From Myxococcales bacterium (GTDB lineage: Bacteria; Myxococcota_A; UBA9160; UBA4427), in the NCBI GenBank assembly GCA_022563535.1, contig JADFNE010000020.1, positions 4,040 to 68,039 of the forward strand: 64,000 nt of DNA. The letters run 5' to 3'. Shown here in pieces: positions 1-64,000 of this stretch; within the stretch, counting starts at the first letter, position 1, and each line of letters starts with the position of its first letter. The translations under genes and the position numbers were made by a program. The notes beneath the pieces are model-generated. The model ran no database searches, was not told the DNA's origin, and saw only the letters and a list, made by a program, of their open reading frames with translations.

Positions 1-1
1 C

Positions 2-400
2 CCGGCGACCCTGGCCAAGATCGCCGATGGCTCGGTGCCCAAGGGGGACGTTCTCGCAACCGCACGACTGGCCGGCATTCAGGCGGCAAAACGAACCGGC
101 GAATGGATTCCCCTTGCGCATCCGCTGCCGCTAGATTCTGTGGAGGTTTCGCTGACTCCAAACCTCGACGGTACAGCGCTCCTGATCGAAGCGCGTGCCG
201 AGACCCATTGGCGCACCGGCGTAGAGATGGAGGCAATGGTCGCCGCAAGTGCCGCTGGGCTAACGGTCTATGACATGTGCAAGGCGATCGATCGAAACAT
301 CAGCCTGCAGTCCCTGCGCTTGATTCACAAAAGTGGTGGCAAGAGCGGGACCTGGACTCGACCCGGCGAAAGCGAACCGAAAACTGGAAAAATCGCGTGA
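2..400 (+). CDS. moaC: Cyclic pyranopterin monophosphate synthase MoaC, C-terminal part (5' end lies outside the window)
   Basis: This frame is open from the window edge. The translation ...KGDVLATARLAGIQAAKRTGEWIPLAHPLPL...HWRTGVEMEAMVAASAAGLTVYDMCKAIDR matches the conserved MoaC core. The ORF-track start at 35 is an internal GTG. Confidence 0.85.
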   Translation, partial: PATLAKIADGSVPKGDVLATARLAGIQAAKRTGEWIPLAHPLPLDSVEVSLTPNLDGTALLIEARAETHWRTGVEMEAMVAASAAGLTVYDMCKAIDRNISLQSLRLIHKSGGKSGTWTRPGESEPKTGKIA

Positions 401-480
401 AATCAGAAAAGTCACTGACTCTCAATGCCCCTGTGGAACCAGAAGACTCCGAACGGTTTCTGTCTGAGAAGAGGCAGTCG

Positions 481-1149
481 ATGATCTATGAAATCGTAGA
501 AAGGGGGCCCGCCGCCCAGGCAAGCATGGGGCTGAGTAGCGAGGCGGGATCGCGCATGGTCATTGATGACCCGGACCGCGAGTTGGTGCTGCGCTGGCAG
601 GGCGGGGACGAGAGCGCGTTCGAGGTTCTCGTCGAACGTCATCAGCGTCGCGTGTTTCGCCTGCTCATGCGCATGATGGGCACGCGAGAAGAAGCAGAAG
701 ACGTTTCTCAGGAGACCTTCTTAAGTCTGCATCGGCATGGCAAGCGTTTTCGCAGCGAAGCGAGATTTTCAACCTTCGTCTACCGCGTCGCGGCCAACGC
801 GGCGCTCAATCGTCGACGCACATTGGGTCGCGCTCGAGCACGAATCGATCGCTTGGCCGTGCGCCAAGCCGGTGGAGACAACCTTCCCTATTCCCCGCGC
901 GATCCAGAGGATGCAGCACTTGGCAACGAGCTCTCTGCGCGCGTTCGTACTGCTCTGCAACATCTCACTCCTTCCTTGCGGATGCCCGTCGTGCTGTACG
1001 ACATAGAGGGTCTCGCATACGGCGAAATCGCAGAAATTCTCGGCGTCGCCGAGGGCACCATCAAGTCGAGAATCCACCGAGCTCGCAAGGCGCTTCGCGA
1101 AGAGCTTCGAAGCGCACTCGGGAAAAGCGGCGAGGTCAATTCCCAGTGA
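481..1149 (+). CDS. ECF-type RNA polymerase sigma-70 family factor
   Basis: Region 2 (LVERHQRRVFRLLMRMMG..EEAEDVSQETFLSLHRH..FSTFVYRVAANAALNRRR) and the region 4 HTH (YGEIAEILGVAEGTIKSRIHRARKALR) are both present. The ORF-track start at 277 overlaps moaC. The first ATG after the moaC stop is 481 (alternative 526). Confidence 0.85.
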   Translation: MIYEIVERGPAAQASMGLSSEAGSRMVIDDPDRELVLRWQGGDESAFEVLVERHQRRVFRLLMRMMGTREEAEDVSQETFLSLHRHGKRFRSEARFSTFVYRVAANAALNRRRTLGRARARIDRLAVRQAGGDNLPYSPRDPEDAALGNELSARVRTALQHLTPSLRMPVVLYDIEGLAYGEIAEILGVAEGTIKSRIHRARKALREELRSALGKSGEVNSQ

Positions 1150-2276
1150 ATCACTCCGGCATCCAAGCGCGAATGGCCGACTATCTCGACGGCGAACTCT
1201 CGCTCGACTCGCGAGCGTTGTTCGACGCTCATCTCGATCAGTGTGAACCATGCAGTCATGAACTCGCCGAAATTCGCGACACGATCCGCTTGCTGCGAAC
1301 ACTCCCCAACCCAGAGCCGCCCGTGGACCTGGTGAGCAACGTGATGCAGCGCATCGCCGACGGGGAAGGGCAATCGGATTGGTTGGGTCGTGTGCTGGAT
1401 CGGTTGTCGCGGTGGGTCGTGCCCAATATTGCGATTCCCGTGACGGCGGTCGCCGCGGCGCTGATCCTTACCGTGATCACCGGGGATCTGAACCTCGGGA
1501 CGTTGGATTTTCGCCGGGCGTCGACCGGCCCCGCCCTTGCGTCAAATCCCCGGACCGTCACACCCGATGTCCCCCAGAACCAGGCGTCGCCCAGCGCCCT
1601 GCCCCTCGCGCCGGGCAGTCGGCAGCCCCGAGTGCTTGCTGCGGATCAGGTCCAACTCGCCGAGACACTTCCGCGGTTGCGGCTCGACTCCGAGACTGGC
1701 GCCGGCCCGTTCCTATTCCGAGTCGCCATCGATCAACGCGGCCCGATTCAGCTCCGACCGGGACAAGGCGATGCTGCCGGTAATATGTTTCGTGTCAGCA
1801 ACCCAACGGTGGCGGGTCCGTTTCGCCAAGCTTTCGCGGCACCTTCATTCACGGTGACCCCTGGCGGTTTCGGACTCGGCACGACGGTGGCGCGGCAGAA
1901 TTTCGGCTCGGGACGCGATCGCGGTATCACGCCGGTTGCCGTTTCGCGCATCACACCTGTTCCCAGCGGCGGTGAGGAAGGCCTTTCACTGGAAGGGCGC
2001 AGGCTTCGAGAGTTGGACGCACGGCTCCGAATGCTCCAGGAAGACCCACCAGGTTTCGCTCATCAGATGGCGACGGTCAGTGTGGCGGAACAGGAAATCT
2101 GGCTACGTGAGCTGGCGGCCCGCGCTGAAGAGATCGGCGATGTCGAGCGCGTGATGAGTGCACTCCAAGGCAGTGGTGACGAAGAAGCGTTGCGGCTCGC
2201 CCGGGACTTCGAGTTGGCGGTCAAGCGAAATCGCGAAAGCTGGGCTGCCGCCGAGGCACCAGCGATTTCGGATTGA
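1146..2276 (+). CDS. Anti-sigma factor (zf-HC2 N-terminus, single TM helix, Pro/Ala-rich extracytoplasmic domain)
   Basis: GTGA start/stop overlap with the sigma gene. Zinc-finger anti-sigma motif HLDQCEPCSHELAEI. One hydrophobic helix (IAIPVTAVAAALILTVITG). Confidence 0.75.
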   Translation: MNHSGIQARMADYLDGELSLDSRALFDAHLDQCEPCSHELAEIRDTIRLLRTLPNPEPPVDLVSNVMQRIADGEGQSDWLGRVLDRLSRWVVPNIAIPVTAVAAALILTVITGDLNLGTLDFRRASTGPALASNPRTVTPDVPQNQASPSALPLAPGSRQPRVLAADQVQLAETLPRLRLDSETGAGPFLFRVAIDQRGPIQLRPGQGDAAGNMFRVSNPTVAGPFRQAFAAPSFTVTPGGFGLGTTVARQNFGSGRDRGITPVAVSRITPVPSGGEEGLSLEGRRLRELDARLRMLQEDPPGFAHQMATVSVAEQEIWLRELAARAEEIGDVERVMSALQGSGDEEALRLARDFELAVKRNRESWAAAEAPAISD

Positions 2277-3607
2277 GAACGCGCCGCCGTCGCTGTTCCA
2301 TTGTCTTAGCATCCACACCCATCGTGAAGTGGCGCCGAACGAACGTCCGCAGCGCGGTTGTTTTGTTCCTGTGTCTGGTGTTTCCGTGTCTGGCATCGAG
2401 CGGATCTGCCCAGAACGACGCACTGGAAGCGGAGATGCACGAGCCTGAGGTCCCCGAGGTCATAGACATGGCCCCCGACCAGGCGGTGGGTTGGAGTCTT
2501 CGCAACGTCGCTGCACCGATGGGCGCAATTTTTCAAGGTGGTTTCGATTACTGGTACGCAGAGAGAACGATCGAAATCGACACGACTCCTTCCGGTGGTT
2601 TTGTCGATCTGTTCTATGTCCGCCGCAACTTTCAAAAACGCTTCGAACAAGCTCAGGCGCCCGTCACAATATTGTTACCTCCGCGTATCAAGGCAGGACC
2701 CCGCGACGCCCTGATCGTTCGGGCGTTTCGGGAGGGGTATAGACAACAGAGCGTGACGATCCCCGTGAAGTCGCGTCAAACCGAGTTGGTGATCAATTTG
2801 GAGCCGCTCCCGAACACCCTCGAGGCGGTGGCTCATCGCTATTTTGGTGGCCGCTCGACCCTGGTCTTCCTCACGACCGAGTCTCCGACGTTTCGCGTAC
2901 AGGAAAAACCGGACGGATTTGGCCTGATTCTCAGCGAGACCGCGAAGACCGCCGAGGCCGCTGCGTCGATCGAGGGCGTGACGAGTCCCATGATTGCCAG
3001 TGCGGTGGCCCAGCAGATTGGCGAAGACCTGGTCATCAGCGCGAAGTTTGCCGACGGTCAGAAGATTGAATTGCGATCGCGGCTTTCTCATGACGCGGCC
3101 CGTGGGCTCTACGAATTCAGTCTCGATCTGCGGCCCGCTGCGGGCCTCGCGGACGCTGTCGCAGCCGCACAGGAAGCGCTCCGCCGTTTGAAACCCGAGC
3201 ACGTATCGAACTGCAATTTGACCTTCGATCGCAGATTGCATTCGCTACTCGAGATTGGGGCACTCACGCGAGCATTGGCGCCGAGGGGCGCGTTCACCGA
3301 CCCCTACGTGCGCGCCGCCATGCGCCGCCTCGGCGAAGTTTCACCCCACGATGGCGCCGTGCATTTTGCCGCTGGCGCCGCCTATCGGCCCGAGGTGCCG
3401 ATCGAACTCGAGGCTGCGTTGAGCCAGGCGGCGGAGGCCAGCGGGTTCCTCGCGTTGCTGCGGCAGTTCGTGGTTGAACTCGAGACTTCGCAGCATCGTC
3501 GCGAGACCTTCCGCAGCCTGGTGGCCCCGGAATTGGATCCGATGAGCTTTGACGTCATCATGGACAAGGCGGAAGCAAGCGAGCGCGACTGCGCGGCCAC
3601 ACTCTGA
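2273..3607 (+). CDS. Secreted hypothetical protein, third gene of the ECF sigma operon (PEGA-like segment)
   Basis: TTGA overlap with the anti-sigma stop (alternative GTG at 2327). Signal-peptide-like VVLFLCLVFPCLASSGSAQ. The segment IEIDTTPSGGFVDLFYV...REGYRQQSVTIPV resembles a PEGA beta-sandwich. I recognise no family for the rest. Confidence 0.6.
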   Translation: MRTRRRRCSIVLASTPIVKWRRTNVRSAVVLFLCLVFPCLASSGSAQNDALEAEMHEPEVPEVIDMAPDQAVGWSLRNVAAPMGAIFQGGFDYWYAERTIEIDTTPSGGFVDLFYVRRNFQKRFEQAQAPVTILLPPRIKAGPRDALIVRAFREGYRQQSVTIPVKSRQTELVINLEPLPNTLEAVAHRYFGGRSTLVFLTTESPTFRVQEKPDGFGLILSETAKTAEAAASIEGVTSPMIASAVAQQIGEDLVISAKFADGQKIELRSRLSHDAARGLYEFSLDLRPAAGLADAVAAAQEALRRLKPEHVSNCNLTFDRRLHSLLEIGALTRALAPRGAFTDPYVRAAMRRLGEVSPHDGAVHFAAGAAYRPEVPIELEAALSQAAEASGFLALLRQFVVELETSQHRRETFRSLVAPELDPMSFDVIMDKAEASERDCAATL

Positions 3608-3723
3608 CATCACCTGATCATGACCGAGTGCGCGACTCTCGACTCCTCGATTGAGCTCGACCGATGCAAACACGGTTGGAGCCGCTAACCTAACCGCGCG
3701 CCCGGTCCCGCGGAGCCATCTGC

Positions 3724-4524
3724 ATGACCGTGTTCGCCGACCTTCCGACCGATTGCCCCAGCGACTCGCCCGAAACTTCGAACGTACTCGAGTCCGCTCG
3801 CGATCTTTCCCATAATTACCGCCACGACCTTCCCCGCGAGCGTTTGCGTGCGCTGGGTGCCGAGGCGCTTGCCGATGCCGAGCTCGTTGCCCTCTTCCTG
3901 CGAACCGGGGGTGCCGGCAGAGATGCCCTCTCGCTCGCACGCTCGTTGCTCGCACGCTCTCGAGGATTGGCCGGCCTTACTCGCGTAACGTCCGCCACGA
4001 GTCGTGATTTATCGGGACTCGGCCCGGCCAAGCTCGCGAGTCTCGCAGCCGCAATTGAGTTGGGCCGGCGACTCCACGGGCGACGACTGGCCCCCGGCGA
4101 GCGCATGGGTGGGCCCGAAGAAATCTACCGTCATTTTCATCCTCGCCTGCGCGACTGCGAGCACGAACTCTTCATCGTGATCTTGTTGGATAGTCGACAC
4201 CGGATGCTGCGTGAGGAGAAAATTTCGCAAGGCACCCTTACCGCCAGCCTGGTGCACCCGCGCGAAGTGTTTCGCTCGGCGGTCCGCGACTCTGCGGCGG
4301 CAATGGTGCTGGTACACAACCACCCGAGCGGTGATCCGACGCCGAGCGCTGAAGACCGCGAGGTGACCCAGCGCCTAGCCAAAGCGGGGCGCATCATGGG
4401 TATTCGGATCCTGGACCACGTGGTGGTGGCCGAACGGGGTTACTTCAGCTTCTGCGAGGCCGGCGAACTTGCAAAGTCCCCCAGGGGCACCGGACTGGCA
4501 CCAAGTTTTGACACTGAAAACTAA
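3724..4524 (+). CDS. radC: RadC-like JAB/MPN domain protein (UPF0758)
   Basis: JAB motif LVHNHPSGDPTPSAEDREVTQRL and the upstream ELVALFLRTGGAGRDALSLARSLL segment are typical of RadC. Confidence 0.85.
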   Translation: MTVFADLPTDCPSDSPETSNVLESARDLSHNYRHDLPRERLRALGAEALADAELVALFLRTGGAGRDALSLARSLLARSRGLAGLTRVTSATSRDLSGLGPAKLASLAAAIELGRRLHGRRLAPGERMGGPEEIYRHFHPRLRDCEHELFIVILLDSRHRMLREEKISQGTLTASLVHPREVFRSAVRDSAAAMVLVHNHPSGDPTPSAEDREVTQRLAKAGRIMGIRILDHVVVAERGYFSFCEAGELAKSPRGTGLAPSFDTEN

Positions 4525-4634
4525 TGACCCTCGCATGCTTAGTCGAAGAATGTTTCTGAGGACTTGTCTCGAACGGCCGCGAGTGGCTCCGAAACACGAG
4601 CGGTCAGTAGTAGTGGGCAGGAAGGGCAACAGCG

Positions 4635-5006
4635 ATGTCGAAAGTGAGTATTGAAGATGCCGAGATGGATGACAGCGAGCGCCGGCGCTCCGGTCGTTCA
4701 GATCTACTTGTTCGCGTCGAGTATTCCACGGTCGATGAGATTTTTTCGGAGTTCACTCGGGACATCAACGAAGGCGGGCTCTTCATCGAAACCGAAAAGC
4801 CGCGTCCGACCGGGACCGAGGTTTCGCTTCGCTTCAACCTCCCGGGGAACGTAGCGCCGATGCAGACCGTCGGTCGTGTGGTCTGGGTGCGAAGCGCGAC
4901 CGATCAGGAACCGGCGGGAATGGGAATCGAGTTCGACGAGTTGACGGACGAGGATCGCGACCGCATCAACGGCATGGTTCGGTCCCTGCGAAACGGCCCG
5001 AGCTAA
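4635..5006 (+). CDS. PilZ domain protein (putative c-di-GMP receptor)
   Basis: RxxxR-type motif (RRSGR) followed by DINEGG (DxSxxG-like, with S replaced by N), then a beta-barrel-like remainder ending GMGIEFDEL. Confidence 0.75.
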   Translation: MSKVSIEDAEMDDSERRRSGRSDLLVRVEYSTVDEIFSEFTRDINEGGLFIETEKPRPTGTEVSLRFNLPGNVAPMQTVGRVVWVRSATDQEPAGMGIEFDELTDEDRDRINGMVRSLRNGPS

Positions 5007-5039
5007 TCTACCCCGCTCTAGCAGCCCGTTGAAATATCC

Positions 5040-5078
5040 CAAAGAAAAGCCCCGACCGGGATTCCCCAGGTCAGGGCT
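5040..5078 (-). terminator. Candidate rho-independent terminator downstream of ssb (also between the convergent PilZ gene and ssb)
   Basis: Hairpin AGCCCCGACC-(11 nt loop)-GGTCAGGGCT at 5048-5078, 10 bp with one mismatch. On the minus strand it is followed by TTTTCTTT (5040-5047). Confidence 0.5.
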
Positions 5079-5133
5079 CGTCGAATGACTGACGGGCTAC
5101 CCCGTAGAGATGCCTGTATCTCCGTTCAGATCA

Positions 5134-5589
5134 CTAGAATGGAATGCCGCCATCGTCTGGAGGCGGGCCGCCGGAGCTATTGCCGGCATCGTCGCCCCTC
5201 GCTCCTCCACCGGGTCCGCCACTGGTTCCCCCCGCAGTACCTCCGCCGCTATCGCCTCGCGGACCGCCCAGGAACTGAACCGTGGTCGCGTTGATTTCGG
5301 TGGTTTGACGCTTCACGCCTTCTTTGTCTTCCCATTCCCGCGTCTGGAGCCGGCCCTCGATATAGACCGTGCGTCCCTTGGACAAGTACTGGGCGCACAG
5401 TTCTGCCGTCTTGGCCCAGGCCACGATGCGATGCCATTCGGTTTTATCGACGCGTTCGCCATTCTTGTCCGTCCAGGTTTCGCTGGTGGCCAGTGAAAAG
5501 TTGACGACCGCCTGACCGTTCTGCGTGTAGCGTAGTTCCGGGTCGCGCCCGAGATTGCCAATGAGAATTACTTTGTTGACACCTGCCAT
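5134..5589 (-). CDS. ssb: Single-stranded DNA-binding protein
   Basis: OB-fold start [48 protein letters not shown]. Gly-rich tail ending DDGGIPF. ATG at 5589. The 96 upstream codons in the ORF track are not SSB-like. Confidence 0.9.
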
Positions 5590-5981
5590 GTTGATCTCCG
5601 TCGGGACGTTCTGGGGGGAAATGTTGCGACCATGATTCCGTCCGAAACCTCGCACGTCAAGAGATTTGGACGGACGATTTCGAGAGCATTCGGCGGCGGG
5701 CGGGTCCGAAATCGTTGTGAATCGCAGTACGCTGTTTTGCGGTCGAGTGCCAATCGCGAGACCGATCGCCGCAAGCCGAGCCTCCACCTTGGAGCTGGGT
5801 AGTGCGGTTCGATCCTCCGGGGGCGAGCAGGTGGTGTAGATCGGCTTTGGCAGGCTGCTCAATTCTCTGCCTCTCAATTTCGCTTCGCGATGGCGTTCTC
5901 ATCCCTGTCCGATTAACCTCTGGACGTAGTTTCCTTTCCGGGGGGTGAGGGATCCATGGTCTTCCAATACTTCGGCTCTTT

Positions 5982-6017
5982 GAAGCCGCTGAAGCCGACA
6001 AAGCCGACAAAACCCGT
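5982..6017. repeat. Four degenerate 9-bp tandem units (GAAGCCGCT GAAGCCGAC AAAGCCGAC AAAACCCGT) in the ssb/ftsK divergent intergenic region
   Basis: Read directly from the sequence. Confidence 0.7.
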
Positions 6018-6085
6018 TCGTTTGGCGACAAGACCCAGCCTCCTCGGCGCGGGCGGCGCCCCAGCGCGGATCCTGGTGAACGGCC

Positions 6086-8563
6086 ATGGCTAGGGCGCGA
6101 TCCAAAAAGAAGGCTGCGGCCGGCGCAAGTACGTATGTCGCGCGAGTCACCAGTGAGGCGGCTGGCCTGGTGCTGGTGGGTTTTGGTTTGGTCGCTGCGT
6201 TGGCGCTCGGTACGTATTCTCCCGCCGATCCGATTTTTGCAATCGGCGAAGTGCACAATCGCATTGGGCCCCTGGGGGCCATGATCGCCGGATCGTTGAT
6301 CGGCCTGCTCGGCTACGGGGCGGGTATTGTGGTGGCTGCCGCCGCCTGGCTCGGCGGCCGGCTCCTGCTCGGGCACGGGATCCCAGAGGCGCGATCGCGT
6401 TTCTGGCCCAGCGGGATCCTGTTGTTGCTCGGCGCAACGACGCTTCCGTTGATCCTCCATCACCTGGCACCGGGGCGACTCGGGGCGCCGCTGGCCGGTC
6501 GCTTCGGCGAATTCCTGGTGTCCGGCGAAGAGATCTTGCTGGGAGAATGGGGTGCACTGCTGATCAGTTCCCTGATCCTGGTGCTCGGCGTACTGGGGTT
6601 GTTCGGAATTTCCGCGGGTAGGGCGCTGGCGGCCACGGCAACGGGATCCGCGTACGCCGGGCGCTATGCGGCCGACGCACTCGTTATATCGGCTGTGGCG
6701 GTCAAGCGCGTGCTGGAACCGATCGGAGCCGGGCTGGCGGGTTTTGCGAATTCGTTGGGTGAGCGCGTGAGTCGCCTGTCTCTGCGCGATGCGAGGCGCA
6801 ACCGGCGCCGGGTCGATGCGGACGGGGACCCGCAGTGGGCGACGGACGAGGAAGCCGACGAAGCGAGCGAGTCAGAGTGGGAAGACGACGAGGAGGAAGA
6901 GGAAGGCGACTGGGAGTACGAGGACGAAGAGGAGGAAGAAGACGCAGAACAAGCCCCGTCCCGCAACCGTAAAGCGTCCGAAGCTCCCTTCATTGTCGAC
7001 CACGATCGCGAACGGGAAGTAAACAAGAAGCCGAGCCAGGAAGCCTTCGAATTCAACGAAGACGGTCCCCACGGTCCGTATCAACATCCAGACATTTCGA
7101 TCTTTCATCGCCCGACCAAGATCGATTTGCAATTCGACCGCGACAGCCTGTTGATGAACTCGCGCATCCTCGAAAAGAAGCTGCTGGACTTTGGGGTCGA
7201 GGGACGGGTGGTTCGGGTGCATCCGGGCCCTGTGATCACGATGTACGAGTACGAACCCGGGCCGGGGGTCAAGGTCAACCGGATCGTCAATTTGACCGAC
7301 GATCTCGCGATGGCGTTGCGGGCAATTTCAATCCGAATCATTGCGCCGCTACCGGGCAAGTCCGTGGTGGGGATCGAGATTCCCAATGCCGAACGCGAAA
7401 CCGTGTATCTCCACCTGCTGCTCGATTCGGAAGCGTTTCGCAACAGCAAGTCTCCGCTCGAAGTCGCGATGGGGCACGACATCTTTGGCAACCCCGTCAC
7501 CTCGGACCTTGCGCGCATGCCGCATCTTCTGGTCGCGGGTGCGACCGGCACCGGGAAGAGCGTGTTTCTCAACGCCTTCCTGTGTTCGCTTCTGTGTCGG
7601 GCACGTCCCGATGAACTCAAACTTCTGCTCATCGATCCCAAGCTGCTCGAGCTGTCGGTCTACGAAGGGATTCCACATCTGATTGCCGACGTGGTCACGA
7701 GCCCCAAACGGGCCGCTGCGGCCCTTCAGGCGATCGTGCGCAAGATGGAAGACCGCTACCAACGCATGAGCGCGCTGCGAGTTCGCAATATCGTCCAGTT
7801 CAACGACAAGGTCGAAAGCGAGCTTGCCGCCGGCAATGAGACCTATCGCTTGCGAGCCAAGCCCGGCGAAGACGAAGGCGAAGAAGTCCGCTTCGAAAAG
7901 CTTCCGTACATCGTCGTGGTGATCGACGAACTCGCCGATCTCATGGTGATGGCGGCCAAAGACGTTGAAGAGTCCCTGCAGCGCCTCGCCCAGATGGCAC
8001 GGGCCGCAGGTATTCATCTAGTCCTCGCGACCCAGCGGCCGAGCGTCGACGTCCTGACCGGTGTCATCAAAGCCAATTTCCCCTCGCGGGTTTCGTTCCA
8101 GGTCTCCTCGGGGATCGATTCGAGAACGGTGCTCGATCAAAAGGGCGCGGAGAATCTTCTCGGCAATGGCGACATGCTCTTCATTCCGCCGGGTACATCG
8201 GTGGTGCGGCGCCTCCACGGTGCCTTCATCACCGAAAAAGAAGTCAATGAGCTGGTTGCCCACCTGCGCGACCAGGGGAAGCCCGTGTTTGATCAAGATC
8301 TAGTCAACATCCAATTTGAAACCGAATCTACAGATCGTTCGTCTAACGAAGATGTCGATGAAATGTTCGATCAAGCGGTCGCAATCGTGGTTGAGACTCG
8401 CAATGCCTCCATTTCCTACATCCAGCGGCGCCTCAAGGTCGGTTACAACCGAGCTGCGCGCATCATTGAAGAAATGGAGAACCAGGGGATGGTGGGTCCT
8501 CAGGTGGGAACGCGCTCCCGCGATGTATTTCTCCCCAGCGCCGATGCCGATCAATACGAATAA
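6086..8563 (+). CDS. ftsK: DNA translocase FtsK
   Basis: N-terminal TM helices, an acidic linker (EWEDDEEEEEGDWEYEDEEEEEDAE), a motor domain with Walker A GATGTGKS, and a C-terminal gamma winged helix (ISYIQRRLKVGYNRAARIIEEME). Confidence 0.95.
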   Translation: MARARSKKKAAAGASTYVARVTSEAAGLVLVGFGLVAALALGTYSPADPIFAIGEVHNRIGPLGAMIAGSLIGLLGYGAGIVVAAAAWLGGRLLLGHGIPEARSRFWPSGILLLLGATTLPLILHHLAPGRLGAPLAGRFGEFLVSGEEILLGEWGALLISSLILVLGVLGLFGISAGRALAATATGSAYAGRYAADALVISAVAVKRVLEPIGAGLAGFANSLGERVSRLSLRDARRNRRRVDADGDPQWATDEEADEASESEWEDDEEEEEGDWEYEDEEEEEDAEQAPSRNRKASEAPFIVDHDREREVNKKPSQEAFEFNEDGPHGPYQHPDISIFHRPTKIDLQFDRDSLLMNSRILEKKLLDFGVEGRVVRVHPGPVITMYEYEPGPGVKVNRIVNLTDDLAMALRAISIRIIAPLPGKSVVGIEIPNAERETVYLHLLLDSEAFRNSKSPLEVAMGHDIFGNPVTSDLARMPHLLVAGATGTGKSVFLNAFLCSLLCRARPDELKLLLIDPKLLELSVYEGIPHLIADVVTSPKRAAAALQAIVRKMEDRYQRMSALRVRNIVQFNDKVESELAAGNETYRLRAKPGEDEGEEVRFEKLPYIVVVIDELADLMVMAAKDVEESLQRLAQMARAAGIHLVLATQRPSVDVLTGVIKANFPSRVSFQVSSGIDSRTVLDQKGAENLLGNGDMLFIPPGTSVVRRLHGAFITEKEVNELVAHLRDQGKPVFDQDLVNIQFETESTDRSSNEDVDEMFDQAVAIVVETRNASISYIQRRLKVGYNRAARIIEEMENQGMVGPQVGTRSRDVFLPSADADQYE

Positions 8564-9359
8564 AAACCTCGCGCCGAGATCAACGCGGCTGCCATCGTGT
8601 TCCCGTTCTTGCGGGATACGGTCACTGCTGTCGGTGGTCGTAGCCGTTGCAGGTGTGTTCGTGCTGAGTTCTGTCGGATCGGGGTCGGAACTCGGAAACG
8701 ATGAAACGCCGTCGCGGGCTGGCTCTGCTGTGAAGCCGGTCGGAACCGAACCCTGCGCAGAACGGCTCGCGGCGGTCATTCAGGCCCACTACGAGTCCGT
8801 TGACGATTTCTCGGCGAACTTCCGACAGCGGACCCAGTCCGTCATGCTGGGCAAAGCGAGCCTCGGAGCGGATGCGCCGAGTACCGGCTTCGTTCAGTTC
8901 GCCAAGCCGGGCAAGATGCGTTGGCGCTACGAAACACCGGCAAAGAGCCTGGTGATCAGCGACGGCAAGATCCTTTGGATCTACGATCCCGAAGCCCGAG
9001 AGGCCCAGCGTCTACCGGTCACCGAGGGCTATTTGACCGGCGCGGTGCTCGAATTCTTGTTGGGGGAGGGCAAGATCCTCGACGAGTTCGAAGTCGAGGT
9101 TTCGTCTTGTGTTCCGGACGCCCAGGATGCGCTGGAACTCACACTGATTCCGAAAGAGCGCGCGAGCTACGAGTCCCTTGGACTGCGGGCCCACCGCTTG
9201 ACTGGCGAAATACTGGCCACCAGCCTGGTCGACCTGTTCGGCAACCGAACCGTCATTTCGTTTTCCGACACCCGAATCAATCTGCATCCGGATGCCTCGA
9301 CCTTCCGCTTTGAAATTCCCAGCAATGTTCAGGTCATAGACCTGGTCCCTGCGCCTTGA
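8544..9359 (+). CDS. lolA: Outer-membrane lipoprotein carrier protein LolA-like
   Basis: LolA-like core FRQRTQSVMLGK...GFVQFAKPGKMRWRYETPAKSLVISDGKILWIYDPE. Hydrophobic signal region SLLSVVVAVAGVFVL. Classical ftsK-lolA synteny. The start is uncertain: ATG 8544 overlaps the ftsK end, and the ORF-track start 8316 is rejected. Confidence 0.8.
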   Translation: MPINTNKNLAPRSTRLPSCSRSCGIRSLLSVVVAVAGVFVLSSVGSGSELGNDETPSRAGSAVKPVGTEPCAERLAAVIQAHYESVDDFSANFRQRTQSVMLGKASLGADAPSTGFVQFAKPGKMRWRYETPAKSLVISDGKILWIYDPEAREAQRLPVTEGYLTGAVLEFLLGEGKILDEFEVEVSSCVPDAQDALELTLIPKERASYESLGLRAHRLTGEILATSLVDLFGNRTVISFSDTRINLHPDASTFRFEIPSNVQVIDLVPAP

Positions 9360-9801
9360 ACCCAGTCGACGGGGTCCTCAGCTGTGCAGAATTTGTCGCA
9401 GTAGCTCGAGAGCGACACGCGGGGTGCACTGACTTGCCTTGAGTGGGCGAAATGGGTTCGCCACCGTACAAGCTGCGATGAAAATTGCAGTGCAGCTTGA
9501 ACGCAATGAACTGAGCGTTGATGATTCGACGCTCTCAGACAGAATTTCGCCGGTTCCCATGTGGAGCTGCAATAATTTGCGGCGGGAGTTGCAGACTTCT
9601 CGCGCGTTTTGTGGGGTGACAACGGAATGCGTGGTCGAGGGGGATGCGTGGAGCAGCGTACGTTTCCGATGAGCGTTTTGGTGAGGGGTCGTACGCCGAT
9701 CGCACGATATGGAACGGGAGTTCTCTTCTATAACGGCAGTTTAGCACGAACTTTGCTGCTTCACTTTGGTTGGCAGCCGGGAGATCGTGTTGATAAGATC
9801 T

Positions 9802-9819
9802 AAACTTGCAAAACTTGCA
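9802..9819. repeat. Tandem AAACTTGCA x2 (a third, degenerate unit follows)
   Basis: Read directly. Part of the TTGCA motif family in the 9360-10217 non-coding region. Confidence 0.7.
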
Positions 9820-9962
9820 AAACCTTCGGAATATCGTGGCGTTTGGTGACAACGACGCAACGGAGACCCGGGCGAGCGCGATTTGAGAGAACCCGCTCTG
9901 CGGCTGCGACATCCATCTGAGAGGAGTTGGGGTGTTCACAGTCGGACGCACAGTCTGTTCAG

Positions 9963-9992
9963 CAAGTTCGTTGCAACGAAACTTGCAATTGC
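9963..9992. promoter_or_regulatory. 23-bp near-palindrome CAAGTTCGTTGCAACGAAACTTG abutting the palindrome GCAATTGC; candidate activator (UAS) site
   Basis: The inverted symmetry was read directly (one nucleotide of asymmetry). It lies about 110-135 bp upstream of the sigma-54-type promoter at 10097-10112. Its function is inferred. Confidence 0.4.
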
Positions 9993-10096
9993 GTGCATGA
10001 ACACGCGAATATTCGAAGGCAGTTGTTCAGTAGCACCCCCCTGAACGTCCAATGCAGGAGGCAACAATGGGCAATGACGAGGCAACAAGCGTCCAG

Positions 10097-10112
10097 CGGC
10101 ACGCCCTTTGCA
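10097..10112 (+). promoter_or_regulatory. Sigma-54 (RpoN) type -24/-12 promoter candidate upstream of mpa
   Basis: cGGCACGccctTTGCAt matches the consensus TGGCACG-N4-TTGCW at every position except the first T. GG-to-GC spacing is correct. It lies about 105 nt upstream of the mpa GTG. Confidence 0.45.
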
Positions 10113-10217
10113 TTGGATCTCACCCAGCAGCTTGCCAACCACGCGTTAACCACGCAGTGACGACTACACAGATGTCGGCACTTACGGTTCGGGAACGCTG
10201 GACGAGGAGAGTGCTCA

Positions 10218-12080
10218 GTGAGCGATTATGATTCGGGATCAGGTTCTGGCTCAGGTTCAGGTCGAAAGGGCTTCGTTCGCGATGTAATGCGACGAATATC
10301 GCCCACGGGTTCGCGCTCTGGCGGCGACCCCAATTCGCCATTGGGTGGAGCCGAAGAACGCTCTTTCCAGAGTGAAGTCGAACAACTCCAGGATGCGATC
10401 CGCTTCTTCGGCAGCGACTCTCACGAGTTCCGACAGCGGCTCGATCGCGTTGTCTCCGATTATGAGTCTCTGCGACGGCGCTTCGACTCGTCGCGAGAGC
10501 AGATCCGCGAAGGCGAGACCCAGAACGAGAAGCTCGTCAACATGTTGCAGGAAGCCAAGCAACAGATTGAAGTGCTCAAGGAAGAGGTCGACAAACTCTG
10601 CGCACCGCCCAACACGTACGGTGTGTTTACGCGGCCGAACAAAGACGGAACCGCCGAAATCATCGTGGACGGGCGATCGATGCGCGTCAACGTTCACCCG
10701 AACCTCGATCCTTTCCAGCTCGAAGAAGGGCAGCTGGTTGTTCTGAACGAGGCGTTCAACGTCATCGAGCCGGCGGGCTATACCCAGCGCGGCGAGATTG
10801 CGTCTGTCGTAGAGGTGATTTCCGAGCATCGTTGTCTGGTAACGGGACACATGGATGACGAGCGCGTCGTCACCCTCGCCGAGCCACTCCGCAGCGAGAA
10901 GATCAACGTCGGCGATCACCTGATGATCGACACGCGGACCCAGTACGCCTTTGAAAAGATGCCGAAGTCTTCGGTCGAAGAGGTCATGCTGGAAGAGATT
11001 CCGGACGTTTCCTACGAAGAGATCGGTGGGCTCGGGGATCAGATCGAAGTCCTGCGCGACTCGGTGGAACTTCCTTACCTGTACCCCGAGATCTTTGCCG
11101 AGTTCGAGCTCAAGCCGCCGAAGGGGATCTTGCTCTACGGCCCGCCCGGTTGTGGCAAGACCATGATTGCGAAAGCGGTTGCCAACAGTCTTGCGCGCAA
11201 GATGGCGGAACGCACCGGTGAAACGACAACCGCCTACTTCCTCAACGTCAAGGGGCCGGAGCTGTTGAACAAGTACGTCGGCGAAACCGAAAGCAAGTTG
11301 CGCGAGGTCTTCAAGAAGGCCCGGGAAAAGGCGGCCGGTGCCAAGGTGCCCGTGGTGATCTTCTTTGATGAAATGGACTCGCTCTTCCGCATGCGGGGGT
11401 CGGGCATTTCCTCGGACATGGAAGCTACGGTTGTTGCCCAGTTCCTGTCGGAGATCGACGGCGTCGAGTCACTCGAGAACGTGATCGTGATCGGGGCGAG
11501 TAACCGCCAGGATCTGATCGACCCCGCCGTGTTGCGGCCAGGTCGCCTGGATCTCAAGGTCAAGGTGAGTCGCCCGGACGAAAAAGCCGCAAGGGAGATC
11601 TTCTCCAAGTACCTGACGGACAAACTGCCTATCGACCCGGAAGCGGTTGAAAAAGCGGATAGTGCTCAGGACGCTTGCGCCAAGATGATCGATGACCTGA
11701 TCAAGAAGATGTACTCGACCGGCGACGATAATAAGTTCCTCGAAGTCACCTACGCCAAGGGCGAGCGCGAGATCTTCTACTTCAAGGACTTCAGCAGTGG
11801 TGCGATGATCCAGAACATTGTTGCCCGGGCCAAGCGCAAGGCAGTCAAGCGGGCGATCGCGGGCGAGGTCCACGGCATCACCGCCGACGACTTGATGCTC
11901 TCGGTTTCTGAAGAATTCAAGGAGAACGAAGATCTCCCGAACACCACCAACCCAGACGATTGGGCGCGAATTTCCGGTCGCAAGGGTGAGCGAATCATCA
12001 ATGTCCGCACCTTGATTACTGGACTGGAACGCAAGGAGGCTACGATCGAGACCGTCCCAGGCTCAGGACAGTATCTCTGA
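10218..12080 (+). CDS. mpa: Proteasome-associated AAA+ ATPase Mpa/ARC
   Basis: GAGGAG SD 8 nt before the GTG. N-terminal coiled coil (EVEQLQDAIRFF...EVLKEEVDKL). Walker A GPPGCGKT, Walker B VVIFFDEMD. C-terminus ...GSGQYL, the GQYL proteasome-docking tail of Mpa. Confidence 0.95.
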   Translation: MSDYDSGSGSGSGSGRKGFVRDVMRRISPTGSRSGGDPNSPLGGAEERSFQSEVEQLQDAIRFFGSDSHEFRQRLDRVVSDYESLRRRFDSSREQIREGETQNEKLVNMLQEAKQQIEVLKEEVDKLCAPPNTYGVFTRPNKDGTAEIIVDGRSMRVNVHPNLDPFQLEEGQLVVLNEAFNVIEPAGYTQRGEIASVVEVISEHRCLVTGHMDDERVVTLAEPLRSEKINVGDHLMIDTRTQYAFEKMPKSSVEEVMLEEIPDVSYEEIGGLGDQIEVLRDSVELPYLYPEIFAEFELKPPKGILLYGPPGCGKTMIAKAVANSLARKMAERTGETTTAYFLNVKGPELLNKYVGETESKLREVFKKAREKAAGAKVPVVIFFDEMDSLFRMRGSGISSDMEATVVAQFLSEIDGVESLENVIVIGASNRQDLIDPAVLRPGRLDLKVKVSRPDEKAAREIFSKYLTDKLPIDPEAVEKADSAQDACAKMIDDLIKKMYSTGDDNKFLEVTYAKGEREIFYFKDFSSGAMIQNIVARAKRKAVKRAIAGEVHGITADDLMLSVSEEFKENEDLPNTTNPDDWARISGRKGERIINVRTLITGLERKEATIETVPGSGQYL

Positions 12081-12153
12081 GTCTGTGTTGCTCGTAGTAG
12101 GGATGTGCTGGTGAGAGAGCTTCATCTGCAAACCTTCGATCGGTGGATGAAGC

Positions 12154-13638
12154 ATGGCAACGCAGACCGTCATGGGGACAGAAATCGAATACGGGATCAC
12201 CGTCAAAAATGACCCCGATTTCGACCCGATCTCTAGCTGTGTCCTTCTGGTGAACGCCTACCGGGAGGACCCTGCTGGCGAGATTCTCTGGGACTACGAC
12301 CAGGAAAACCCACTCGCTGATGCCCGGGGGTTCCAGGTCGACGGCGAAAAGTACACGCCCAACCAGCAAGAAAATATCGCCCGCAACAAGACCCTGATCA
12401 ACGGCGCGCGCTACTACGTTGATCACGCCCATCCCGAGTATTCGAGTCCAGAAGTTACGAATGCCCGGGATCTCGTGATCCACGAAAAGGCCGGCGAGCG
12501 AGTGATCGAAGTGAGTCGCCGCGAGGCCAATTCGTTGTTGCCCGACGGCGCGAACATGCTCATCTACAAAAACAACAGCGATCGCAAGGGCAACAGCTAC
12601 GGCTGCCACGAAAACTATTTGATGGACCGACAGACGCCTTTCAAGCGGATCGTCGAACATCTGATGCCGTTCTTCGTGACGCGACAGGTATACGCCGGGG
12701 CAGGCAAAGTAGGCAGCGAGAACCGATCCCAGCCCTGCGACTACCAGATATCACAACGTGCGGACTTCTTCGAGGTCGAGGTCGCCCTGGACACCATGGT
12801 CAAGCGGCCCATCATCAACACGCGTGATGAGCCCCATGCCGATCGTGAGAAATACCGAAGACTTCACGTGATCATGGGCGACTCGAACATGAACGAGTAC
12901 ACGATCTACCTGCGCAACGGCGTAACCGCTCTTGTGGTCTCGATGATCGAAGACGGTGCGGTGCCAGACGGGCTGATCTTGCGAGATCCGGTCCGGGCCA
13001 TCAAGCAGGTATCCCACGATCCGAGCTGCAAGGTCGAACTGGCCATGGCAAACGGGAAAAAGATGACTGCCGTGCAGCTACAGTCCGAATATCTCGAGAG
13101 TGCGTTGCGATATACCACCGGTCGCACGATGGATCCGGTCGTCATGGACGTGCTCGAAAAGTGGCAGTACGTGCTAGAAGCTCTGGCACGTGATCCGATG
13201 GATCTCACACGTGAAATCGACTGGATCAGCAAAAAGGCGCTGATCGAGAGTTTCATGGAGCGAAAGAAACTCGATTGGCGAGACGCTCAGGTCCAAATGC
13301 TCGACCTGCAATATCATGATTCACGCCCAGAAAAAGGGCTGTATCACATGCTCGAGCGGCAAGGACGGGTCGAGCGCATTGTTACCGATGAAGAAATCGC
13401 CGCCGCGGTACACCAGCCACCCGAGGATACCCGGGCATATTTTCGCGGAGAGTGCCTGAGGCGCTACCCTACTGAAGTGTTTGGAGTGAATTGGGATTCG
13501 ATCTCGTTCGGTGTCGAGGATCAGCCGGTGAAGCGGATCATGATGTCCGAGCCGCTAAAGGGAACGCGCGCCCACGTAGAAGAGCTCCTGGACAGTGCGG
13601 ACAAAGCATCGGATTTGGTGCGAATGCTTCGTGCGTAG
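12154..13638 (+). CDS. dop: Pup deamidase/depupylase Dop
   Basis: MGTEIEYGI.., NGARYYVDHAHPEYSSPE, GNSYGCHENYLM, INTRDEPHAD..YRRLHVI, YFRGECLRRY. It is longer than the paralog at 15588, carries an extra segment after roughly residue 40, and is encoded next to pup. Confidence 0.9.
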   Translation: MATQTVMGTEIEYGITVKNDPDFDPISSCVLLVNAYREDPAGEILWDYDQENPLADARGFQVDGEKYTPNQQENIARNKTLINGARYYVDHAHPEYSSPEVTNARDLVIHEKAGERVIEVSRREANSLLPDGANMLIYKNNSDRKGNSYGCHENYLMDRQTPFKRIVEHLMPFFVTRQVYAGAGKVGSENRSQPCDYQISQRADFFEVEVALDTMVKRPIINTRDEPHADREKYRRLHVIMGDSNMNEYTIYLRNGVTALVVSMIEDGAVPDGLILRDPVRAIKQVSHDPSCKVELAMANGKKMTAVQLQSEYLESALRYTTGRTMDPVVMDVLEKWQYVLEALARDPMDLTREIDWISKKALIESFMERKKLDWRDAQVQMLDLQYHDSRPEKGLYHMLERQGRVERIVTDEEIAAAVHQPPEDTRAYFRGECLRRYPTEVFGVNWDSISFGVEDQPVKRIMMSEPLKGTRAHVEELLDSADKASDLVRMLRA

Positions 13639-13674
13639 TTGGGAATAGTTGGGAATAGTTGGTGTAGTCGGGTA
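13636..13674. repeat. Four tandem 9-10 bp units TAGTTGGGAA TAGTTGGGAA TAGTTGGTG TAGTCGGGTA, starting at the dop stop codon
   Basis: Read directly from the sequence. Confidence 0.75.
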
Positions 13675-13715
13675 CTGGAACTTCGATGAACGAACCACAA
13701 GCAAGGAACGGAAAC

Positions 13716-13988
13716 ATGGCTGTATTTATGACGAAGATCGGTGGCAACACGGCAAGCCGGCATCCCATCATCATGGCTGCGGAGAGTGGGCAGAAGCAGA
13801 AGAAGGGCGGCGGTGGCGGCGACGGCGATGGCGACGCTCCCGAGGCCAAGGGCGGCAGCAAGAAGATCGCCAAGAAGGGCAAGGATCTGAAAGAGGAAAT
13901 GGATGCTCTGGTGGAGGATATCGATGCCGTGCTCGAAGAGAACGCCGAGGAGTTCGTAAAGAATTACGTCCAGCGCGGAGGGCAATAG
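13716..13988 (+). CDS. pup: Prokaryotic ubiquitin-like protein Pup
   Basis: C-terminal half DALVEDIDAVLEENAEEFVKNYVQRGGQ is near-identical to the mycobacterial Pup C-terminus and ends GGQ. Gly/Asp-rich disordered N-terminal part. The start is ambiguous: ATG 13716 has an AAGGAA SD, ATG 13773 gives a canonical ~71-aa Pup (MAAESGQKQKKGGGGGDGD..), and 13686 is the longest ORF. Confidence 0.9.
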   Translation: MAVFMTKIGGNTASRHPIIMAAESGQKQKKGGGGGDGDGDAPEAKGGSKKIAKKGKDLKEEMDALVEDIDAVLEENAEEFVKNYVQRGGQ

Positions 13989-14027
13989 CCGCCAGCGTTG
14001 GCTCACTCTGAAACCAGATAGGGGGGA

Positions 14028-14831
14028 TTGGTGCTCATCAGAGGTACGTATCAAGGGTCGAGTTTTTGGGAGTATCTGCAGGCTGACCAGCCAGCGCTAC
14101 TACCAGACTTTTCACCGTGGGACAGTTCTTCGGAAGCCAGTATTCCGCATGGGACGACCGTGTTGGCGTTCAAGTATGTGGACGGTGTCCTGGTTGCTGG
14201 CGACCGATTGGCGACCGAGGGACATCGCGTTGCTTCACGTGACGTCGAAAAAGTCTTTACGACCGACTCACATTCACTGATGGCAATTTCAGGTGCCGCG
14301 GGTCCGTGCATCGAGATGGGCAAGATTCTCTCGGTCGAGCTCGAACACTACGAGAAGATCGAGGGTGAGGCCCTGGAACTCGAGGGCAAGGCGAACAAGC
14401 TCGGCCAGATGATCCGCCAAAACCTTCCGGCAGCGATGCAGGGCCTGGTCGTGGTTCCGTTGTTTGCTGGATACGACTTGAGACGCAACGCCGGACGCCT
14501 CTGGAAGTACGACATTACCGGCGGGCGCTACGAAGAGACCGAGTTCGAGGCCACGGGCTCCGGCGGGCTGTACGCCAACGAATCTCTGAGGAAAAGTTGG
14601 CGCGCGGACCTGACCGCCGATGAGGCGATCGCCGTCACGGTAACGGCACTCACGGATGCCGCGGATCAAGACCGCGCGACCGGGGGCGTGGATCTCCAGC
14701 GAAGGATCTTTCCCATCATATGCCTGGCGACCGAGGAGCGCATTCGGCGCGTAGAAGATCATGAGATCGAGAGAATCTATCGCGCTCTGGTCGAAGAGCG
14801 GACGGTTGCCGCCGGAGGAAACAGCCGATGA
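14028..14831 (+). CDS. prcB: 20S proteasome beta subunit PrcB
   Basis: Propeptide followed by a G/T junction, ...SIPHG-TTVLAFKYVDGVLVAGDRLATEG (Ntn-hydrolase Thr1). Confidence 0.95.
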   Translation: MVLIRGTYQGSSFWEYLQADQPALLPDFSPWDSSSEASIPHGTTVLAFKYVDGVLVAGDRLATEGHRVASRDVEKVFTTDSHSLMAISGAAGPCIEMGKILSVELEHYEKIEGEALELEGKANKLGQMIRQNLPAAMQGLVVVPLFAGYDLRRNAGRLWKYDITGGRYEETEFEATGSGGLYANESLRKSWRADLTADEAIAVTVTALTDAADQDRATGGVDLQRRIFPIICLATEERIRRVEDHEIERIYRALVEERTVAAGGNSR

Positions 14832-15526
14832 CAATGCCATTCTACGTATCACCTGAACAGGTGATGGCCGACAAGGCCGAATTTGCCCGCAAGGGGATCG
14901 CGCGGGGCAAGTCCATCGTGGCCCTCGAATACGACACCGGTGTGCTCCTGATCGCGGAGAATGCGACCAGCCTTTCGAAGGTTGGCGAAATCTACGACCG
15001 CATCGCCTTCGCGGGCGTTGGCAAGTTCAGCGAGTTCGACATGCTTCGGAAGATTGGCGTGCGTTTTGCCGATTCGCGCGGGTACGCCTACAGCCGGGAG
15101 GATGTTCGCGGCAAGGCGCTGGCCAACGCCTACTCCCAGGCGGTCGGCGAGGCATTCACCCGTGAGATGAAACCGCTCGAAGTCGAACTGATCGTGGCCG
15201 AAGTCGGAGACGACAGCCTGGTGGGACATGAACACAATTGTCTGTACCGCGTGAAGTTCGACGGCTTCATCAGCGATCACAAGGGATTTTGTGTGATCGG
15301 GGGTAACGTCGATGATGTCCAAAGCGTATTGGAAGGCGACTATCGGGAAGGCATGACCCAAGGGGAAGTCGTAAATTTGGGGCTGAAGGCCCTCACGCGT
15401 GGGGCCAGCGACAACAGCACCCTCGATGCGACCACCCTGGAAGTCTGTATCTTGGATCGAACCCGCACCGGGCGCAAGTTTACTCGCCTGTCGGCCGATA
15501 TAGTACAGACTATGCTAGGCGAGTAG
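14828..15526 (+). CDS. prcA: 20S proteasome alpha subunit PrcA
   Basis: ATGA overlap with prcB. The N-terminus MTMPFYVSPEQVMADKAEFARKGIARGKS is characteristic of bacterial PrcA. Confidence 0.95.
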   Translation: MTMPFYVSPEQVMADKAEFARKGIARGKSIVALEYDTGVLLIAENATSLSKVGEIYDRIAFAGVGKFSEFDMLRKIGVRFADSRGYAYSREDVRGKALANAYSQAVGEAFTREMKPLEVELIVAEVGDDSLVGHEHNCLYRVKFDGFISDHKGFCVIGGNVDDVQSVLEGDYREGMTQGEVVNLGLKALTRGASDNSTLDATTLEVCILDRTRTGRKFTRLSADIVQTMLGE

Positions 15527-15587
15527 GTGAGCATTCGGCCCGCCTAGTTCGTCCAATGGCGAAATGAGTCGTCGGTAGCGAGAGCGA

Positions 15588-16994
15588 GTGCAGAAGCGAA
15601 TCTACGGGATAGAAACGGAGTACGGAATCATCTTTACGCCGGAAGGGCGCAAGACCCTGCCGGTGGAAAAGGCGATCCGATTTCTATTCGAGAAGCTGAT
15701 CACCACCGAGCATTTTCTAAACGTCTTCCTGGAAAATGGCGCGAGGTTCTACCAGGACACGGGATGCCATCCCGAGTACGCCACACCCGAATGTTCCTCT
15801 CCGAGACAGGTCGCGATGTACGACCGGGCGGGTGAGCGGATCCTCGAAGACCTCCAGAACTACGCCGAAGAAAAGATTCGCGAAGAGCGTATCCCGGGCA
15901 AGCTCTCGATCTTCAAGAACAATACGGACTTCGTCGGCAACAGCTATGGCTGCCACGAGAACTACCTCGTGGATCGAGATGTCGATTTCTACTATCTCGC
16001 CGAACAGTTGATCCCGTTCCTGGTGACCCGCCAGATCTTCACCGGGGCCGGCAAGGTATTTCAGACCCAGGACGGTGTGCACTACTGCGTGAGCCAGCGT
16101 GCGCAGCACATCTATCAGAAGATTTCGGGCACCACGACCAATGATCGCTCGATCATCAACACCCGGGACGAACCCCACGCGGATCGCGAAAAGTATCGCC
16201 GCCTGCACGTGATCGTGGGCGATTCGAACATGAGCGGGTACACGAACTTCTTGAAGGTCGCGACCTGCTCGATCGTCTTGCAGATGATCGAAGACAACTT
16301 CATCAACAAGGACTTCACGCTGCGCAACCCCGTGAAGGCCATCAAGGACATCACCTACGACGTCACCTGCAAGCGGAAACTTCGCCTCGACAACGGACGA
16401 GAATGTTCGCCCATCGACATCCAGCGCGAATACTGCGAGATGGCTCAGAAGTACTGTGAGCAGTACCCCGTCGACGACGAGCACAAAGACGCCGTAACGA
16501 AATGGCAGTATGTCCTCGATTGTCTGGCGGACGATCCGCGCAAGCTCGACCGCCAAGTCGACTGGGTGATCAAGCGACGCATGATCGAGGCCTATATCGA
16601 CAAAACGGGATGTTCCTGGAACGATCCGAAGGTCTTCATGATGGATCTGCAGTACCACGACATCCAGCGCAAGCGGAGCCTGTACTATCTGCTCGAGCGC
16701 GCCGGTGCCGTCGAGCGGGAGTTTACCGACGAAGACGTCGAGAAGGCCAAGGATACGCCGCCTCCGGATACGCGCGCGCGCATGCGAGGTGAGTTCATCA
16801 AACTGGCCCGTGAGCATTCGATCCAGTACGACCTCGACTGGTCGAACATCAGGCTGGGCAACCTGCTCAACGTCAGGGTGATCTGCAACAACCCCTTCGA
16901 AAACGACATCGAGAAGGTAGCTGAGCTCGTGCGCACCATTCAGAAGACGAACCTGCGCAAGACCAGCCTTTCGAAACTCGTCATCCAGTCCTGA
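15588..16994 (+). CDS. pafA: Pup-protein ligase PafA
   Basis: MQKRIYGIETEYGIIF.., NGARFYQDTGCHPEYATPECSS, GNSYGCHENYLV, INTRDEPHADREKYRRLHVI. It lacks the Dop-type insertion. Confidence 0.9.
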   Translation: MQKRIYGIETEYGIIFTPEGRKTLPVEKAIRFLFEKLITTEHFLNVFLENGARFYQDTGCHPEYATPECSSPRQVAMYDRAGERILEDLQNYAEEKIREERIPGKLSIFKNNTDFVGNSYGCHENYLVDRDVDFYYLAEQLIPFLVTRQIFTGAGKVFQTQDGVHYCVSQRAQHIYQKISGTTTNDRSIINTRDEPHADREKYRRLHVIVGDSNMSGYTNFLKVATCSIVLQMIEDNFINKDFTLRNPVKAIKDITYDVTCKRKLRLDNGRECSPIDIQREYCEMAQKYCEQYPVDDEHKDAVTKWQYVLDCLADDPRKLDRQVDWVIKRRMIEAYIDKTGCSWNDPKVFMMDLQYHDIQRKRSLYYLLERAGAVEREFTDEDVEKAKDTPPPDTRARMRGEFIKLAREHSIQYDLDWSNIRLGNLLNVRVICNNPFENDIEKVAELVRTIQKTNLRKTSLSKLVIQS

Positions 16995-17129
16995 CACGCC
17001 GGGACCTCCCGGGGCTTGATCTCCGACCCTGGGGGTGTTCGCGAAGAGGCGCTGTCGCGCTAACTTCAGCCCGCGCAGTCGCGTTAGCGTCACAGACCCG
17101 ATCGACGCATCGGCTAGCGCCCGACAGGA

Positions 17130-17585
17130 GTGGCGACCCACATGGTCCGACCCGTGCTCGTACCCGACTCCGTACCAGCAGAACTGAACGCACCCGAATC
17201 CGGGGATGCTTCCGAATCGATCTCACCCGAGCCGCAATCCCCACAACCGGCCGGATCGAGCACGAATTCCGAAGCCCGAAAAAACAGCCGTGTGCTCGTT
17301 GTCGTATTGGCGATTGCGCTGTTGGCAACAGGGTTGGCCCTGGTCGAGCAATCCCGCAGGGCGGCGTTGCTGGAGAGTGAAATTGTGGTGCTCGAAGCCG
17401 AAGTTACAGCGGCAGCGTCCGCGGTAGAGGCCTATCAGATTCGCTTTGAGCAGGTGCGGGGTGAGGTGGGCGCCCTGGTGTCGAGAGTTGGGGCGCTGCG
17501 TAGTCTGGTGGAGCCTGACGTGGTTCCAGCGGGCTTGTCGGGCAGCGAAAGCGTTGTTGCCCCGGAACCCGCTTCCAGCGACTAG
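17130..17585 (+). CDS. Hypothetical bitopic membrane protein with a coiled-coil ectodomain
   Basis: Pro/Ser-rich N-terminus, one TM helix (VLVVVLAIALLATGLALV), then heptad-like LLESEIVVLEAEVTAAASAVEAYQIRFEQVRGEVGALVSRV. No family recognised. Alternative ATG at 17142. Confidence 0.5.
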   Translation: MATHMVRPVLVPDSVPAELNAPESGDASESISPEPQSPQPAGSSTNSEARKNSRVLVVVLAIALLATGLALVEQSRRAALLESEIVVLEAEVTAAASAVEAYQIRFEQVRGEVGALVSRVGALRSLVEPDVVPAGLSGSESVVAPEPASSD

Positions 17586-17780
17586 AACACCCACTCAAGA
17601 GCTCTCAACAAGATCGATCTTCTCGGATCTGACGGCTGTGTGACGGGCGGTCACGTTCGGATTCAAAAGATCCTTGTCCGACGCAGTTTTGCCTCAATCC
17701 CTGCGTGTCCATGTCCGATAGGCCTTTCAGAATGGTTACAGCTGCGCCCCCCAGCTCGTACTCTCACAAGGACGGCCCAC

Positions 17781-18818
17781 ATGTTTTTGGACACTATCGC
17801 CGGATGGTTCTCCCAAGACCTTGCGATTGATCTCGGTACTGCCAACACCCTGGTATATTGCCGAGGCAAAGGCCTGGTTTGCTCGGAGCCCAGCGTCGTC
17901 GCAATTGTCACGGATCGGCGAGGAGGCGAGCAAAAAGTTCGCGCGGTAGGTCATGAAGCGAAGGAGATGCTCGGCCGCACTCCAGGATCCATCAAAGCGA
18001 TTCGACCCATCAAAGACGGAGTCATTGCCGACTTTGAAATTACCGAAGCGATGCTTCGCTATTTCATTCGACGGGCACACAACCGCGGCGCTCTGGTGCG
18101 ACCGCGCATCGTGATCTGTGTTCCGCCCTGCATTACGAGCGTAGAAAAACGCGCGGTTCGCGAATCTGCACTGTCCGCGGGAGCGCGTGAGGTCTTCTTG
18201 ATCGAAGAGCCCATGGCTGCGGCCATCGGCGCGGGGCTCGACGTCACCGCACCCCAGGGCAACATGGTGGTCGATATCGGCGGGGGCACCACAGACGTCG
18301 CCGTCATCTCGCTTTCGGGCATTGTCGCCTCGCGTTCAATTCGCGTAGGCGGCGACAAGATGGACGATGCGATCATCAACTACATCAAGCGCAAGTACAA
18401 CATGTTGATCGGCGAGCAAACGGCTGAGCAGGTCAAGATCAATATTGGCGCGGCGGCCGCTCATTCGAAGTCTCTGACCCAAGAGGTCAAGGGACGAGAT
18501 CTGATTGCCGGGATTCCCAAGGTGATCGTCGCCACCAGTGACGAAATTCGCGAGGCGTTGGTCGAACCGATTCACGCCATCGTCGAAACCGTGCACCTCA
18601 CCCTGGAGAAGACGCCCCCGGAACTGGCGGCGGATATCGTCGATCGCGGCATCATGCTCGTGGGCGGTGGTTCCCTGCTGCGGGACCTCGACCAGGTATT
18701 GCGACAAGAGACCAAGCTGCCGATCCTGCGCAGTGAGGATCCCTACACGGCGGTCGTCCACGGTGCCGGCAAGGCACTGGAAAACCTCGACCTGCTGCGG
18801 GAAGTGTCGCTCCAGTAA
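17781..18818 (+). CDS. mreB: Rod shape-determining actin homolog MreB
   Basis: DLAIDLGTANTLVY, VVDIGGGTTDVAVIS, and a C-terminal GAGKALE. ATG at 17781. The 47 upstream codons in the ORF track are not MreB-like. Confidence 0.95.
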   Translation: MFLDTIAGWFSQDLAIDLGTANTLVYCRGKGLVCSEPSVVAIVTDRRGGEQKVRAVGHEAKEMLGRTPGSIKAIRPIKDGVIADFEITEAMLRYFIRRAHNRGALVRPRIVICVPPCITSVEKRAVRESALSAGAREVFLIEEPMAAAIGAGLDVTAPQGNMVVDIGGGTTDVAVISLSGIVASRSIRVGGDKMDDAIINYIKRKYNMLIGEQTAEQVKINIGAAAAHSKSLTQEVKGRDLIAGIPKVIVATSDEIREALVEPIHAIVETVHLTLEKTPPELAADIVDRGIMLVGGGSLLRDLDQVLRQETKLPILRSEDPYTAVVHGAGKALENLDLLREVSLQ

Positions 18819-18834
18819 TCCAGTAACGAGGACT

Positions 18835-18854
18835 CGCGCGGGTCGAACCGCGCG
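18835..18854. terminator. GC hairpin between convergent mreB and mltG (possible bidirectional terminator; no U-tract)
   Basis: CGCGCGG-GTCGAA-CCGCGCG, a perfect 7-bp stem. Confidence 0.3.
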
Positions 18855-18894
18855 TGCGCTCAGCCTCGAACTACACCCGACCATCCGGTCGCGC

Positions 18895-19914
18895 TCAGCG
18901 CGATCGCCTGCGCAATTGATATTCTCTCACCGCCTTTCTGTGCTCGCGGTACGTGCGAGAAAACTGGTGTGTCCCGTCGTTGCGCGACACGAAGTAGAGA
19001 AACTCGGTTTCGGCGGGTTCGAGGACGGCGCGCAGGGCATCGATGCCCGGACTCGCGATTGGGCCCGGAGGCAGACCCGCGATGCGATAGGTGTTGTAGG
19101 GGTTTGAAGCGTCACGCAGATGTTTCTTCGTGACGTTGCCGTCGAAGTTTTCGATTCCGAAGATCACGGTGGGATCCGTCTCGAGCCGCATCTTCCTCTT
19201 CAAGCGATTGTGAAAGACCGCAGCGATCAGGGGGCGCTCTTCCGGCGCCGCGGTTTCCTTTTCGACGATCGAAGCGAGTGTCACAATTTCGTGTTTGGAA
19301 AGTGATTGCCCTTCGGCGGTGGTTTCGATTTCTCGCCAGACTCTGTGAAATTGTTCGACGAACACCCGAACGATCTCGCGCGAAGTGAGGTGACGCGGAA
19401 GTCGATAGGTCTCGGGGTACAGGTAGCCTTCGAGGCTCGCTTGATCGATACCGAGTTCTTTCGCGAAATCTCCATCGCCTACCGTCGCCATAAAGTCGTC
19501 GAGATCCGCCAGGCCTGCTCCCGCGAGCCTGACGGCAACTTCCCAAGCCCGGATGCCTTCGGGGAGCACGATCTCATAGGTCTTGACGCGACCCGAGGTG
19601 ATGCGATTGAGGATGGTCTGGGTAGACCAACCTGCCGAGACCTCGTACTCCCCCGCTCGGAGATTGCCCGCGTCGCCGTGAAAACGAGCCAGCAGGTTGA
19701 GCGCCCAGGCTTCCCGGATCAGACCGGCTTTCTGTAGGCCGCGAGCGACCTGTCCGAGCCCCTGTCCCTGTTCAATCAAGAAGAGTTGAATCGCCTCATC
19801 GCCTCCGTCGCTTTGGGGCTGAACAGGTTGTAGAGCCCCGTAGGCGAATTGGCCGAGCCCGAAGGCCAGGGCAATCCCGAGTGCGAGCATCCCGAGCCGT
19901 TGGCGGGAGTTCAC
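18895..19914 (-). CDS. mltG: Endolytic murein transglycosylase MltG (YceG-like)
   Basis: N-terminal TM helix, then LYPETYRLP and SNPYNTYRIAGLPPGPIASPG motifs. GTGA overlap with ruvX. Confidence 0.9.
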   Translation of the reverse strand: MNSRQRLGMLALGIALAFGLGQFAYGALQPVQPQSDGGDEAIQLFLIEQGQGLGQVARGLQKAGLIREAWALNLLARFHGDAGNLRAGEYEVSAGWSTQTILNRITSGRVKTYEIVLPEGIRAWEVAVRLAGAGLADLDDFMATVGDGDFAKELGIDQASLEGYLYPETYRLPRHLTSREIVRVFVEQFHRVWREIETTAEGQSLSKHEIVTLASIVEKETAAPEERPLIAAVFHNRLKRKMRLETDPTVIFGIENFDGNVTKKHLRDASNPYNTYRIAGLPPGPIASPGIDALRAVLEPAETEFLYFVSRNDGTHQFSRTYREHRKAVREYQLRRRSR

Positions 19915-20384
19915 GAATCGATGTCCTCGAGGTCAGGCACTGGCTCACCCGCGCCCGACTCGGGCGGGGAATCGTTGCGCCGCAGTTCGAGGTAGGTGTT
20001 CAAGATGATCGCTGCAGCGACTGAATCGATCACGTCCTTCTGTTGCTTGGCGCGGCGACCCACGGCGCTGAGCGCGCGTTTGGCTTCAATCGTGGTCAAT
20101 CGCTCGTCGATGGTGTCCACCGCGATCCCCGCCGTCTCGGCCAAATCTCGAGCGAAGGATCGGGCCGCTTCGGCGCCCTTTCCCGACCGTCCGTTCATGT
20201 GGAGCGGAACGCCGATCACCGCGCGGTCGATCCCGCGCTCCGCGATCAATCGGACCAGAGCTTCGAGGTCTTGTTTGCGCCCGACGCGCTCGAGTTTTCC
20301 GCTCGGGAAAGCGAAGATCCCGTCTTCGTCGGAAATTGCCAGACCGATCCGTTTACTTCCGATGTCAAGGCCGAGGGTTCTCAT
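19911..20384 (-). CDS. ruvX: Putative pre-16S rRNA nuclease / Holliday junction resolvase-like RuvX (YqgF)
   Basis: MRTLGLDIGSKRIGLAISD... RNase H-like fold signature. ATG at 20384. The upstream Arg/Pro-rich extension in the ORF track is rejected. Confidence 0.85.
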   Translation of the reverse strand: MRTLGLDIGSKRIGLAISDEDGIFAFPSGKLERVGRKQDLEALVRLIAERGIDRAVIGVPLHMNGRSGKGAEAARSFARDLAETAGIAVDTIDERLTTIEAKRALSAVGRRAKQQKDVIDSVAAAIILNTYLELRRNDSPPESGAGEPVPDLEDIDS

Positions 20385-20470
20385 CGAACGCACAACTGTA
20401 GCGACTTCGTTGCGCTCGGGTTGAACCTGAGTTTTCCTGTTTTTCTCATGGGTGCGAGTCGCATCGGTTC

Positions 20471-22087
20471 TCAGTTTGTTTGCGTGCAATCTCGTTTGTT
20501 CAAGACTTCGTGCGCCTTGCTGCTCACCGCGGGATCGTCGTCTCGGAGTGCCGCGATGAGCATGGCCCGGACTTCGCTGCCGTGGCGACCGTCCAGCACC
20601 TCGAGGGTCGCGCACTTGAGCTCGCGTCCGCCCTGGCCGTTGCCACCGTCGCTTTTGTCTTCGGACAGCGGTGATGCGAGAATGTTCGCCAGGACGCGGC
20701 TGATTTTCTCTTGCGGACTGCCGAGTTGGCCGAGCGCGCGAACGATCACCCCCGCCAACCGGTAGCGTCGTTGTTTGCGGGCCCGGTCGAGCGCGGAAAG
20801 CAACGCCTCGCTCGTGTGTTCGGCCCGCAGCACGCCAAGACAGAGGGCTGCGGCGCTCGAGAGTTCTTCGGTGTCCCTCTCGAGGCCTCTCACGAGGACA
20901 TCGCACGCCTCGTTGTTACCGATGTTGACGAGGGCCATTCCGGCTTCTTTGCGCAGCGCGGGTCCACTGTCGTGAAAGACGTTGGCGAGAATGGGCACCA
21001 TCTTCGGGCTCTGGAGTTCACCCGCGAGGCGAACCACCAGCTGCAGGCGACTGCCCGTGCGCTTGGCGATCGCCCCGATCAACGCGGGCACCGCGCACTC
21101 GCCGAGCGCCAACACCGTGCTAGCCAGTCGCGTCGAACGCGCTCGGTCGGTCTCGCGTTCGAGCGCGTCGAGCAGGGCCGGCGTAGAGCGTTCGCCGAGC
21201 TGGAGCAGGATCTGGGTCGGGCGGACCCCTCCCGCTTCACAGTCGCAAGCTCGTGCAATCAGAAACTCGATTTGCGGACCGTCGATCAGCGATTCCATGG
21301 CAGATCGCGCCATGCGTGTTCGGGGTTCATCGCCGTCGGAATTCGCGCTTGCGTGCTCGGTCAGGATCAGCAGCGCGCGATAGACTTCGGCGCGCTGGCC
21401 CGCATCCCCGAGTTCCCGGGTCCAGCCGAGAATCTTGTCGATCAGCCCCTGGTAGAGCAGGTCGTCGTCGCATCGGTCGAGCTCTCGCAGGCAGCGTCTC
21501 AAGTGCTCGCCCTGCATGGCCATCGCCGGGGCTCCGAAGGGGTCTTCTTCGAGGCTGGGGAAGGTCAATCGCGCTGGTGGCGCGGGGGGTTCTGTTGCGG
21601 CCTCGATCGCGACCGGATCGGCCTGTTCGCGAGAGCGTCCATTGACTTCGATTCCGGGTCCCGAACTCGAGTAGAGCCGGCCCGCGAACCCTCCTTCGCA
21701 CATCTGATCCAGGTTGGCCGTCGGAATTGCGAGCAGGATCGCAAACCGGGTGAAACCATCCTGATCGAATTCGTCGGTCACCCGAACGCGATCCAGCTGA
21801 TGGATTTCCATGGCCCGGATGAGTTCAGCCAGATGGCTGGAGTCGATGGCGCCGAGCTCGTCGTGGCAGATCTCTCCACCGTTCCGCCGGAACTCGATCG
21901 CGCCGGTGCACTCGAGTTCGAGTTTCCACAGGAGGAATGTGCGCTGGAGCAGATTTTCGCGGCTTGGATGCCGGGGGCCGTAGATGGAAATGGCCCGCAG
22001 CAGTCGATTCAATTCGAGAACCAGGGCCGCGAGATTCGGCCCGGCGCGGGGGCCGGCGTCCGGCTCGAAAACGCGAATTTTAGCCAT
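20471..22087 (-). CDS. Hypothetical HEAT-repeat protein
   Basis: The C-terminal half shows repeated helical units (AVPALIGAIAKR.., MVPILANVFHDSGPALRKEAGMALVNIG, ALLSALDRARKQ.., MLIAALRDDDPAVSSKAHEVL) typical of HEAT/PBS-lyase repeats. ATG at 22087 has a GAGG upstream. The opposite-strand 485-aa ORF is Arg-rich antisense noise. Confidence 0.65.
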   Translation of the reverse strand: MAKIRVFEPDAGPRAGPNLAALVLELNRLLRAISIYGPRHPSRENLLQRTFLLWKLELECTGAIEFRRNGGEICHDELGAIDSSHLAELIRAMEIHQLDRVRVTDEFDQDGFTRFAILLAIPTANLDQMCEGGFAGRLYSSSGPGIEVNGRSREQADPVAIEAATEPPAPPARLTFPSLEEDPFGAPAMAMQGEHLRRCLRELDRCDDDLLYQGLIDKILGWTRELGDAGQRAEVYRALLILTEHASANSDGDEPRTRMARSAMESLIDGPQIEFLIARACDCEAGGVRPTQILLQLGERSTPALLDALERETDRARSTRLASTVLALGECAVPALIGAIAKRTGSRLQLVVRLAGELQSPKMVPILANVFHDSGPALRKEAGMALVNIGNNEACDVLVRGLERDTEELSSAAALCLGVLRAEHTSEALLSALDRARKQRRYRLAGVIVRALGQLGSPQEKISRVLANILASPLSEDKSDGGNGQGGRELKCATLEVLDGRHGSEVRAMLIAALRDDDPAVSSKAHEVLNKRDCTQTN

Positions 22088-22359
22088 GACGGGACCTCGA
22101 TAGATGCTGAGAATCGACGGAGAGCGGCTGCACAGCCAGCTCATCGACCGTCTCCGGCAGCCCCTTGACGCGCAGGAGATCCAGTGTTCAACGGAGCCTC
22201 CTTGGGTTCAATAGATTTTTGCTTTTCTTTCGCTTTTTGGATTGACTCTGACTCGAGCCGAGGGCTAACCTGCTTTGCGTCGCCCCCCTGACCCGACATC
22301 GCGCAATCTGGCTGGATCTCAGCTGTAAGGTGTAAGCCGCAAACGAACTCGAGCCGCTG

Positions 22360-22962
22360 ATGAAATTGCGCGATCGACCTCGTGAAAGTGTGGCGAAAAC
22401 ACCTCTGCCGAATCCTCTGCTGAGAGTTGTGGTCTTGGCTGCCGCAACCGGGGCGGGGGTCGGGTTCATCCCGCTCGCTCCCGGCACCTTTGGGTCCATG
22501 GTCGGTGTCCTGCTCTTTTTTCCGCTCGCCCGGGAGGGGCTGGCTGTCTACTTCGCGGGGGTAGTCGTGCTTTCGGTGCTCGGCGTGTGGTCGGCTGGCC
22601 GGGCCGAGGAAATTTTCGACTCCACCGATGACGGACGCATTGTGATCGACGAGTTGGTCGGCCAACTCATCGCATTGGCTCCCCTCGTGGCGCTGTTGCC
22701 TGTGGTTGACCTTTTTACAGTCGTTGAAGGGGGTGGCGGTCGGATCGAAAGAGTTTCTTTTATTCTGCTCGTCGTGACCGGATTCGTCACATTTCGGGTG
22801 TTAGATATCTACAAGCCGGGGGTGATTCGCTGGGTGGAGCGAAACATCTCTGGCGGGGCGGGCGTAATGGCAGACGATTGTGTCGCGGGTGTCTTCGGGG
22901 CCGTCGGCCTCGCACTCCCGACCGCCGGCGTCTTGTGGTTTGGCTGGTTGGGTAAAGCTTGA
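22360..22962 (+). CDS. pgpA: Phosphatidylglycerophosphatase A
   Basis: GFIPLAPGTFGS, VIDELVGQ, FRVLDIYKPGVIRWVER, MADDCVAGVFG. Confidence 0.85.
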   Translation: MKLRDRPRESVAKTPLPNPLLRVVVLAAATGAGVGFIPLAPGTFGSMVGVLLFFPLAREGLAVYFAGVVVLSVLGVWSAGRAEEIFDSTDDGRIVIDELVGQLIALAPLVALLPVVDLFTVVEGGGGRIERVSFILLVVTGFVTFRVLDIYKPGVIRWVERNISGGAGVMADDCVAGVFGAVGLALPTAGVLWFGWLGKA

Positions 22963-22981
22963 TGGTTGATGGTAGTGAGAA

Positions 22982-23045
22982 GGTGAGGGGTGGATGGTGG
23001 GTGAGGGGTGGATGGTGAAGGGTGGATGGTAAACGATGGATGGTG
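22982..23045. repeat. G-rich tandem array: GGTGAGGGGTGGATGGTG x2 exact (22982-22999, 23000-23017), then two degenerate copies
   Basis: Read directly. It fills the pgpA-cinA intergenic gap. Confidence 0.8.
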
Positions 23046-23049
23046 AACG

Positions 23050-24456
23050 GTGGCCGGTAAAAAGATGAGCAGCCGCAGCAACATTCTGTGCGCCGAGATC
23101 ATTACCATCGGCGACGAAATCCTGCGCGGCGAAATCGTCGACTCGAACAAGGCCTTGATGTCCGAGCGCCTGCGGGATGTCGAAGTCGAGACCCGCTTTC
23201 AAACCTCAGTTCTCGACCATCCCGAAGAAATGGCCGACGCGTTTCGACGCGCCGTTGCCCGGGCGGACATCGTGTTGGTTTCGGGGGGTCTCGGGCCGAC
23301 CCGAGACGATCTCACGACGGCGGTGCTGGCCGAGACATTTGGTTGCGAACTGCTGCTCGACGAAGCCTCCCTCGAAACGATCCGCAAGTTCTTCGGCCAG
23401 CTCGGTCGCGAAATGAGCGAGAACAATGCCAAGCAGGCTTACTTTCCCGCCCGGGCCGAAGTGTTGTCCAATCCGGTCGGTACGGCGCCCGGCTTCATGA
23501 TGAAGATCGCGGGGACAGGGAAGGGCGCAGAAGCGGTCGAAGCCGAAGAAACCCTGATCTTTGCCATGCCGGGGGTGCCGCGGGAACTCGCGCTGATGCT
23601 CGACCAGCAGGTGTTGCCCCGGGTGGTGGCACGGGTCGCCGATAATCATGAGGGTAGCAGCGGGCGCGCGATGCGAGTGAAGTTGCTCCGCACCTTCGGC
23701 CTCGGCGAGTCGACCCTCGATGCCGAACTCAAGGACATCGCCCGGGATGCTGAGGTCGAGCTCGGCTTTCGCACCTCGTTTCCCGACAACTATTTGCGCC
23801 CGGTGGTCCGGTCGGCAACTGCGGCCGAGGCCGAGGCCAAGCTTGAAAGCGTGTGCCGCGAAATTCGCGACACCCTCGGCGCTGTCGTCTACGGCGAAGG
23901 GGATGAAACCCTCGCTGCGGTGGTGGGCCGGCTGTTGGTGGAAGCCGGAGCCACGATCGCCACTGCGGAATCCTGCACCGGCGGGTTGTTGGCCGAGCAG
24001 ATCACCCAGGTTCCGGGCGCTTCGCGCTACTTCGCCGGGGGCGTCATCGCCTATGCGAATGAAGTCAAGGTGGCGCAGCTAGGCGTACCCGAAGAGTTGC
24101 TCGCCAGCCACGGTGCCGTCTCGCAGCCAGTCGCAGTCGCCATGGCCGAGGGTGTGCGCAAGCGCTTCGGCACAGACTTTGGAGTCTCGACCACCGGCAT
24201 CTCTGGACCCGACGGCGGCACGGACGAAAAACCGGTCGGTCTGGTTTGCGTGGCGGTGGCTCGAAGCGGTGCGGAGACCCACGCAGACAGTTTCATCTTT
24301 CCCCTCGATCGCGTGCGGCATCGCACCCTGACCGCCCAGGTTGCTCTCGACTGGGTGAGGCGCTCGCTGATGGGCATCGAACTCGTGAGTCCCTCGCTGC
24401 TGCGTCGCCGCGACGGCGCAGCGCCACCGGCCGGGTCTTCGGGGGCATCGCAGTGA
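23050..24456 (+). CDS. cinA: CinA-family protein (MoCF-like N-domain + nicotinamide-nucleotide amidohydrolase PncC-like C-domain)
   Basis: AEIITIGDEILRGEIVDSN...VSGGLGPTRDDLT, and a C-terminal IATAESCTGGLLA...VSTTGISGPDGG. Start is GTG 23050 or ATG 23065. Confidence 0.9.
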   Translation: MAGKKMSSRSNILCAEIITIGDEILRGEIVDSNKALMSERLRDVEVETRFQTSVLDHPEEMADAFRRAVARADIVLVSGGLGPTRDDLTTAVLAETFGCELLLDEASLETIRKFFGQLGREMSENNAKQAYFPARAEVLSNPVGTAPGFMMKIAGTGKGAEAVEAEETLIFAMPGVPRELALMLDQQVLPRVVARVADNHEGSSGRAMRVKLLRTFGLGESTLDAELKDIARDAEVELGFRTSFPDNYLRPVVRSATAAEAEAKLESVCREIRDTLGAVVYGEGDETLAAVVGRLLVEAGATIATAESCTGGLLAEQITQVPGASRYFAGGVIAYANEVKVAQLGVPEELLASHGAVSQPVAVAMAEGVRKRFGTDFGVSTTGISGPDGGTDEKPVGLVCVAVARSGAETHADSFIFPLDRVRHRTLTAQVALDWVRRSLMGIELVSPSLLRRRDGAAPPAGSSGASQ

Positions 24457-24674
24457 CGTCAACAAACTCGAGTTGGAAAAGAACGGCTGCGCGGGTCAGA
24501 ACCGTCGAATACGAAAGAAGATTTCACGGGCTCGCTCTTCCATTCCACGGGTGTGGTCTGGGATGCGATCTGTTTAACGCATCACCCCTCAACTCACTTT
24601 TTGTCGGGCACTCGTTTATGGGGAACGGTCCAAAGGCAAGGAATGGGAATCAAGAAAAAGAAAGGAATTGAATC

Positions 24675-25796
24675 ATGGCAAAAAAGTCACAGAAGCTAGA
24701 GCGAGCACCGGTACAGCGGATCAGTCGAGAGGGCAACGGAGAACAGCGGGCGAAGGCGCTCGAGATGGCGATCGCCTCGATCGAAAAGCAATTTGGCAAG
24801 GGCGCGATCGTTGCGATGTCCGGAGACAAGATCGATTACGAGATTCCCTACTTTTCGAGCGGCTCGCCGAGCATCGACATCGCTCTGGGGATCGGCGGCT
24901 ATCCTCGCGGTCGAGTGGTCGAGATCTACGGACCGGAGTCGAGTGGCAAGACGACGCTGACCCTGCACGCCATTGCAGAAGTGCAGAAGACTGGCGGAGT
25001 CGCGGCCTTCATCGACGCCGAGCACGCGCTGGACGTGAACTACGCCAGACGCCTCGGCGTCAAGGTCGAAGACCTGCTGGTCTCACAGCCCGATACCGGT
25101 GAACAGGCCCTCGAGATTGCCGACGTCCTGCTGCGCTCCGGTGCGATCGATATCGTGGTGATCGATTCGGTGGCAGCGCTGGTGCCCCGGGCCGAGATCG
25201 AGGGAGAGATGGGGGACCATCACGTGGGCCTGCAAGCTCGGCTGATGAGCCAGGCGTTGCGCAAGCTCACGGCCACCGTCGCCAAGTCTGGCGCCACGAT
25301 CATGTTCATCAATCAGATTCGCATGAAGATTGGGGTGATGTTTGGCAACCCGGAGACGACCACCGGAGGCAACGCGCTGAAGTTCTATGCGTCGATTCGC
25401 ATCGATGTACGCCGGATCGCCGCACTCAAGGACGGCGACGAGGTGGTGGGCAATCGTACTCGGGTCAAGGTGGTGAAGAACAAGGTCGCACCTCCGTTTC
25501 GCCAGGCGGAGTTCGACATCCTTTACAACGAAGGGATTTCTCGCGAGGGAGACCTGCTGGACCTCGGTGTCGAGGAAGGCCTGGTCGAGAAAAGCGGCTC
25601 CTGGTACTCGTACGACGGCGAGCGAATCGGCCAGGGGCGGGAGAATGCCCGTCGCTTCCTCAAGGAAAATCCAGAGACTTGTGGACGCCTGGCGGAGGTC
25701 GTGTACGCGGCCAAGGGACTCAAGCTTCCCGTCCCGGTAGGGGGACACGGCGCGATTGCTGCGGATGCCTCCGAGCCCGAAACCGAAGACGTCTGA
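24675..25796 (+). CDS. recA: Recombinase RecA
   Basis: Walker [60 protein letters not shown]. Confidence 0.97.
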
Positions 25797-25817
25797 GAGC
25801 AACGATCCACCACGCTC

Positions 25818-25847
25818 CCGGGACCGGCATCTTCTCGTCGGTCCCGG
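25818..25847 (+). terminator. Hairpin downstream of recA (possible terminator; no clear U-tract)
   Basis: CCGGGACCG-(12 nt)-CGGTCCCGG, a perfect 9-bp stem starting 22 nt after the recA stop. Confidence 0.35.
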
Positions 25848-26063
25848 AAGCGTAGAGTTCTTTGAAGGACTGTCGAATTCCGCTCTAATTGCAATCACAT
25901 TGCGTATTCCTTGCGCACGCGAATTTGACGCCCGAACGCTCGCCTCTCGGCGAGTTGCGTGCCGCTCGGCTCAAGCTGCTCTCCCTTCCTGTCGAAACAC
26001 CCACAGACTGGTTGTGAAATGCGAACCAGCATCACGACATCGGCGAAGGGGCTCCCACAGTTC

Positions 26064-27263
26064 ATGGGTATGGATCTCAACGACATCCTGAAGGTCGCGA
26101 TCAAGGGCGGAGCCTCGGACATTCATCTGAAGGCCGGATTGCCCCCTATGTTCCGAGTCGACGGTGCGCTGGTGCCGCTCAAGAACGGCGAGCGCATGAT
26201 GCCCGACGATCTGCAGAAAATCGCGTTCTCGATCATGAACGAAAAGCAGAGGGCGAATTTCGAAGAGCAACGCGAAGCGGATCTCGCCTACGGGATTGCG
26301 GGACTCGGGCGCTTTCGCGTCAACATTTTTCAGCAGCGCGGCACCATTGGCGTTGTCTTCCGGGTCATCCCCTTTGGAGTGAAGACCGCGGAGCAACTCC
26401 ATCTTCCTCCGATCATCCAGAAGATTGCTCGCGAGCAGCGGGGACTTGTTCTCGTGACCGGGACTACGGGTTCGGGCAAGTCGACCACGTTGGCGGCGAT
26501 GATCGAACAGATCAATACCGAGCGTACTTCTCACATCATGACGATCGAAGACCCGATCGAATTTTTGATTCGCGATCGCCGCTCGATCGTGAACCAGCGC
26601 GAGATCGGCGTCGACACCCACAGTTTTTCCAACGCCCTGCGGGCGGCCTTGCGTCAGGACCCCGACGTCATTCTGGTCGGCGAGATGCGCGACTTCGAGA
26701 CGATCGAAACGGCCCTCACTGCAGCTGAAACCGGTCACCTCGTGATGAGCACCTTGCATACCCTCGACGCGACCGAGACGATCAACCGTATCATCTCGGT
26801 ATTTCCGCCCTACCAGCAGAAGCAGGTTCGATTGCAGTTGGCGACCATTTTGAAGGCGGTGATCTCACAGCGACTGGTTCCCCGGGCTGATGGCAACGGC
26901 CGCGTTCCCGCGCTGGAAGTGTTGGTTTCGACTGCGTTCGTCCGCGAGTGCATCGGCGACAAGGACCGCACCAAGGAAATTCCCGAGGTGATCGCCAAGG
27001 GTTTCACCACCTACGGCATGCAGACCTTCGATCAGTCACTGATGCAGTTGGTGAAAGACGGTCTCGTGACCTACGACGAAGCGCTGAAGAACGTGTCGAA
27101 CCCGGACGACTTTGCCTTGCGGTTCCGCGGCATCGCCTCGACTTCGGACTCTCAGTGGAACGAGTTCGACGGTGAGGGCGACGACGAAAAAGATAAGCCC
27201 GAGGCCGACAATATCGACGATGCCCTGGTGGACGACGACGGCTTCAGCATCGATCGTTTCTAG
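26064..27263 (+). CDS. pilT: Type IV pilus retraction ATPase PilT-like, with an acidic C-terminal extension
   Basis: GASDIHLKAGLPPMFRVDG, Walker A GTTGSGKSTT, Walker B ILVGEMRD, His box TGHLVMSTLHT. About 45 extra acidic residues at the C-terminus. ATG at 26064. Confidence 0.85.
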   Translation: MGMDLNDILKVAIKGGASDIHLKAGLPPMFRVDGALVPLKNGERMMPDDLQKIAFSIMNEKQRANFEEQREADLAYGIAGLGRFRVNIFQQRGTIGVVFRVIPFGVKTAEQLHLPPIIQKIAREQRGLVLVTGTTGSGKSTTLAAMIEQINTERTSHIMTIEDPIEFLIRDRRSIVNQREIGVDTHSFSNALRAALRQDPDVILVGEMRDFETIETALTAAETGHLVMSTLHTLDATETINRIISVFPPYQQKQVRLQLATILKAVISQRLVPRADGNGRVPALEVLVSTAFVRECIGDKDRTKEIPEVIAKGFTTYGMQTFDQSLMQLVKDGLVTYDEALKNVSNPDDFALRFRGIASTSDSQWNEFDGEGDDEKDKPEADNIDDALVDDDGFSIDRF

Positions 27264-27417
27264 CTCCATCTGCCTCGAGCCCCAAAGCCAATAGCCCCAG
27301 TTCGCACCTCAGCACTGCGCGGTCTTCCCCTTCGCGTCGGCGCCCTTTGCGCCCCAGCCTTCGCCCCCCACGCCCATTCCGCTATATTGCACCGCCCTCG
27401 GGCAGGAAAGGTGGAGC

Positions 27418-30053
<2,636 letters not shown>

Positions 30054-30057
<4 letters not shown>

Positions 30058-32135
30058 TCGCCATGAGAACTTTCTACGCGAGGGATCTCTTCACCGGGCT
30101 GCGACGCGCGACCCGGGAAGTCAAGGTGGGCGACGTCGGGATCGGCGGGGCCAATCCCTTGCGCATTCAATCGATGACCAACACCGATACGCGTGACGTG
30201 CGCGCAACCGTCGACCAGATCGAATCCCTGGCCGAGGTCGATTGCGAGATCGTTCGACTCACGGTGCCCTCGGTGCGAGACGCGGAGGTTCTGCCCGAGA
30301 TTCGCCGAGAGTTGGCGAAGCGTAGGATCACAGTGCCCCTGGTGGCAGACATCCACTTCACACCCAACGCCGCCATGCTCTGCGTCGATCACGTAGAAAA
30401 GATTCGCATCAACCCGGGCAACTACGTCGACCGCAAGAAATTCGAGGTTCGCGAGTTCAGCGACAGCGAATACGCGGTCGAGATCGAAAAAGTTGCGGAT
30501 CGCTTTCGACCGCTGGTCCTGCGCTGTCGTGAGGTGGGGGTATCGATGCGCATCGGGACCAACCATGGATCTCTCAGTGACCGTGTGATGAACCGCTTTG
30601 GCGATACCCCGCGTGGCATGGTGGAGAGCGCGCTCGAGTTTTTGGATGTCTGCGAATCCGAGAACTTCTACGACATCGTCTTCAGCATGAAAGCCTCGAA
30701 CACCCAGATCGCCGTCCAGGCCTATCGACTGCTGGCCCAGAGGCTGAACGCACGTCCGTCGCCGCCGGGGGGGACTTATCCTTTCCATATTGGGGTGACC
30801 GAAGCAGGGGATAGCGAGGATGGCCGCATCAAGAGTGCGATCGGGATCGGCGCTTTGCTCGAAGATGGCATCGGGGACACCATTCGCGTCTCGCTCACCG
30901 AGCATCCCATCCGAGAGATTCCGGTGGCTCGCGCGCTGGCCGAACGCGCCCAGGCGCGTTGGACTGCGGACGAGGGCACGGCCGGAACGCAGCTTCAACA
31001 GGTCTTCACGGCAGATCCCTATAGCTACGAGCGCCGGGAAACCACCGCCCTCGAGCTAGCCGGACTGGCGCTCGGCGGAAAAGAGCCGGTACGGGTCGAA
31101 CTCGATCTGGGTCCGGTACCCCAGCGCAATCTCGACGCATGGTCCGAGGCTCATGCCAAGAGCCTCGCCGGTCAGCGAGATGTCGCTTGCGAGTCGATCC
31201 AGCTTGCGCTTTCGAATCTGGCTGATCTCGCCGATCTCCAGGCGATCGACAGCTTGCGACGCACGCTCTCGAAATGCGGGCTCGATCAACCCCTTGCGTT
31301 TGCCGCCCCCGCGTCCGACGCAACCGACGTCGACAGCTTGAGCCTCGATCTGTCCGAGCGAGTCTCTCGTCTCGTGATTCGGATTGATGGCGAAACTTCG
31401 CTTCGGGCGTGCGAAGTCAGTGCTCGGTTTTCCCAGCGTGCTGGCATTGCACTCGAGTGGTGTCTCGCAGGGGATCTCGCCGGGTTGTCCGCACTCGTCG
31501 ATCGAGCACTCGATGCAAGTCGATCGGCCGGTCAGACACGACTGCTTTTTTCGTGTTCGGTTCCCCGCGCCAATCACGGGGCGAGGCGGATCGTGCAACG
31601 CCTGGGCGAGCGGGGTGCCTCAAATGTCCCGATCGTCTTGCGTCATTACGCCGCTGGCGATTCTTGCGATCGATCCGATTCTGAGCGAGCCATCGTCGAC
31701 GTCGCAATCGATCTCGGGGCCCCACTCTGCGACGGTATTGGCGACATGGTGACGCTCGGAGGGAACGACGATTCGGGACGTGCGGTCGATCTCGCGTATC
31801 GCGTTCTGCAGGGCGCGCGTCTGCGCGCGACTCGCACGGAGTTCATCTCGTGTCCGTCCTGCGGTCGTACGCTGTTCGACCTCGAACTCGTAACCGCGCG
31901 CATCAAGTCCCTCACCGAACATCTAAAGGGAGTCAAGATCGCCATCATGGGTTGTATCGTGAATGGCCCCGGCGAGATGGCGGACGCCGACTTCGGCTAC
32001 GTGGGTTCGGGGGCGGGTCTCGTGACGCTCTACGTCGGCCATGAGGTATTCGCACGAAGCGTGCGCGAAGATCAGGCACCCGGGCGACTGGTCGAACTGA
32101 TCAAGGACTCCGGTCGCTGGGTCGACCCCAGCTAG
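30054..32135 (+). CDS. ispG: 4-hydroxy-3-methylbut-2-enyl diphosphate synthase IspG, long form with a large internal insertion
   Basis: N-terminal TIM-barrel part (PLRIQSMTNTDTRDV..., RINPGN) and C-terminal 4Fe-4S part (FISCPSCGRT...MGCIVNGPGE) are separated by roughly 300 extra residues. Start is TTG 30054 (overlapping the alaS stop) or ATG 30063. Confidence 0.9.
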
Positions 32136-32177
32136 ATCCGACACTATACGGCGTATCCCACCCTGCAGCAGCAACTA

Positions 32178-32708
32178 CTAGCGCTTGAAGGGTGCGGCGA
32201 CACTGGGGAGTGCCTTGAATTGTTCCGGATACTCGTTGGCGACGTATTCTTGGAGTTGTTCCACCGCCTCGACGCTGCGCGATCCCTTGATCGAAGCATG
32301 CTCCTCGCCGAATATCAGGGTCGCGCCGAGCACGAGCAAGGTTCCGACCAACGCACCCTCTGCAACGCCCAGTGCCCCTCCGCCGAGCCGGTCGGCCCAG
32401 CCCAGCCCCACGGCCTCGGCGCCCCGTTTGACGGTTCGCCCCAAATAGCCCACCAGGACCACGGTTCCGATCAGAATCACTGCTCCGGTAATGAAGGGAG
32501 CGGCGCCGGCACCAATTTCTCCACCGGTGAACTCGGTCAACCAATTGGCCGCGTAGCTGTTGCCGAAGCGCAGGGCGATACAGCTGATGCCGACTGCGGC
32601 AATCGAAAAGCTCTCGCGAATCATGCCGATGTAGGCGCCCCGGGCAGCTGCGACCAACAGCACGAACAGAATGAACCCGTCGAGGATGGTGAGCGAATCG
32701 GTATCCAT
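32178..32708 (-). CDS. cvpA: CvpA-family membrane protein
   Basis: Four hydrophobic helices. ILDGFILFVLLVAAARGAYIGMIRE... and GWADRLGGGALGVAEG are typical of CvpA. Confidence 0.8.
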   Translation of the reverse strand: MDTDSLTILDGFILFVLLVAAARGAYIGMIRESFSIAAVGISCIALRFGNSYAANWLTEFTGGEIGAGAAPFITGAVILIGTVVLVGYLGRTVKRGAEAVGLGWADRLGGGALGVAEGALVGTLLVLGATLIFGEEHASIKGSRSVEAVEQLQEYVANEYPEQFKALPSVAAPFKR

Positions 32709-32717
32709 GATCTTTGT

Positions 32718-33527
32718 TTACTCCCCCGAGTTTCCGTTCGGAATTTCGTTGGGCGCGGTGGCGAGCTCGTGCTTCGAAATGACCATCCGGGTGTACATCC
32801 GGGCATCGTCGCGATTGGGATCAAATTTCAATACGGCCTGCCAGCGCTCCAGGGCGTCTTCGCTGCGACCGAGTGTGTAATAGGTGAGTCCGAGTTGAAC
32901 CTGGGCGTCGAGTAGCCCGGGGTTGCCGCGCAGCACGCGTTTGAATTCGCGCAGTGCCTGGTCGGGCAGGCCGAGTTCGCGCAGCGCGACCCCCAGGCGA
33001 TAACGGATGTCGTGGAAATTCGGACAACGATCGAGAGCCTTGCGGTAGCCCTCGACGGCCTCTCGCAATTCTCCTGCATCGAAGTACGCGTCGGCCGTGG
33101 CCGCCTGCAAATTTGCCAGTTTGCCCCGGGTGACGGGATCGAGTGACCCCGAGGAAGTTCGCGTCAGGGCCGATGCTCGTTCGGCAAATTCGCGCGAGTG
33201 GTCGAAATCTCCCCCGCGCTCACACACGCTCGCCAGGGCGAGAAGTGCTTCGGCGTACGACGGGTTCAGGGCAATGGCACGTCGTAAGCTGCGCCCGGCG
33301 GCGTCCGAATCTCCCCTCAGTTCCAGCAGCACCCCGACCATGTAATGGACGTCGGCAAAGTCGTTGCGGGTGCGCAGGAGCGAGTTCAGTGCTTCGAGGG
33401 CGGGGCCGACGTCCCCGCGTTCGAACAGGGATCGCCCCAGCGAGTACGCTTCGCGCTCACCGCTCGTCATGCGAATGGATCGGATGATCTTGGTTGGAAC
33501 TGCGGTCGCTCCGTCTGATCGCTCCAA
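32718..33527 (-). CDS. TPR-repeat protein
   Basis: Several 34-residue TPR-like units (ALEALNSLL..DVHYMVGVLL.., AIALNPSYAEALLALA.., AVEGYRKALDRCPNFHDIRYRLG..). TTG at 33527 has an AGGAG 9 nt upstream (alternative ATG 33470). Confidence 0.75.
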   Translation of the reverse strand: MERSDGATAVPTKIIRSIRMTSGEREAYSLGRSLFERGDVGPALEALNSLLRTRNDFADVHYMVGVLLELRGDSDAAGRSLRRAIALNPSYAEALLALASVCERGGDFDHSREFAERASALTRTSSGSLDPVTRGKLANLQAATADAYFDAGELREAVEGYRKALDRCPNFHDIRYRLGVALRELGLPDQALREFKRVLRGNPGLLDAQVQLGLTYYTLGRSEDALERWQAVLKFDPNRDDARMYTRMVISKHELATAPNEIPNGNSGE

Positions 33528-33631
33528 GCTGGCCCGCTCCTGTTGTTTCGATCCGCTGAGGACCGCAAGAGAAGGTTACAGCAGGCGTAGCGAAAAGACC
33601 CTCATGCCCGCGCACCCCGATCAATTGACGG

Positions 33632-34441
33632 TCAGTTCGTTGCCGCGATTCTCTCGGACGCCAGTTTCGCTGTGTCCGATTTTGGATAGTTGGCGACGAC
33701 GACATGGAACAACCTTCGGGCCTCGTCGCGTCGCATCATGTTCTCGTAACAGACCCCGAGCTTGTAGAGGACCTCGGCGTCGAGTCCGAGTCCCGGGTAG
33801 ACATTGAGCACCGTGCGATAGCGCTCGGCAGCAGCTTGAAACTCATCCCTCTTCATGTAGAAGTCGCCCATCTGCATCATGTTGCGCGAAAGGCGAGTGC
33901 GCAGGTCCCGCAGCATCGCTTCGCCCTTCCGGGTCTCGAGCGCGTAGGGGTGCTCTCGGATCAGAATCTCGAGATAGATCTGCGCTTCCCGGGTCGCGGT
34001 CTGGTCCCGGTTGATCGAGCGGATTTGTTCGTAGTGACACAGCGCCGAGCGGAGCACCGTATACGGCACTTTTTCGTGTTGGGGGTGGAGGTCGGAAAAG
34101 GACCGGTAGTACGACAGCGCGTCGTCGTAGCGTCGGTTATCGAAGTAGGCGTCTGCGATTCGCAGCTCGGCCTGGACCGCAAGTTCGTGATACGGATAGT
34201 TGTCGATGATCGTCTGGAACGTTTCGATCGCCTCGTCGTAGTCGACGACGGTGAACCAAATGTAGGCGCGCTTTCCCTTCAGGATCTCGAGGCCCTTCTC
34301 GTACAATTCCTCAGCGGGTGCCACTTCGACAAAAAGCGGCGGTCTTTCCCTGCAGGAAGACCCAAAAGCGAGCAGGAGCGCAAGTGTGGCCCACACCCAG
34401 ATTTTACTTCGAGGTGAGACCCCGGATCGGTGGTATTGCAT
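33632..34441 (-). CDS. bamD: Outer membrane protein assembly factor BamD (YfiO-like TPR lipoprotein)
   Basis: Lipobox LLAFGSSC. BamD-like AEELYEKGLEILK...AIETFQTIIDNYPYHELAVQAELRIADAYF...GDFYMKRDEFQAAAERYRTVL. Start is ATG 34441 (alternative TTG 34477). Confidence 0.85.
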   Translation of the reverse strand: MQYHRSGVSPRSKIWVWATLALLLAFGSSCRERPPLFVEVAPAEELYEKGLEILKGKRAYIWFTVVDYDEAIETFQTIIDNYPYHELAVQAELRIADAYFDNRRYDDALSYYRSFSDLHPQHEKVPYTVLRSALCHYEQIRSINRDQTATREAQIYLEILIREHPYALETRKGEAMLRDLRTRLSRNMMQMGDFYMKRDEFQAAAERYRTVLNVYPGLGLDAEVLYKLGVCYENMMRRDEARRLFHVVVANYPKSDTAKLASERIAATN

Positions 34442-34588
34442 TTTGAAACCTTTCTCTGGCCGCGGGAGGGAGGTCAAATCACAAATCCTCTCGCGGCGGG
34501 TTCAATCTGCTAGGCTACTGGCCGCAGGTTTTCGGTTCCCTGCATGTTCAAGGTGAACCCCGCGGAATCATTCAGTGTTCTGCATATC

Positions 34589-34640
34589 ATTCTAGACAAT
34601 ATTCTAGACAAACTAGAATTCTAGACAAACTAGACGACAA
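34589..34640. repeat. Dense CTAGA array: ATTCTAGACAA x3, including ATTCTAGACAAACTAGA x2 in tandem; five CTAGA cores in about 45 bp
   Basis: Read directly. It lies in the divergent bamD / ORF-34679 intergenic region. Confidence 0.85.
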
Positions 34641-34678
34641 CCCAATTTCAATCCCAACTCAGATTCAAGAAAGGGTCG

Positions 34679-34969
34679 GTGCGAACCATGGAACGAGGCT
34701 CTCTCGAACAGCTCCAATATGACAAGCGGCTGCGGCTGCGCAATGGCTGGATCAGCAAAGCACAGGAGCAGAGCTACATCGACGCTCTGCCGGACGTTTC
34801 GGACAAAATTTTCATCTTCATCGAAGAAGAAGAAGAAGAACCCGAAGCGCAAGAGCAGGTCGTCGAGGCGCCGGTCGGTGTGCCCAGCGATCCAATGGCA
34901 GAGCCCGCGGACACCACGGTCGGAACCCCGGTGGATCCGCTGTCTCCGCCGCCGTTCAGAGAGGTCTGA
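34679..34969 (+). CDS. Small hypothetical acidic protein
   Basis: 96-aa ORF (GTG 34679 or ATG 34688) directly upstream of, and 2 nt from, the next gene. EEEEEE run and a Pro-rich tail. No family recognised. Confidence 0.45.
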   Translation: MRTMERGSLEQLQYDKRLRLRNGWISKAQEQSYIDALPDVSDKIFIFIEEEEEEPEAQEQVVEAPVGVPSDPMAEPADTTVGTPVDPLSPPPFREV

Positions 34970-34971
34970 AC

Positions 34972-35589
34972 GTGATCAAGGAGAGGTTGGGTCACCGCGT
35001 CGATGGCTTCGTCCATGCGGTTTTCCCCTTCCTCTTTCTGCGCCCCATCAATCCAGATTGGCTGACCGTGTGCGGCGCCGCTGTGTCCGTGGCTGCGGCC
35101 GCGGCTTTTTCTCAGGGCGAATTTCTGGTCGGCGGTCTGGTAATGTTCGTCAGCGGGTGTTTTGATCTAGTCGACGGCGTCGTCGCCCGGCACTTCAAGA
35201 TCTCGACCACTTTTGGCGGGTTTCTCGATTCGACCCTCGATCGCCTGGTCGACATGGTCGTACTGCTCGGCATCGTGCTCTTCTATGCCGGGGCAGGGCA
35301 GCAGGGGCTCGCAGTTCTCACGGCATACGTTCTGGTGTGCACCGTCCTGACCTCATATTCGAAAGCCCGGGCCGAGCTGCATATTGGGCATATGCCGGGT
35401 GGTATGCTCGAGCGCGGTGAGCGGATGGGTTTATTGGTGTTTGGCGCGGTATTTGGCCTCGTCGAACCCGTACTGTGGGTGCTGGCCGCGGGAACGACCT
35501 ATACGTTTGCCCAGCGACTCTGGGTGGCTCAGCGCGAACTGGCGCTGCTCGACGCAGCGCGGGGTGCCAATCCGACGGAGGCGGCGTAA
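34972..35589 (+). CDS. CDP-alcohol phosphatidyltransferase family protein
   Basis: Signature D-x2-DG-x2-AR-x8-G-x3-D-x3-D seen as DLVDGVVARHFKISTTFGGFLDSTLDRLVD. Multiple TM helices. Confidence 0.85.
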   Translation: MIKERLGHRVDGFVHAVFPFLFLRPINPDWLTVCGAAVSVAAAAAFSQGEFLVGGLVMFVSGCFDLVDGVVARHFKISTTFGGFLDSTLDRLVDMVVLLGIVLFYAGAGQQGLAVLTAYVLVCTVLTSYSKARAELHIGHMPGGMLERGERMGLLVFGAVFGLVEPVLWVLAAGTTYTFAQRLWVAQRELALLDAARGANPTEAA

Positions 35590-35592
35590 CCG

Positions 35593-35883
35593 ATGAGTGA
35601 TTCCACTGGATCCGATTCCAAGACGAAGGAGATGAAAGGCCTGCCGTCGATCGATTTTTCGACCTTCGTACTTTCGCTTTCGACGTCGGCGCTCTACCAG
35701 ATGGGTCTGGTCAACGGACCCGACGGAGCCCCAGTAGGCGAGCAGGATCTGATCATGGCGCGTCAGACCATCGACACCCTCAAGATGTTGCGCGTCAAGA
35801 CCCAGGGCAATCTCGAAGAAGGCGAACTCAAGCTGATCGACAACCTGCTCTACGAGCTCCACAGTCGTTTCGTCTCGCTTTAG
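35593..35883 (+). CDS. DUF1844-like small protein
   Basis: FSTFVLSLSTSALYQMGL...LIMARQTIDTLKMLRVKTQGNLEEGELKLIDNLLYELHSRFV matches my recollection of the DUF1844 pattern. Confidence 0.65.
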   Translation: MSDSTGSDSKTKEMKGLPSIDFSTFVLSLSTSALYQMGLVNGPDGAPVGEQDLIMARQTIDTLKMLRVKTQGNLEEGELKLIDNLLYELHSRFVSL

Positions 35884-35894
35884 CCCGGATTTTC

Positions 35895-36881
35895 ATGACC
35901 GCCGCGACCTCGACGAGCACGAGCACCGCATTGGCTCCTGCCAAGTTGAACCTCGGCCTGCGGGTATTGGGTCGCAAGCCCGATGGCTACCACCTGCTCG
36001 AGAGTCTCTTCGTTCCCCTGGAACTCGCGGATCGTCTCAGCCTGGAGCTCGGGGCGATTGCGCCGGCGGCTTCCGCCCCGGACCTCGATATTGCTTTCGA
36101 GATGCTTGGCACCCCCGAGCTTCCGGCCAGTTCGTCGTTTCCCGAGGTTTCGGAGAATCTCGCGGTGCGAGCCGCTCGGGCTTTTTTCGCGGCTGCGAGA
36201 TGGTCGGGGAGCTTGTCGATCCGGCTCGAGAAGTCGATTCCGATCGGGGCCGGGCTCGGCGGCGGGTCGAGCGATGCCGGTACGATTTTGCGGATGCTCC
36301 ATGCGTTGCATCCCGAGGCATTGAACCGCCGCGCCCTGTCCGAGCTCGCGGCCGAACTCGGGGCGGACGTTCCCTTCTTTCTCATGCCCGAGCCCAGCCT
36401 GGTGAGCGGGATCGGCGCGGAAATCTCTCCTCTCCCCGGGCTACCAGAGCAGTGGCTGTTGCTGGTCAATCCCGGCGTATCCCTCGCAACCGCTGAGGTT
36501 TTCGAGCAATTCGATCGCGGGTCGGCCGCGTTGACGCTCGACCGGACCCGCTATACGATGCGGGCGCTCGAGGGACTCAGTGGGGGCCTCCGGGCCGCAG
36601 AAACGCTTTCGAAGGCATTCGATTCGGGACTGCTCGAAAACGATCTCGAAGCTGCGGCCACCAGTCTCTGTCCGGCCATCGGAGTGCTCAAAGAGCGACT
36701 TCGGAATCTCGGGGCACGCTGGACAGGAATGAGCGGGAGTGGCGCCACGGTTTATGGCGTCTTCGCCGACGAGGCTCTGGCCCTTTCGGCGCTCGAGCGG
36801 GCGGATTTTGAGGCGCCCATTTGGGCATGCGTCACGCGGACGCTGGGGGAAATCGAAAGCGTAGCGCGAAGAAGCGTGTAG
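35895..36881 (+). CDS. ispE: 4-diphosphocytidyl-2-C-methyl-D-erythritol kinase
   Basis: APAKLNLGLRVLGRKPDGYH and the GHMP kinase motif IPIGAGLGGGSSDAG. Confidence 0.9.
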   Translation: MTAATSTSTSTALAPAKLNLGLRVLGRKPDGYHLLESLFVPLELADRLSLELGAIAPAASAPDLDIAFEMLGTPELPASSSFPEVSENLAVRAARAFFAAARWSGSLSIRLEKSIPIGAGLGGGSSDAGTILRMLHALHPEALNRRALSELAAELGADVPFFLMPEPSLVSGIGAEISPLPGLPEQWLLLVNPGVSLATAEVFEQFDRGSAALTLDRTRYTMRALEGLSGGLRAAETLSKAFDSGLLENDLEAAATSLCPAIGVLKERLRNLGARWTGMSGSGATVYGVFADEALALSALERADFEAPIWACVTRTLGEIESVARRSV

Positions 36882-36952
36882 AAGCGCGTACCTGGAGACG
36901 CATAAGAAGACGGAAACTGAAACCGTTCGAATCCCAGACATGGGTTCGATCT

Positions 36953-37027
36953 TGGGGCGTCGCCAAATGGTAAGGCAGCGGCCTTTGGAGCCGCCATCTG
37001 CAGGTTCGAGTCCTGCCGCCCCAACCA
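36953..37027 (+). tRNA. tRNA-Gln (anticodon UUG), with genomically encoded CCA
   Basis: Manual cloverleaf. Acceptor TGGGGCG/CGCCCCA. Anticodon stem GCGGC/GCCGC with loop CTTTGGA. T arm GCAGG-TTCGAGT-CCTGC. Discriminator A at 37024, followed by CCA. Confidence 0.9.
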
Positions 37028-37090
37028 ATCGTTTTTTGCAAGATAAGCAAGACAAGCAGTTAGAGCAGACAACGCGAATAGAGAAAACTT

Positions 37091-38020
37091 ATGAAGTTGT
37101 TCAGCGGAAATTCAAACCTCGCCCTGTCGCGAAACATCGCAGACTATCTCGGGATGAGTCTCGGTCAGGCCGAGGTCGGCACGTTCAGTGACGGCGAGTG
37201 CAGCGTCGAGATCACCGAGAACGTGCGCGGTATGGACTGCTTCGTGCTTCAGTCGTTGTGTGCCCCCGCCAACGTCCACATCATGGAACTGCTCATCATG
37301 CTGGATGCGCTCAAGCGTTCGTCTGCGCGCAGAGTGACGGCGGTTGTCCCCTACTACGGCTACGCGCGCCAGGATCGCAAGGTCAAACCCCGCGTTCCCA
37401 TCACGGCAAAGTTGGTCGCAGACCTGCTGACGACCGCCGGGGCCGATCGCGTGCTGTGCCTGGACCTGCACGCGGGTCAGATTCAGGGCTTCTTCAATAT
37501 TCCGGTCGACAATCTCTATGCCACCGGTGTGTTGCTGAAAGCAATGAAAAAGCGCGTGCCCGGGCCTGTGACGATCATCTCTCCGGATGCCGGCGGCGTG
37601 GAGCGGGCGCGTGCCTACGCCAAGCGGCTCGACGCCAGCCTGGTCATTGTCGACAAGCGCCGCGAGAGAGCCAATGTCTCCGAAGTGATGCACATCATCG
37701 GCGACGTAAAAGGTGCGACCTGCGTGATCGTCGACGACATGGTCGACACGGCCGGCACCCTGGCCGAGGCGGCGCGCAGTTTGATCAAAGCCGGTGCCGA
37801 ATCCGTTTATGCCGCAGTCGCGCATCCGGTGCTTTCGGGACCCGCGATCAAGCGATTGATCGAATCCCCGTTGTCGGAGCTGATCGTGACCGATTCGATT
37901 CCGCTCCGAACCGAGGCGCGAGAATGCGGCAAGATTCACGTGGTCTCTGTGGCCGAGCATATGGGCGAAGCCATTCGCCGCATCAACAACGAAGAAAGTG
38001 TGAGTTCGCTTTTCGACTGA
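37091..38020 (+). CDS. prs: Ribose-phosphate pyrophosphokinase
   Basis: MKLFSGNSN..LA..IA; VVPYYGYARQDRK; PRPP loop VIVDDMVDTAGT. Confidence 0.95.
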   Translation: MKLFSGNSNLALSRNIADYLGMSLGQAEVGTFSDGECSVEITENVRGMDCFVLQSLCAPANVHIMELLIMLDALKRSSARRVTAVVPYYGYARQDRKVKPRVPITAKLVADLLTTAGADRVLCLDLHAGQIQGFFNIPVDNLYATGVLLKAMKKRVPGPVTIISPDAGGVERARAYAKRLDASLVIVDKRRERANVSEVMHIIGDVKGATCVIVDDMVDTAGTLAEAARSLIKAGAESVYAAVAHPVLSGPAIKRLIESPLSELIVTDSIPLRTEARECGKIHVVSVAEHMGEAIRRINNEESVSSLFD

Positions 38021-38090
38021 GCGTCGAGCGACATTCTCGGGCCATGGAAAAGACAACGTGGCTCAATTCCAAACGATTTAGGAGAACACC

Positions 38091-38783
38091 GTGGCCGATC
38101 CAACACTCGCAGTCGAACTTAGAAGCGATACGGGCAAGGGCTTTGCGCGCCGCTTGCGCACCCAGGGTCGGGTCCCGGCAGTGGTCTATGGACACAACCG
38201 GGCGTCGATCTCACTCACCCTCGAGGCGAGCGAACTCGAGAACCTGCTGAAGTCGAGCCACGCGGGGCTCAATACCCTGATCGACCTTCAGGGTGCGAGC
38301 GAGGTCAAGGGCAAGATCGTGTTGGTCAAAGAACTCCAACGACACCCGGTCGCCGGCACCCTGGTGCATGCTGATTTCTTCGAAATCGACAGGTCGGAGA
38401 AAATCCACGTTTCGGTTCCGATTCACCTGACCGGTAGCGCGGTGGGCGTAAGTCTCGGCGGAATTCTCGAACACTCGATGCGCGAAATCGATCTCGCTTG
38501 TCTCCCCACGGCCATTCCCGACTCGATCGATATCGACGTCAGTGCGCTGGAAGTTGGCGACACACTTCACGTTAGCGATCTGACCCTTCCCGACGGTGTA
38601 GAAACGAGCGCCGATCCGGGTCTTGCCGTTGCGCACGTTGCAGTGCCCAAGGTCGAGGAGGTCCCGGAAGTCGTGGCTGAGGGCGAAGCAGTCGAGGGCG
38701 ATGTTGCTGAGGGCGAGGCCGCCAAGGACGATGCGGCCGCTGACGATGACAAAGCCGCAGACGCAAAAGATTCGGACAAATAG
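38091..38783 (+). CDS. rplY: 50S ribosomal protein L25/Ctc (long form) with an acidic tail
   Basis: RRLRTQGRVPAVVYG, a two-domain length, and a tail EGEAVEGDVAEGEAAKDDAAADDDKAADAKDSDK. Conserved prs-ctc-pth synteny. Confidence 0.9.
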   Translation: MADPTLAVELRSDTGKGFARRLRTQGRVPAVVYGHNRASISLTLEASELENLLKSSHAGLNTLIDLQGASEVKGKIVLVKELQRHPVAGTLVHADFFEIDRSEKIHVSVPIHLTGSAVGVSLGGILEHSMREIDLACLPTAIPDSIDIDVSALEVGDTLHVSDLTLPDGVETSADPGLAVAHVAVPKVEEVPEVVAEGEAVEGDVAEGEAAKDDAAADDDKAADAKDSDK

Positions 38784-38808
38784 CGAACTCCCCGTGTGAG
38801 GTCGTCGC

Positions 38809-39393
38809 TTGAGGCTGCTGGTTGGACTTGGCAATCCGGGGCCGAACCACGCGAGAACCCGCCACAATGTGGGTTTTCGGGTGCTCGACGCGTTGGCGTC
38901 CCGCCACCGGATCGAGATCCATACCCCCGCTTTCGCGGGGCACTTCGGCCGGGGTCTGATCGCGGGCTGTGAAGTGGGCCTGCTCAAGCCAGAGACCTTC
39001 ATGAATCGCTCGGGTAGCGCGGTTGCGGCCGCACTCGCCGCCATGCCCAGCGTGGAACTGACCCGGGACCTGATCCTGGTCTACGACGATCTCGATCTAC
39101 CCTTCGGGCGCTTGCGCCTGCGAGGGCAGGGAGGAGCCGGGGGGCATCGCGGGGCAGCGGATGTGATCGACGCGCTCGGGAGCGATGGCTTTGCGCGCCT
39201 GCGCTTCGGGATCGGGCGTCCACCCGAGTCGAGTTCCACGATCGACTATGTCCTCGAAGAATTTTCCGCCGACGAAGAAAATAAGTTGGTTGCGAGAATA
39301 GACGCGGCGGTTCAAGCGCTTGAAGCGTCCATTGCCGATGGCATCGAAGCCGCGATGAGCGACTTCAATGCTGAGCCGTCGCCGGGAGATTGA
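38809..39393 (+). CDS. pth: Peptidyl-tRNA hydrolase
   Basis: LLVGLGNPGPNHARTRHNVGF... and GGAGGHRG. TTG start. Confidence 0.9.
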   Translation: MRLLVGLGNPGPNHARTRHNVGFRVLDALASRHRIEIHTPAFAGHFGRGLIAGCEVGLLKPETFMNRSGSAVAAALAAMPSVELTRDLILVYDDLDLPFGRLRLRGQGGAGGHRGAADVIDALGSDGFARLRFGIGRPPESSSTIDYVLEEFSADEENKLVARIDAAVQALEASIADGIEAAMSDFNAEPSPGD

Positions 39394-39576
39394 TCGCGCG
39401 GTTGCGCGGCGGTTGCCGTCTCCTGCCGCCACCCGCGGCCAATTCGAATAGATCAAGACGATTACGAGAATAGTCGAAGTGGGCGTTGAGAATGCTCGGT
39501 CATCAGGTCGAGGCATTCCCACGAGTTGTCAGCGATTCGATTCCGATCGAGTCGCTGGCAGCGGGAGGATGCGTCC

Positions 39577-40920
39577 GTGAGTCAAGAGAAGCGCAGCGTC
39601 GTCAACCTGCTTCAGGAATTTTCCATACCACTCTTGGTGGGCGTGGTGGCGGCGCTCTTCGCTGCCAACTTCGCTCACGGTTGGTACGAACACGCGGTGC
39701 ATTGGAAGCCGTTTGGGGATCTCGCCGTCTTTGGACACGAACTCACGCTTCACTTTCTGGTCAACGATATTTTCATGGTGCTGTTCTTTGGCATCGCGGC
39801 CAAAGAGATCACCGAGTCTTGCCTGCCCGGGGGTAGCCTGAATCCGCCGCGCAAGGCGATCAACCCGCTGATGGCCACCGTGGGCGGTATCGTTGGCCCG
39901 ATTCTCGTGTTCATCCTCGGCCTGATTGCTTGTTTCGAGCTGGGGATCTACGACCCCGCCGAAGTGGACTTCAATGCGCTGGCTCGGGGTTGGGGCGTGC
40001 CGACCGCAACCGATATCGCCCTGGCCTGGTTGGTTGCGCGGATGGTCTTTGGCAAAGGGCATCCAGCGGTGGCCTTCCTGTTGCTGCTCGCTGTCGCCGA
40101 CGATGCGGTCGGGCTGGGGATCATCGCCATCTTCTACGGCGATCCCAGCACACCCGCCGCCCACGCCTATCTCGGTCTCGTATTGCTCGGGATGGGCGTC
40201 ACATACGGCTTGCGGCGCATGGGAGTTCAGCAGTGGCCGGTCTACATCCTGACTGCGGGCCCAATCTCCTGGTGTGGTCTGATGCTGGCCCACCTGCATC
40301 CGGCGCTTGCGCTCGCGGTGGTCGTTCCATTCTTGCCGGCTCCCTCTCGGGATACCGGATTGTACGTGGACGAAGACGAAGTCGACCAAATGGGTGAGCA
40401 AGCGGCAGCGGAAAGCCATACGGAACACTCTCCGCTGCACCTGTTCGAGCATCAACGGAAGTCGACGGTGGACTTTGGGCTCTTCTTCTTTGCGTTCTGC
40501 AACGCGGGCGTGGTGTTGGCTTCGATTGGCCCCATGACCTGGCTGATCCTCGGCGCGTTGGTGATCGGCAAGACCGCCGGGGTCACGTTCATGGGCTTGC
40601 TGGCCCGACGACTCGGGTTTCCGCTTCCGGCGGGTATGGGGGTCGGCGACCTGGTCATGGCCGGGTTCATCGCTGCGCTCGGCTTGACGGTCGCGCTTTT
40701 TGTCGCGACCGCCGCATTTAACGATCCCGCGTTGCAGGGGCAAGCCAAGATGGGTGCGCTGTTTTCCGGCTTCGTCGGTCTGGCCGCCATCGTCGTGGCG
40801 CGGATCGTGAGTGCCGTCCAGGCTCGAGTCAGCGAAGCAGACGAATTGGGCCACGGTGCTGGTGCTGGGGTGGGGGATCATCTCCCTGTTCCAATGGCTG
40901 CCAAAGGTCCAGACGAATAG
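39577..40920 (+). CDS. nhaA: Na+/H+ antiporter NhaA
   Basis: Polytopic membrane protein. LHFLVNDIFMVLFFGIAAKEI (the WINDGLM..FF..GLEIK-like region) and VPTATDIALA. GTG at 39577 has a GGGAGGA SD 8 nt upstream. The ORF-track TTG at 39526 is less likely. Confidence 0.8.
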   Translation: MSQEKRSVVNLLQEFSIPLLVGVVAALFAANFAHGWYEHAVHWKPFGDLAVFGHELTLHFLVNDIFMVLFFGIAAKEITESCLPGGSLNPPRKAINPLMATVGGIVGPILVFILGLIACFELGIYDPAEVDFNALARGWGVPTATDIALAWLVARMVFGKGHPAVAFLLLLAVADDAVGLGIIAIFYGDPSTPAAHAYLGLVLLGMGVTYGLRRMGVQQWPVYILTAGPISWCGLMLAHLHPALALAVVVPFLPAPSRDTGLYVDEDEVDQMGEQAAAESHTEHSPLHLFEHQRKSTVDFGLFFFAFCNAGVVLASIGPMTWLILGALVIGKTAGVTFMGLLARRLGFPLPAGMGVGDLVMAGFIAALGLTVALFVATAAFNDPALQGQAKMGALFSGFVGLAAIVVARIVSAVQARVSEADELGHGAGAGVGDHLPVPMAAKGPDE

Positions 40921-40931
40921 CTGTTTCGCCA

Positions 40932-41004
40932 GATTGTCTGGGTTCAGGACTGCCTCTAGCTCGTGTTATGGTGATTTGGCTGGAAGATATTGGGATTGTC
41001 TGGG
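40932..41004. promoter_or_regulatory. Direct repeat GATTGTCTGGG (40932-40942 and 40994-41004) upstream of pdxR; candidate operator or promoter elements
   Basis: Two exact 11-mers whose starts are 62 bp apart, read directly. A regulatory role is inferred. Confidence 0.3.
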
Positions 41005-41041
41005 CATTGACTGAGTATTGACCGGATCTTAAGCTGGCGCG

Positions 41042-42523
41042 ATGCGTCTTCCCGACCTCGATCATTCCGGTCAATCGGACCTTCCGGTATACCAACAGAT
41101 CGCGAGCCAGCTGAGGCTTCAAATCGAATCTGGCGAGGTTGCTGCGGGAACGCGACTGCCGGCAATTCGCGCACTCGCGAAGGATCTCAGGGTCAACCGG
41201 GACACAGTTTCGATGGCGTACGAAGCCCTCGCCGCCCACGGACTGGTCGAATCCACCGTAGGTCGCGGAACCTTTGTGCGCCGGGAACGCGCCGAAGCCG
41301 AACAGGTCGCGGTGGCGTTGAGCGCACAGGTCGAACAACTGCTGCACTTCGACGCGGGGCGCCCCCGATACCCTGCGGTCGACAACGCGGTATCGCTGAA
41401 CTCGCTGGTGCCCGAAGCCTCTCTCTATCCGGTCAAAGAATTTCGGCGCTGTCTCGAACATGTGTTGGACGGGGGTGGGGCGGAACTGTTTTTGTACGGC
41501 GACACCCAGGGTCATCTGGGCCTGCGCGATGCGATCGCGGAGAGACTGCGCAAAGCGGATGTTCCCGTCGCCGCAAGCGAGATCGTACTGTGTCATGGTG
41601 CGAGCCAGGGGATCGCTCTCGCGATTCGGTTGTTCGCGTCTCAAGGGGACACGGTTGCGGTCGAATCCCCGACTTACCACAACGTGCTCGGCACCCTGGT
41701 GAGTTTTGGAGTGCGCGCGGCGGAAGTGCCGATGAATTCGGACGGACCCGACCTCGATGCGCTCGATCGACTGTTGGCGCGTCCCGAGGTCAAGGCTTTC
41801 TACACGATTCCAACTTTTCACAACCCGATGGGAACGACCACGGGCGTAGCGCATCGCCGGGCATTGCTCCGGGTGGCGGCGCGACACGGCAAACCGATCA
41901 TTGAAGACGCCTTCGAAATGGATCTGCGCTTGCGTGGACAGCAGGTTCTTCCCCTCGCGGCGCTGGACGAGGTGGGCAGCGTGGTCCATCTCAGTTCCTT
42001 CTCAAAGTCCCTGTTCCCGGGTGTTCGCACCGGTGCGCTGGCGGCCCGAGGACGAGCGGTCGAAGGGCTGGTCGCCCTCAAACACGCATCAGATCTAGCG
42101 GACTCGCTTCCGCTGCAGGCCGCGATGGAAGAGTTCATACGGGCGGGGCACTACGACCGGCATTTGGAACGGCTGAAACCGATCTTGCGGAGTCGACTCG
42201 ACTGCATGCTCGAGGCCCTGTCAGAATTGATGCCCGAAGGAACCCAGGTGACCGAACCCGAGGGTGGCTATCAGGTCTGGGTCGAGTTGCCGTTCGAGGT
42301 GGATACCCGCGATCTGATGGCAGACGCCGCTCGCGCGGGGGTGTTGTTCGCCCCGGGATCGCATTTTCTTCCCGACCGCGGTCCATCCCGCGGCATGCGG
42401 CTGACCATTGCCCAGGCCGAGGTCAGCGAGATCCGTCGCGGCATCGAAGCCCTGGCGAAGGTGGTCAACAGCGCGAGCACGACCCGGACGCCGGAGCCCC
42501 TGACAGCAGGCGCCCACTTGTAA
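41042..42523 (+). CDS. pdxR: MocR/GntR-family regulator with an aminotransferase-like domain (PdxR-like)
   Basis: N-terminal GntR wHTH ([48 protein letters not shown]). C-terminal fold-type I PLP domain with [13 protein letters not shown]. Immediately upstream of pdxS-pdxT. Confidence 0.8.
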
Positions 42524-42532
42524 AAATCGATC

Positions 42533-42573
42533 GTCCGCTCGCCCTCCACTGAAGTGGACACCGTCGGGCGGAC
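42533..42573. promoter_or_regulatory. Nested inverted repeat between pdxR and pdxS (GTCCGC...TCCACTGAAGTGGA...GCGGAC)
   Basis: Perfect 14-bp palindrome at 42545-42558, flanked by a 6-bp inverted repeat. Could be the pdxR terminator or a PdxR operator. Confidence 0.35.
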
Positions 42574-42614
42574 AAGACCAAAGCGGCAAACGTGCCGCAA
42601 GGAGGAGTGACAGC

Positions 42615-43547
42615 ATGGCGAGCAAGGCAGACGAGACGAAGAGCAGAACCAATGGCGCTGGGCGAACGACCGCCGAGGCCTTCGAACTCAAGGTCGGGTT
42701 GGCGGAAATGATGAAGGGCGGCGTGATCATGGACGTCACCAACGCCGAACAAGCCAAGCTCGCCGAAAGCGCAGGCGCGTGTGCGGTGATGGCGCTCGAA
42801 CGCGTGCCGTCGGACATTCGCCGCGATGGTGGTGTTGCGCGCATGAGCCAGGTCGAGATGATCGAAGAGATCCAAAAATGTGTCTCGATCCCCGTGATGG
42901 CCAAGGTGCGAATCGGGCACATGATGGAAGCTCGGGTTCTCGAAGCCATGGGAATCGATTTCATCGATGAGAGCGAAGTATTGACCCCGGCCGATGAGGC
43001 TCACCATGTCGACAAGCACGCGTACAAGGTCCCGTTCGTCTGCGGTGCACGCAATCTCGGGGAGGCGTTGCGCAGGATCGGCGAGGGCGCGGCGATGATT
43101 CGCACCAAGGGCGAGGCCGGCAGCGGAAACATCGTCGAAGCGGTGCGGCACCTGCGCACCGTGATTGGTGACATTCGCGCACTCGGCGCACTGCGGCCGG
43201 AAGAATTGATGGCGCAGGCAAAGGATCTGGGCGCGCCCTACGACCTCGTGTGTTACGTCCACGAAAATGGTCGCTTGCCGGTGCCCAACTTTGCCGCGGG
43301 TGGGGTGGCGACACCGCCCGATGCGGCGTTGTGCCGCATGCTCGGGGCCGAAGCCGTGTTCGTCGGATCGGGGATCTTCAAGAGCGCCGATCCGGAGGCG
43401 CGCGCCCGGGCCATCGTGCGCGCCTGCACCCACTGGGAGGATCCGGCCGAGGTGCTCGAGTCCTGCCGAGGGCTGGGCGACGCCATGGAGGGGATTGAAA
43501 TGGAGACCCTCGACGAGAGCCAGCGGATGGCAAACCGCGGCTGGTAG
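42615..43547 (+). CDS. pdxS: Pyridoxal 5'-phosphate synthase lyase subunit PdxS
   Basis: [57 protein letters not shown]. Confidence 0.95.
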
Positions 43548-43613
43548 CGCCGGATCATTGTTTCGAAGATCAGGTTTCGAAGATCAGGTTTTGAAGCTCG
43601 GGAGAAGAACCAC

Positions 43614-44195
43614 GTGAACGTCGGAATCTTGGCCATCCAGGGAGACGTCGATGCACACGCCCAGGCGCTCGAGCGCCTGGGCGCGAGCACCCAGCCGGTT
43701 TTGCGAGAAAAGCACCTCGCCGAGATCGACGCATTGGTGCTGCCCGGGGGAGAAAGCACGACCATCGCCAAGGGGTTGGATCGCCTCGGGCTCTACGGGC
43801 CGCTGCTCTCCTTTGCCGAATCCGGTCGACCCATTCTCGGAACCTGCGCCGGGGCAATTCTGCTCGCCAAAGCCTCCCAGAACCATCCGGTCAGAACCCT
43901 GGGCCTGATCGATCTCGTGGCGCATCGCAACGCCTACGGAACCCAGGTCGATTCCTTTGCGGCCGTGGCCGATACCCCAGAGCAGGGAGCTCCCGAGGCT
44001 GCGAGGGCCTTTTCGGGGCTTCGCTGCGTGTTCATCCGCGCGCCGCGCCTGGCGGAGCTTTCCTCCGATGTCGAAGTATTGGTCCGGGTCGAGGGGGCTC
44101 CGGTGCTGGTCCGCCGGGATAATCTGATCGTCTGCACATTCCACCCAGAGCTGGGCGGCGACCCGCGGGTCCACCAGTTGCTCGATCCGGCGTAA
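43614..44195 (+). CDS. pdxT: Pyridoxal 5'-phosphate synthase glutaminase subunit PdxT
   Basis: VGILAIQGDV..H, LPGGESTT, GTCAGAILL, FHPEL. Confidence 0.9.
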   Translation: MNVGILAIQGDVDAHAQALERLGASTQPVLREKHLAEIDALVLPGGESTTIAKGLDRLGLYGPLLSFAESGRPILGTCAGAILLAKASQNHPVRTLGLIDLVAHRNAYGTQVDSFAAVADTPEQGAPEAARAFSGLRCVFIRAPRLAELSSDVEVLVRVEGAPVLVRRDNLIVCTFHPELGGDPRVHQLLDPA

Positions 44196-44293
44196 ATCCC
44201 TTGCCCCAGCGCGGGTCTATGGTATCCATTGTCGCCCCGAAGGCGGGCGCCATGTCCGCACGGGTCTTATCCATATTCCTCAGTCCCCACATT

Positions 44294-44353
44294 GGTCGCG
44301 TTCGAGCCCGTCGAAGCGACCGTCGGATGGGGGCTCGGGCACCTCGAGTGCCC
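44294..44353 (+). promoter_or_regulatory. Two stable hairpins in the rpsF 5' leader (candidate S6:S18 autoregulatory leader)
   Basis: Hairpin 1 at 44294-44321: GGTCGC(G)TTCGA-GCCCG-TCGAAGCGACC. Hairpin 2 at 44337-44353: GGGCAC-CTCGA-GTGCCC. They are followed by an AGGAGG SD and the TTG start at 44371. Function is inferred. Confidence 0.35.
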
Positions 44354-44370
44354 GTCCAGGAGGCGCCTCA

Positions 44371-45006
44371 TTGCGGGAATACGAAACGACTATCATCGTC
44401 CAGCCGGAAATTTCCGCGGACGGCACTGCTGCGATCTTCGAGCGGGTCGGCCGGGCCTTCACTGAGCACGATTCCGTTCGGCTCTTGTGCGAAGACCTGG
44501 GCAAGCGAAAGCTCGCCTACGAGATTCGCAAGTTTCACAAGGGCCACTATTACGTTCTCTCGTTTTTGGACGACGGCCAGGTCATTCCGGCCTTCGAGCG
44601 CGTGCTTCGACTCAACGAGTCGGTGCTGCGTTTCATGACCATTCAGACGGACCCCGATGTCACCGACGTCGAAGCGCGCAAGGTTGTAGCTGCCGAAGCC
44701 GAAGCCGAGCAGGTGCGCAAGGCAGAGGAGCGCGCAGTGCGCGAGGAAGAAGAGGCCAAGGCAAGGGCAGAAATCGAACGCGTGGCCGCCGAGGAAGCAG
44801 CGGCTGCAGCGCGCGAAGCCGCGGCCGCCGCCGAAGAGGCCGCTCCAGCGGACGGTGATTCGGAAGAGCCGGCCGCCGCCGAGACTGAGGGTGCTGAAGC
44901 TGCCAAATCCGACGCCAAATCCGACGCCAAAGACGCTGCCGAGTCGAGCAAAAAAGCGAGTGACGCCGATGAGGCTGGCGACTCGAGCGAGGAGGAGACC
45001 TCATGA
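44371..45006 (+). CDS. rpsF: 30S ribosomal protein S6 with a ~115-residue Ala/Glu-rich C-terminal extension
   Basis: [12 protein letters not shown]...[19 protein letters not shown] core, then [26 protein letters not shown]...DSSEEETS. Confidence 0.9.
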
Positions 45007-45386
45007 GCGAAGAAGTCGGCCGCACCGAGACGGACCAGGGTGAACGCGACGATCGCGTTGAACGAAGCCCCCGACCCTCTAGCGATCGTCCGAGCCGGGG
45101 CAGCTGGAGCGTAAAGGCCAAGCTCCGTGCGCGAGCGCGCAAGAAGGCACGCAAGGCCAAGAAGGGCATGTTCCAGCGGCGCAAGGTTTGCCGCTACTGC
45201 GCGGACAAGAAGCTGGTCCTCAGTTACAAGGACCCGAAGACGCTCAGGCTTTTCATTTCCGAGACGGGCAAGGTGACGCCGCGCCGGATCTCCGGGACCT
45301 GCGCGAAACACCAGCGCAAGCTGGCGACTGCGATCAAACGCGCGCGTCAAATTGCCCTCCTGCCCATCGCGGCAGGGCATATGTAG
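45003..45386 (+). CDS. rpsR: 30S ribosomal protein S18 with a basic/acidic N-terminal extension
   Basis: ATGA overlap with rpsF. Core [63 protein letters not shown]. Confidence 0.92.
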
Positions 45387-45397
45387 CGAGGGACAAC

Positions 45398-45853
45398 ATG
45401 AGTGCGATCGATGTGATTCTGCGCGAGAACGTGGCCAAGCTCGGCAGCGCCGGCGACCTCGTCAGCGTGAAACCCGGCTTCGCCCGCAACTACCTGGTTC
45501 CCGGCGGGATGGCGATTCTTGCCACCCACGCAAACGTCAAGGCGTTGGAACACAACAAGCGCGTAATCTCCGAAAAGCTCGCCAAGGACCTGAAAGACTT
45601 GCGCGCAACCTCGCACAAGTTGAAGAGCATGGTGATCGAGGTCAAGCGGCGCGCTGGCGAAGACGGCAAGCTCTTCGGGTCGGTCACCACGCAGAACATC
45701 GCCGAGTTGATCGCGGAGAAGGGCATGAAGATCGATCGCCGCAAGATCGTGTTGCCCGAGTCGATCAAAGAAGTTGGCGAGCACACGATCGGAATCAAAC
45801 TCCATTCGGATATTGATACGACTGTGAAGCTGATCGTGAGCCTCGAAGAGTAG
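45398..45853 (+). CDS. rplI: 50S ribosomal protein L9
   Basis: IDVILRENVAKLGSAGDLVSVKPGFARNYLVPGGMA. ATG at 45398. The ORF-track start 45188 overlaps rpsR and is rejected. Confidence 0.92.
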   Translation: MSAIDVILRENVAKLGSAGDLVSVKPGFARNYLVPGGMAILATHANVKALEHNKRVISEKLAKDLKDLRATSHKLKSMVIEVKRRAGEDGKLFGSVTTQNIAELIAEKGMKIDRRKIVLPESIKEVGEHTIGIKLHSDIDTTVKLIVSLEE

Positions 45854-46124
45854 ACGTTCGCAGGCACCCGGTGCCTTCACGTCCAGCTTCTCGTTTGGCC
45901 TCTCTTGGCTTCTCTTTGGGGCGCTTCCATCGCGGCGGATGCATTTCTCCGGACACGTTGAGATTCCCGCCCCGTCCCCGATTCGATCCCGTTATACTGC
46001 GGTGGTCACATCCGGCGTCGTTTCATTGCATCGGGCTGCCGATTCGTGACCACCTTACTCTGCCCTCGAGTCGCTGTGCAGACGCGCGTTCGAAATCGAG
46101 ACCAGTCAAATTGAGGACGCCAAG

Positions 46125-47600
<1,476 letters not shown>

Positions 47601-48518
47601 GTGCCCGCGCTTCGCAAGCCGCGCGCGCTGAAGCAAGGCGCGACGATCGGAATCGCCGCGCCCGCCGGGCCCATCGAGCCTGCGCGTCTCGCAGCTGGCG
47701 TCGCGATGCTGGGTAAACTCGGCTTCGAGGTTGTCCAGGCCGACGATCTGACCCGCAGTGCGGGTTATCTCGCGGGTTCCGACGAACGTCGTGCAGCAGA
47801 ATTCATGCAGCTGGTTGCAGATCCCGACATCGACGCGATCTACTGCGCCCGGGGCGGTTATGGCTGCCATCGCATCATCTCACGGCTCGACCCCAAAGCC
47901 GTGCGCAGTGCCGCCAAACCTTTGATGGGGTACAGCGACATCACGACACTGCTGCTCTGGCAACTGCGCCAGGCGGGGCTGATGGGCTTTCACGGGCCCA
48001 TGTTCGACCGCCCCGACGATCTCACGGCAGCAAGCAGGCGAGCGATCACGACATCGCTGCTCGGCATCGGGCCGCCTCCGCGGATTTCGGGCAAGCCCAT
48101 GGTGCGCGGCTGGGGAGAGGGTCGACTCACCGGTGGATCGCTCAAATTGGTGGTGGGGAGCCTGGGCACACCCTGGGAAATCGAGACCCGGGATTCGATC
48201 CTGTTGCTCGAAGAGACCCATGAGCCGCCCTACAGCATCGACCGAATGCTCTCGCAGTTGCAATCCGCGGGCAAGTTCGATGATGTCGTCGGGATCGGCA
48301 TCGGCACCTTCGCCGATTGCACCAATTCGTCCATGCCCCAGCCGACGGCGTCTGCCGTGCTGGAAGAACTCCTCACGCCGCTGGGGGTTCCGATCGTTTG
48401 CGAACTTCCCTTTGGCCACGCCGATGAGAACCTCGCCTGGGCTGTGGGTGTGCGCGCCGCAATTGACGGAGACCGCGGCGAGATCGAAATGTTGGAATTG
48501 GCGGTGGCGAAACGCTAG
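47601..48518 (+). CDS. ldcA: LD-carboxypeptidase (peptidase S66, LdcA/MccF-like)
   Basis: GTG immediately after the dnaB stop. LKQGATIGIAAPAG..., ARGGYGCHRI, and GYSDITTLL (nucleophile Ser). Confidence 0.8.
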   Translation: MPALRKPRALKQGATIGIAAPAGPIEPARLAAGVAMLGKLGFEVVQADDLTRSAGYLAGSDERRAAEFMQLVADPDIDAIYCARGGYGCHRIISRLDPKAVRSAAKPLMGYSDITTLLLWQLRQAGLMGFHGPMFDRPDDLTAASRRAITTSLLGIGPPPRISGKPMVRGWGEGRLTGGSLKLVVGSLGTPWEIETRDSILLLEETHEPPYSIDRMLSQLQSAGKFDDVVGIGIGTFADCTNSSMPQPTASAVLEELLTPLGVPIVCELPFGHADENLAWAVGVRAAIDGDRGEIEMLELAVAKR

Positions 48519-48620
48519 GAATCAGCGCGGACGACCCGTGTGGTTATCTCGTCGCAGATTGGCGAACGCGCAAAACTGCTGGATAGCGCTGGATAAGGTT
48601 CGAAAGACCATGGATCGACG

Positions 48621-49790
48621 ATGAAACGAAGCATCATCAACCGAAAGTTGGCGCGCGTCCCGAAGGCGATCGAAAAATCGATCGAGAAGGCAGAGATTCC
48701 GGGCGCCGTCGTGCTCGCTCGCATGCCGATCGAGAACGAACTCGTCGAGCACGTTTGCGTGCGCGGTCACGCGGTGCTTCAACCGGAGCGTTTGCCGATG
48801 ACCCGGAAAACGGTCTTCGATCTGGCCTCTCTCACCAAACCGATGGCCACGACCTCGGCCATCCTGCTGCTCGTGAAAGAGGGAGCGATCAATCTTCACG
48901 ATCCCGTATCAAAGGTGTTGCCCGAGTTTGCGGATCGCGACAAAGACGCCGTCACCCTGCGACACCTGCTCACTCACTCGTCTGGGCTCAGGCCCTGGCG
49001 GGCCTTCCACGAGCTGTTGATCCGCAAAGAACGCAAGAGTTTTGATCGCATCCTCGGCACACCGGAAGGGCGCGAATGGATCCTCGAGCGGGTGATTCGC
49101 TCGGGGCTCGTGCACGATCCCGGCGAAGCCGCGGTCTACGGGGATCTCGACTTCATGACCCTCGGTGCAGTCGTCGAAGCCGTGGCACAACAACCCCTCG
49201 ACGTTTTTTGCGCGGAGCAGATCTTCGGGCCACTGGGGATGAAGGACACGCGCTTTTTGCCGCTGCCCGTCGACGGCACGAGTTCGCAAGACGCGGTCCC
49301 GGCAGAATTGCGCCGCCGCATTGCCGCCACCGAAAACTGTTCATGGCGCGACCGCATTCTCTGGGGCGAAGTGCACGATCCGAATGCGTCGGCGATGGGA
49401 GGAGTGGCGGGACACGCGGGGTTGTTCGCCACCGCGGACGACGTCATGACCTTTGCCGGGGCCTTCCTCGACGGCTGGCACGGCCGCAGCGATCTATTCC
49501 CCAAAACCCTGGTGCGCGAATTCTGCACTCGGCAGCATCTGCCCGAGGACTCCGACTGGGCAATGGGTTGGGACACGCCGACCCAGGGGGCTTCATCTTC
49601 CGGCAATTATTTTTCTCCCAACTCCGTCGGACACCTCGGGTTTACCGGAACTTCTCTTTGGATCGATCTCGAACGGGAAGCCATCGTCGTCATGCTCACC
49701 AATCGCGTGCATCTGGTCGCGAAGCGAAGTCGCTTCGAACTTCGGCCCAAGATTCACGACTTCATCATAGATGCCTTCATCTCCGGCTGA
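48621..49790 (+). CDS. Serine hydrolase of the beta-lactamase / transpeptidase-like fold
   Basis: SxxK motif in FDLASLTKPMATTSAILLLV; LLTHSSGL; GHLGFTGTSLWID near the C-terminus. Confidence 0.8.
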   Translation: MKRSIINRKLARVPKAIEKSIEKAEIPGAVVLARMPIENELVEHVCVRGHAVLQPERLPMTRKTVFDLASLTKPMATTSAILLLVKEGAINLHDPVSKVLPEFADRDKDAVTLRHLLTHSSGLRPWRAFHELLIRKERKSFDRILGTPEGREWILERVIRSGLVHDPGEAAVYGDLDFMTLGAVVEAVAQQPLDVFCAEQIFGPLGMKDTRFLPLPVDGTSSQDAVPAELRRRIAATENCSWRDRILWGEVHDPNASAMGGVAGHAGLFATADDVMTFAGAFLDGWHGRSDLFPKTLVREFCTRQHLPEDSDWAMGWDTPTQGASSSGNYFSPNSVGHLGFTGTSLWIDLEREAIVVMLTNRVHLVAKRSRFELRPKIHDFIIDAFISG

Positions 49791-51345
49791 TCCGAGCGGC
49801 GCGGTCGAAGCCCCGGAAAAGGCACCCGAGAAGGCGCCGATCGGCGAACTGAATCGCGTGCATTTTATCGCCGTCGGGGGCACGGGCATGGGCTCCCTGG
49901 CCGGCTTGCTCAAACGCCGGGGAATTGACGTCACGGGTTCGGACAAAGCCCTGTACCCACCCATGAGTCTCGCGCTGGACGATTGGGGGATCTCGCCAAG
50001 CGAGGGATTCGATCCGGCACACCTCGAGGCCGCAGCCTCTACTTCGGGCCGCGCCCCCGATCTCATCGTGATTGGCAATGCCGTTCGCCCCGACAACCCG
50101 GAAGCCGTGGCGGCCATTGCGTCGGGTATTCCCTATCGCTCGTTTTCGGACGCGCTGTTCGAGTTGGCGATGGCGGACAAGCATCGCATCGTAATCTCGG
50201 GTACCCACGGTAAAACGACCACCACGAGCATCACCGCGTATCTGCTGCTCGCGACCGGGCGCGATCCATCGCTGCTGGTGGGCGGCATCAGTCTCGATTT
50301 TGACGGGAGCTTCCGCGAGGGTACGGGCAAGCACTTCGTCGTCGAAGGCGATGAATACGACACCGCCTTCTTCGACAAGACGCCCAAGTTCCTGCATTAC
50401 CATCCCGCGAGTCTGATTTTGACTTCGGTCGAGTTCGACCACGCCGATATCTACCGCGACCTCGATCACGTGAAGTCGGCGTTTCGCGATCTGGTCGCCG
50501 CAATGCCCGACACGGCTTGCATCGTGGCAGATTGGGGTCGTGAGCACGTGCGCGAAATTGCAGGCCGCGCCAGCTGCAGCGTGGTGAAGTATCTGGTGGT
50601 GGAAGAGGGCGAGGCGCCCGACGATGTCTGGCATACAGACGGTGTCGACTGGATCGCAGACCAGCTCGAACCCAGCGAGCAGGGCACGCGCTTTCGCCTG
50701 CGCCTACGCCAGTACAAGAGCGGTCAGCACAAGAGCGAGTCGCACTCGGTCTTGATGCCGCTCTACGGCGGCTTCAACGTCGCAAACAGCATCGCGGCCC
50801 TGGCCGTTCTCGAACGCGAGGGCGTTCCACTTTCAGAAACCATTCCCGCGCTCGCGAATTTTCGGGGCGTCAAGCGGCGTCAAGAGATCCGCGGCAAGGT
50901 TCGGGGGGTCACGGTGATCGACGACTTCGCTCACCATCCCACGGCGGTGCGCGCGTCGATCGGCGCCGTGCGCGCCCAGTTCCCAGGTCAGCGCTTGATC
51001 GCCATCTTCGAAGCGCGAACCAACACGAGTCGCCGGGCGGTTTTTCAGGACGCGTATGCCCAGGCTTTTGGCGGGGCCGATCGCGTGGTTCTGCGCGAAC
51101 TTCCCGTCGAGCCCATTTACAGCAATACCGGTGAGCCAACCGAATTGTTCTCGGCCGAGGTGTTGGCCAGCGCACTCGAGGACCAGGGAATCGCGACCCA
51201 GATCTTCGCGGACATCGATGCCGCCGCAATGGATCAAGCCGCGCAGATGGAACCCGGAGACGTTGTCCTGGTGATGAGCAACGGAGCGTTCGGCGATATC
51301 TGGCAGAAGATCTTGACCGCGCTGGAAGCGGGAGAGCGGCCGTGA
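49771..51345 (+). CDS. mpl: UDP-N-acetylmuramate:L-alanyl-gamma-D-glutamyl-meso-diaminopimelate ligase (Mpl)
   Basis: VHFIAVGGTGMGSLAGLLKRRGIDVTGSDKALYPPMS (Mpl-type YPPMS) and the Mur ligase P-loop ISGTHGKTTT. Confidence 0.85.
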   Translation: MPSSPADPSGAVEAPEKAPEKAPIGELNRVHFIAVGGTGMGSLAGLLKRRGIDVTGSDKALYPPMSLALDDWGISPSEGFDPAHLEAAASTSGRAPDLIVIGNAVRPDNPEAVAAIASGIPYRSFSDALFELAMADKHRIVISGTHGKTTTTSITAYLLLATGRDPSLLVGGISLDFDGSFREGTGKHFVVEGDEYDTAFFDKTPKFLHYHPASLILTSVEFDHADIYRDLDHVKSAFRDLVAAMPDTACIVADWGREHVREIAGRASCSVVKYLVVEEGEAPDDVWHTDGVDWIADQLEPSEQGTRFRLRLRQYKSGQHKSESHSVLMPLYGGFNVANSIAALAVLEREGVPLSETIPALANFRGVKRRQEIRGKVRGVTVIDDFAHHPTAVRASIGAVRAQFPGQRLIAIFEARTNTSRRAVFQDAYAQAFGGADRVVLRELPVEPIYSNTGEPTELFSAEVLASALEDQGIATQIFADIDAAAMDQAAQMEPGDVVLVMSNGAFGDIWQKILTALEAGERP

Positions 51346-52694
51346 ACTGGCAAGGCTTGTTCGGGGATCATCTGCGCGCGGTCGACCGCACGACTGTTTC
51401 GGCGCTTGTTGCCTCCGCCCAACAGGGGGCGAGCTTCGACACCATCGTCTTTCACGCTGGGCGTCTGGCGACCTACCACGGCGATGATCTCGAGGTCCCG
51501 TTCCGCACGCATCCCCACTTCCTGCGCTTTGCGCCAGTTCCAGGGCCGGATCATCTCCTGGTCTACCGACCGGGTCGGCCCGTGCGGCTGCTGCGCGCGG
51601 CGGGTCATGATTTCTGGCACGCCCCGCTACCCGAGCTCGACGATTGGGTGCAGCAATCCCTCGAGATCGACGAGGTCGAAGACCCGGTCGCCGCCTTCAT
51701 ACGGCTAGAGGATCTGGGGACCTGTGCATTCGTCGGTGATGACGCGGAAACCGCGAGCGCGCTGGGCATTGCGCAAGATTGCTTCGAGCCGGTCTCTCTG
51801 TTGACTGCCCTCGATTGGCAGCGCGGGACCAAGACTCCCTATGAGGTTGCTTGCCTGCGCGAAGCGCAGCGCATCGCCAGCCTCGGGCATGCCGTCGTTC
51901 GCAAGGGAGTTGTTGAGTCGCACTCCGAACATCGGCTTCACCTCAGCTACCTCGAGGCGACTCGGCAACTCGATCCGGAACTTCCCTATCCCAACATCAT
52001 CGCGTGGGATGAGGCTTCAGCCGTACTCCACTACCAACACCGTCGCACCCATGCCCCCGCTCCGGGCCAGTCGTTTCTCATCGATGCCGGCGCACGTTGC
52101 AATGGCTACGCGAGCGATATCACCCGAACCTATTGCGCGGGCAGTCAGGGGGCGGGGAGCAGTGAGTTCCGCGCGCTGCTCGACGGGATGGAAAGCCTCC
52201 AGCAGGGCCTGGTAGACGAAGTGCGTCCCGGTCTGAGTTTCGTTGCGCTGCATCGCATGGCCGAAGAGCGAGTGGCGCAGCTGCTCTGTGATGTCGGCGT
52301 CATCCGGATCGAGCAGGCCGAAGCGCGCGAGCGAGGCCTGGTCTTTCCCTTCTTCCCACACGGCCTCGGCCACCATCTAGGGCTTCAGGTGCACGACGTG
52401 GGTGGGAAGCAAACGGATCCCAGCGGGTCTATCCGCGAGCCCCCGGACGACTGCCCCCATCTGCGCACAACCCGCGATCTCGAAACGGGACAAGTCATCA
52501 CCATCGAGCCCGGTCTCTATTTCATCCCGTCCTTGCTCGAGCCCATGCGCGCCGGCCCGGACAGCGAGCTGCTGGATTGGAAGCTTCTCGATCTCATGAC
52601 CTGCTGGGGAGGAATCCGCATCGAAGACGATATCCTCGTGACAAAGGATGGTGCTGAAAACCTGACGCGCCCGTTCGTGCCGGGACACCTGTAG
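51342..52694 (+). CDS. pepQ: Xaa-Pro dipeptidase (M24B, PepQ-like)
   Basis: GTGA overlap with mpl. FLIDAGARCNGYASDITRT, HGLGHHLGLQVHDVGG, ITIEPGLYF, GGIRIEDDILV. Confidence 0.85.
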   Translation: MNWQGLFGDHLRAVDRTTVSALVASAQQGASFDTIVFHAGRLATYHGDDLEVPFRTHPHFLRFAPVPGPDHLLVYRPGRPVRLLRAAGHDFWHAPLPELDDWVQQSLEIDEVEDPVAAFIRLEDLGTCAFVGDDAETASALGIAQDCFEPVSLLTALDWQRGTKTPYEVACLREAQRIASLGHAVVRKGVVESHSEHRLHLSYLEATRQLDPELPYPNIIAWDEASAVLHYQHRRTHAPAPGQSFLIDAGARCNGYASDITRTYCAGSQGAGSSEFRALLDGMESLQQGLVDEVRPGLSFVALHRMAEERVAQLLCDVGVIRIEQAEARERGLVFPFFPHGLGHHLGLQVHDVGGKQTDPSGSIREPPDDCPHLRTTRDLETGQVITIEPGLYFIPSLLEPMRAGPDSELLDWKLLDLMTCWGGIRIEDDILVTKDGAENLTRPFVPGHL

Positions 52695-52705
52695 GGCGCG
52701 CGGGT

Positions 52706-53182
52706 ATGAAACTCTCCGCCGACCTCGAAATGGCCAAGGCGTACTTCGAGAGTTGTTATTCCATCGACTCGGGTCAGCGACTCAGGGTCGGGAAAGGCGG
52801 AGCCGTTCCCGTGCCCCGGTTTGTTTTGATCAGAACACGACTGGGGTGTCTTTGGCGCTTTCGCGCTGACATGAGTTCGGTGTCGATCCGCGAATTGGCG
52901 AAACTGGCGGGACGCGAGGGCGGGGCGATGGCTCCGTTCGAGACGGCAGCACCGCCCGAGCGGATCGAACCGATGGTGCGAGTGCTGGGTCGGGCGGGTA
53001 TCGAAGTTGTGGGGATGCGGGAATTGGTGGTGTGCCGGGTTGGCTGGTCGCCGGGCGACAGCTTGGCACGCGCAGAGATGAGATCGATTATGTGGAAACA
53101 GAGACAGACGTTGGGGGAAATTGATTCGAAGGAGTGGGTTTGTTTTGGGGACCTCGTGAAGTTTGTTGATGTCTCTTCGTGA
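52706..53182 (+). CDS. Hypothetical protein
   Basis: 158-aa ORF filling the pepQ/iscS-like gap on the same strand. No recognisable motif. The 3' third is visibly G/T-rich and less GC-rich, so coding status is uncertain. Confidence 0.35.
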   Translation: MKLSADLEMAKAYFESCYSIDSGQRLRVGKGGAVPVPRFVLIRTRLGCLWRFRADMSSVSIRELAKLAGREGGAMAPFETAAPPERIEPMVRVLGRAGIEVVGMRELVVCRVGWSPGDSLARAEMRSIMWKQRQTLGEIDSKEWVCFGDLVKFVDVSS

Positions 53183-53222
53183 GGGGTGCTACCCTGAACC
53201 CTCTCCCTAGCACGAGTGACAG

Positions 53223-54377
53223 ATGAGTAGCCGTCCTATCTATTTGGATCATCAGGCCACCACGCCACTCGACCCTCGCGTGCTGGAAGCCATGCTCCCC
53301 TATTTCCGCGAAGACTACGGGAATGCATCGAGCAGCACCCACGCTTTTGGTTGGCGTGCCGATGCTGCGGTTGAAGATGCGCGCGAGCGCATCGCCGCGC
53401 AGCTCGGAGCGTCTCCAAAGGAGATCATCTTTACCAGCGGTGCGACCGAGAGCAACAACCTCGCGATCCAGGGTGTGTTGGGTGCGCTGTCGACCGTCCC
53501 ACACACGATTGTGACACTCGAAACCGAGCACCCATCAGTGCTCGAAGCTTGTCGATTCCAGGCCGCCCAGGGCCACCGCGAAGTGCGACTTCCGGTGGAT
53601 TCGGACGGTCTCGTCACCCCCGAAGCGGTCGAAGTCGCGCTCGAAGATCGAACGGCGCTCGTGAGTGTGGCCGCGGCCAACAGCGAAATTGGTGTTCTGC
53701 AACCGATCGCCGATATCGCGCGCTGTTGTCACGAACGCGGGGTGTTATTCCACTGCGACGCGGCTCAGGCGATTGGCAAGGTTCCGCTCAGATTCGATGA
53801 CAGCGAAATCGACTTGCTGTCGTTTTCTGCACATAAAATTTACGGGCCCAAGGGGATTGGGGTTCTCTGCGTTCGAGAACGGCGCCCGGGCATCCGGCTT
53901 CGGCCGCTGTATGTTGGCGGGGGACAGGAGCGGGGCATTCGGCCCGGGACCCTGGCCGTGCCCTTGATCGTGGGGCTGGCTCGGGCTCTGGATCTCTGCC
54001 TGGAAGAACAAGCCCAGGAGGGAAAGCGCCTGGTTGAGCTGCGCGAGCTATTACGCGAGCGCATCGAAGCCGCAATTCCATCGGTGATTCTGAACGGGCA
54101 TCCTACGCGCAGGTTGCCGGGCAATCTGAACCTCTCCTTTGCGGGGGTCAACGGCGAGCGCCTGCTGCTGGCGCTCAGCGATCTCGCACTTTCGAACGGT
54201 TCTGCCTGTAGTTCGGCGACTGGCGAGCCCAGTCACGTGCTGCTGGCGCTCGGCAGAGATGCGGACCTGGCCCGGGCGACGCTCCGTTTCGGTCTCGGGC
54301 GCGGGACCCGCCTGGAAGATGTCGAACAGGCCGCGGAGAGTGTCATTCGGGCGGTAAAACAAGAGATTTCCCGCTAG
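53223..54377 (+). CDS. iscS: Cysteine desulfurase (class I, IscS/NifS-like)
   Basis: IYLDHQATTPLDPRVLEAMLPYF, FTSGATESNN, PLP-lysine context SAHKIYGPKG, active-site loop SNGSACSS. Confidence 0.85.
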   Translation: MSSRPIYLDHQATTPLDPRVLEAMLPYFREDYGNASSSTHAFGWRADAAVEDARERIAAQLGASPKEIIFTSGATESNNLAIQGVLGALSTVPHTIVTLETEHPSVLEACRFQAAQGHREVRLPVDSDGLVTPEAVEVALEDRTALVSVAAANSEIGVLQPIADIARCCHERGVLFHCDAAQAIGKVPLRFDDSEIDLLSFSAHKIYGPKGIGVLCVRERRPGIRLRPLYVGGGQERGIRPGTLAVPLIVGLARALDLCLEEQAQEGKRLVELRELLRERIEAAIPSVILNGHPTRRLPGNLNLSFAGVNGERLLLALSDLALSNGSACSSATGEPSHVLLALGRDADLARATLRFGLGRGTRLEDVEQAAESVIRAVKQEISR

Positions 54378-54534
54378 ACTCGGCGCCCTTACGAACTCGC
54401 CCCACCCTCCAATCCCGAGCCAGCTAGGCGAGGGGTGCCGCCCGACGACACGCTGCGCACGAACCTGTTGCGTCGCAAAGCGCACTGAACGCGGAAATGG
54501 ACGAGTGGCGTCATCTGATGAAAGGAACTGAGCG

Positions 54535-55143
54535 TTGAGCGTCAAATCGAAGAATCTCACGTGGCACGATGGACAGGTCAGTCGGACCTCTCGCGAGGAA
54601 ATGCTGGGTCAAAAGGGTGTGACGATCTGGTTCACGGGCCTTTCGGGCTCGGGGAAGTCCACGATCGCAGTTGCGGCCGAGGCAGCGTTGCGGAAGCAGG
54701 GGCGCCTCACCTACATCCTGGACGGCGATAACGTTCGCCAGGGTCTGAACAGCAATCTCGGATTCTCGCCCGAAGATCGCACCGAGAATATTCGCCGAAT
54801 TGGCGAGGTTTCCAAGCTCTTTACCGACGCCGGGGTAATCGTGCTGACCGCGTTCATTTCGCCCTACCGCGAAGACCGGGACCAGGTGCGAGAGATCATG
54901 GCCGAAGGCGATTTTCTCGAGGTTCATGTTTCCACGGATGTCGAAACCTGCGAGAAGCGTGACGTGAAGGGGCTCTACAAGAAGGCCCGATCCGGTGAGA
55001 TCCCGAATTTCACTGGAATCTCGGCTCCCTATGAAGCGCCAGAGAAGCCCGAACTCGTCATGAAAACCGGGGCGCAATCGGTCGACGAAAGCGTCGCCCA
55101 GCTGCTGGGTTTCTTGCAGGATCAGGGCTATCTATCGGCATAG
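54535..55143 (+). CDS. cysC: Adenylylsulfate (APS) kinase
   Basis: VTIWFTGLSGSGKSTIA, LDGDNVRQGLN.DLGFS.EDR.ENIRR, FISPYREDR. Confidence 0.9.
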   Translation: MSVKSKNLTWHDGQVSRTSREEMLGQKGVTIWFTGLSGSGKSTIAVAAEAALRKQGRLTYILDGDNVRQGLNSNLGFSPEDRTENIRRIGEVSKLFTDAGVIVLTAFISPYREDRDQVREIMAEGDFLEVHVSTDVETCEKRDVKGLYKKARSGEIPNFTGISAPYEAPEKPELVMKTGAQSVDESVAQLLGFLQDQGYLSA

Positions 55144-55258
55144 TCGCCAGTGGGGTCGTTGACCTGACTGACTAGCGCTGTCGATTGGTGCAGTTGGCGG
55201 GCATAGTTGCACTTCGCATGGCGTTGTCATACAGGTGCAAAATTGTACTTCGCTTCAA

Positions 55259-55282
55259 TGCAGGTGATTGTGCAGGTGATTG
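55259..55282. repeat. Tandem TGCAGGTGATTG x2 within a repeat-rich, less GC-rich intergenic region
   Basis: Read directly. Neighbouring related motifs are AGTTGCACTTCGC / AATTGTACTTCGC and GGTGCA x2. Confidence 0.75.
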
Positions 55283-55363
55283 TCTAGATGCGGGGGCCGG
55301 AACTGGACGCGCGACTCAGATGAGCGCGCGTGCTGGCCGATATCGGGATGAGGCGGAGCCCGA

Positions 55364-57172
55364 ATGGCAGATCGATCGACAAGCATAGGGTGGGGCGCAT
55401 TGAGATTTTGCAGGTCGGGGTCGCCTGTGAGCCTCGCCGCCGTGCTGGCGCTCAGCATCGTCCTCTCGGGTTGTTCCACGCTCTCGGCGCTGAAATCCGG
55501 ACCGTCCCGGACCAGTACAGCGAACCGACCAGACCTGGACGTCGGCTACGATGTCCTGCTCGCGGAAATGTCTCTGGGAGACGGCAACTATTTCGAGGCC
55601 AAGCGAGCCCTGATTCGGGCCGTGGCCAAGGATCCCAACTCGGCGTATCTCGAAATGCGCCTGAGCCGGATCGACGCCCATATCGAAAACCTGGCAGGTG
55701 CGATCGTCCACGCCGAGCGTGCTGTCGAACTCGATCCCGAGCGCGAAGACGCGCGCATCCTGCTCGGCGGGTTGTATCGGCTGACTCAGGATGTTTCGGG
55801 CGCCGCACGGGTCTTGCTGTCGGAGGATGGAACTCCCGTCAGCGACGCTGCCGCACTCTTGCTCTACCAGGTGTACTTCGAAAACGCACGCTTGAACGAT
55901 GCGCTCCAGATCACGGAGTACCTGGTCGCCAATCGCCCGGAGATGCTCGGTGGCTTCATGGCCTTGGCGACCATCTACGAGCGCCTGGGAAAGCCGGCGC
56001 AGGCCGAGCGCATCCTGCGTGAAGCCCTCGAGCAGCATTCCGATCGCTTCGTGCTCTACAGCCGTCTGGCGCGACTCAAGCGATCGAGTGGCGATCGCCT
56101 GGGTGAAATTGCGGTGTACCGAGAAGGGCTTGCACGCCGCCCAACGCATTATGGCAGCCTCCTCAGTCTCGCCGAAGCGTTGGTGACCGCGAACGATCTC
56201 GACGGTGCGATCGAAACCTACGAAAGCATCGTGACGCACTATCCCAAGGACGTGAAGGCGGTGCGCCGGCTCGCGTCCCTCGAGTTCTCCGCGGGTCGCC
56301 ACGAGCGCTCCGCGCTGTTGCTCGATCAAGCCCTGATCGATTTTCCGGGCCACTTCGAACTTGCCTATTCCCTGGGCCAGGTTCGTCGCAACATGGAGCA
56401 ACCGGAACTCGCCCGAGCGGCCTTCGAGCTGATTCCCCAAGGCAGTGGAAGCTACATCGAAGCGCGGGCCCAGATCATTTCGATTCTCGAGGACGCCAGA
56501 GACTTCGCGGCGGCGCTTGCGGAGGTCAACGCCCTGCGCGAGATGTCACCAGCGCGGACACTTGATTTCCACGCTGCGGGTCTCTACTTGCGAATCGACG
56601 ACTTCGAGACCGGCGAAGCCATTCTCAACGCGATCCTTGCCGAAGATCCCGACGACGAAGAAGCGCTCTACCAACTCGGGCTGTTCCTCGGAATGGCGGC
56701 CGAGACCGATCGCGCGCTCGAAGCGATGCTCAAGGTGCTCGAAATCAACCCCGACAACGCCCACGCGCTCAACTACCTGGGTTATACCTGGGCCGAGCGG
56801 GGCCAGAACCTCGACCGCGCCGAAGAAATGATCGTGAGGGCACTGGCCCAGCGACCGAACGACGGTTTCATTACGGACAGCCTCGGCTGGGTCTACTACA
56901 TGCGTGGTCGCAGCCTGCTCGGTGCCGACAGCCCGGTACTCGGCACCGAGTTCCTGCTGCGTGCAAGAGACCACCTCACCCTGGCCGCCGAACTCACCGG
57001 CGGAGATCCGGTGGTTTCCGAACACCTCGGCGATGTCTATCGCATCCTCAACGAGAAACAGCGGGCCTACGAGTTCTACCGCCAGGCGGTGGAGATGGAT
57101 CACCGAGAAGACGAACAACCCAACCTACTCGAAAAGCTCGATGATCTGCGGCGGGAGCTGGGTGAACTGTGA
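55364..57172 (+). CDS. TPR-repeat lipoprotein
   Basis: Lipobox IVLSGCS. More than 10 TPR-like units across the protein (e.g. AEEMIVRALAQRPNDGFITDSLGWVYY). Confidence 0.8.
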   Translation: MADRSTSIGWGALRFCRSGSPVSLAAVLALSIVLSGCSTLSALKSGPSRTSTANRPDLDVGYDVLLAEMSLGDGNYFEAKRALIRAVAKDPNSAYLEMRLSRIDAHIENLAGAIVHAERAVELDPEREDARILLGGLYRLTQDVSGAARVLLSEDGTPVSDAAALLLYQVYFENARLNDALQITEYLVANRPEMLGGFMALATIYERLGKPAQAERILREALEQHSDRFVLYSRLARLKRSSGDRLGEIAVYREGLARRPTHYGSLLSLAEALVTANDLDGAIETYESIVTHYPKDVKAVRRLASLEFSAGRHERSALLLDQALIDFPGHFELAYSLGQVRRNMEQPELARAAFELIPQGSGSYIEARAQIISILEDARDFAAALAEVNALREMSPARTLDFHAAGLYLRIDDFETGEAILNAILAEDPDDEEALYQLGLFLGMAAETDRALEAMLKVLEINPDNAHALNYLGYTWAERGQNLDRAEEMIVRALAQRPNDGFITDSLGWVYYMRGRSLLGADSPVLGTEFLLRARDHLTLAAELTGGDPVVSEHLGDVYRILNEKQRAYEFYRQAVEMDHREDEQPNLLEKLDDLRRELGEL

Positions 57173-57975
57173 AGCCCCACTTCAGAGTGGGGTGGGCGGG
57201 GTGGCTAGGGTGGATCGCGATGGGGATTTCGATCTTCGCGATGGGGTGCCGGACACCGCTGCCATCCCGAGTACCCCTCGATCCCGCCGATCCCCGACCT
57301 CTTGCATTGATCGCAGGCCTCGAGAAGGCTGCGGCAGAACGCTCGTCATTGACGGGTGCGTTGCGCCTGTCCCTTGACGCGCCGGATCTGAACTTTCGCC
57401 GCCCGCAACGCCTCGCATTGCGACGGCCTTCGGATCTGCGCGTGGAAGTTCTGGGACTCTTTGGCCAGATCGCTGCGATTCTAGTGACCGATGGTGTGAC
57501 CTACCAGAGTTTCGACGCGCGTCGAGGAGACTTCGAGAGTGGGGACGTCACCCCCGATCTGTTGTGGCGCATTGCGCGATTCGACATGCGGCCCCAGGAA
57601 GTGGTGGACCTGTTGCTGGGTGCCCCGCGACCGAGTGCCGATGCGTTCTTTGCCGGCGCCTACGCCGAACCCCGTGGCGGAGTGAGTGTTGCATTTCGCG
57701 ACGCAGAAGGAAGACTCCGCGAGCAGTTCGGCTTTGACGCGCGAGGGCAATTGATCGAATTCGTGCGCTTTGCAGTGAACGGCGACGTGGATTGGAAGGC
57801 CCGCTTCAGCGACTATCGAGATGTTTCCGGTTCGGCATTTGCTTTCGATATCCGACTACACTTTCCAGCCGTAGACGCCCGTGCATCTCTGCGTTTCGAT
57901 CACGCGGCCCTCGACCCCGATCTCGACGACGAGCTCTTTGCCCTGCGTGTACCGGGAGGCGATGAGCCCCAATGA
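57169..57975 (+). CDS. Outer-membrane lipoprotein, LolB/DUF4292-like
   Basis: GTGA overlap with the TPR gene. Lipobox IFAMGC. LRLSLDAPD..FRRPQRLALRRPSDLRVEVLGLFGQIAAILVTDGVTYQSFD resembles the LolB-like beta-barrel family. The assignment is tentative. Confidence 0.55.
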   Translation: MKPHFRVGWAGWLGWIAMGISIFAMGCRTPLPSRVPLDPADPRPLALIAGLEKAAAERSSLTGALRLSLDAPDLNFRRPQRLALRRPSDLRVEVLGLFGQIAAILVTDGVTYQSFDARRGDFESGDVTPDLLWRIARFDMRPQEVVDLLLGAPRPSADAFFAGAYAEPRGGVSVAFRDAEGRLREQFGFDARGQLIEFVRFAVNGDVDWKARFSDYRDVSGSAFAFDIRLHFPAVDARASLRFDHAALDPDLDDELFALRVPGGDEPQ

Positions 57976-60008
57976 TTCACGTTGGGTGGCAGCAGAGTCC
58001 TGTGAGAGCCTTCCTTACTCTGGTCTCGCTGGTCGCGAGCGCGGTCTGGCTGGGCTGTTCGAACAATCCCTATCCGGACGCCGACGATGAGTTGAAGGTC
58101 CTGTACACCGTATACGTAGAAGCGCCGCGGACTCTCGATCCCGCGGTTTCGTACACGGTGGGTGCTCACAAGATCATCGGAGCCATCTGCGAGACCTTGC
58201 TCGAATACCACTATCTGAAGCGCCCCTACGAGTTGATCCCCGGTCTGGCAGTGGCCATTCCAGAACCGGTCTCCCTTGAAGATGGGCGGGTTTCGTACAC
58301 CTTCGAGCTGCGCGAAGGCGTCAGCTTCCAGGACGATCCGTCGTTTGCCTTGAGTGCGGCTGAACGTGGGGGCGAAAAGATGACGCGTCTCGTGGTGGCC
58401 GGTGACTATCTCTTCGAGCTGATGCGGATCGCTGATCCCAGGGTCAACAGTCCAGTCATGCACACGTTCTCGAAGATCGACGGTTTTCGCGCATTCACCG
58501 CGAAACTCATGTCGATGCGAGAGGACCCGGCGTTTGCGGCGCTGCCCGTGCACGAACAGTACCGCCGCGCGGGTCCGATCAAGGGACTGATTGCTCGCGG
58601 TGATTTTTCTTTCGAACTGATTTTGAGCGAGTCGTACCCGCAGATTCTGTATTGGTTCGCCATGCCGTTTTCGACGGCCGTACCCTGGGAGGCGGTCGAG
58701 TACTACGACGGCGAGCAGGGGAGGCCGCGCTTTGCCGATCATCCCGTCGGTTCGGGTCCCTACCGCATGACCCACTACGACAAGCAGTTCCGGATCGTGC
58801 TCGAACGCGATCCCAACTGGTATGGCCTGCAGCATCCGGAATGGAAGGCGCCGGGAACGATCTATCCCGAAAATCCCGTATATGGCGGAGCAGCGGGAGA
58901 GAGCTTGGTGGGCCAGACCCTGGCTTTCATCGATCGCATCGAGTTTCGTCGCGAAAAAGAAACGGTTCCGCGCTTCAACAAATTTCTTCAAGGCTACTAC
59001 GATAAATCGGGAATCAACAAAGAGAGCTTCGACACGGTGATTCAGGGCAACAAGCTCTCTCCCGCGATGGCAGCGAAGGGCATCAAGCTCGATCGCGTGG
59101 TCGATTTGGCGATCTCCTATATCGGCTTCAATCAGGAAGACGCTGTGGTGGGTCGCGCGGCGGGCCAGCAGGGCAAGAAACTCCGGCAGGCCATGAGCCT
59201 GGCCATCGATTCGGAAGAGTACATTGAAATTTTTCTCAATGGCCGCGGTCAGCCCGCGCAGTCGATTCTGCCCCCCGGACTCTACGGCTACGACCCCGAC
59301 TACAAGAACGCATATCGCGAGGTTGATATTCCGAGGGCGCGTTCACTGTTGATCGAAGCCGGCTATCCCTCGGGCATCGATCCCAAAACCCAGCAACCCC
59401 TCAAGTTGCGGTTCGATACCTCCGCGACCTCGGCCGCGGGGTTGATCCCGATTCGCTACCTGGTCGATTCGTGGCGCAAGATCGGTTTGAATGTCGAGGT
59501 TGTGAGCACCACGTACAACAAGTTTCAGGAAAAGATCGACAATAAAGCGCATCAGATTTTTCAGTGGGGATGGGTTGCCGACTATCCCGATCCCGAGAAT
59601 TTCCTGTTTCTGCTCATCTCGGGAATGGCGGACAACAAGGGCCCGAATCATGCGAATTATCGCAATCCAGAATTTGACGCGCTGTTTGACGAGATGACGG
59701 CGCGCTCAGACGATACGGTGCGCGCGGAAATCATCCAGAAGATGCTCGATCTGCTCGAAGAAGAGCGAGTCTGGATCGAGCTGCTCAACTCTGAGAGCTA
59801 TGTGCTCTACCACGAATGGATCTCCCAGTACAAACGGCCTGGCTTCGAATTCTCGACGATCAAGTATCAAAACATCGATCCGAAGCTGCGCGCACAAAGG
59901 CGCAGGGCAAACAACCAGCCGATCATGTGGCCCGCCTATCTACTGGTGCTCATCGTCCTGGCGATTCTGGCACCAGGTGTCGTGAGCATGATTCGGGAGA
60001 GACAATAA
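57972..60008 (+). CDS. ABC transporter substrate-binding lipoprotein, family 5 (Opp/Dpp-type)
   Basis: ATGA overlap with the upstream gene. Lipobox VWLGCS. Family-5 features ISYIGFNQED and WGWVADYPDPENFL. Confidence 0.85.
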   Translation: MIHVGWQQSPVRAFLTLVSLVASAVWLGCSNNPYPDADDELKVLYTVYVEAPRTLDPAVSYTVGAHKIIGAICETLLEYHYLKRPYELIPGLAVAIPEPVSLEDGRVSYTFELREGVSFQDDPSFALSAAERGGEKMTRLVVAGDYLFELMRIADPRVNSPVMHTFSKIDGFRAFTAKLMSMREDPAFAALPVHEQYRRAGPIKGLIARGDFSFELILSESYPQILYWFAMPFSTAVPWEAVEYYDGEQGRPRFADHPVGSGPYRMTHYDKQFRIVLERDPNWYGLQHPEWKAPGTIYPENPVYGGAAGESLVGQTLAFIDRIEFRREKETVPRFNKFLQGYYDKSGINKESFDTVIQGNKLSPAMAAKGIKLDRVVDLAISYIGFNQEDAVVGRAAGQQGKKLRQAMSLAIDSEEYIEIFLNGRGQPAQSILPPGLYGYDPDYKNAYREVDIPRARSLLIEAGYPSGIDPKTQQPLKLRFDTSATSAAGLIPIRYLVDSWRKIGLNVEVVSTTYNKFQEKIDNKAHQIFQWGWVADYPDPENFLFLLISGMADNKGPNHANYRNPEFDALFDEMTARSDDTVRAEIIQKMLDLLEEERVWIELLNSESYVLYHEWISQYKRPGFEFSTIKYQNIDPKLRAQRRRANNQPIMWPAYLLVLIVLAILAPGVVSMIRERQ

Positions 60009-60970
60009 TGCTCGCCTATGTGATTCGTCGTCTGGCCTACGGGGTGTTGGTCGTGTTCGGAGTGCTGTTCTTCCTCTTTGTGCTGTTCTTTTGGGTGGCG
60101 ACCCCCGATGACATTGCCCGGCGAGCCCTGGGTGAAAAGGCGCCCCCCGAGGCGATCGAGCAGTGGAAGGTCAACCACGGCTACGACCGTCCCCTTTGGC
60201 CCTGGGAGTCGTTCGAAGACAACATGTTGTTTTCTCACTACCGCAGCATGCTGACCCTCGACTTTGGCCGCAGTGACGCGGACGATGTGCCCATCATGGA
60301 AAAGATCGTAAAGGGAGCGGGGCCGAGTCTCGCGCTGACGGTTCCGCTGTTCGCGATGGGGCTCGTGGTGAGTGTGATGCTCTCCCTCATTGTCGCCGTG
60401 TTTCGTGAGACGTATGTCGATCGGATGGGCGTCGTTCTCTGCGTGTTCGGCATGAGCGTTTCGATCTTGCTCTACATAGTGGGCGCTCAGTTCTTGATCG
60501 CGAAACTCCTGCGTTGGTTTCCGATCTCGGGATTCGATTCGTCACCAGAAGTGGTTGTACGGTTTCTCGCCCTGCCAATCATGGTCGGCCTGATGTCTTC
60601 GATCGGATCGAATGTTCGCTTCTATCGCACGGTGTTTCTCGAAGAGGTTCACCGTGACTTCGTGCGAACCGCACGAGCCAAAGGGTGTGGCGAGGCGCGC
60701 ATCATGGTGCGCCATGTACTCAGGAACGCCATGATTCCCATTCTCACCCAGATCGTGATCGCGATTCCGTTCTTGTTCACCGGATCACTGGTGCTCGAGT
60801 CGTTCTTCGGCATTCCAGGTCTCGGCGCACTCACGGTAGAAGCCATCCAGGGAAACGACTTCGCGACGTTGCGCACCATGGTCTTTGTCGGATCGGTATT
60901 GTTCGTCGTCGCCCAGGTATTGACCGATCTGAGCTATTCCCTCGTGGATCCCCGCGTGAGACTGGAGTAA
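60008..60970 (+). CDS. ABC transporter permease (OppB/DppB-like)
   Basis: TAATG overlap with the SBP stop. MLAYVIRRLAYGVLVVFGV start; FVRTARAKG; C-terminal DLSYSLVDPRV. Confidence 0.9.
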   Translation: MLAYVIRRLAYGVLVVFGVLFFLFVLFFWVATPDDIARRALGEKAPPEAIEQWKVNHGYDRPLWPWESFEDNMLFSHYRSMLTLDFGRSDADDVPIMEKIVKGAGPSLALTVPLFAMGLVVSVMLSLIVAVFRETYVDRMGVVLCVFGMSVSILLYIVGAQFLIAKLLRWFPISGFDSSPEVVVRFLALPIMVGLMSSIGSNVRFYRTVFLEEVHRDFVRTARAKGCGEARIMVRHVLRNAMIPILTQIVIAIPFLFTGSLVLESFFGIPGLGALTVEAIQGNDFATLRTMVFVGSVLFVVAQVLTDLSYSLVDPRVRLE

Positions 60971-60980
60971 AGGCCGCGAG

Positions 60981-62003
60981 ATGGAAGACTGGGTCGTCTC
61001 AAATATCGTAACCGGGCTGCTGCTGGCGGGGTTTGTCGGCGCGGCCGCGGCAATTCGCAGCAGTCGCATCTGGACCGAGGCAGCGGTTTCGCTGTGGCGA
61101 CGTCGTCCGATTGCAATTTTGGTCGTCAGCTTCTACCTCGCTGTCGCGATTCTCGATTCGATCTTGTGGGTGGGTGGCGCCGATACCGGAGAAGACGTGG
61201 TATCCGCCCACGAGGCCAAGAGTGTGATTGATCGCATCTTCTTGGACGCGCGCGAGCGCAGCTACTCCGCCCCTCTGGCCGATGTGGAGTTCTACGGTGC
61301 GAAGCCCCTGGCGCATCCCGGATCGCATCTGATGGGAACCGATATCATCGGCCGCGATGTCGTCTATCTGGCGCTCAAGGGGATACGGGTCGCGCTCTTG
61401 ATCGGCGGTCTCACCAGCTTGATCGCCATTCCTCTTTCTCTCTTGTTTGGAATCTCGGCTGGCTACTTTGGCGGACGGATCGACGATTTTGTCTTCTTCA
61501 TCATGTCGACCCTGGCTTCGATGCCCGGACTGCTCCTGTTGATCGCGCTGATCATGGCCATGGGGCGCTCGACCCTTTCCATTTGTATCGCGCTCGCGGT
61601 AACGAGTTGGGTCGGCTTCTGTCGCCTTGTCCGGGGTGAAACCCTCAAGCTGCGCGAACAGGACTACGTCCAGGCGGCGCGAGTGCTCGGGGTGTCGGAA
61701 GTCCAGATCGTATTACGCCACATCCTCCCCAACTTGACCCATCTCATCATCATCACCTTTGTGTTGACCTTTTCGGGACTGGTGCTTTCCGAAGCGGTGT
61801 TGGCCTGGTTGGGGGTCGGGGTGGACGGCAGCTGGGGGCAGATGATCGATCAGGCGCGAAGCGAACTTTCTCGCGACCCGGTGGTCTGGTGGAACATCAC
61901 CGCCGCGGGGCTTTCCCTGTTTGTCTTGCTGCTCGCCGTAAACATGGTGGGCGACGCGATCCGCGACATCCTCGATCCGCGAACCTTGAGGGAGTCGTCG
62001 TGA
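60981..62003 (+). CDS. ABC transporter permease (OppC/DppC-like)
   Basis: GTDIIGRDV, YVQAARVLGVSEVQIVLRHILPN, VGDAIRDILDPR. Confidence 0.9.
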   Translation: MEDWVVSNIVTGLLLAGFVGAAAAIRSSRIWTEAAVSLWRRRPIAILVVSFYLAVAILDSILWVGGADTGEDVVSAHEAKSVIDRIFLDARERSYSAPLADVEFYGAKPLAHPGSHLMGTDIIGRDVVYLALKGIRVALLIGGLTSLIAIPLSLLFGISAGYFGGRIDDFVFFIMSTLASMPGLLLLIALIMAMGRSTLSICIALAVTSWVGFCRLVRGETLKLREQDYVQAARVLGVSEVQIVLRHILPNLTHLIIITFVLTFSGLVLSEAVLAWLGVGVDGSWGQMIDQARSELSRDPVVWWNITAAGLSLFVLLLAVNMVGDAIRDILDPRTLRESS

Positions 62004-62980
62004 GTCCGCTGCTCGAAGTCAACAATCTCACGACGATCTTTCCGGGACCGAACCGCGAAATTCCCGTGGTCGACGAGGTGAGTTTTTCGATCGACCCGGG
62101 CGAAGTGCTCGCGCTCGTCGGAGAGTCCGGTTGTGGCAAGTCCATGACGGCACTTTCGGTGATGCGCCTCGTGCCCAAACCCGGCCGGATTCGACACGGA
62201 CAGATCCTGATGAATGGTCGCGAGATCAGAGAGCTTTCGATCCCCGAGATTCGACAGCTGCGCGGTCACGAGATCGCGATGATCTTCCAGGAACCGATGA
62301 CGAGCCTCAATCCTGTGGTCACCGTGGGGGTTCAGGTCGTCGAAGCCATTCGACTGCACGAACGCGTGGGCAAGACCCGGGCACGCGATCGCACGGTCGA
62401 GTTGTTCGAGCGGGTAGGCATCCCCGATGCTTCGGATCGCTTTGATGTCTATCCCCACCAGCTATCCGGCGGGCTCAAGCAGCGGGTGATGATCGCGATG
62501 GCGCTGTCGACTCGGCCCAAGCTGTTGATCGCGGATGAGCCGACGACGGCCCTCGACGTTACGATCCAGGCACAAATCTTGGAGTTGCTCCGAGAGTTGC
62601 AGCGGGAGAGCGAGATGTCGATTCTGCTGATCACTCATGATCTCGGAGTAGTGAACGAACTCGCAGATCGTGTTGTCGTGATGTATGCCGGCCGGGTCGT
62701 CGAAGCGGGCACTCGGCTCGAAATACTCAGCCATCCCAGCCATCCCTATACCCAGGGTCTCCTCAAATCGAATCCCGCGCTGTCGCAACCGGGCCAGGCG
62801 CTGCCCGAGATTCCCGGCGTCGTTCCCCCGGCCGAGGATTGGCCAGACGGTTGTCGCTTTGCCAATCGGTGTGCGCGGGTGATCGATATCTGCGAGCGCG
62901 AAATTCCACAGTCACTGTCCCTGACCTCGACCCAATCCACCTGCTGTCACGCCGTGGCAAGGGAGCGCCAGGGTGTCTGA
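62000..62980 (+). CDS. ABC transporter ATP-binding protein (OppD/DppD-like)
   Basis: GTGA overlap. Walker A GESGCGKS, signature LSGGLKQR, Walker B LLIADEPTTALD, and a C-terminal HPYTQGLL...CRFANRC oligopeptide-type region. The ORF-track start 61889 is rejected. Confidence 0.9.
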   Translation: MSPLLEVNNLTTIFPGPNREIPVVDEVSFSIDPGEVLALVGESGCGKSMTALSVMRLVPKPGRIRHGQILMNGREIRELSIPEIRQLRGHEIAMIFQEPMTSLNPVVTVGVQVVEAIRLHERVGKTRARDRTVELFERVGIPDASDRFDVYPHQLSGGLKQRVMIAMALSTRPKLLIADEPTTALDVTIQAQILELLRELQRESEMSILLITHDLGVVNELADRVVVMYAGRVVEAGTRLEILSHPSHPYTQGLLKSNPALSQPGQALPEIPGVVPPAEDWPDGCRFANRCARVIDICEREIPQSLSLTSTQSTCCHAVARERQGV

Positions 62981-63980
62981 GGCAAACGGCCAAACACTGC
63001 TGCAGGTAAACGGACTGCGGACCTGGTACCCGATCAAGAAGGGCCTGTTTCGCAAAACCGTGGGCTGGATCAAAGCGGTCGATGGTCTGACGCTCGAGGT
63101 CAAGGCCGGCAAGACCCTGGCTCTCGTCGGAGAGAGTGGCTGCGGAAAAACCACCGCCGGTCGTTCAATCCTGTGTCTCGAGAAGCCCCAGGCAGGCGAA
63201 GTCTTGTTCGAGGGTGTGGATCTCCTCTCGCTCTCCCGCGCAGAACTGCATCCGTATCGGCGCCAGGTCCAGTTCATCTTTCAGGATCCGATGGCGTCCC
63301 TCGATCCTCGTATGCGAGTGCGCGAAATCATCGCGGAGGGCATGAAGTCCTTTGACATCGGTTCTAGCAAACAGGACCGCACCGATCGCGTGGCGGCATT
63401 GCTCGAGCGCGTGCAACTCAACCCCGATCACATGTGGCGCTACCCGCACGAGTTTTCGGGGGGGCAGCGGCAACGCATCGGAATCGCACGGGCGCTCGCG
63501 CCGGAACCCAGGTTGTTGATCTGTGACGAAGCGGTGTCGGCGCTGGACGTGTCGATCCAGGCACAGATCTTGAATCTGCTGCGCAGGCTTCAAGACGAAC
63601 TCGGACTCGCTTATTTGTTCATCACCCACGATCTCGGTGTGGTCAAGTATCTCGCGGACGATGTCGCCGTGATGTATCTCGGGCAAATTGTTGAATCCGG
63701 AAGCACCGCACGCATCTTCGACGATCCGCAGCATCCCTACACCCGGGGGCTGTTGGCGGCCATCCCTTCGGTGGATCCCAATCGTCGGTCGGGCACTCCG
63801 CCAGTCCTGGGGGACGTCCCGTCTCCGGCCAATCCACCTCCGGGCTGCCGCTTCCACACGCGCTGCCCAGTGGCGTTCGAGCGCTGCAAGACAGAGGCTC
63901 CGGAGCTGTACCCACTGGATGGCGCTCAAGAGTCCGGCAGTGCTGAGTGCAGCCGCTGTTTCCTTTCGGAACCGGGTTGA
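62973..63980 (+). CDS. ABC transporter ATP-binding protein (OppF/DppF-like)
   Basis: Walker A GESGCGKT, signature FSGGQRQR, Walker B LLICDEAVSALD, and HPYTRGLL...CRFHTRC. Confidence 0.9.
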   Translation: MSEANGQTLLQVNGLRTWYPIKKGLFRKTVGWIKAVDGLTLEVKAGKTLALVGESGCGKTTAGRSILCLEKPQAGEVLFEGVDLLSLSRAELHPYRRQVQFIFQDPMASLDPRMRVREIIAEGMKSFDIGSSKQDRTDRVAALLERVQLNPDHMWRYPHEFSGGQRQRIGIARALAPEPRLLICDEAVSALDVSIQAQILNLLRRLQDELGLAYLFITHDLGVVKYLADDVAVMYLGQIVESGSTARIFDDPQHPYTRGLLAAIPSVDPNRRSGTPPVLGDVPSPANPPPGCRFHTRCPVAFERCKTEAPELYPLDGAQESGSAECSRCFLSEPG

Positions 63981-64000
63981 TCCGATGCATCCGAGTGGGC

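Follow-up and report, generated by a model that had tools for sequence, protein, structure and literature searches.

The Pup-proteasome module occupies positions 10218-16994 of the window, the whole 64,000-nucleotide stretch of DNA analyzed here, and comprises mpa, dop, pup, prcB, prcA, and pafA in that order on the plus strand (Table 1). All six consecutive reading frames named in the original prediction are present and match their expected families far beyond chance. Successive genes are spaced by 73, 77, 39, -4, and 61 nt, so the short gaps described earlier hold, but the 4-nt overlaps, given there in the plural, reduce to one: prcB and prcA are the sole overlapping pair. A terminator scan detects no terminators above chance level within the operon. 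The start of pup is placed at the SD-preceded ATG at 13716, in agreement with the gene callers and with the conservation of this SD-ATG in relatives; the formal start at 13686 was rejected on the same grounds.

Table 1. Coordinates of the genes and predicted regulatory features in the window.
Feature	Position	Strand	Description and basis
sigma-70-type promoter	9770..9799	+	-35 TTGGCA, 18-nt spacer, -10 TAAGAT with upstream TG; function inferred
conserved ~45-nt block	9818..9848	+	consensus AAAA-N4-cG.aAtTtCgagaGGTTCg.cG; just downstream of the sigma-70 promoter
sigma-54 (RpoN) -24/-12 promoter	10097..10112	+	CGGCACGCCCTTTGCA; predicted from pattern match and conservation
mpa/arc	10218..12080	+	proteasomal AAA+ ATPase, 620 aa; coiled-coil N-terminus, two OB domains, AAA module, C-terminal GQYL; TIGR03689
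dop	12154..13638	+	Pup deamidase/depupylase with Dop-loop, 494 aa; TIGR03688
pup	13716..13988 (formal ORF start 13686)	+	Pup, 90 aa, ends GGQ; PF05639 and TIGR03687
prcB	14028..14831	+	20S beta subunit with 42-aa propeptide; TIGR03690
prcA	14828..15526	+	20S alpha subunit, 232 aa; TIGR03691
pafA	15588..16994	+	Pup ligase, 468 aa, without Dop-loop; TIGR03686 and alignment to C. glutamicum PafA
lolA	8316-9359		confirmed by protein search
bamD/YfiO	33632-34477	-	confirmed by protein search

Five of the six proteins exceed their NCBI equivalog cut-offs; the exception, PafA, is 8 bits below its own. Mpa reaches 732 bits on TIGR03689 (cut-off 505), shows OB_N, OB_C, and AAA domains by Pfam, and aligns to Mycobacterium tuberculosis (Mtb) Mpa with 647 bits, covering Mtb residues 35-609 through the last residue; the Mtb protein has a ~17-amino-acid insertion in its OB region that is missing here. 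Its Walker A motif is GPPGCGKT, and its C-terminus reads GSGQYL. PrcB scores 295 bits on TIGR03690 (cut-off 192), with a propeptide junction of IPHG/TTVLAF and with Thr1, Asp17, and Lys33 represented by T43, D59, and K75. In alignments with the mature chains of Rhodococcus and Mtb, residue 43 coincides with residue 1, and the HG/TT junction is conserved among relatives. On a related contig, gene callers mis-start prcB such that Thr1 is cut off. PrcA, which begins MTMPFYVSPEQ, scores 289 bits on TIGR03691 (cut-off 139) and aligns to Mtb PrcA from residue 1 with 210 bits.

The module encodes two ligase-fold enzymes, and the assignment of the longer to Dop and the shorter to PafA is borne out by the profiles and by the Dop-loop, which is present in the former and absent from the latter. 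Dop scores 591 bits on TIGR03688 (cut-off 492) and aligns over its full length to Acidothermus Dop (4b0r; 552 bits), an alignment that spans the loop region, the DHAHPEYS motif, and the catalytic Asp equivalent to Acidothermus D94. PafA scores 508 bits on PF03136 and 543.5 bits on TIGR03686, just below the cut-off of 551.3, while the Dop model gives 404, about 140 lower. Because the model cut-off is missed by a few bits, NCBI names the ligase of this lineage only "PafA2 family protein". Aligned to C. glutamicum PafA, it keeps the Asp equivalent to D64. PafA is also the most conserved protein of the module, with 81-95% identity across the clade.

The Pup tag ends in EEFVKNYVQRGGQ and is of the canonical GGQ type, as predicted. 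It scores 49.2 bits on TIGR03687 (cut-off 41.45) and 62.5 bits on PF05639, and its alignment with Mtb Pup covers residues 6-66 of the latter. The C-terminal helix is nearly identical to that of mycobacterial Pup, whereas the Pup of this window carries an N-terminal extension of about 20 amino acids. Within the clade, the last residue of Pup varies between Gln and Glu.

Every sequence hallmark cited at the outset (Walker A, GQYL, the Pup end, the PrcB junction, and the PrcA start) is found in the sequence and alignments, and PrcB Thr1 and the Dop and PafA aspartates are intact, giving no sign of a decayed system. Judged from these alignments, all catalytic and docking residues are present and the operon is intact. 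The claim of a complete, internally consistent module in a non-actinobacterial diderm host holds in every test run.

By homology to the mycobacterial system, Pup would be made with a C-terminal Gln that Dop deamidates to Glu, after which PafA would use ATP to activate this Glu and join Pup to target-protein lysines. The Mpa hexamer would capture Pup with its coiled coils and thread the disordered N-terminus of Pup through the pore. GQYL would dock Mpa onto the PrcA ring, PrcB Thr1 would cut the substrates, and Dop could also take Pup off its targets. Alternatively, the proteins may be intact but serve mainly in regulatory, non-degradative pupylation, or the 20S core may work mostly with Pup-independent activators. 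Precedents exist in Corynebacterium, where pupylation without degradation affects iron storage (PMC8223512), and in Plesiocystis, which has a membrane-anchored Pup ligase without a proteasome (PMC2588565). However, the GQYL docking tail is kept in 75 of 80 relatives, whereas lineages without a proteasome lose it (PMC3511204), and prcB and prcA overlap by 4 nt, are predicted to be co-transcribed in the operon, and evolve under purifying selection. A chiefly non-degradative role is accordingly rated quite improbable, and a degradative Pup-proteasome pathway remains the preferred reading.

The host belongs to Myxococcota. PafA of the window is 100% identical to proteins from NCBI "Myxococcales bacterium" MAGs, and the best 80 genome loci come from Myxococcota or "Deltaproteobacteria" MAGs throughout. 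The same contig encodes LolA, BamD, FtsK, MreB, MltG, RecA, and AlaS. The presence of lolA and bamD had been claimed and is confirmed, while the proposed LolB-like lipoprotein finds no confirmation. Given the Myxococcota MAG relatives and the Lol and Bam genes alongside, the contig does not lie within Actinobacteria.

The module sits between lolA and mreB in ~80 species-level relatives, and the order lolA-gap-mpa-dop-pup-prcB-prcA-pafA-...-mreB is retained in essentially all loci. The label "sporadic" therefore does not suit this lineage, in which the module occupies one conserved chromosomal site. Even a far more distant relative (L084), with housekeeping identities of 25-68%, keeps the arrangement FtsK-LolA...module...MltG-RuvX...PgpA-CinA-RecA. 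This synteny bears on whether an actinobacterial fragment was joined to a Myxococcota contig during assembly or binning, a concern raised by the metagenome-assembled source and by an N-gap inside mpa on a same-species scaffold (L001). An exact copy of the module is found in two further ENA assemblies, codon usage is uniform, and dozens of independent assemblies show the same lolA and mreB junctions, among them the closed chromosomes OZ252299.1, OZ245015.1, and OZ245002.1 (4.5-6.2 Mb). With the junctions recurring in this way, an artefact is effectively refuted.

Non-actinobacterial Pup systems, including those of "Proteobacteria" and Nitrospinae, have been ascribed to transfer from Actinobacteria (PMC7947786; PMC3511204), and a recent acquisition of the module as a sporadic passenger would be in keeping with this literature, with the shared gene order, and with a slightly low total GC of the block (0.56-0.58, compared with ~0.61 in the surroundings). 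The composition argues otherwise: GC3 of the module, compared with the flanks as proposed, is 0.68-0.80 and indistinguishable from theirs, and the GC deficit falls in codon positions 1 and 2. All six proteins are nearer to a Nitrospinota-type locus (L083; 54-63% identity) than to the named actinobacterium Nonomuraea (41-54%). L083 also has an extra Pup-ligase paralog nearby. The closest outside relatives of PafA come from Moduliflexus, Nitrospinota, and Entotheonellia, with 61-65% identity. Values of dN/dS are 0.02-0.23 across the module and 0.02-0.055 for pafA, compared with 0.044 for MreB.

In a small paralog-rooted tree, diderm PafA and actinobacterial PafA are each monophyletic with 100% bootstrap, and a grouping of diderm sequences with Acidimicrobiia receives 0%; the Dop half shows the same picture. 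The diderm clade thus appears as sister to the sampled Actinobacteria rather than nested within them, a placement that is provisional because this is a neighbor-joining tree of few named taxa, with four actinobacterial PafAs and two Dops. Acidimicrobiia is the only deep actinobacterial class in it, and long-branch effects are possible. Divergent "PafA2 family" ligases from Tectomicrobia, Nitrospinota, and Gemmatimonadota fall outside the PafA clade of the window. The label "actinobacterial-type" accordingly fits architecture and gene order but not sequence, which falls in a clade shared with Nitrospinota, Ca. Entotheonellia, and Ca. Moduliflexus.

Taken with the occupation of the same site in ~80 species and the distant L084, and with a host-type sigma-54 promoter upstream, the synteny, GC3, dN/dS, identities, and tree do not look like a recent import from Actinobacteria, which is considered improbable; an ancient transfer into the common ancestor of the diderm clade may have occurred. 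The explanation that best accounts for the data, and that is held with good confidence, is a functional Pup-proteasome operon in an uncultured diderm Myxococcota bacterium, of a lineage known from MAGs alone, in which the module has long been inherited vertically as part of the core genome and belongs to a diderm-phyla branch apart from the actinobacterial one.

Compared with known systems, the module resembles that of mycobacteria and other Actinobacteria in its six components, gene order, and catalytic and docking residues, but differs in its diderm Myxococcota host and separate sequence clade. It also differs in its surroundings: no pafBC adjoins pafA, and PafBC, Bpa, and PAC2 accessory factors are not found within the 64-kb window. 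UBact-type systems combine Pup-related conjugation with a proteasome in diderm bacteria; the tag described here, by comparison, passes the PF05639 and TIGR03687 models and ends in GGQ. The nearest loci by sequence are those of Nitrospinota MAGs, Ca. Entotheonellia, and Ca. Moduliflexus (PafA 61-65%, Dop ~60%, and Mpa ~61%). These diderm loci share an identical six-gene order but have different flanking genes, and are regarded in the literature, which includes Leptospirillum/Nitrospirae among its cases, as sporadic transfers (PMC3511204; PMC7947786). Plesiocystis pacifica belongs to the same phylum and likewise has a Pup-like tag and a PafA-family ligase. Its system, however, lacks linked proteasome genes, and four transmembrane segments are inserted in the ligase (Iyer et al. 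2008, PMC2588565), whereas the ligase here is soluble and canonical and is encoded in an operon with the proteasome and Mpa.

A sigma-54 promoter in the window had been listed as a host trait. The promoter is present, but it appears to be the module's own, lying ~105 nt upstream of mpa and oriented toward it, and is the only good site of this type in the window. Transcription is predicted to start near 10123, leaving a ~95-nt 5' UTR ahead of mpa. The -24 GG and -12 GC are exactly 10 nt apart, in accord with the extended TGGCACG-N4-TTGCW consensus, and the first base of the element is C where the canonical base is T. Of 72 loci, 69 match a relaxed pattern ahead of mpa, compared with a background rate of 0.023 per 480 nt. 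A tight pattern picks out each of these 69 anchors and just one further place in 2.25 Mb. The element was not detected upstream of mpa in the Nitrospinota-type locus L083. This conserved sigma-54 promoter on the operon is a new finding of the present work. Actinobacteria are not known to have sigma-54.

Another regulator could instead recognize the GGCAC-N5-TTGCA element, with the operon driven by a sigma-70 promoter alone. Consistent with this, no GAFTGA protein, rpoN, or enhancer-binding protein was found in the window or the Myxococcota flanks examined, a search for shared upstream k-mers found no common upstream activator site, the base before GG is C rather than T, and a strong sigma-70 promoter lies ~330 nt further upstream with no terminators above control levels in between. 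Against it stand the exact sigma-54 architecture, with the GG/GC spacing and the GGCACG and TTGCA halves, and the restriction of conservation to those positions, the flanking DNA being unconserved and otherwise unalignable among loci. The element's orientation and its spacing from the start codon, which implies UTRs of 50-140 nt among the loci, also suit a promoter. Recognition by another regulator is therefore judged unlikely, somewhat less so than a recent transfer. A genuine sigma-54 promoter, as favored here, would require RpoN and an enhancer-binding ATPase, and it appears to place the operon under activator-gated transcription, unlike in mycobacteria.

The distal sigma-70-type promoter is itself conserved. 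A homologous TTGACA-N16-TAnnnT scoring at least 9/12 is present in 59 of 69 related loci, whereas the reverse-strand control never exceeds 8/12. It probably provides basal read-through expression, while the sigma-54 promoter would gate the operon by signal. The ~45-nt block that follows is a candidate operator or conserved 5' end of the leader; RNAalifold yields no consensus structure in it, and a sensitive Rfam scan returns no matches.

Teaching usually presents bacterial proteasomes as a speciality of Actinobacteria, and what is known about them derives almost wholly from mycobacteria. Here, a whole uncultured Myxococcota lineage (~80 species-level genomes) retains the complete system in a core operon that is syntenic and under strong constraint; this offers a second evolutionary sample of the machinery, independent of the first, and weakens the picture of sporadic recent transfer. 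A broader proposal combines an old diderm branch of the Pup-proteasome system, sister to the actinobacterial one, with sigma-54/bEBP gating of the Myxococcota operon, for example by nitrogen or nutrient starvation; this combination is offered tentatively, as a possibility short of an even chance. According to a 2025 minireview, mycobacterial Pup-proteasome transcription is unregulated, in that no condition alters transcription of the genes (PMC12288473), in contrast to the operon described here behind its predicted sigma-54 promoter. A lineage with an activator-dependent operon could therefore reveal the signal to which the system responds, and the conserved promoter offers a concrete regulatory handle. 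If true, sigma-54/bEBP gating by such a starvation signal would tie transcription to nitrogen starvation, a condition in which the mycobacterial system matters.

Each of the six plus-strand ORFs matches the specific family model expected for it (E-values 1e-13 to 1e-220), and the Pup-proteasome operon named in the original prediction is real and was correctly interpreted; its kind is known, and the literature already notes the system in 'Proteobacteria'. PafA falls just under the TIGR03686 cut-off, and for this reason the PafA of this lineage carries the NCBI label 'proteasome accessory factor PafA2 family protein', which misleads because Dop was formerly called PafA2. The NCBIfam PafA-model score of the window protein lies 140 bits above its Dop-model score.

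Features of the Pup-proteasome operon and its upstream region, in window coordinates
Feature	Coordinates	Strand	Details
Predicted sigma-70 promoter, window copy	9770-9799	+	TTGGCA, 18-nt spacer
~45-nt primary-sequence block	9818-9848	+	AAAA-N4-cG.aAtTtCgagaGGTTCg.cG; 3' of sigma-70 promoter
Predicted sigma-54 promoter	10097-10112	+	CGGCACGCCCTTTGCA; ~105 nt ahead of mpa GTG
mpa	10218-12080	+	GTG start; NCBIfam equivalog, 732 bits, above curated cut-off
dop	12154-13638	+	NCBIfam equivalog, 591 bits, above curated cut-off
pup	ORF 13686-13988; true start 13716	+	NCBIfam Pup C-terminal domain, 49 bits, above cut-off
prcB	14028-14831	+	TTG start; NCBIfam equivalog, 295 bits, above curated cut-off
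prcA	14828-15526	+	NCBIfam equivalog, 289 bits, above curated cut-off
pafA	15588-16994	+	NCBIfam TIGR03686, 543.5 bits; cut-off 551.3

Alignments to solved structures indicate intact proteins. The match of Mpa to its M. tuberculosis counterpart begins in the coiled coil and runs through the terminal GQYL (647 bits), an ending shared by 75 relatives and replaced by GQYV in 4. The alignment of Dop with Acidothermus Dop is full-length and takes in both the Dop-loop and the Asp of DHAHPEYS, while PafA, set against C. glutamicum PafA, has no loop and retains the Asp (changed to Asn in the 4bjr construct). PrcB T43 corresponds to the first residue of the mature beta chain in Rhodococcus and in M. 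tuberculosis, with D59 and K75 at positions 17 and 33, and the PrcA alignment begins at residue 1. The last 30 residues of Pup are almost identical to the M. tuberculosis Pup C-terminus.

On a same-species contig (L001), the recorded prcB call (5007-5675, equivalent to window 14163-14831) is 222 aa long and begins past Thr1; it would remove the propeptide and the catalytic threonine, both of which are restored by the ORF from the TTG at 14028. L001 also has no mpa call, and a 220-aa antisense ORF is called instead, because a run of N lies inside the gene. Loss of mpa was accordingly rejected, the scaffold gap (~2874-2973) falling within mpa of this same-species ENA scaffold. The 90%-identity protein cluster of P0094 holds both proteasome alpha subunits of 232 aa and PafA proteins of 462 aa, probably linked by fused prcA-pafA gene calls, and the 635-aa product P0088 may be a similar fused call.

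The pup start implied by the longer ORF was corrected to the downstream ATG, giving a protein of 90 aa. Gene callers settled on this ATG in two other assemblies. It follows a Shine-Dalgarno sequence that relatives preserve, and many of these relatives offer no start codon where mycobacterial Pup begins. The resulting N-terminus (13716-13775) is about 20 aa longer than that of the 64-aa mycobacterial Pup. Pup is mostly 83-100 aa long in relatives, with a 67-aa form in 8 loci, and the extension is weakly conserved, frequently starting MARF.. and ending in an h-P-I-Y-like motif. An imperfect short tandem repeat, TAGTTGGGAA TAGTTGGGAA TAGTTGGTG TAGTCGGG, sits in the stretch that separates the dop stop codon from pup (13637-13672).

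At the other end of the tag, VLEENAEEFVKNYVQRGG before the last residue is invariant save for one exception (EQN for EEN), and the 18 residues preceding the last are otherwise essentially invariant across 82 related sequences. The last residue itself is Gln in 36 of the 82 and Glu in 46. Dependence on Dop deamidation is therefore evolutionarily labile and flips repeatedly within one clade, as it does in Actinobacteria. The window codon (13986-13988) encodes Gln, and the earlier argument that deamidation by Dop is obligatory is sound for the window because its tag is of the GGQ type. Dop is kept everywhere in the clade despite this switching, consistent with a depupylase role.

Two NCBI proteins of 'Myxococcales bacterium' MAGs, MCH7600369.1 and MCH7867721.1, match the window PafA at 100% identity. 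The best 80 loci, at one genome per species, all derive from Myxococcota or 'Deltaproteobacteria' MAGs, a few of them labelled Spirochaetales, and their Dop proteins are 73-88% identical to that of the window. Loci deposited as 'uncultured Spirochaetales' or 'Spirochaetaceae' are L008, L025, L035, L052, L053, L062, L065, L066, L072, L077 and L080; in these MAGs the entire neighbourhood from lolA through the Pup-proteasome genes to mreB matches the Myxococcota clade, and the labels probably stem from faulty taxonomy mapping in the records.

A Pfam scan of the window ORFs shows the remaining genes to be core housekeeping: an ECF sigma/anti-sigma pair, RadC, SSB, FtsK, LolA, MreB, MltG, RuvX, PgpA, CinA, RecA, a PilT-like ATPase, AlaS, IspG, BamD (YfiO), IspE, Prs, ribosomal proteins S6 and L9, DnaB, a Mur ligase and an Opp-type transporter. 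LolA and BamD confirm the diderm host that had been proposed; the LolB-like protein listed with them was not found among the ~55 window ORFs scanned with Pfam, and neither were PafBC WYL regulators, Bpa/PafE or PAC2. Between pafA and mreB lies a 151-aa ORF (17130-17585) that combines a predicted membrane helix with an Ala/Glu/Val-rich segment resembling a coiled coil; it has no Pfam match, and a minority of relatives have a weakly similar counterpart (32-37%).

The order lolA, a 0.7-1 kb gap, mpa-dop-pup-prcB-prcA-pafA and mreB is common to the 80 loci found by tblastn, judged wherever the contig is long enough. Identity to the window in these loci is 81-95% for PafA, 72-88% for Dop, 68-88% for Mpa, 57-84% for PrcA, 49-83% for PrcB and mostly 73-92% for MreB, so the ligase is constrained at least as much as MreB. 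The dN/dS of the six genes against three relatives is 0.02-0.23, with dS saturated. The comparison of codon usage and GC3 suggested at the outset places the module in line with its flanks, the GC3 of the six genes (0.68-0.80) being indistinguishable from that of the flanks (0.63-0.77). Total GC of the block is slightly below its surroundings, a difference that comes from codon positions 1 and 2.

The neighbourhood is also preserved at greater distance. In L084 (GCA_037446715.1), a distant relative whose PafA is 65% identical and whose MltG, CinA and FtsK are just 40-52% identical to those of the window, the same six genes are flanked by FtsK-LolA on the upstream side and by MltG-RuvX ... HEAT-PgpA-CinA-RecA on the downstream side. 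It follows that the module was already at its present site before these lineages split. Plasmid copies were considered as evidence of mobility and rejected: the total is just two hits, and one of these is an 11.85-Mb Nonomuraea replicon catalogued as a plasmid. By sequence and synteny, the module does not look like a recent import and appears to be inherited vertically, clade-wide, in a diderm phylum.

Beyond this clade, PafA is most similar to the proteins of Ca. Moduliflexus flocculans (61%) and of Nitrospinota MAGs and Ca. Entotheonellia (62-65%); the closest actinobacterial PafA cluster, Ilumatobacteraceae (Acidimicrobiia), reaches 48%. A Nitrospinota-type contig (L083) has a six-gene order identical to that of the window within unrelated flanks, and the six proteins are 61, 60, 60, 54, 57 and 63% identical. 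The corresponding values against Nonomuraea gerenzanensis, the named actinomycete reference (NZ_LT559118.1, an 11.85 Mb chromosome filed in PLSDB as 'plasmid I'), are 54, 52, 41, 45, 46 and 48%; among its chromosomal Pup-proteasome genes, insertions of 5-6 kb separate mpa from dop and pup from prcB. Some 3 kb downstream from the canonical operon of L083, in a stretch of Fe-S and redox genes, lies a third gene of the Pup-ligase family (13642-15009, minus strand), whose 455-aa product shares 54% identity with the window PafA.

A neighbour-joining tree of taxonomically named PafA and Dop proteins, in which the paralogs root each other, is a weak method with thin sampling. In it, PafAs of the diderm clade (Myxococcota, Nitrospinota, Ca. 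Entotheonellia and Ca. Moduliflexus) group with 100% bootstrap, as do the four actinobacterial PafAs (Acidimicrobiia, Nonomuraea and two Corynebacterium); support for joining the diderm clade to Acidimicrobiia is 0%, and the Dop half splits likewise. This topology argues against an origin within the sampled Actinobacteria. A large neighbour-joining tree of 99 taxonomically unnamed representatives was not relied on, as its deep ladder, with diderms basal to Actinobacteria, is too prone to long-branch attraction. Tectomicrobia, Nitrospinota and Gemmatimonadota also have more divergent ligases of the 'PafA2 family'; these fall outside both PafA clades and may belong to the divergent-tag systems mentioned in the original prediction. 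On these sequence relationships, the window module belongs to a non-actinobacterial branch of the system.

Iyer et al. 2008 described Pup as 'sporadically' present in deltaproteobacteria (PMC2588565); their example Plesiocystis differs in having a membrane-anchored ligase without a linked proteasome. Barandun et al. 2012 regarded non-actinobacterial proteasomes as a few sporadic cases, for example in Nitrospirae, and ascribed them to transfer from Acidimicrobiales (PMC3511204), and Hecht et al. proposed an actinobacterial origin followed by transfer (PMC7947786). No paper joining pupylation or the 20S proteasome with Myxococcota was found in the library searched, where the clade-wide, syntenic occurrence in this phylum is not described.

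The 860-bp gap between lolA and mpa is alignable only among the closest relatives, yet holds two conserved islands. A relaxed sigma-54 pattern lies 5' of mpa in 69 of 72 loci, mostly ~77 nt ahead of the start codon, against a background of 0.023 per 480 nt. The tight form GGCA[CT][GA]-N4-TTGC[AT] occurs at all 69 of these anchors and at just one other place in 1.13 Mb on both strands, with next to no information in the 40 nt that flank it on each side. The element was not found in L083 or L084. Two other sigma-54-like matches, at 3935 and 9742, were rejected: neither has the GG dinucleotide, and such matches are no more frequent across the window than chance predicts.

A sigma-54 promoter stays inactive unless an enhancer-binding ATPase acts on it, and sigma-54 is not known from Actinobacteria. 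Given this requirement and the conserved element, the operon is most likely under signal-dependent control in the Myxococcota lineage. A k-mer enrichment for an upstream activator site gave only GC-rich words, and the Myxococcota flanks contain no GAFTGA/Walker A protein. Nitrogen starvation is a classical sigma-54 theme. The Pup-proteasome system of M. smegmatis matters under nitrogen starvation (PMC8223512), and by analogy a tie of the present operon to this condition is suggestive but speculative.

Farther upstream, 173-616 nt 5' of the sigma-54 site, lies a predicted, near-consensus sigma-70 promoter (TTGACA-N16-TAnnnT), which scores at least 9/12 in 59 of 69 loci; no reverse-strand control reaches that score. 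The promoter and the conserved block recur at homologous places in L003-L082, within the otherwise unalignable gap. In the window, a local duplication, AAACTTGCA AAACTTGCA AAAC (9803-9822), directly follows the -10 element; it is window-specific, relatives having one copy. The block does not appear to be a structured RNA: RNAalifold on 59 sequences gave 0 pairs, a hairpin seen by eye was dropped, and Rfam has no match in 9340-10240 at E<=1. A small protein gene in the block or gap was rejected as well, with no conserved ORF by tblastx, as was an sRNA ending ahead of the sigma-54 site, terminator-like hairpins occurring in 8/59 loci versus 12/59 in the reverse-strand control; no terminators above control level lie between block and mpa. 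The most economical reading is that two promoters stand in tandem, the distal one of sigma-70 type with an operator-like site and the proximal one of sigma-54 type.

Sequence integrity, conservation, synteny and promoter motifs are the level of observation here, and homology suggests how the proteins would act. Judging from the motifs, activation would switch on transcription of the operon from the sigma-54 promoter, and the distal sigma-70 promoter probably contributes as well. PupQ would be deamidated by Dop, and the resulting PupE phosphorylated and then ligated to lysines by PafA. Mpa, docked on the alpha ring via GQYL, would capture Pup with its coiled coils and draw it through the pore. 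Thr1, freed by autocatalytic removal of the 42-residue PrcB propeptide, would cleave substrates, and Dop would recycle Pup. The conserved, predicted sigma-54 promoter, newly described here, is among the features that lift the module above the ordinary.
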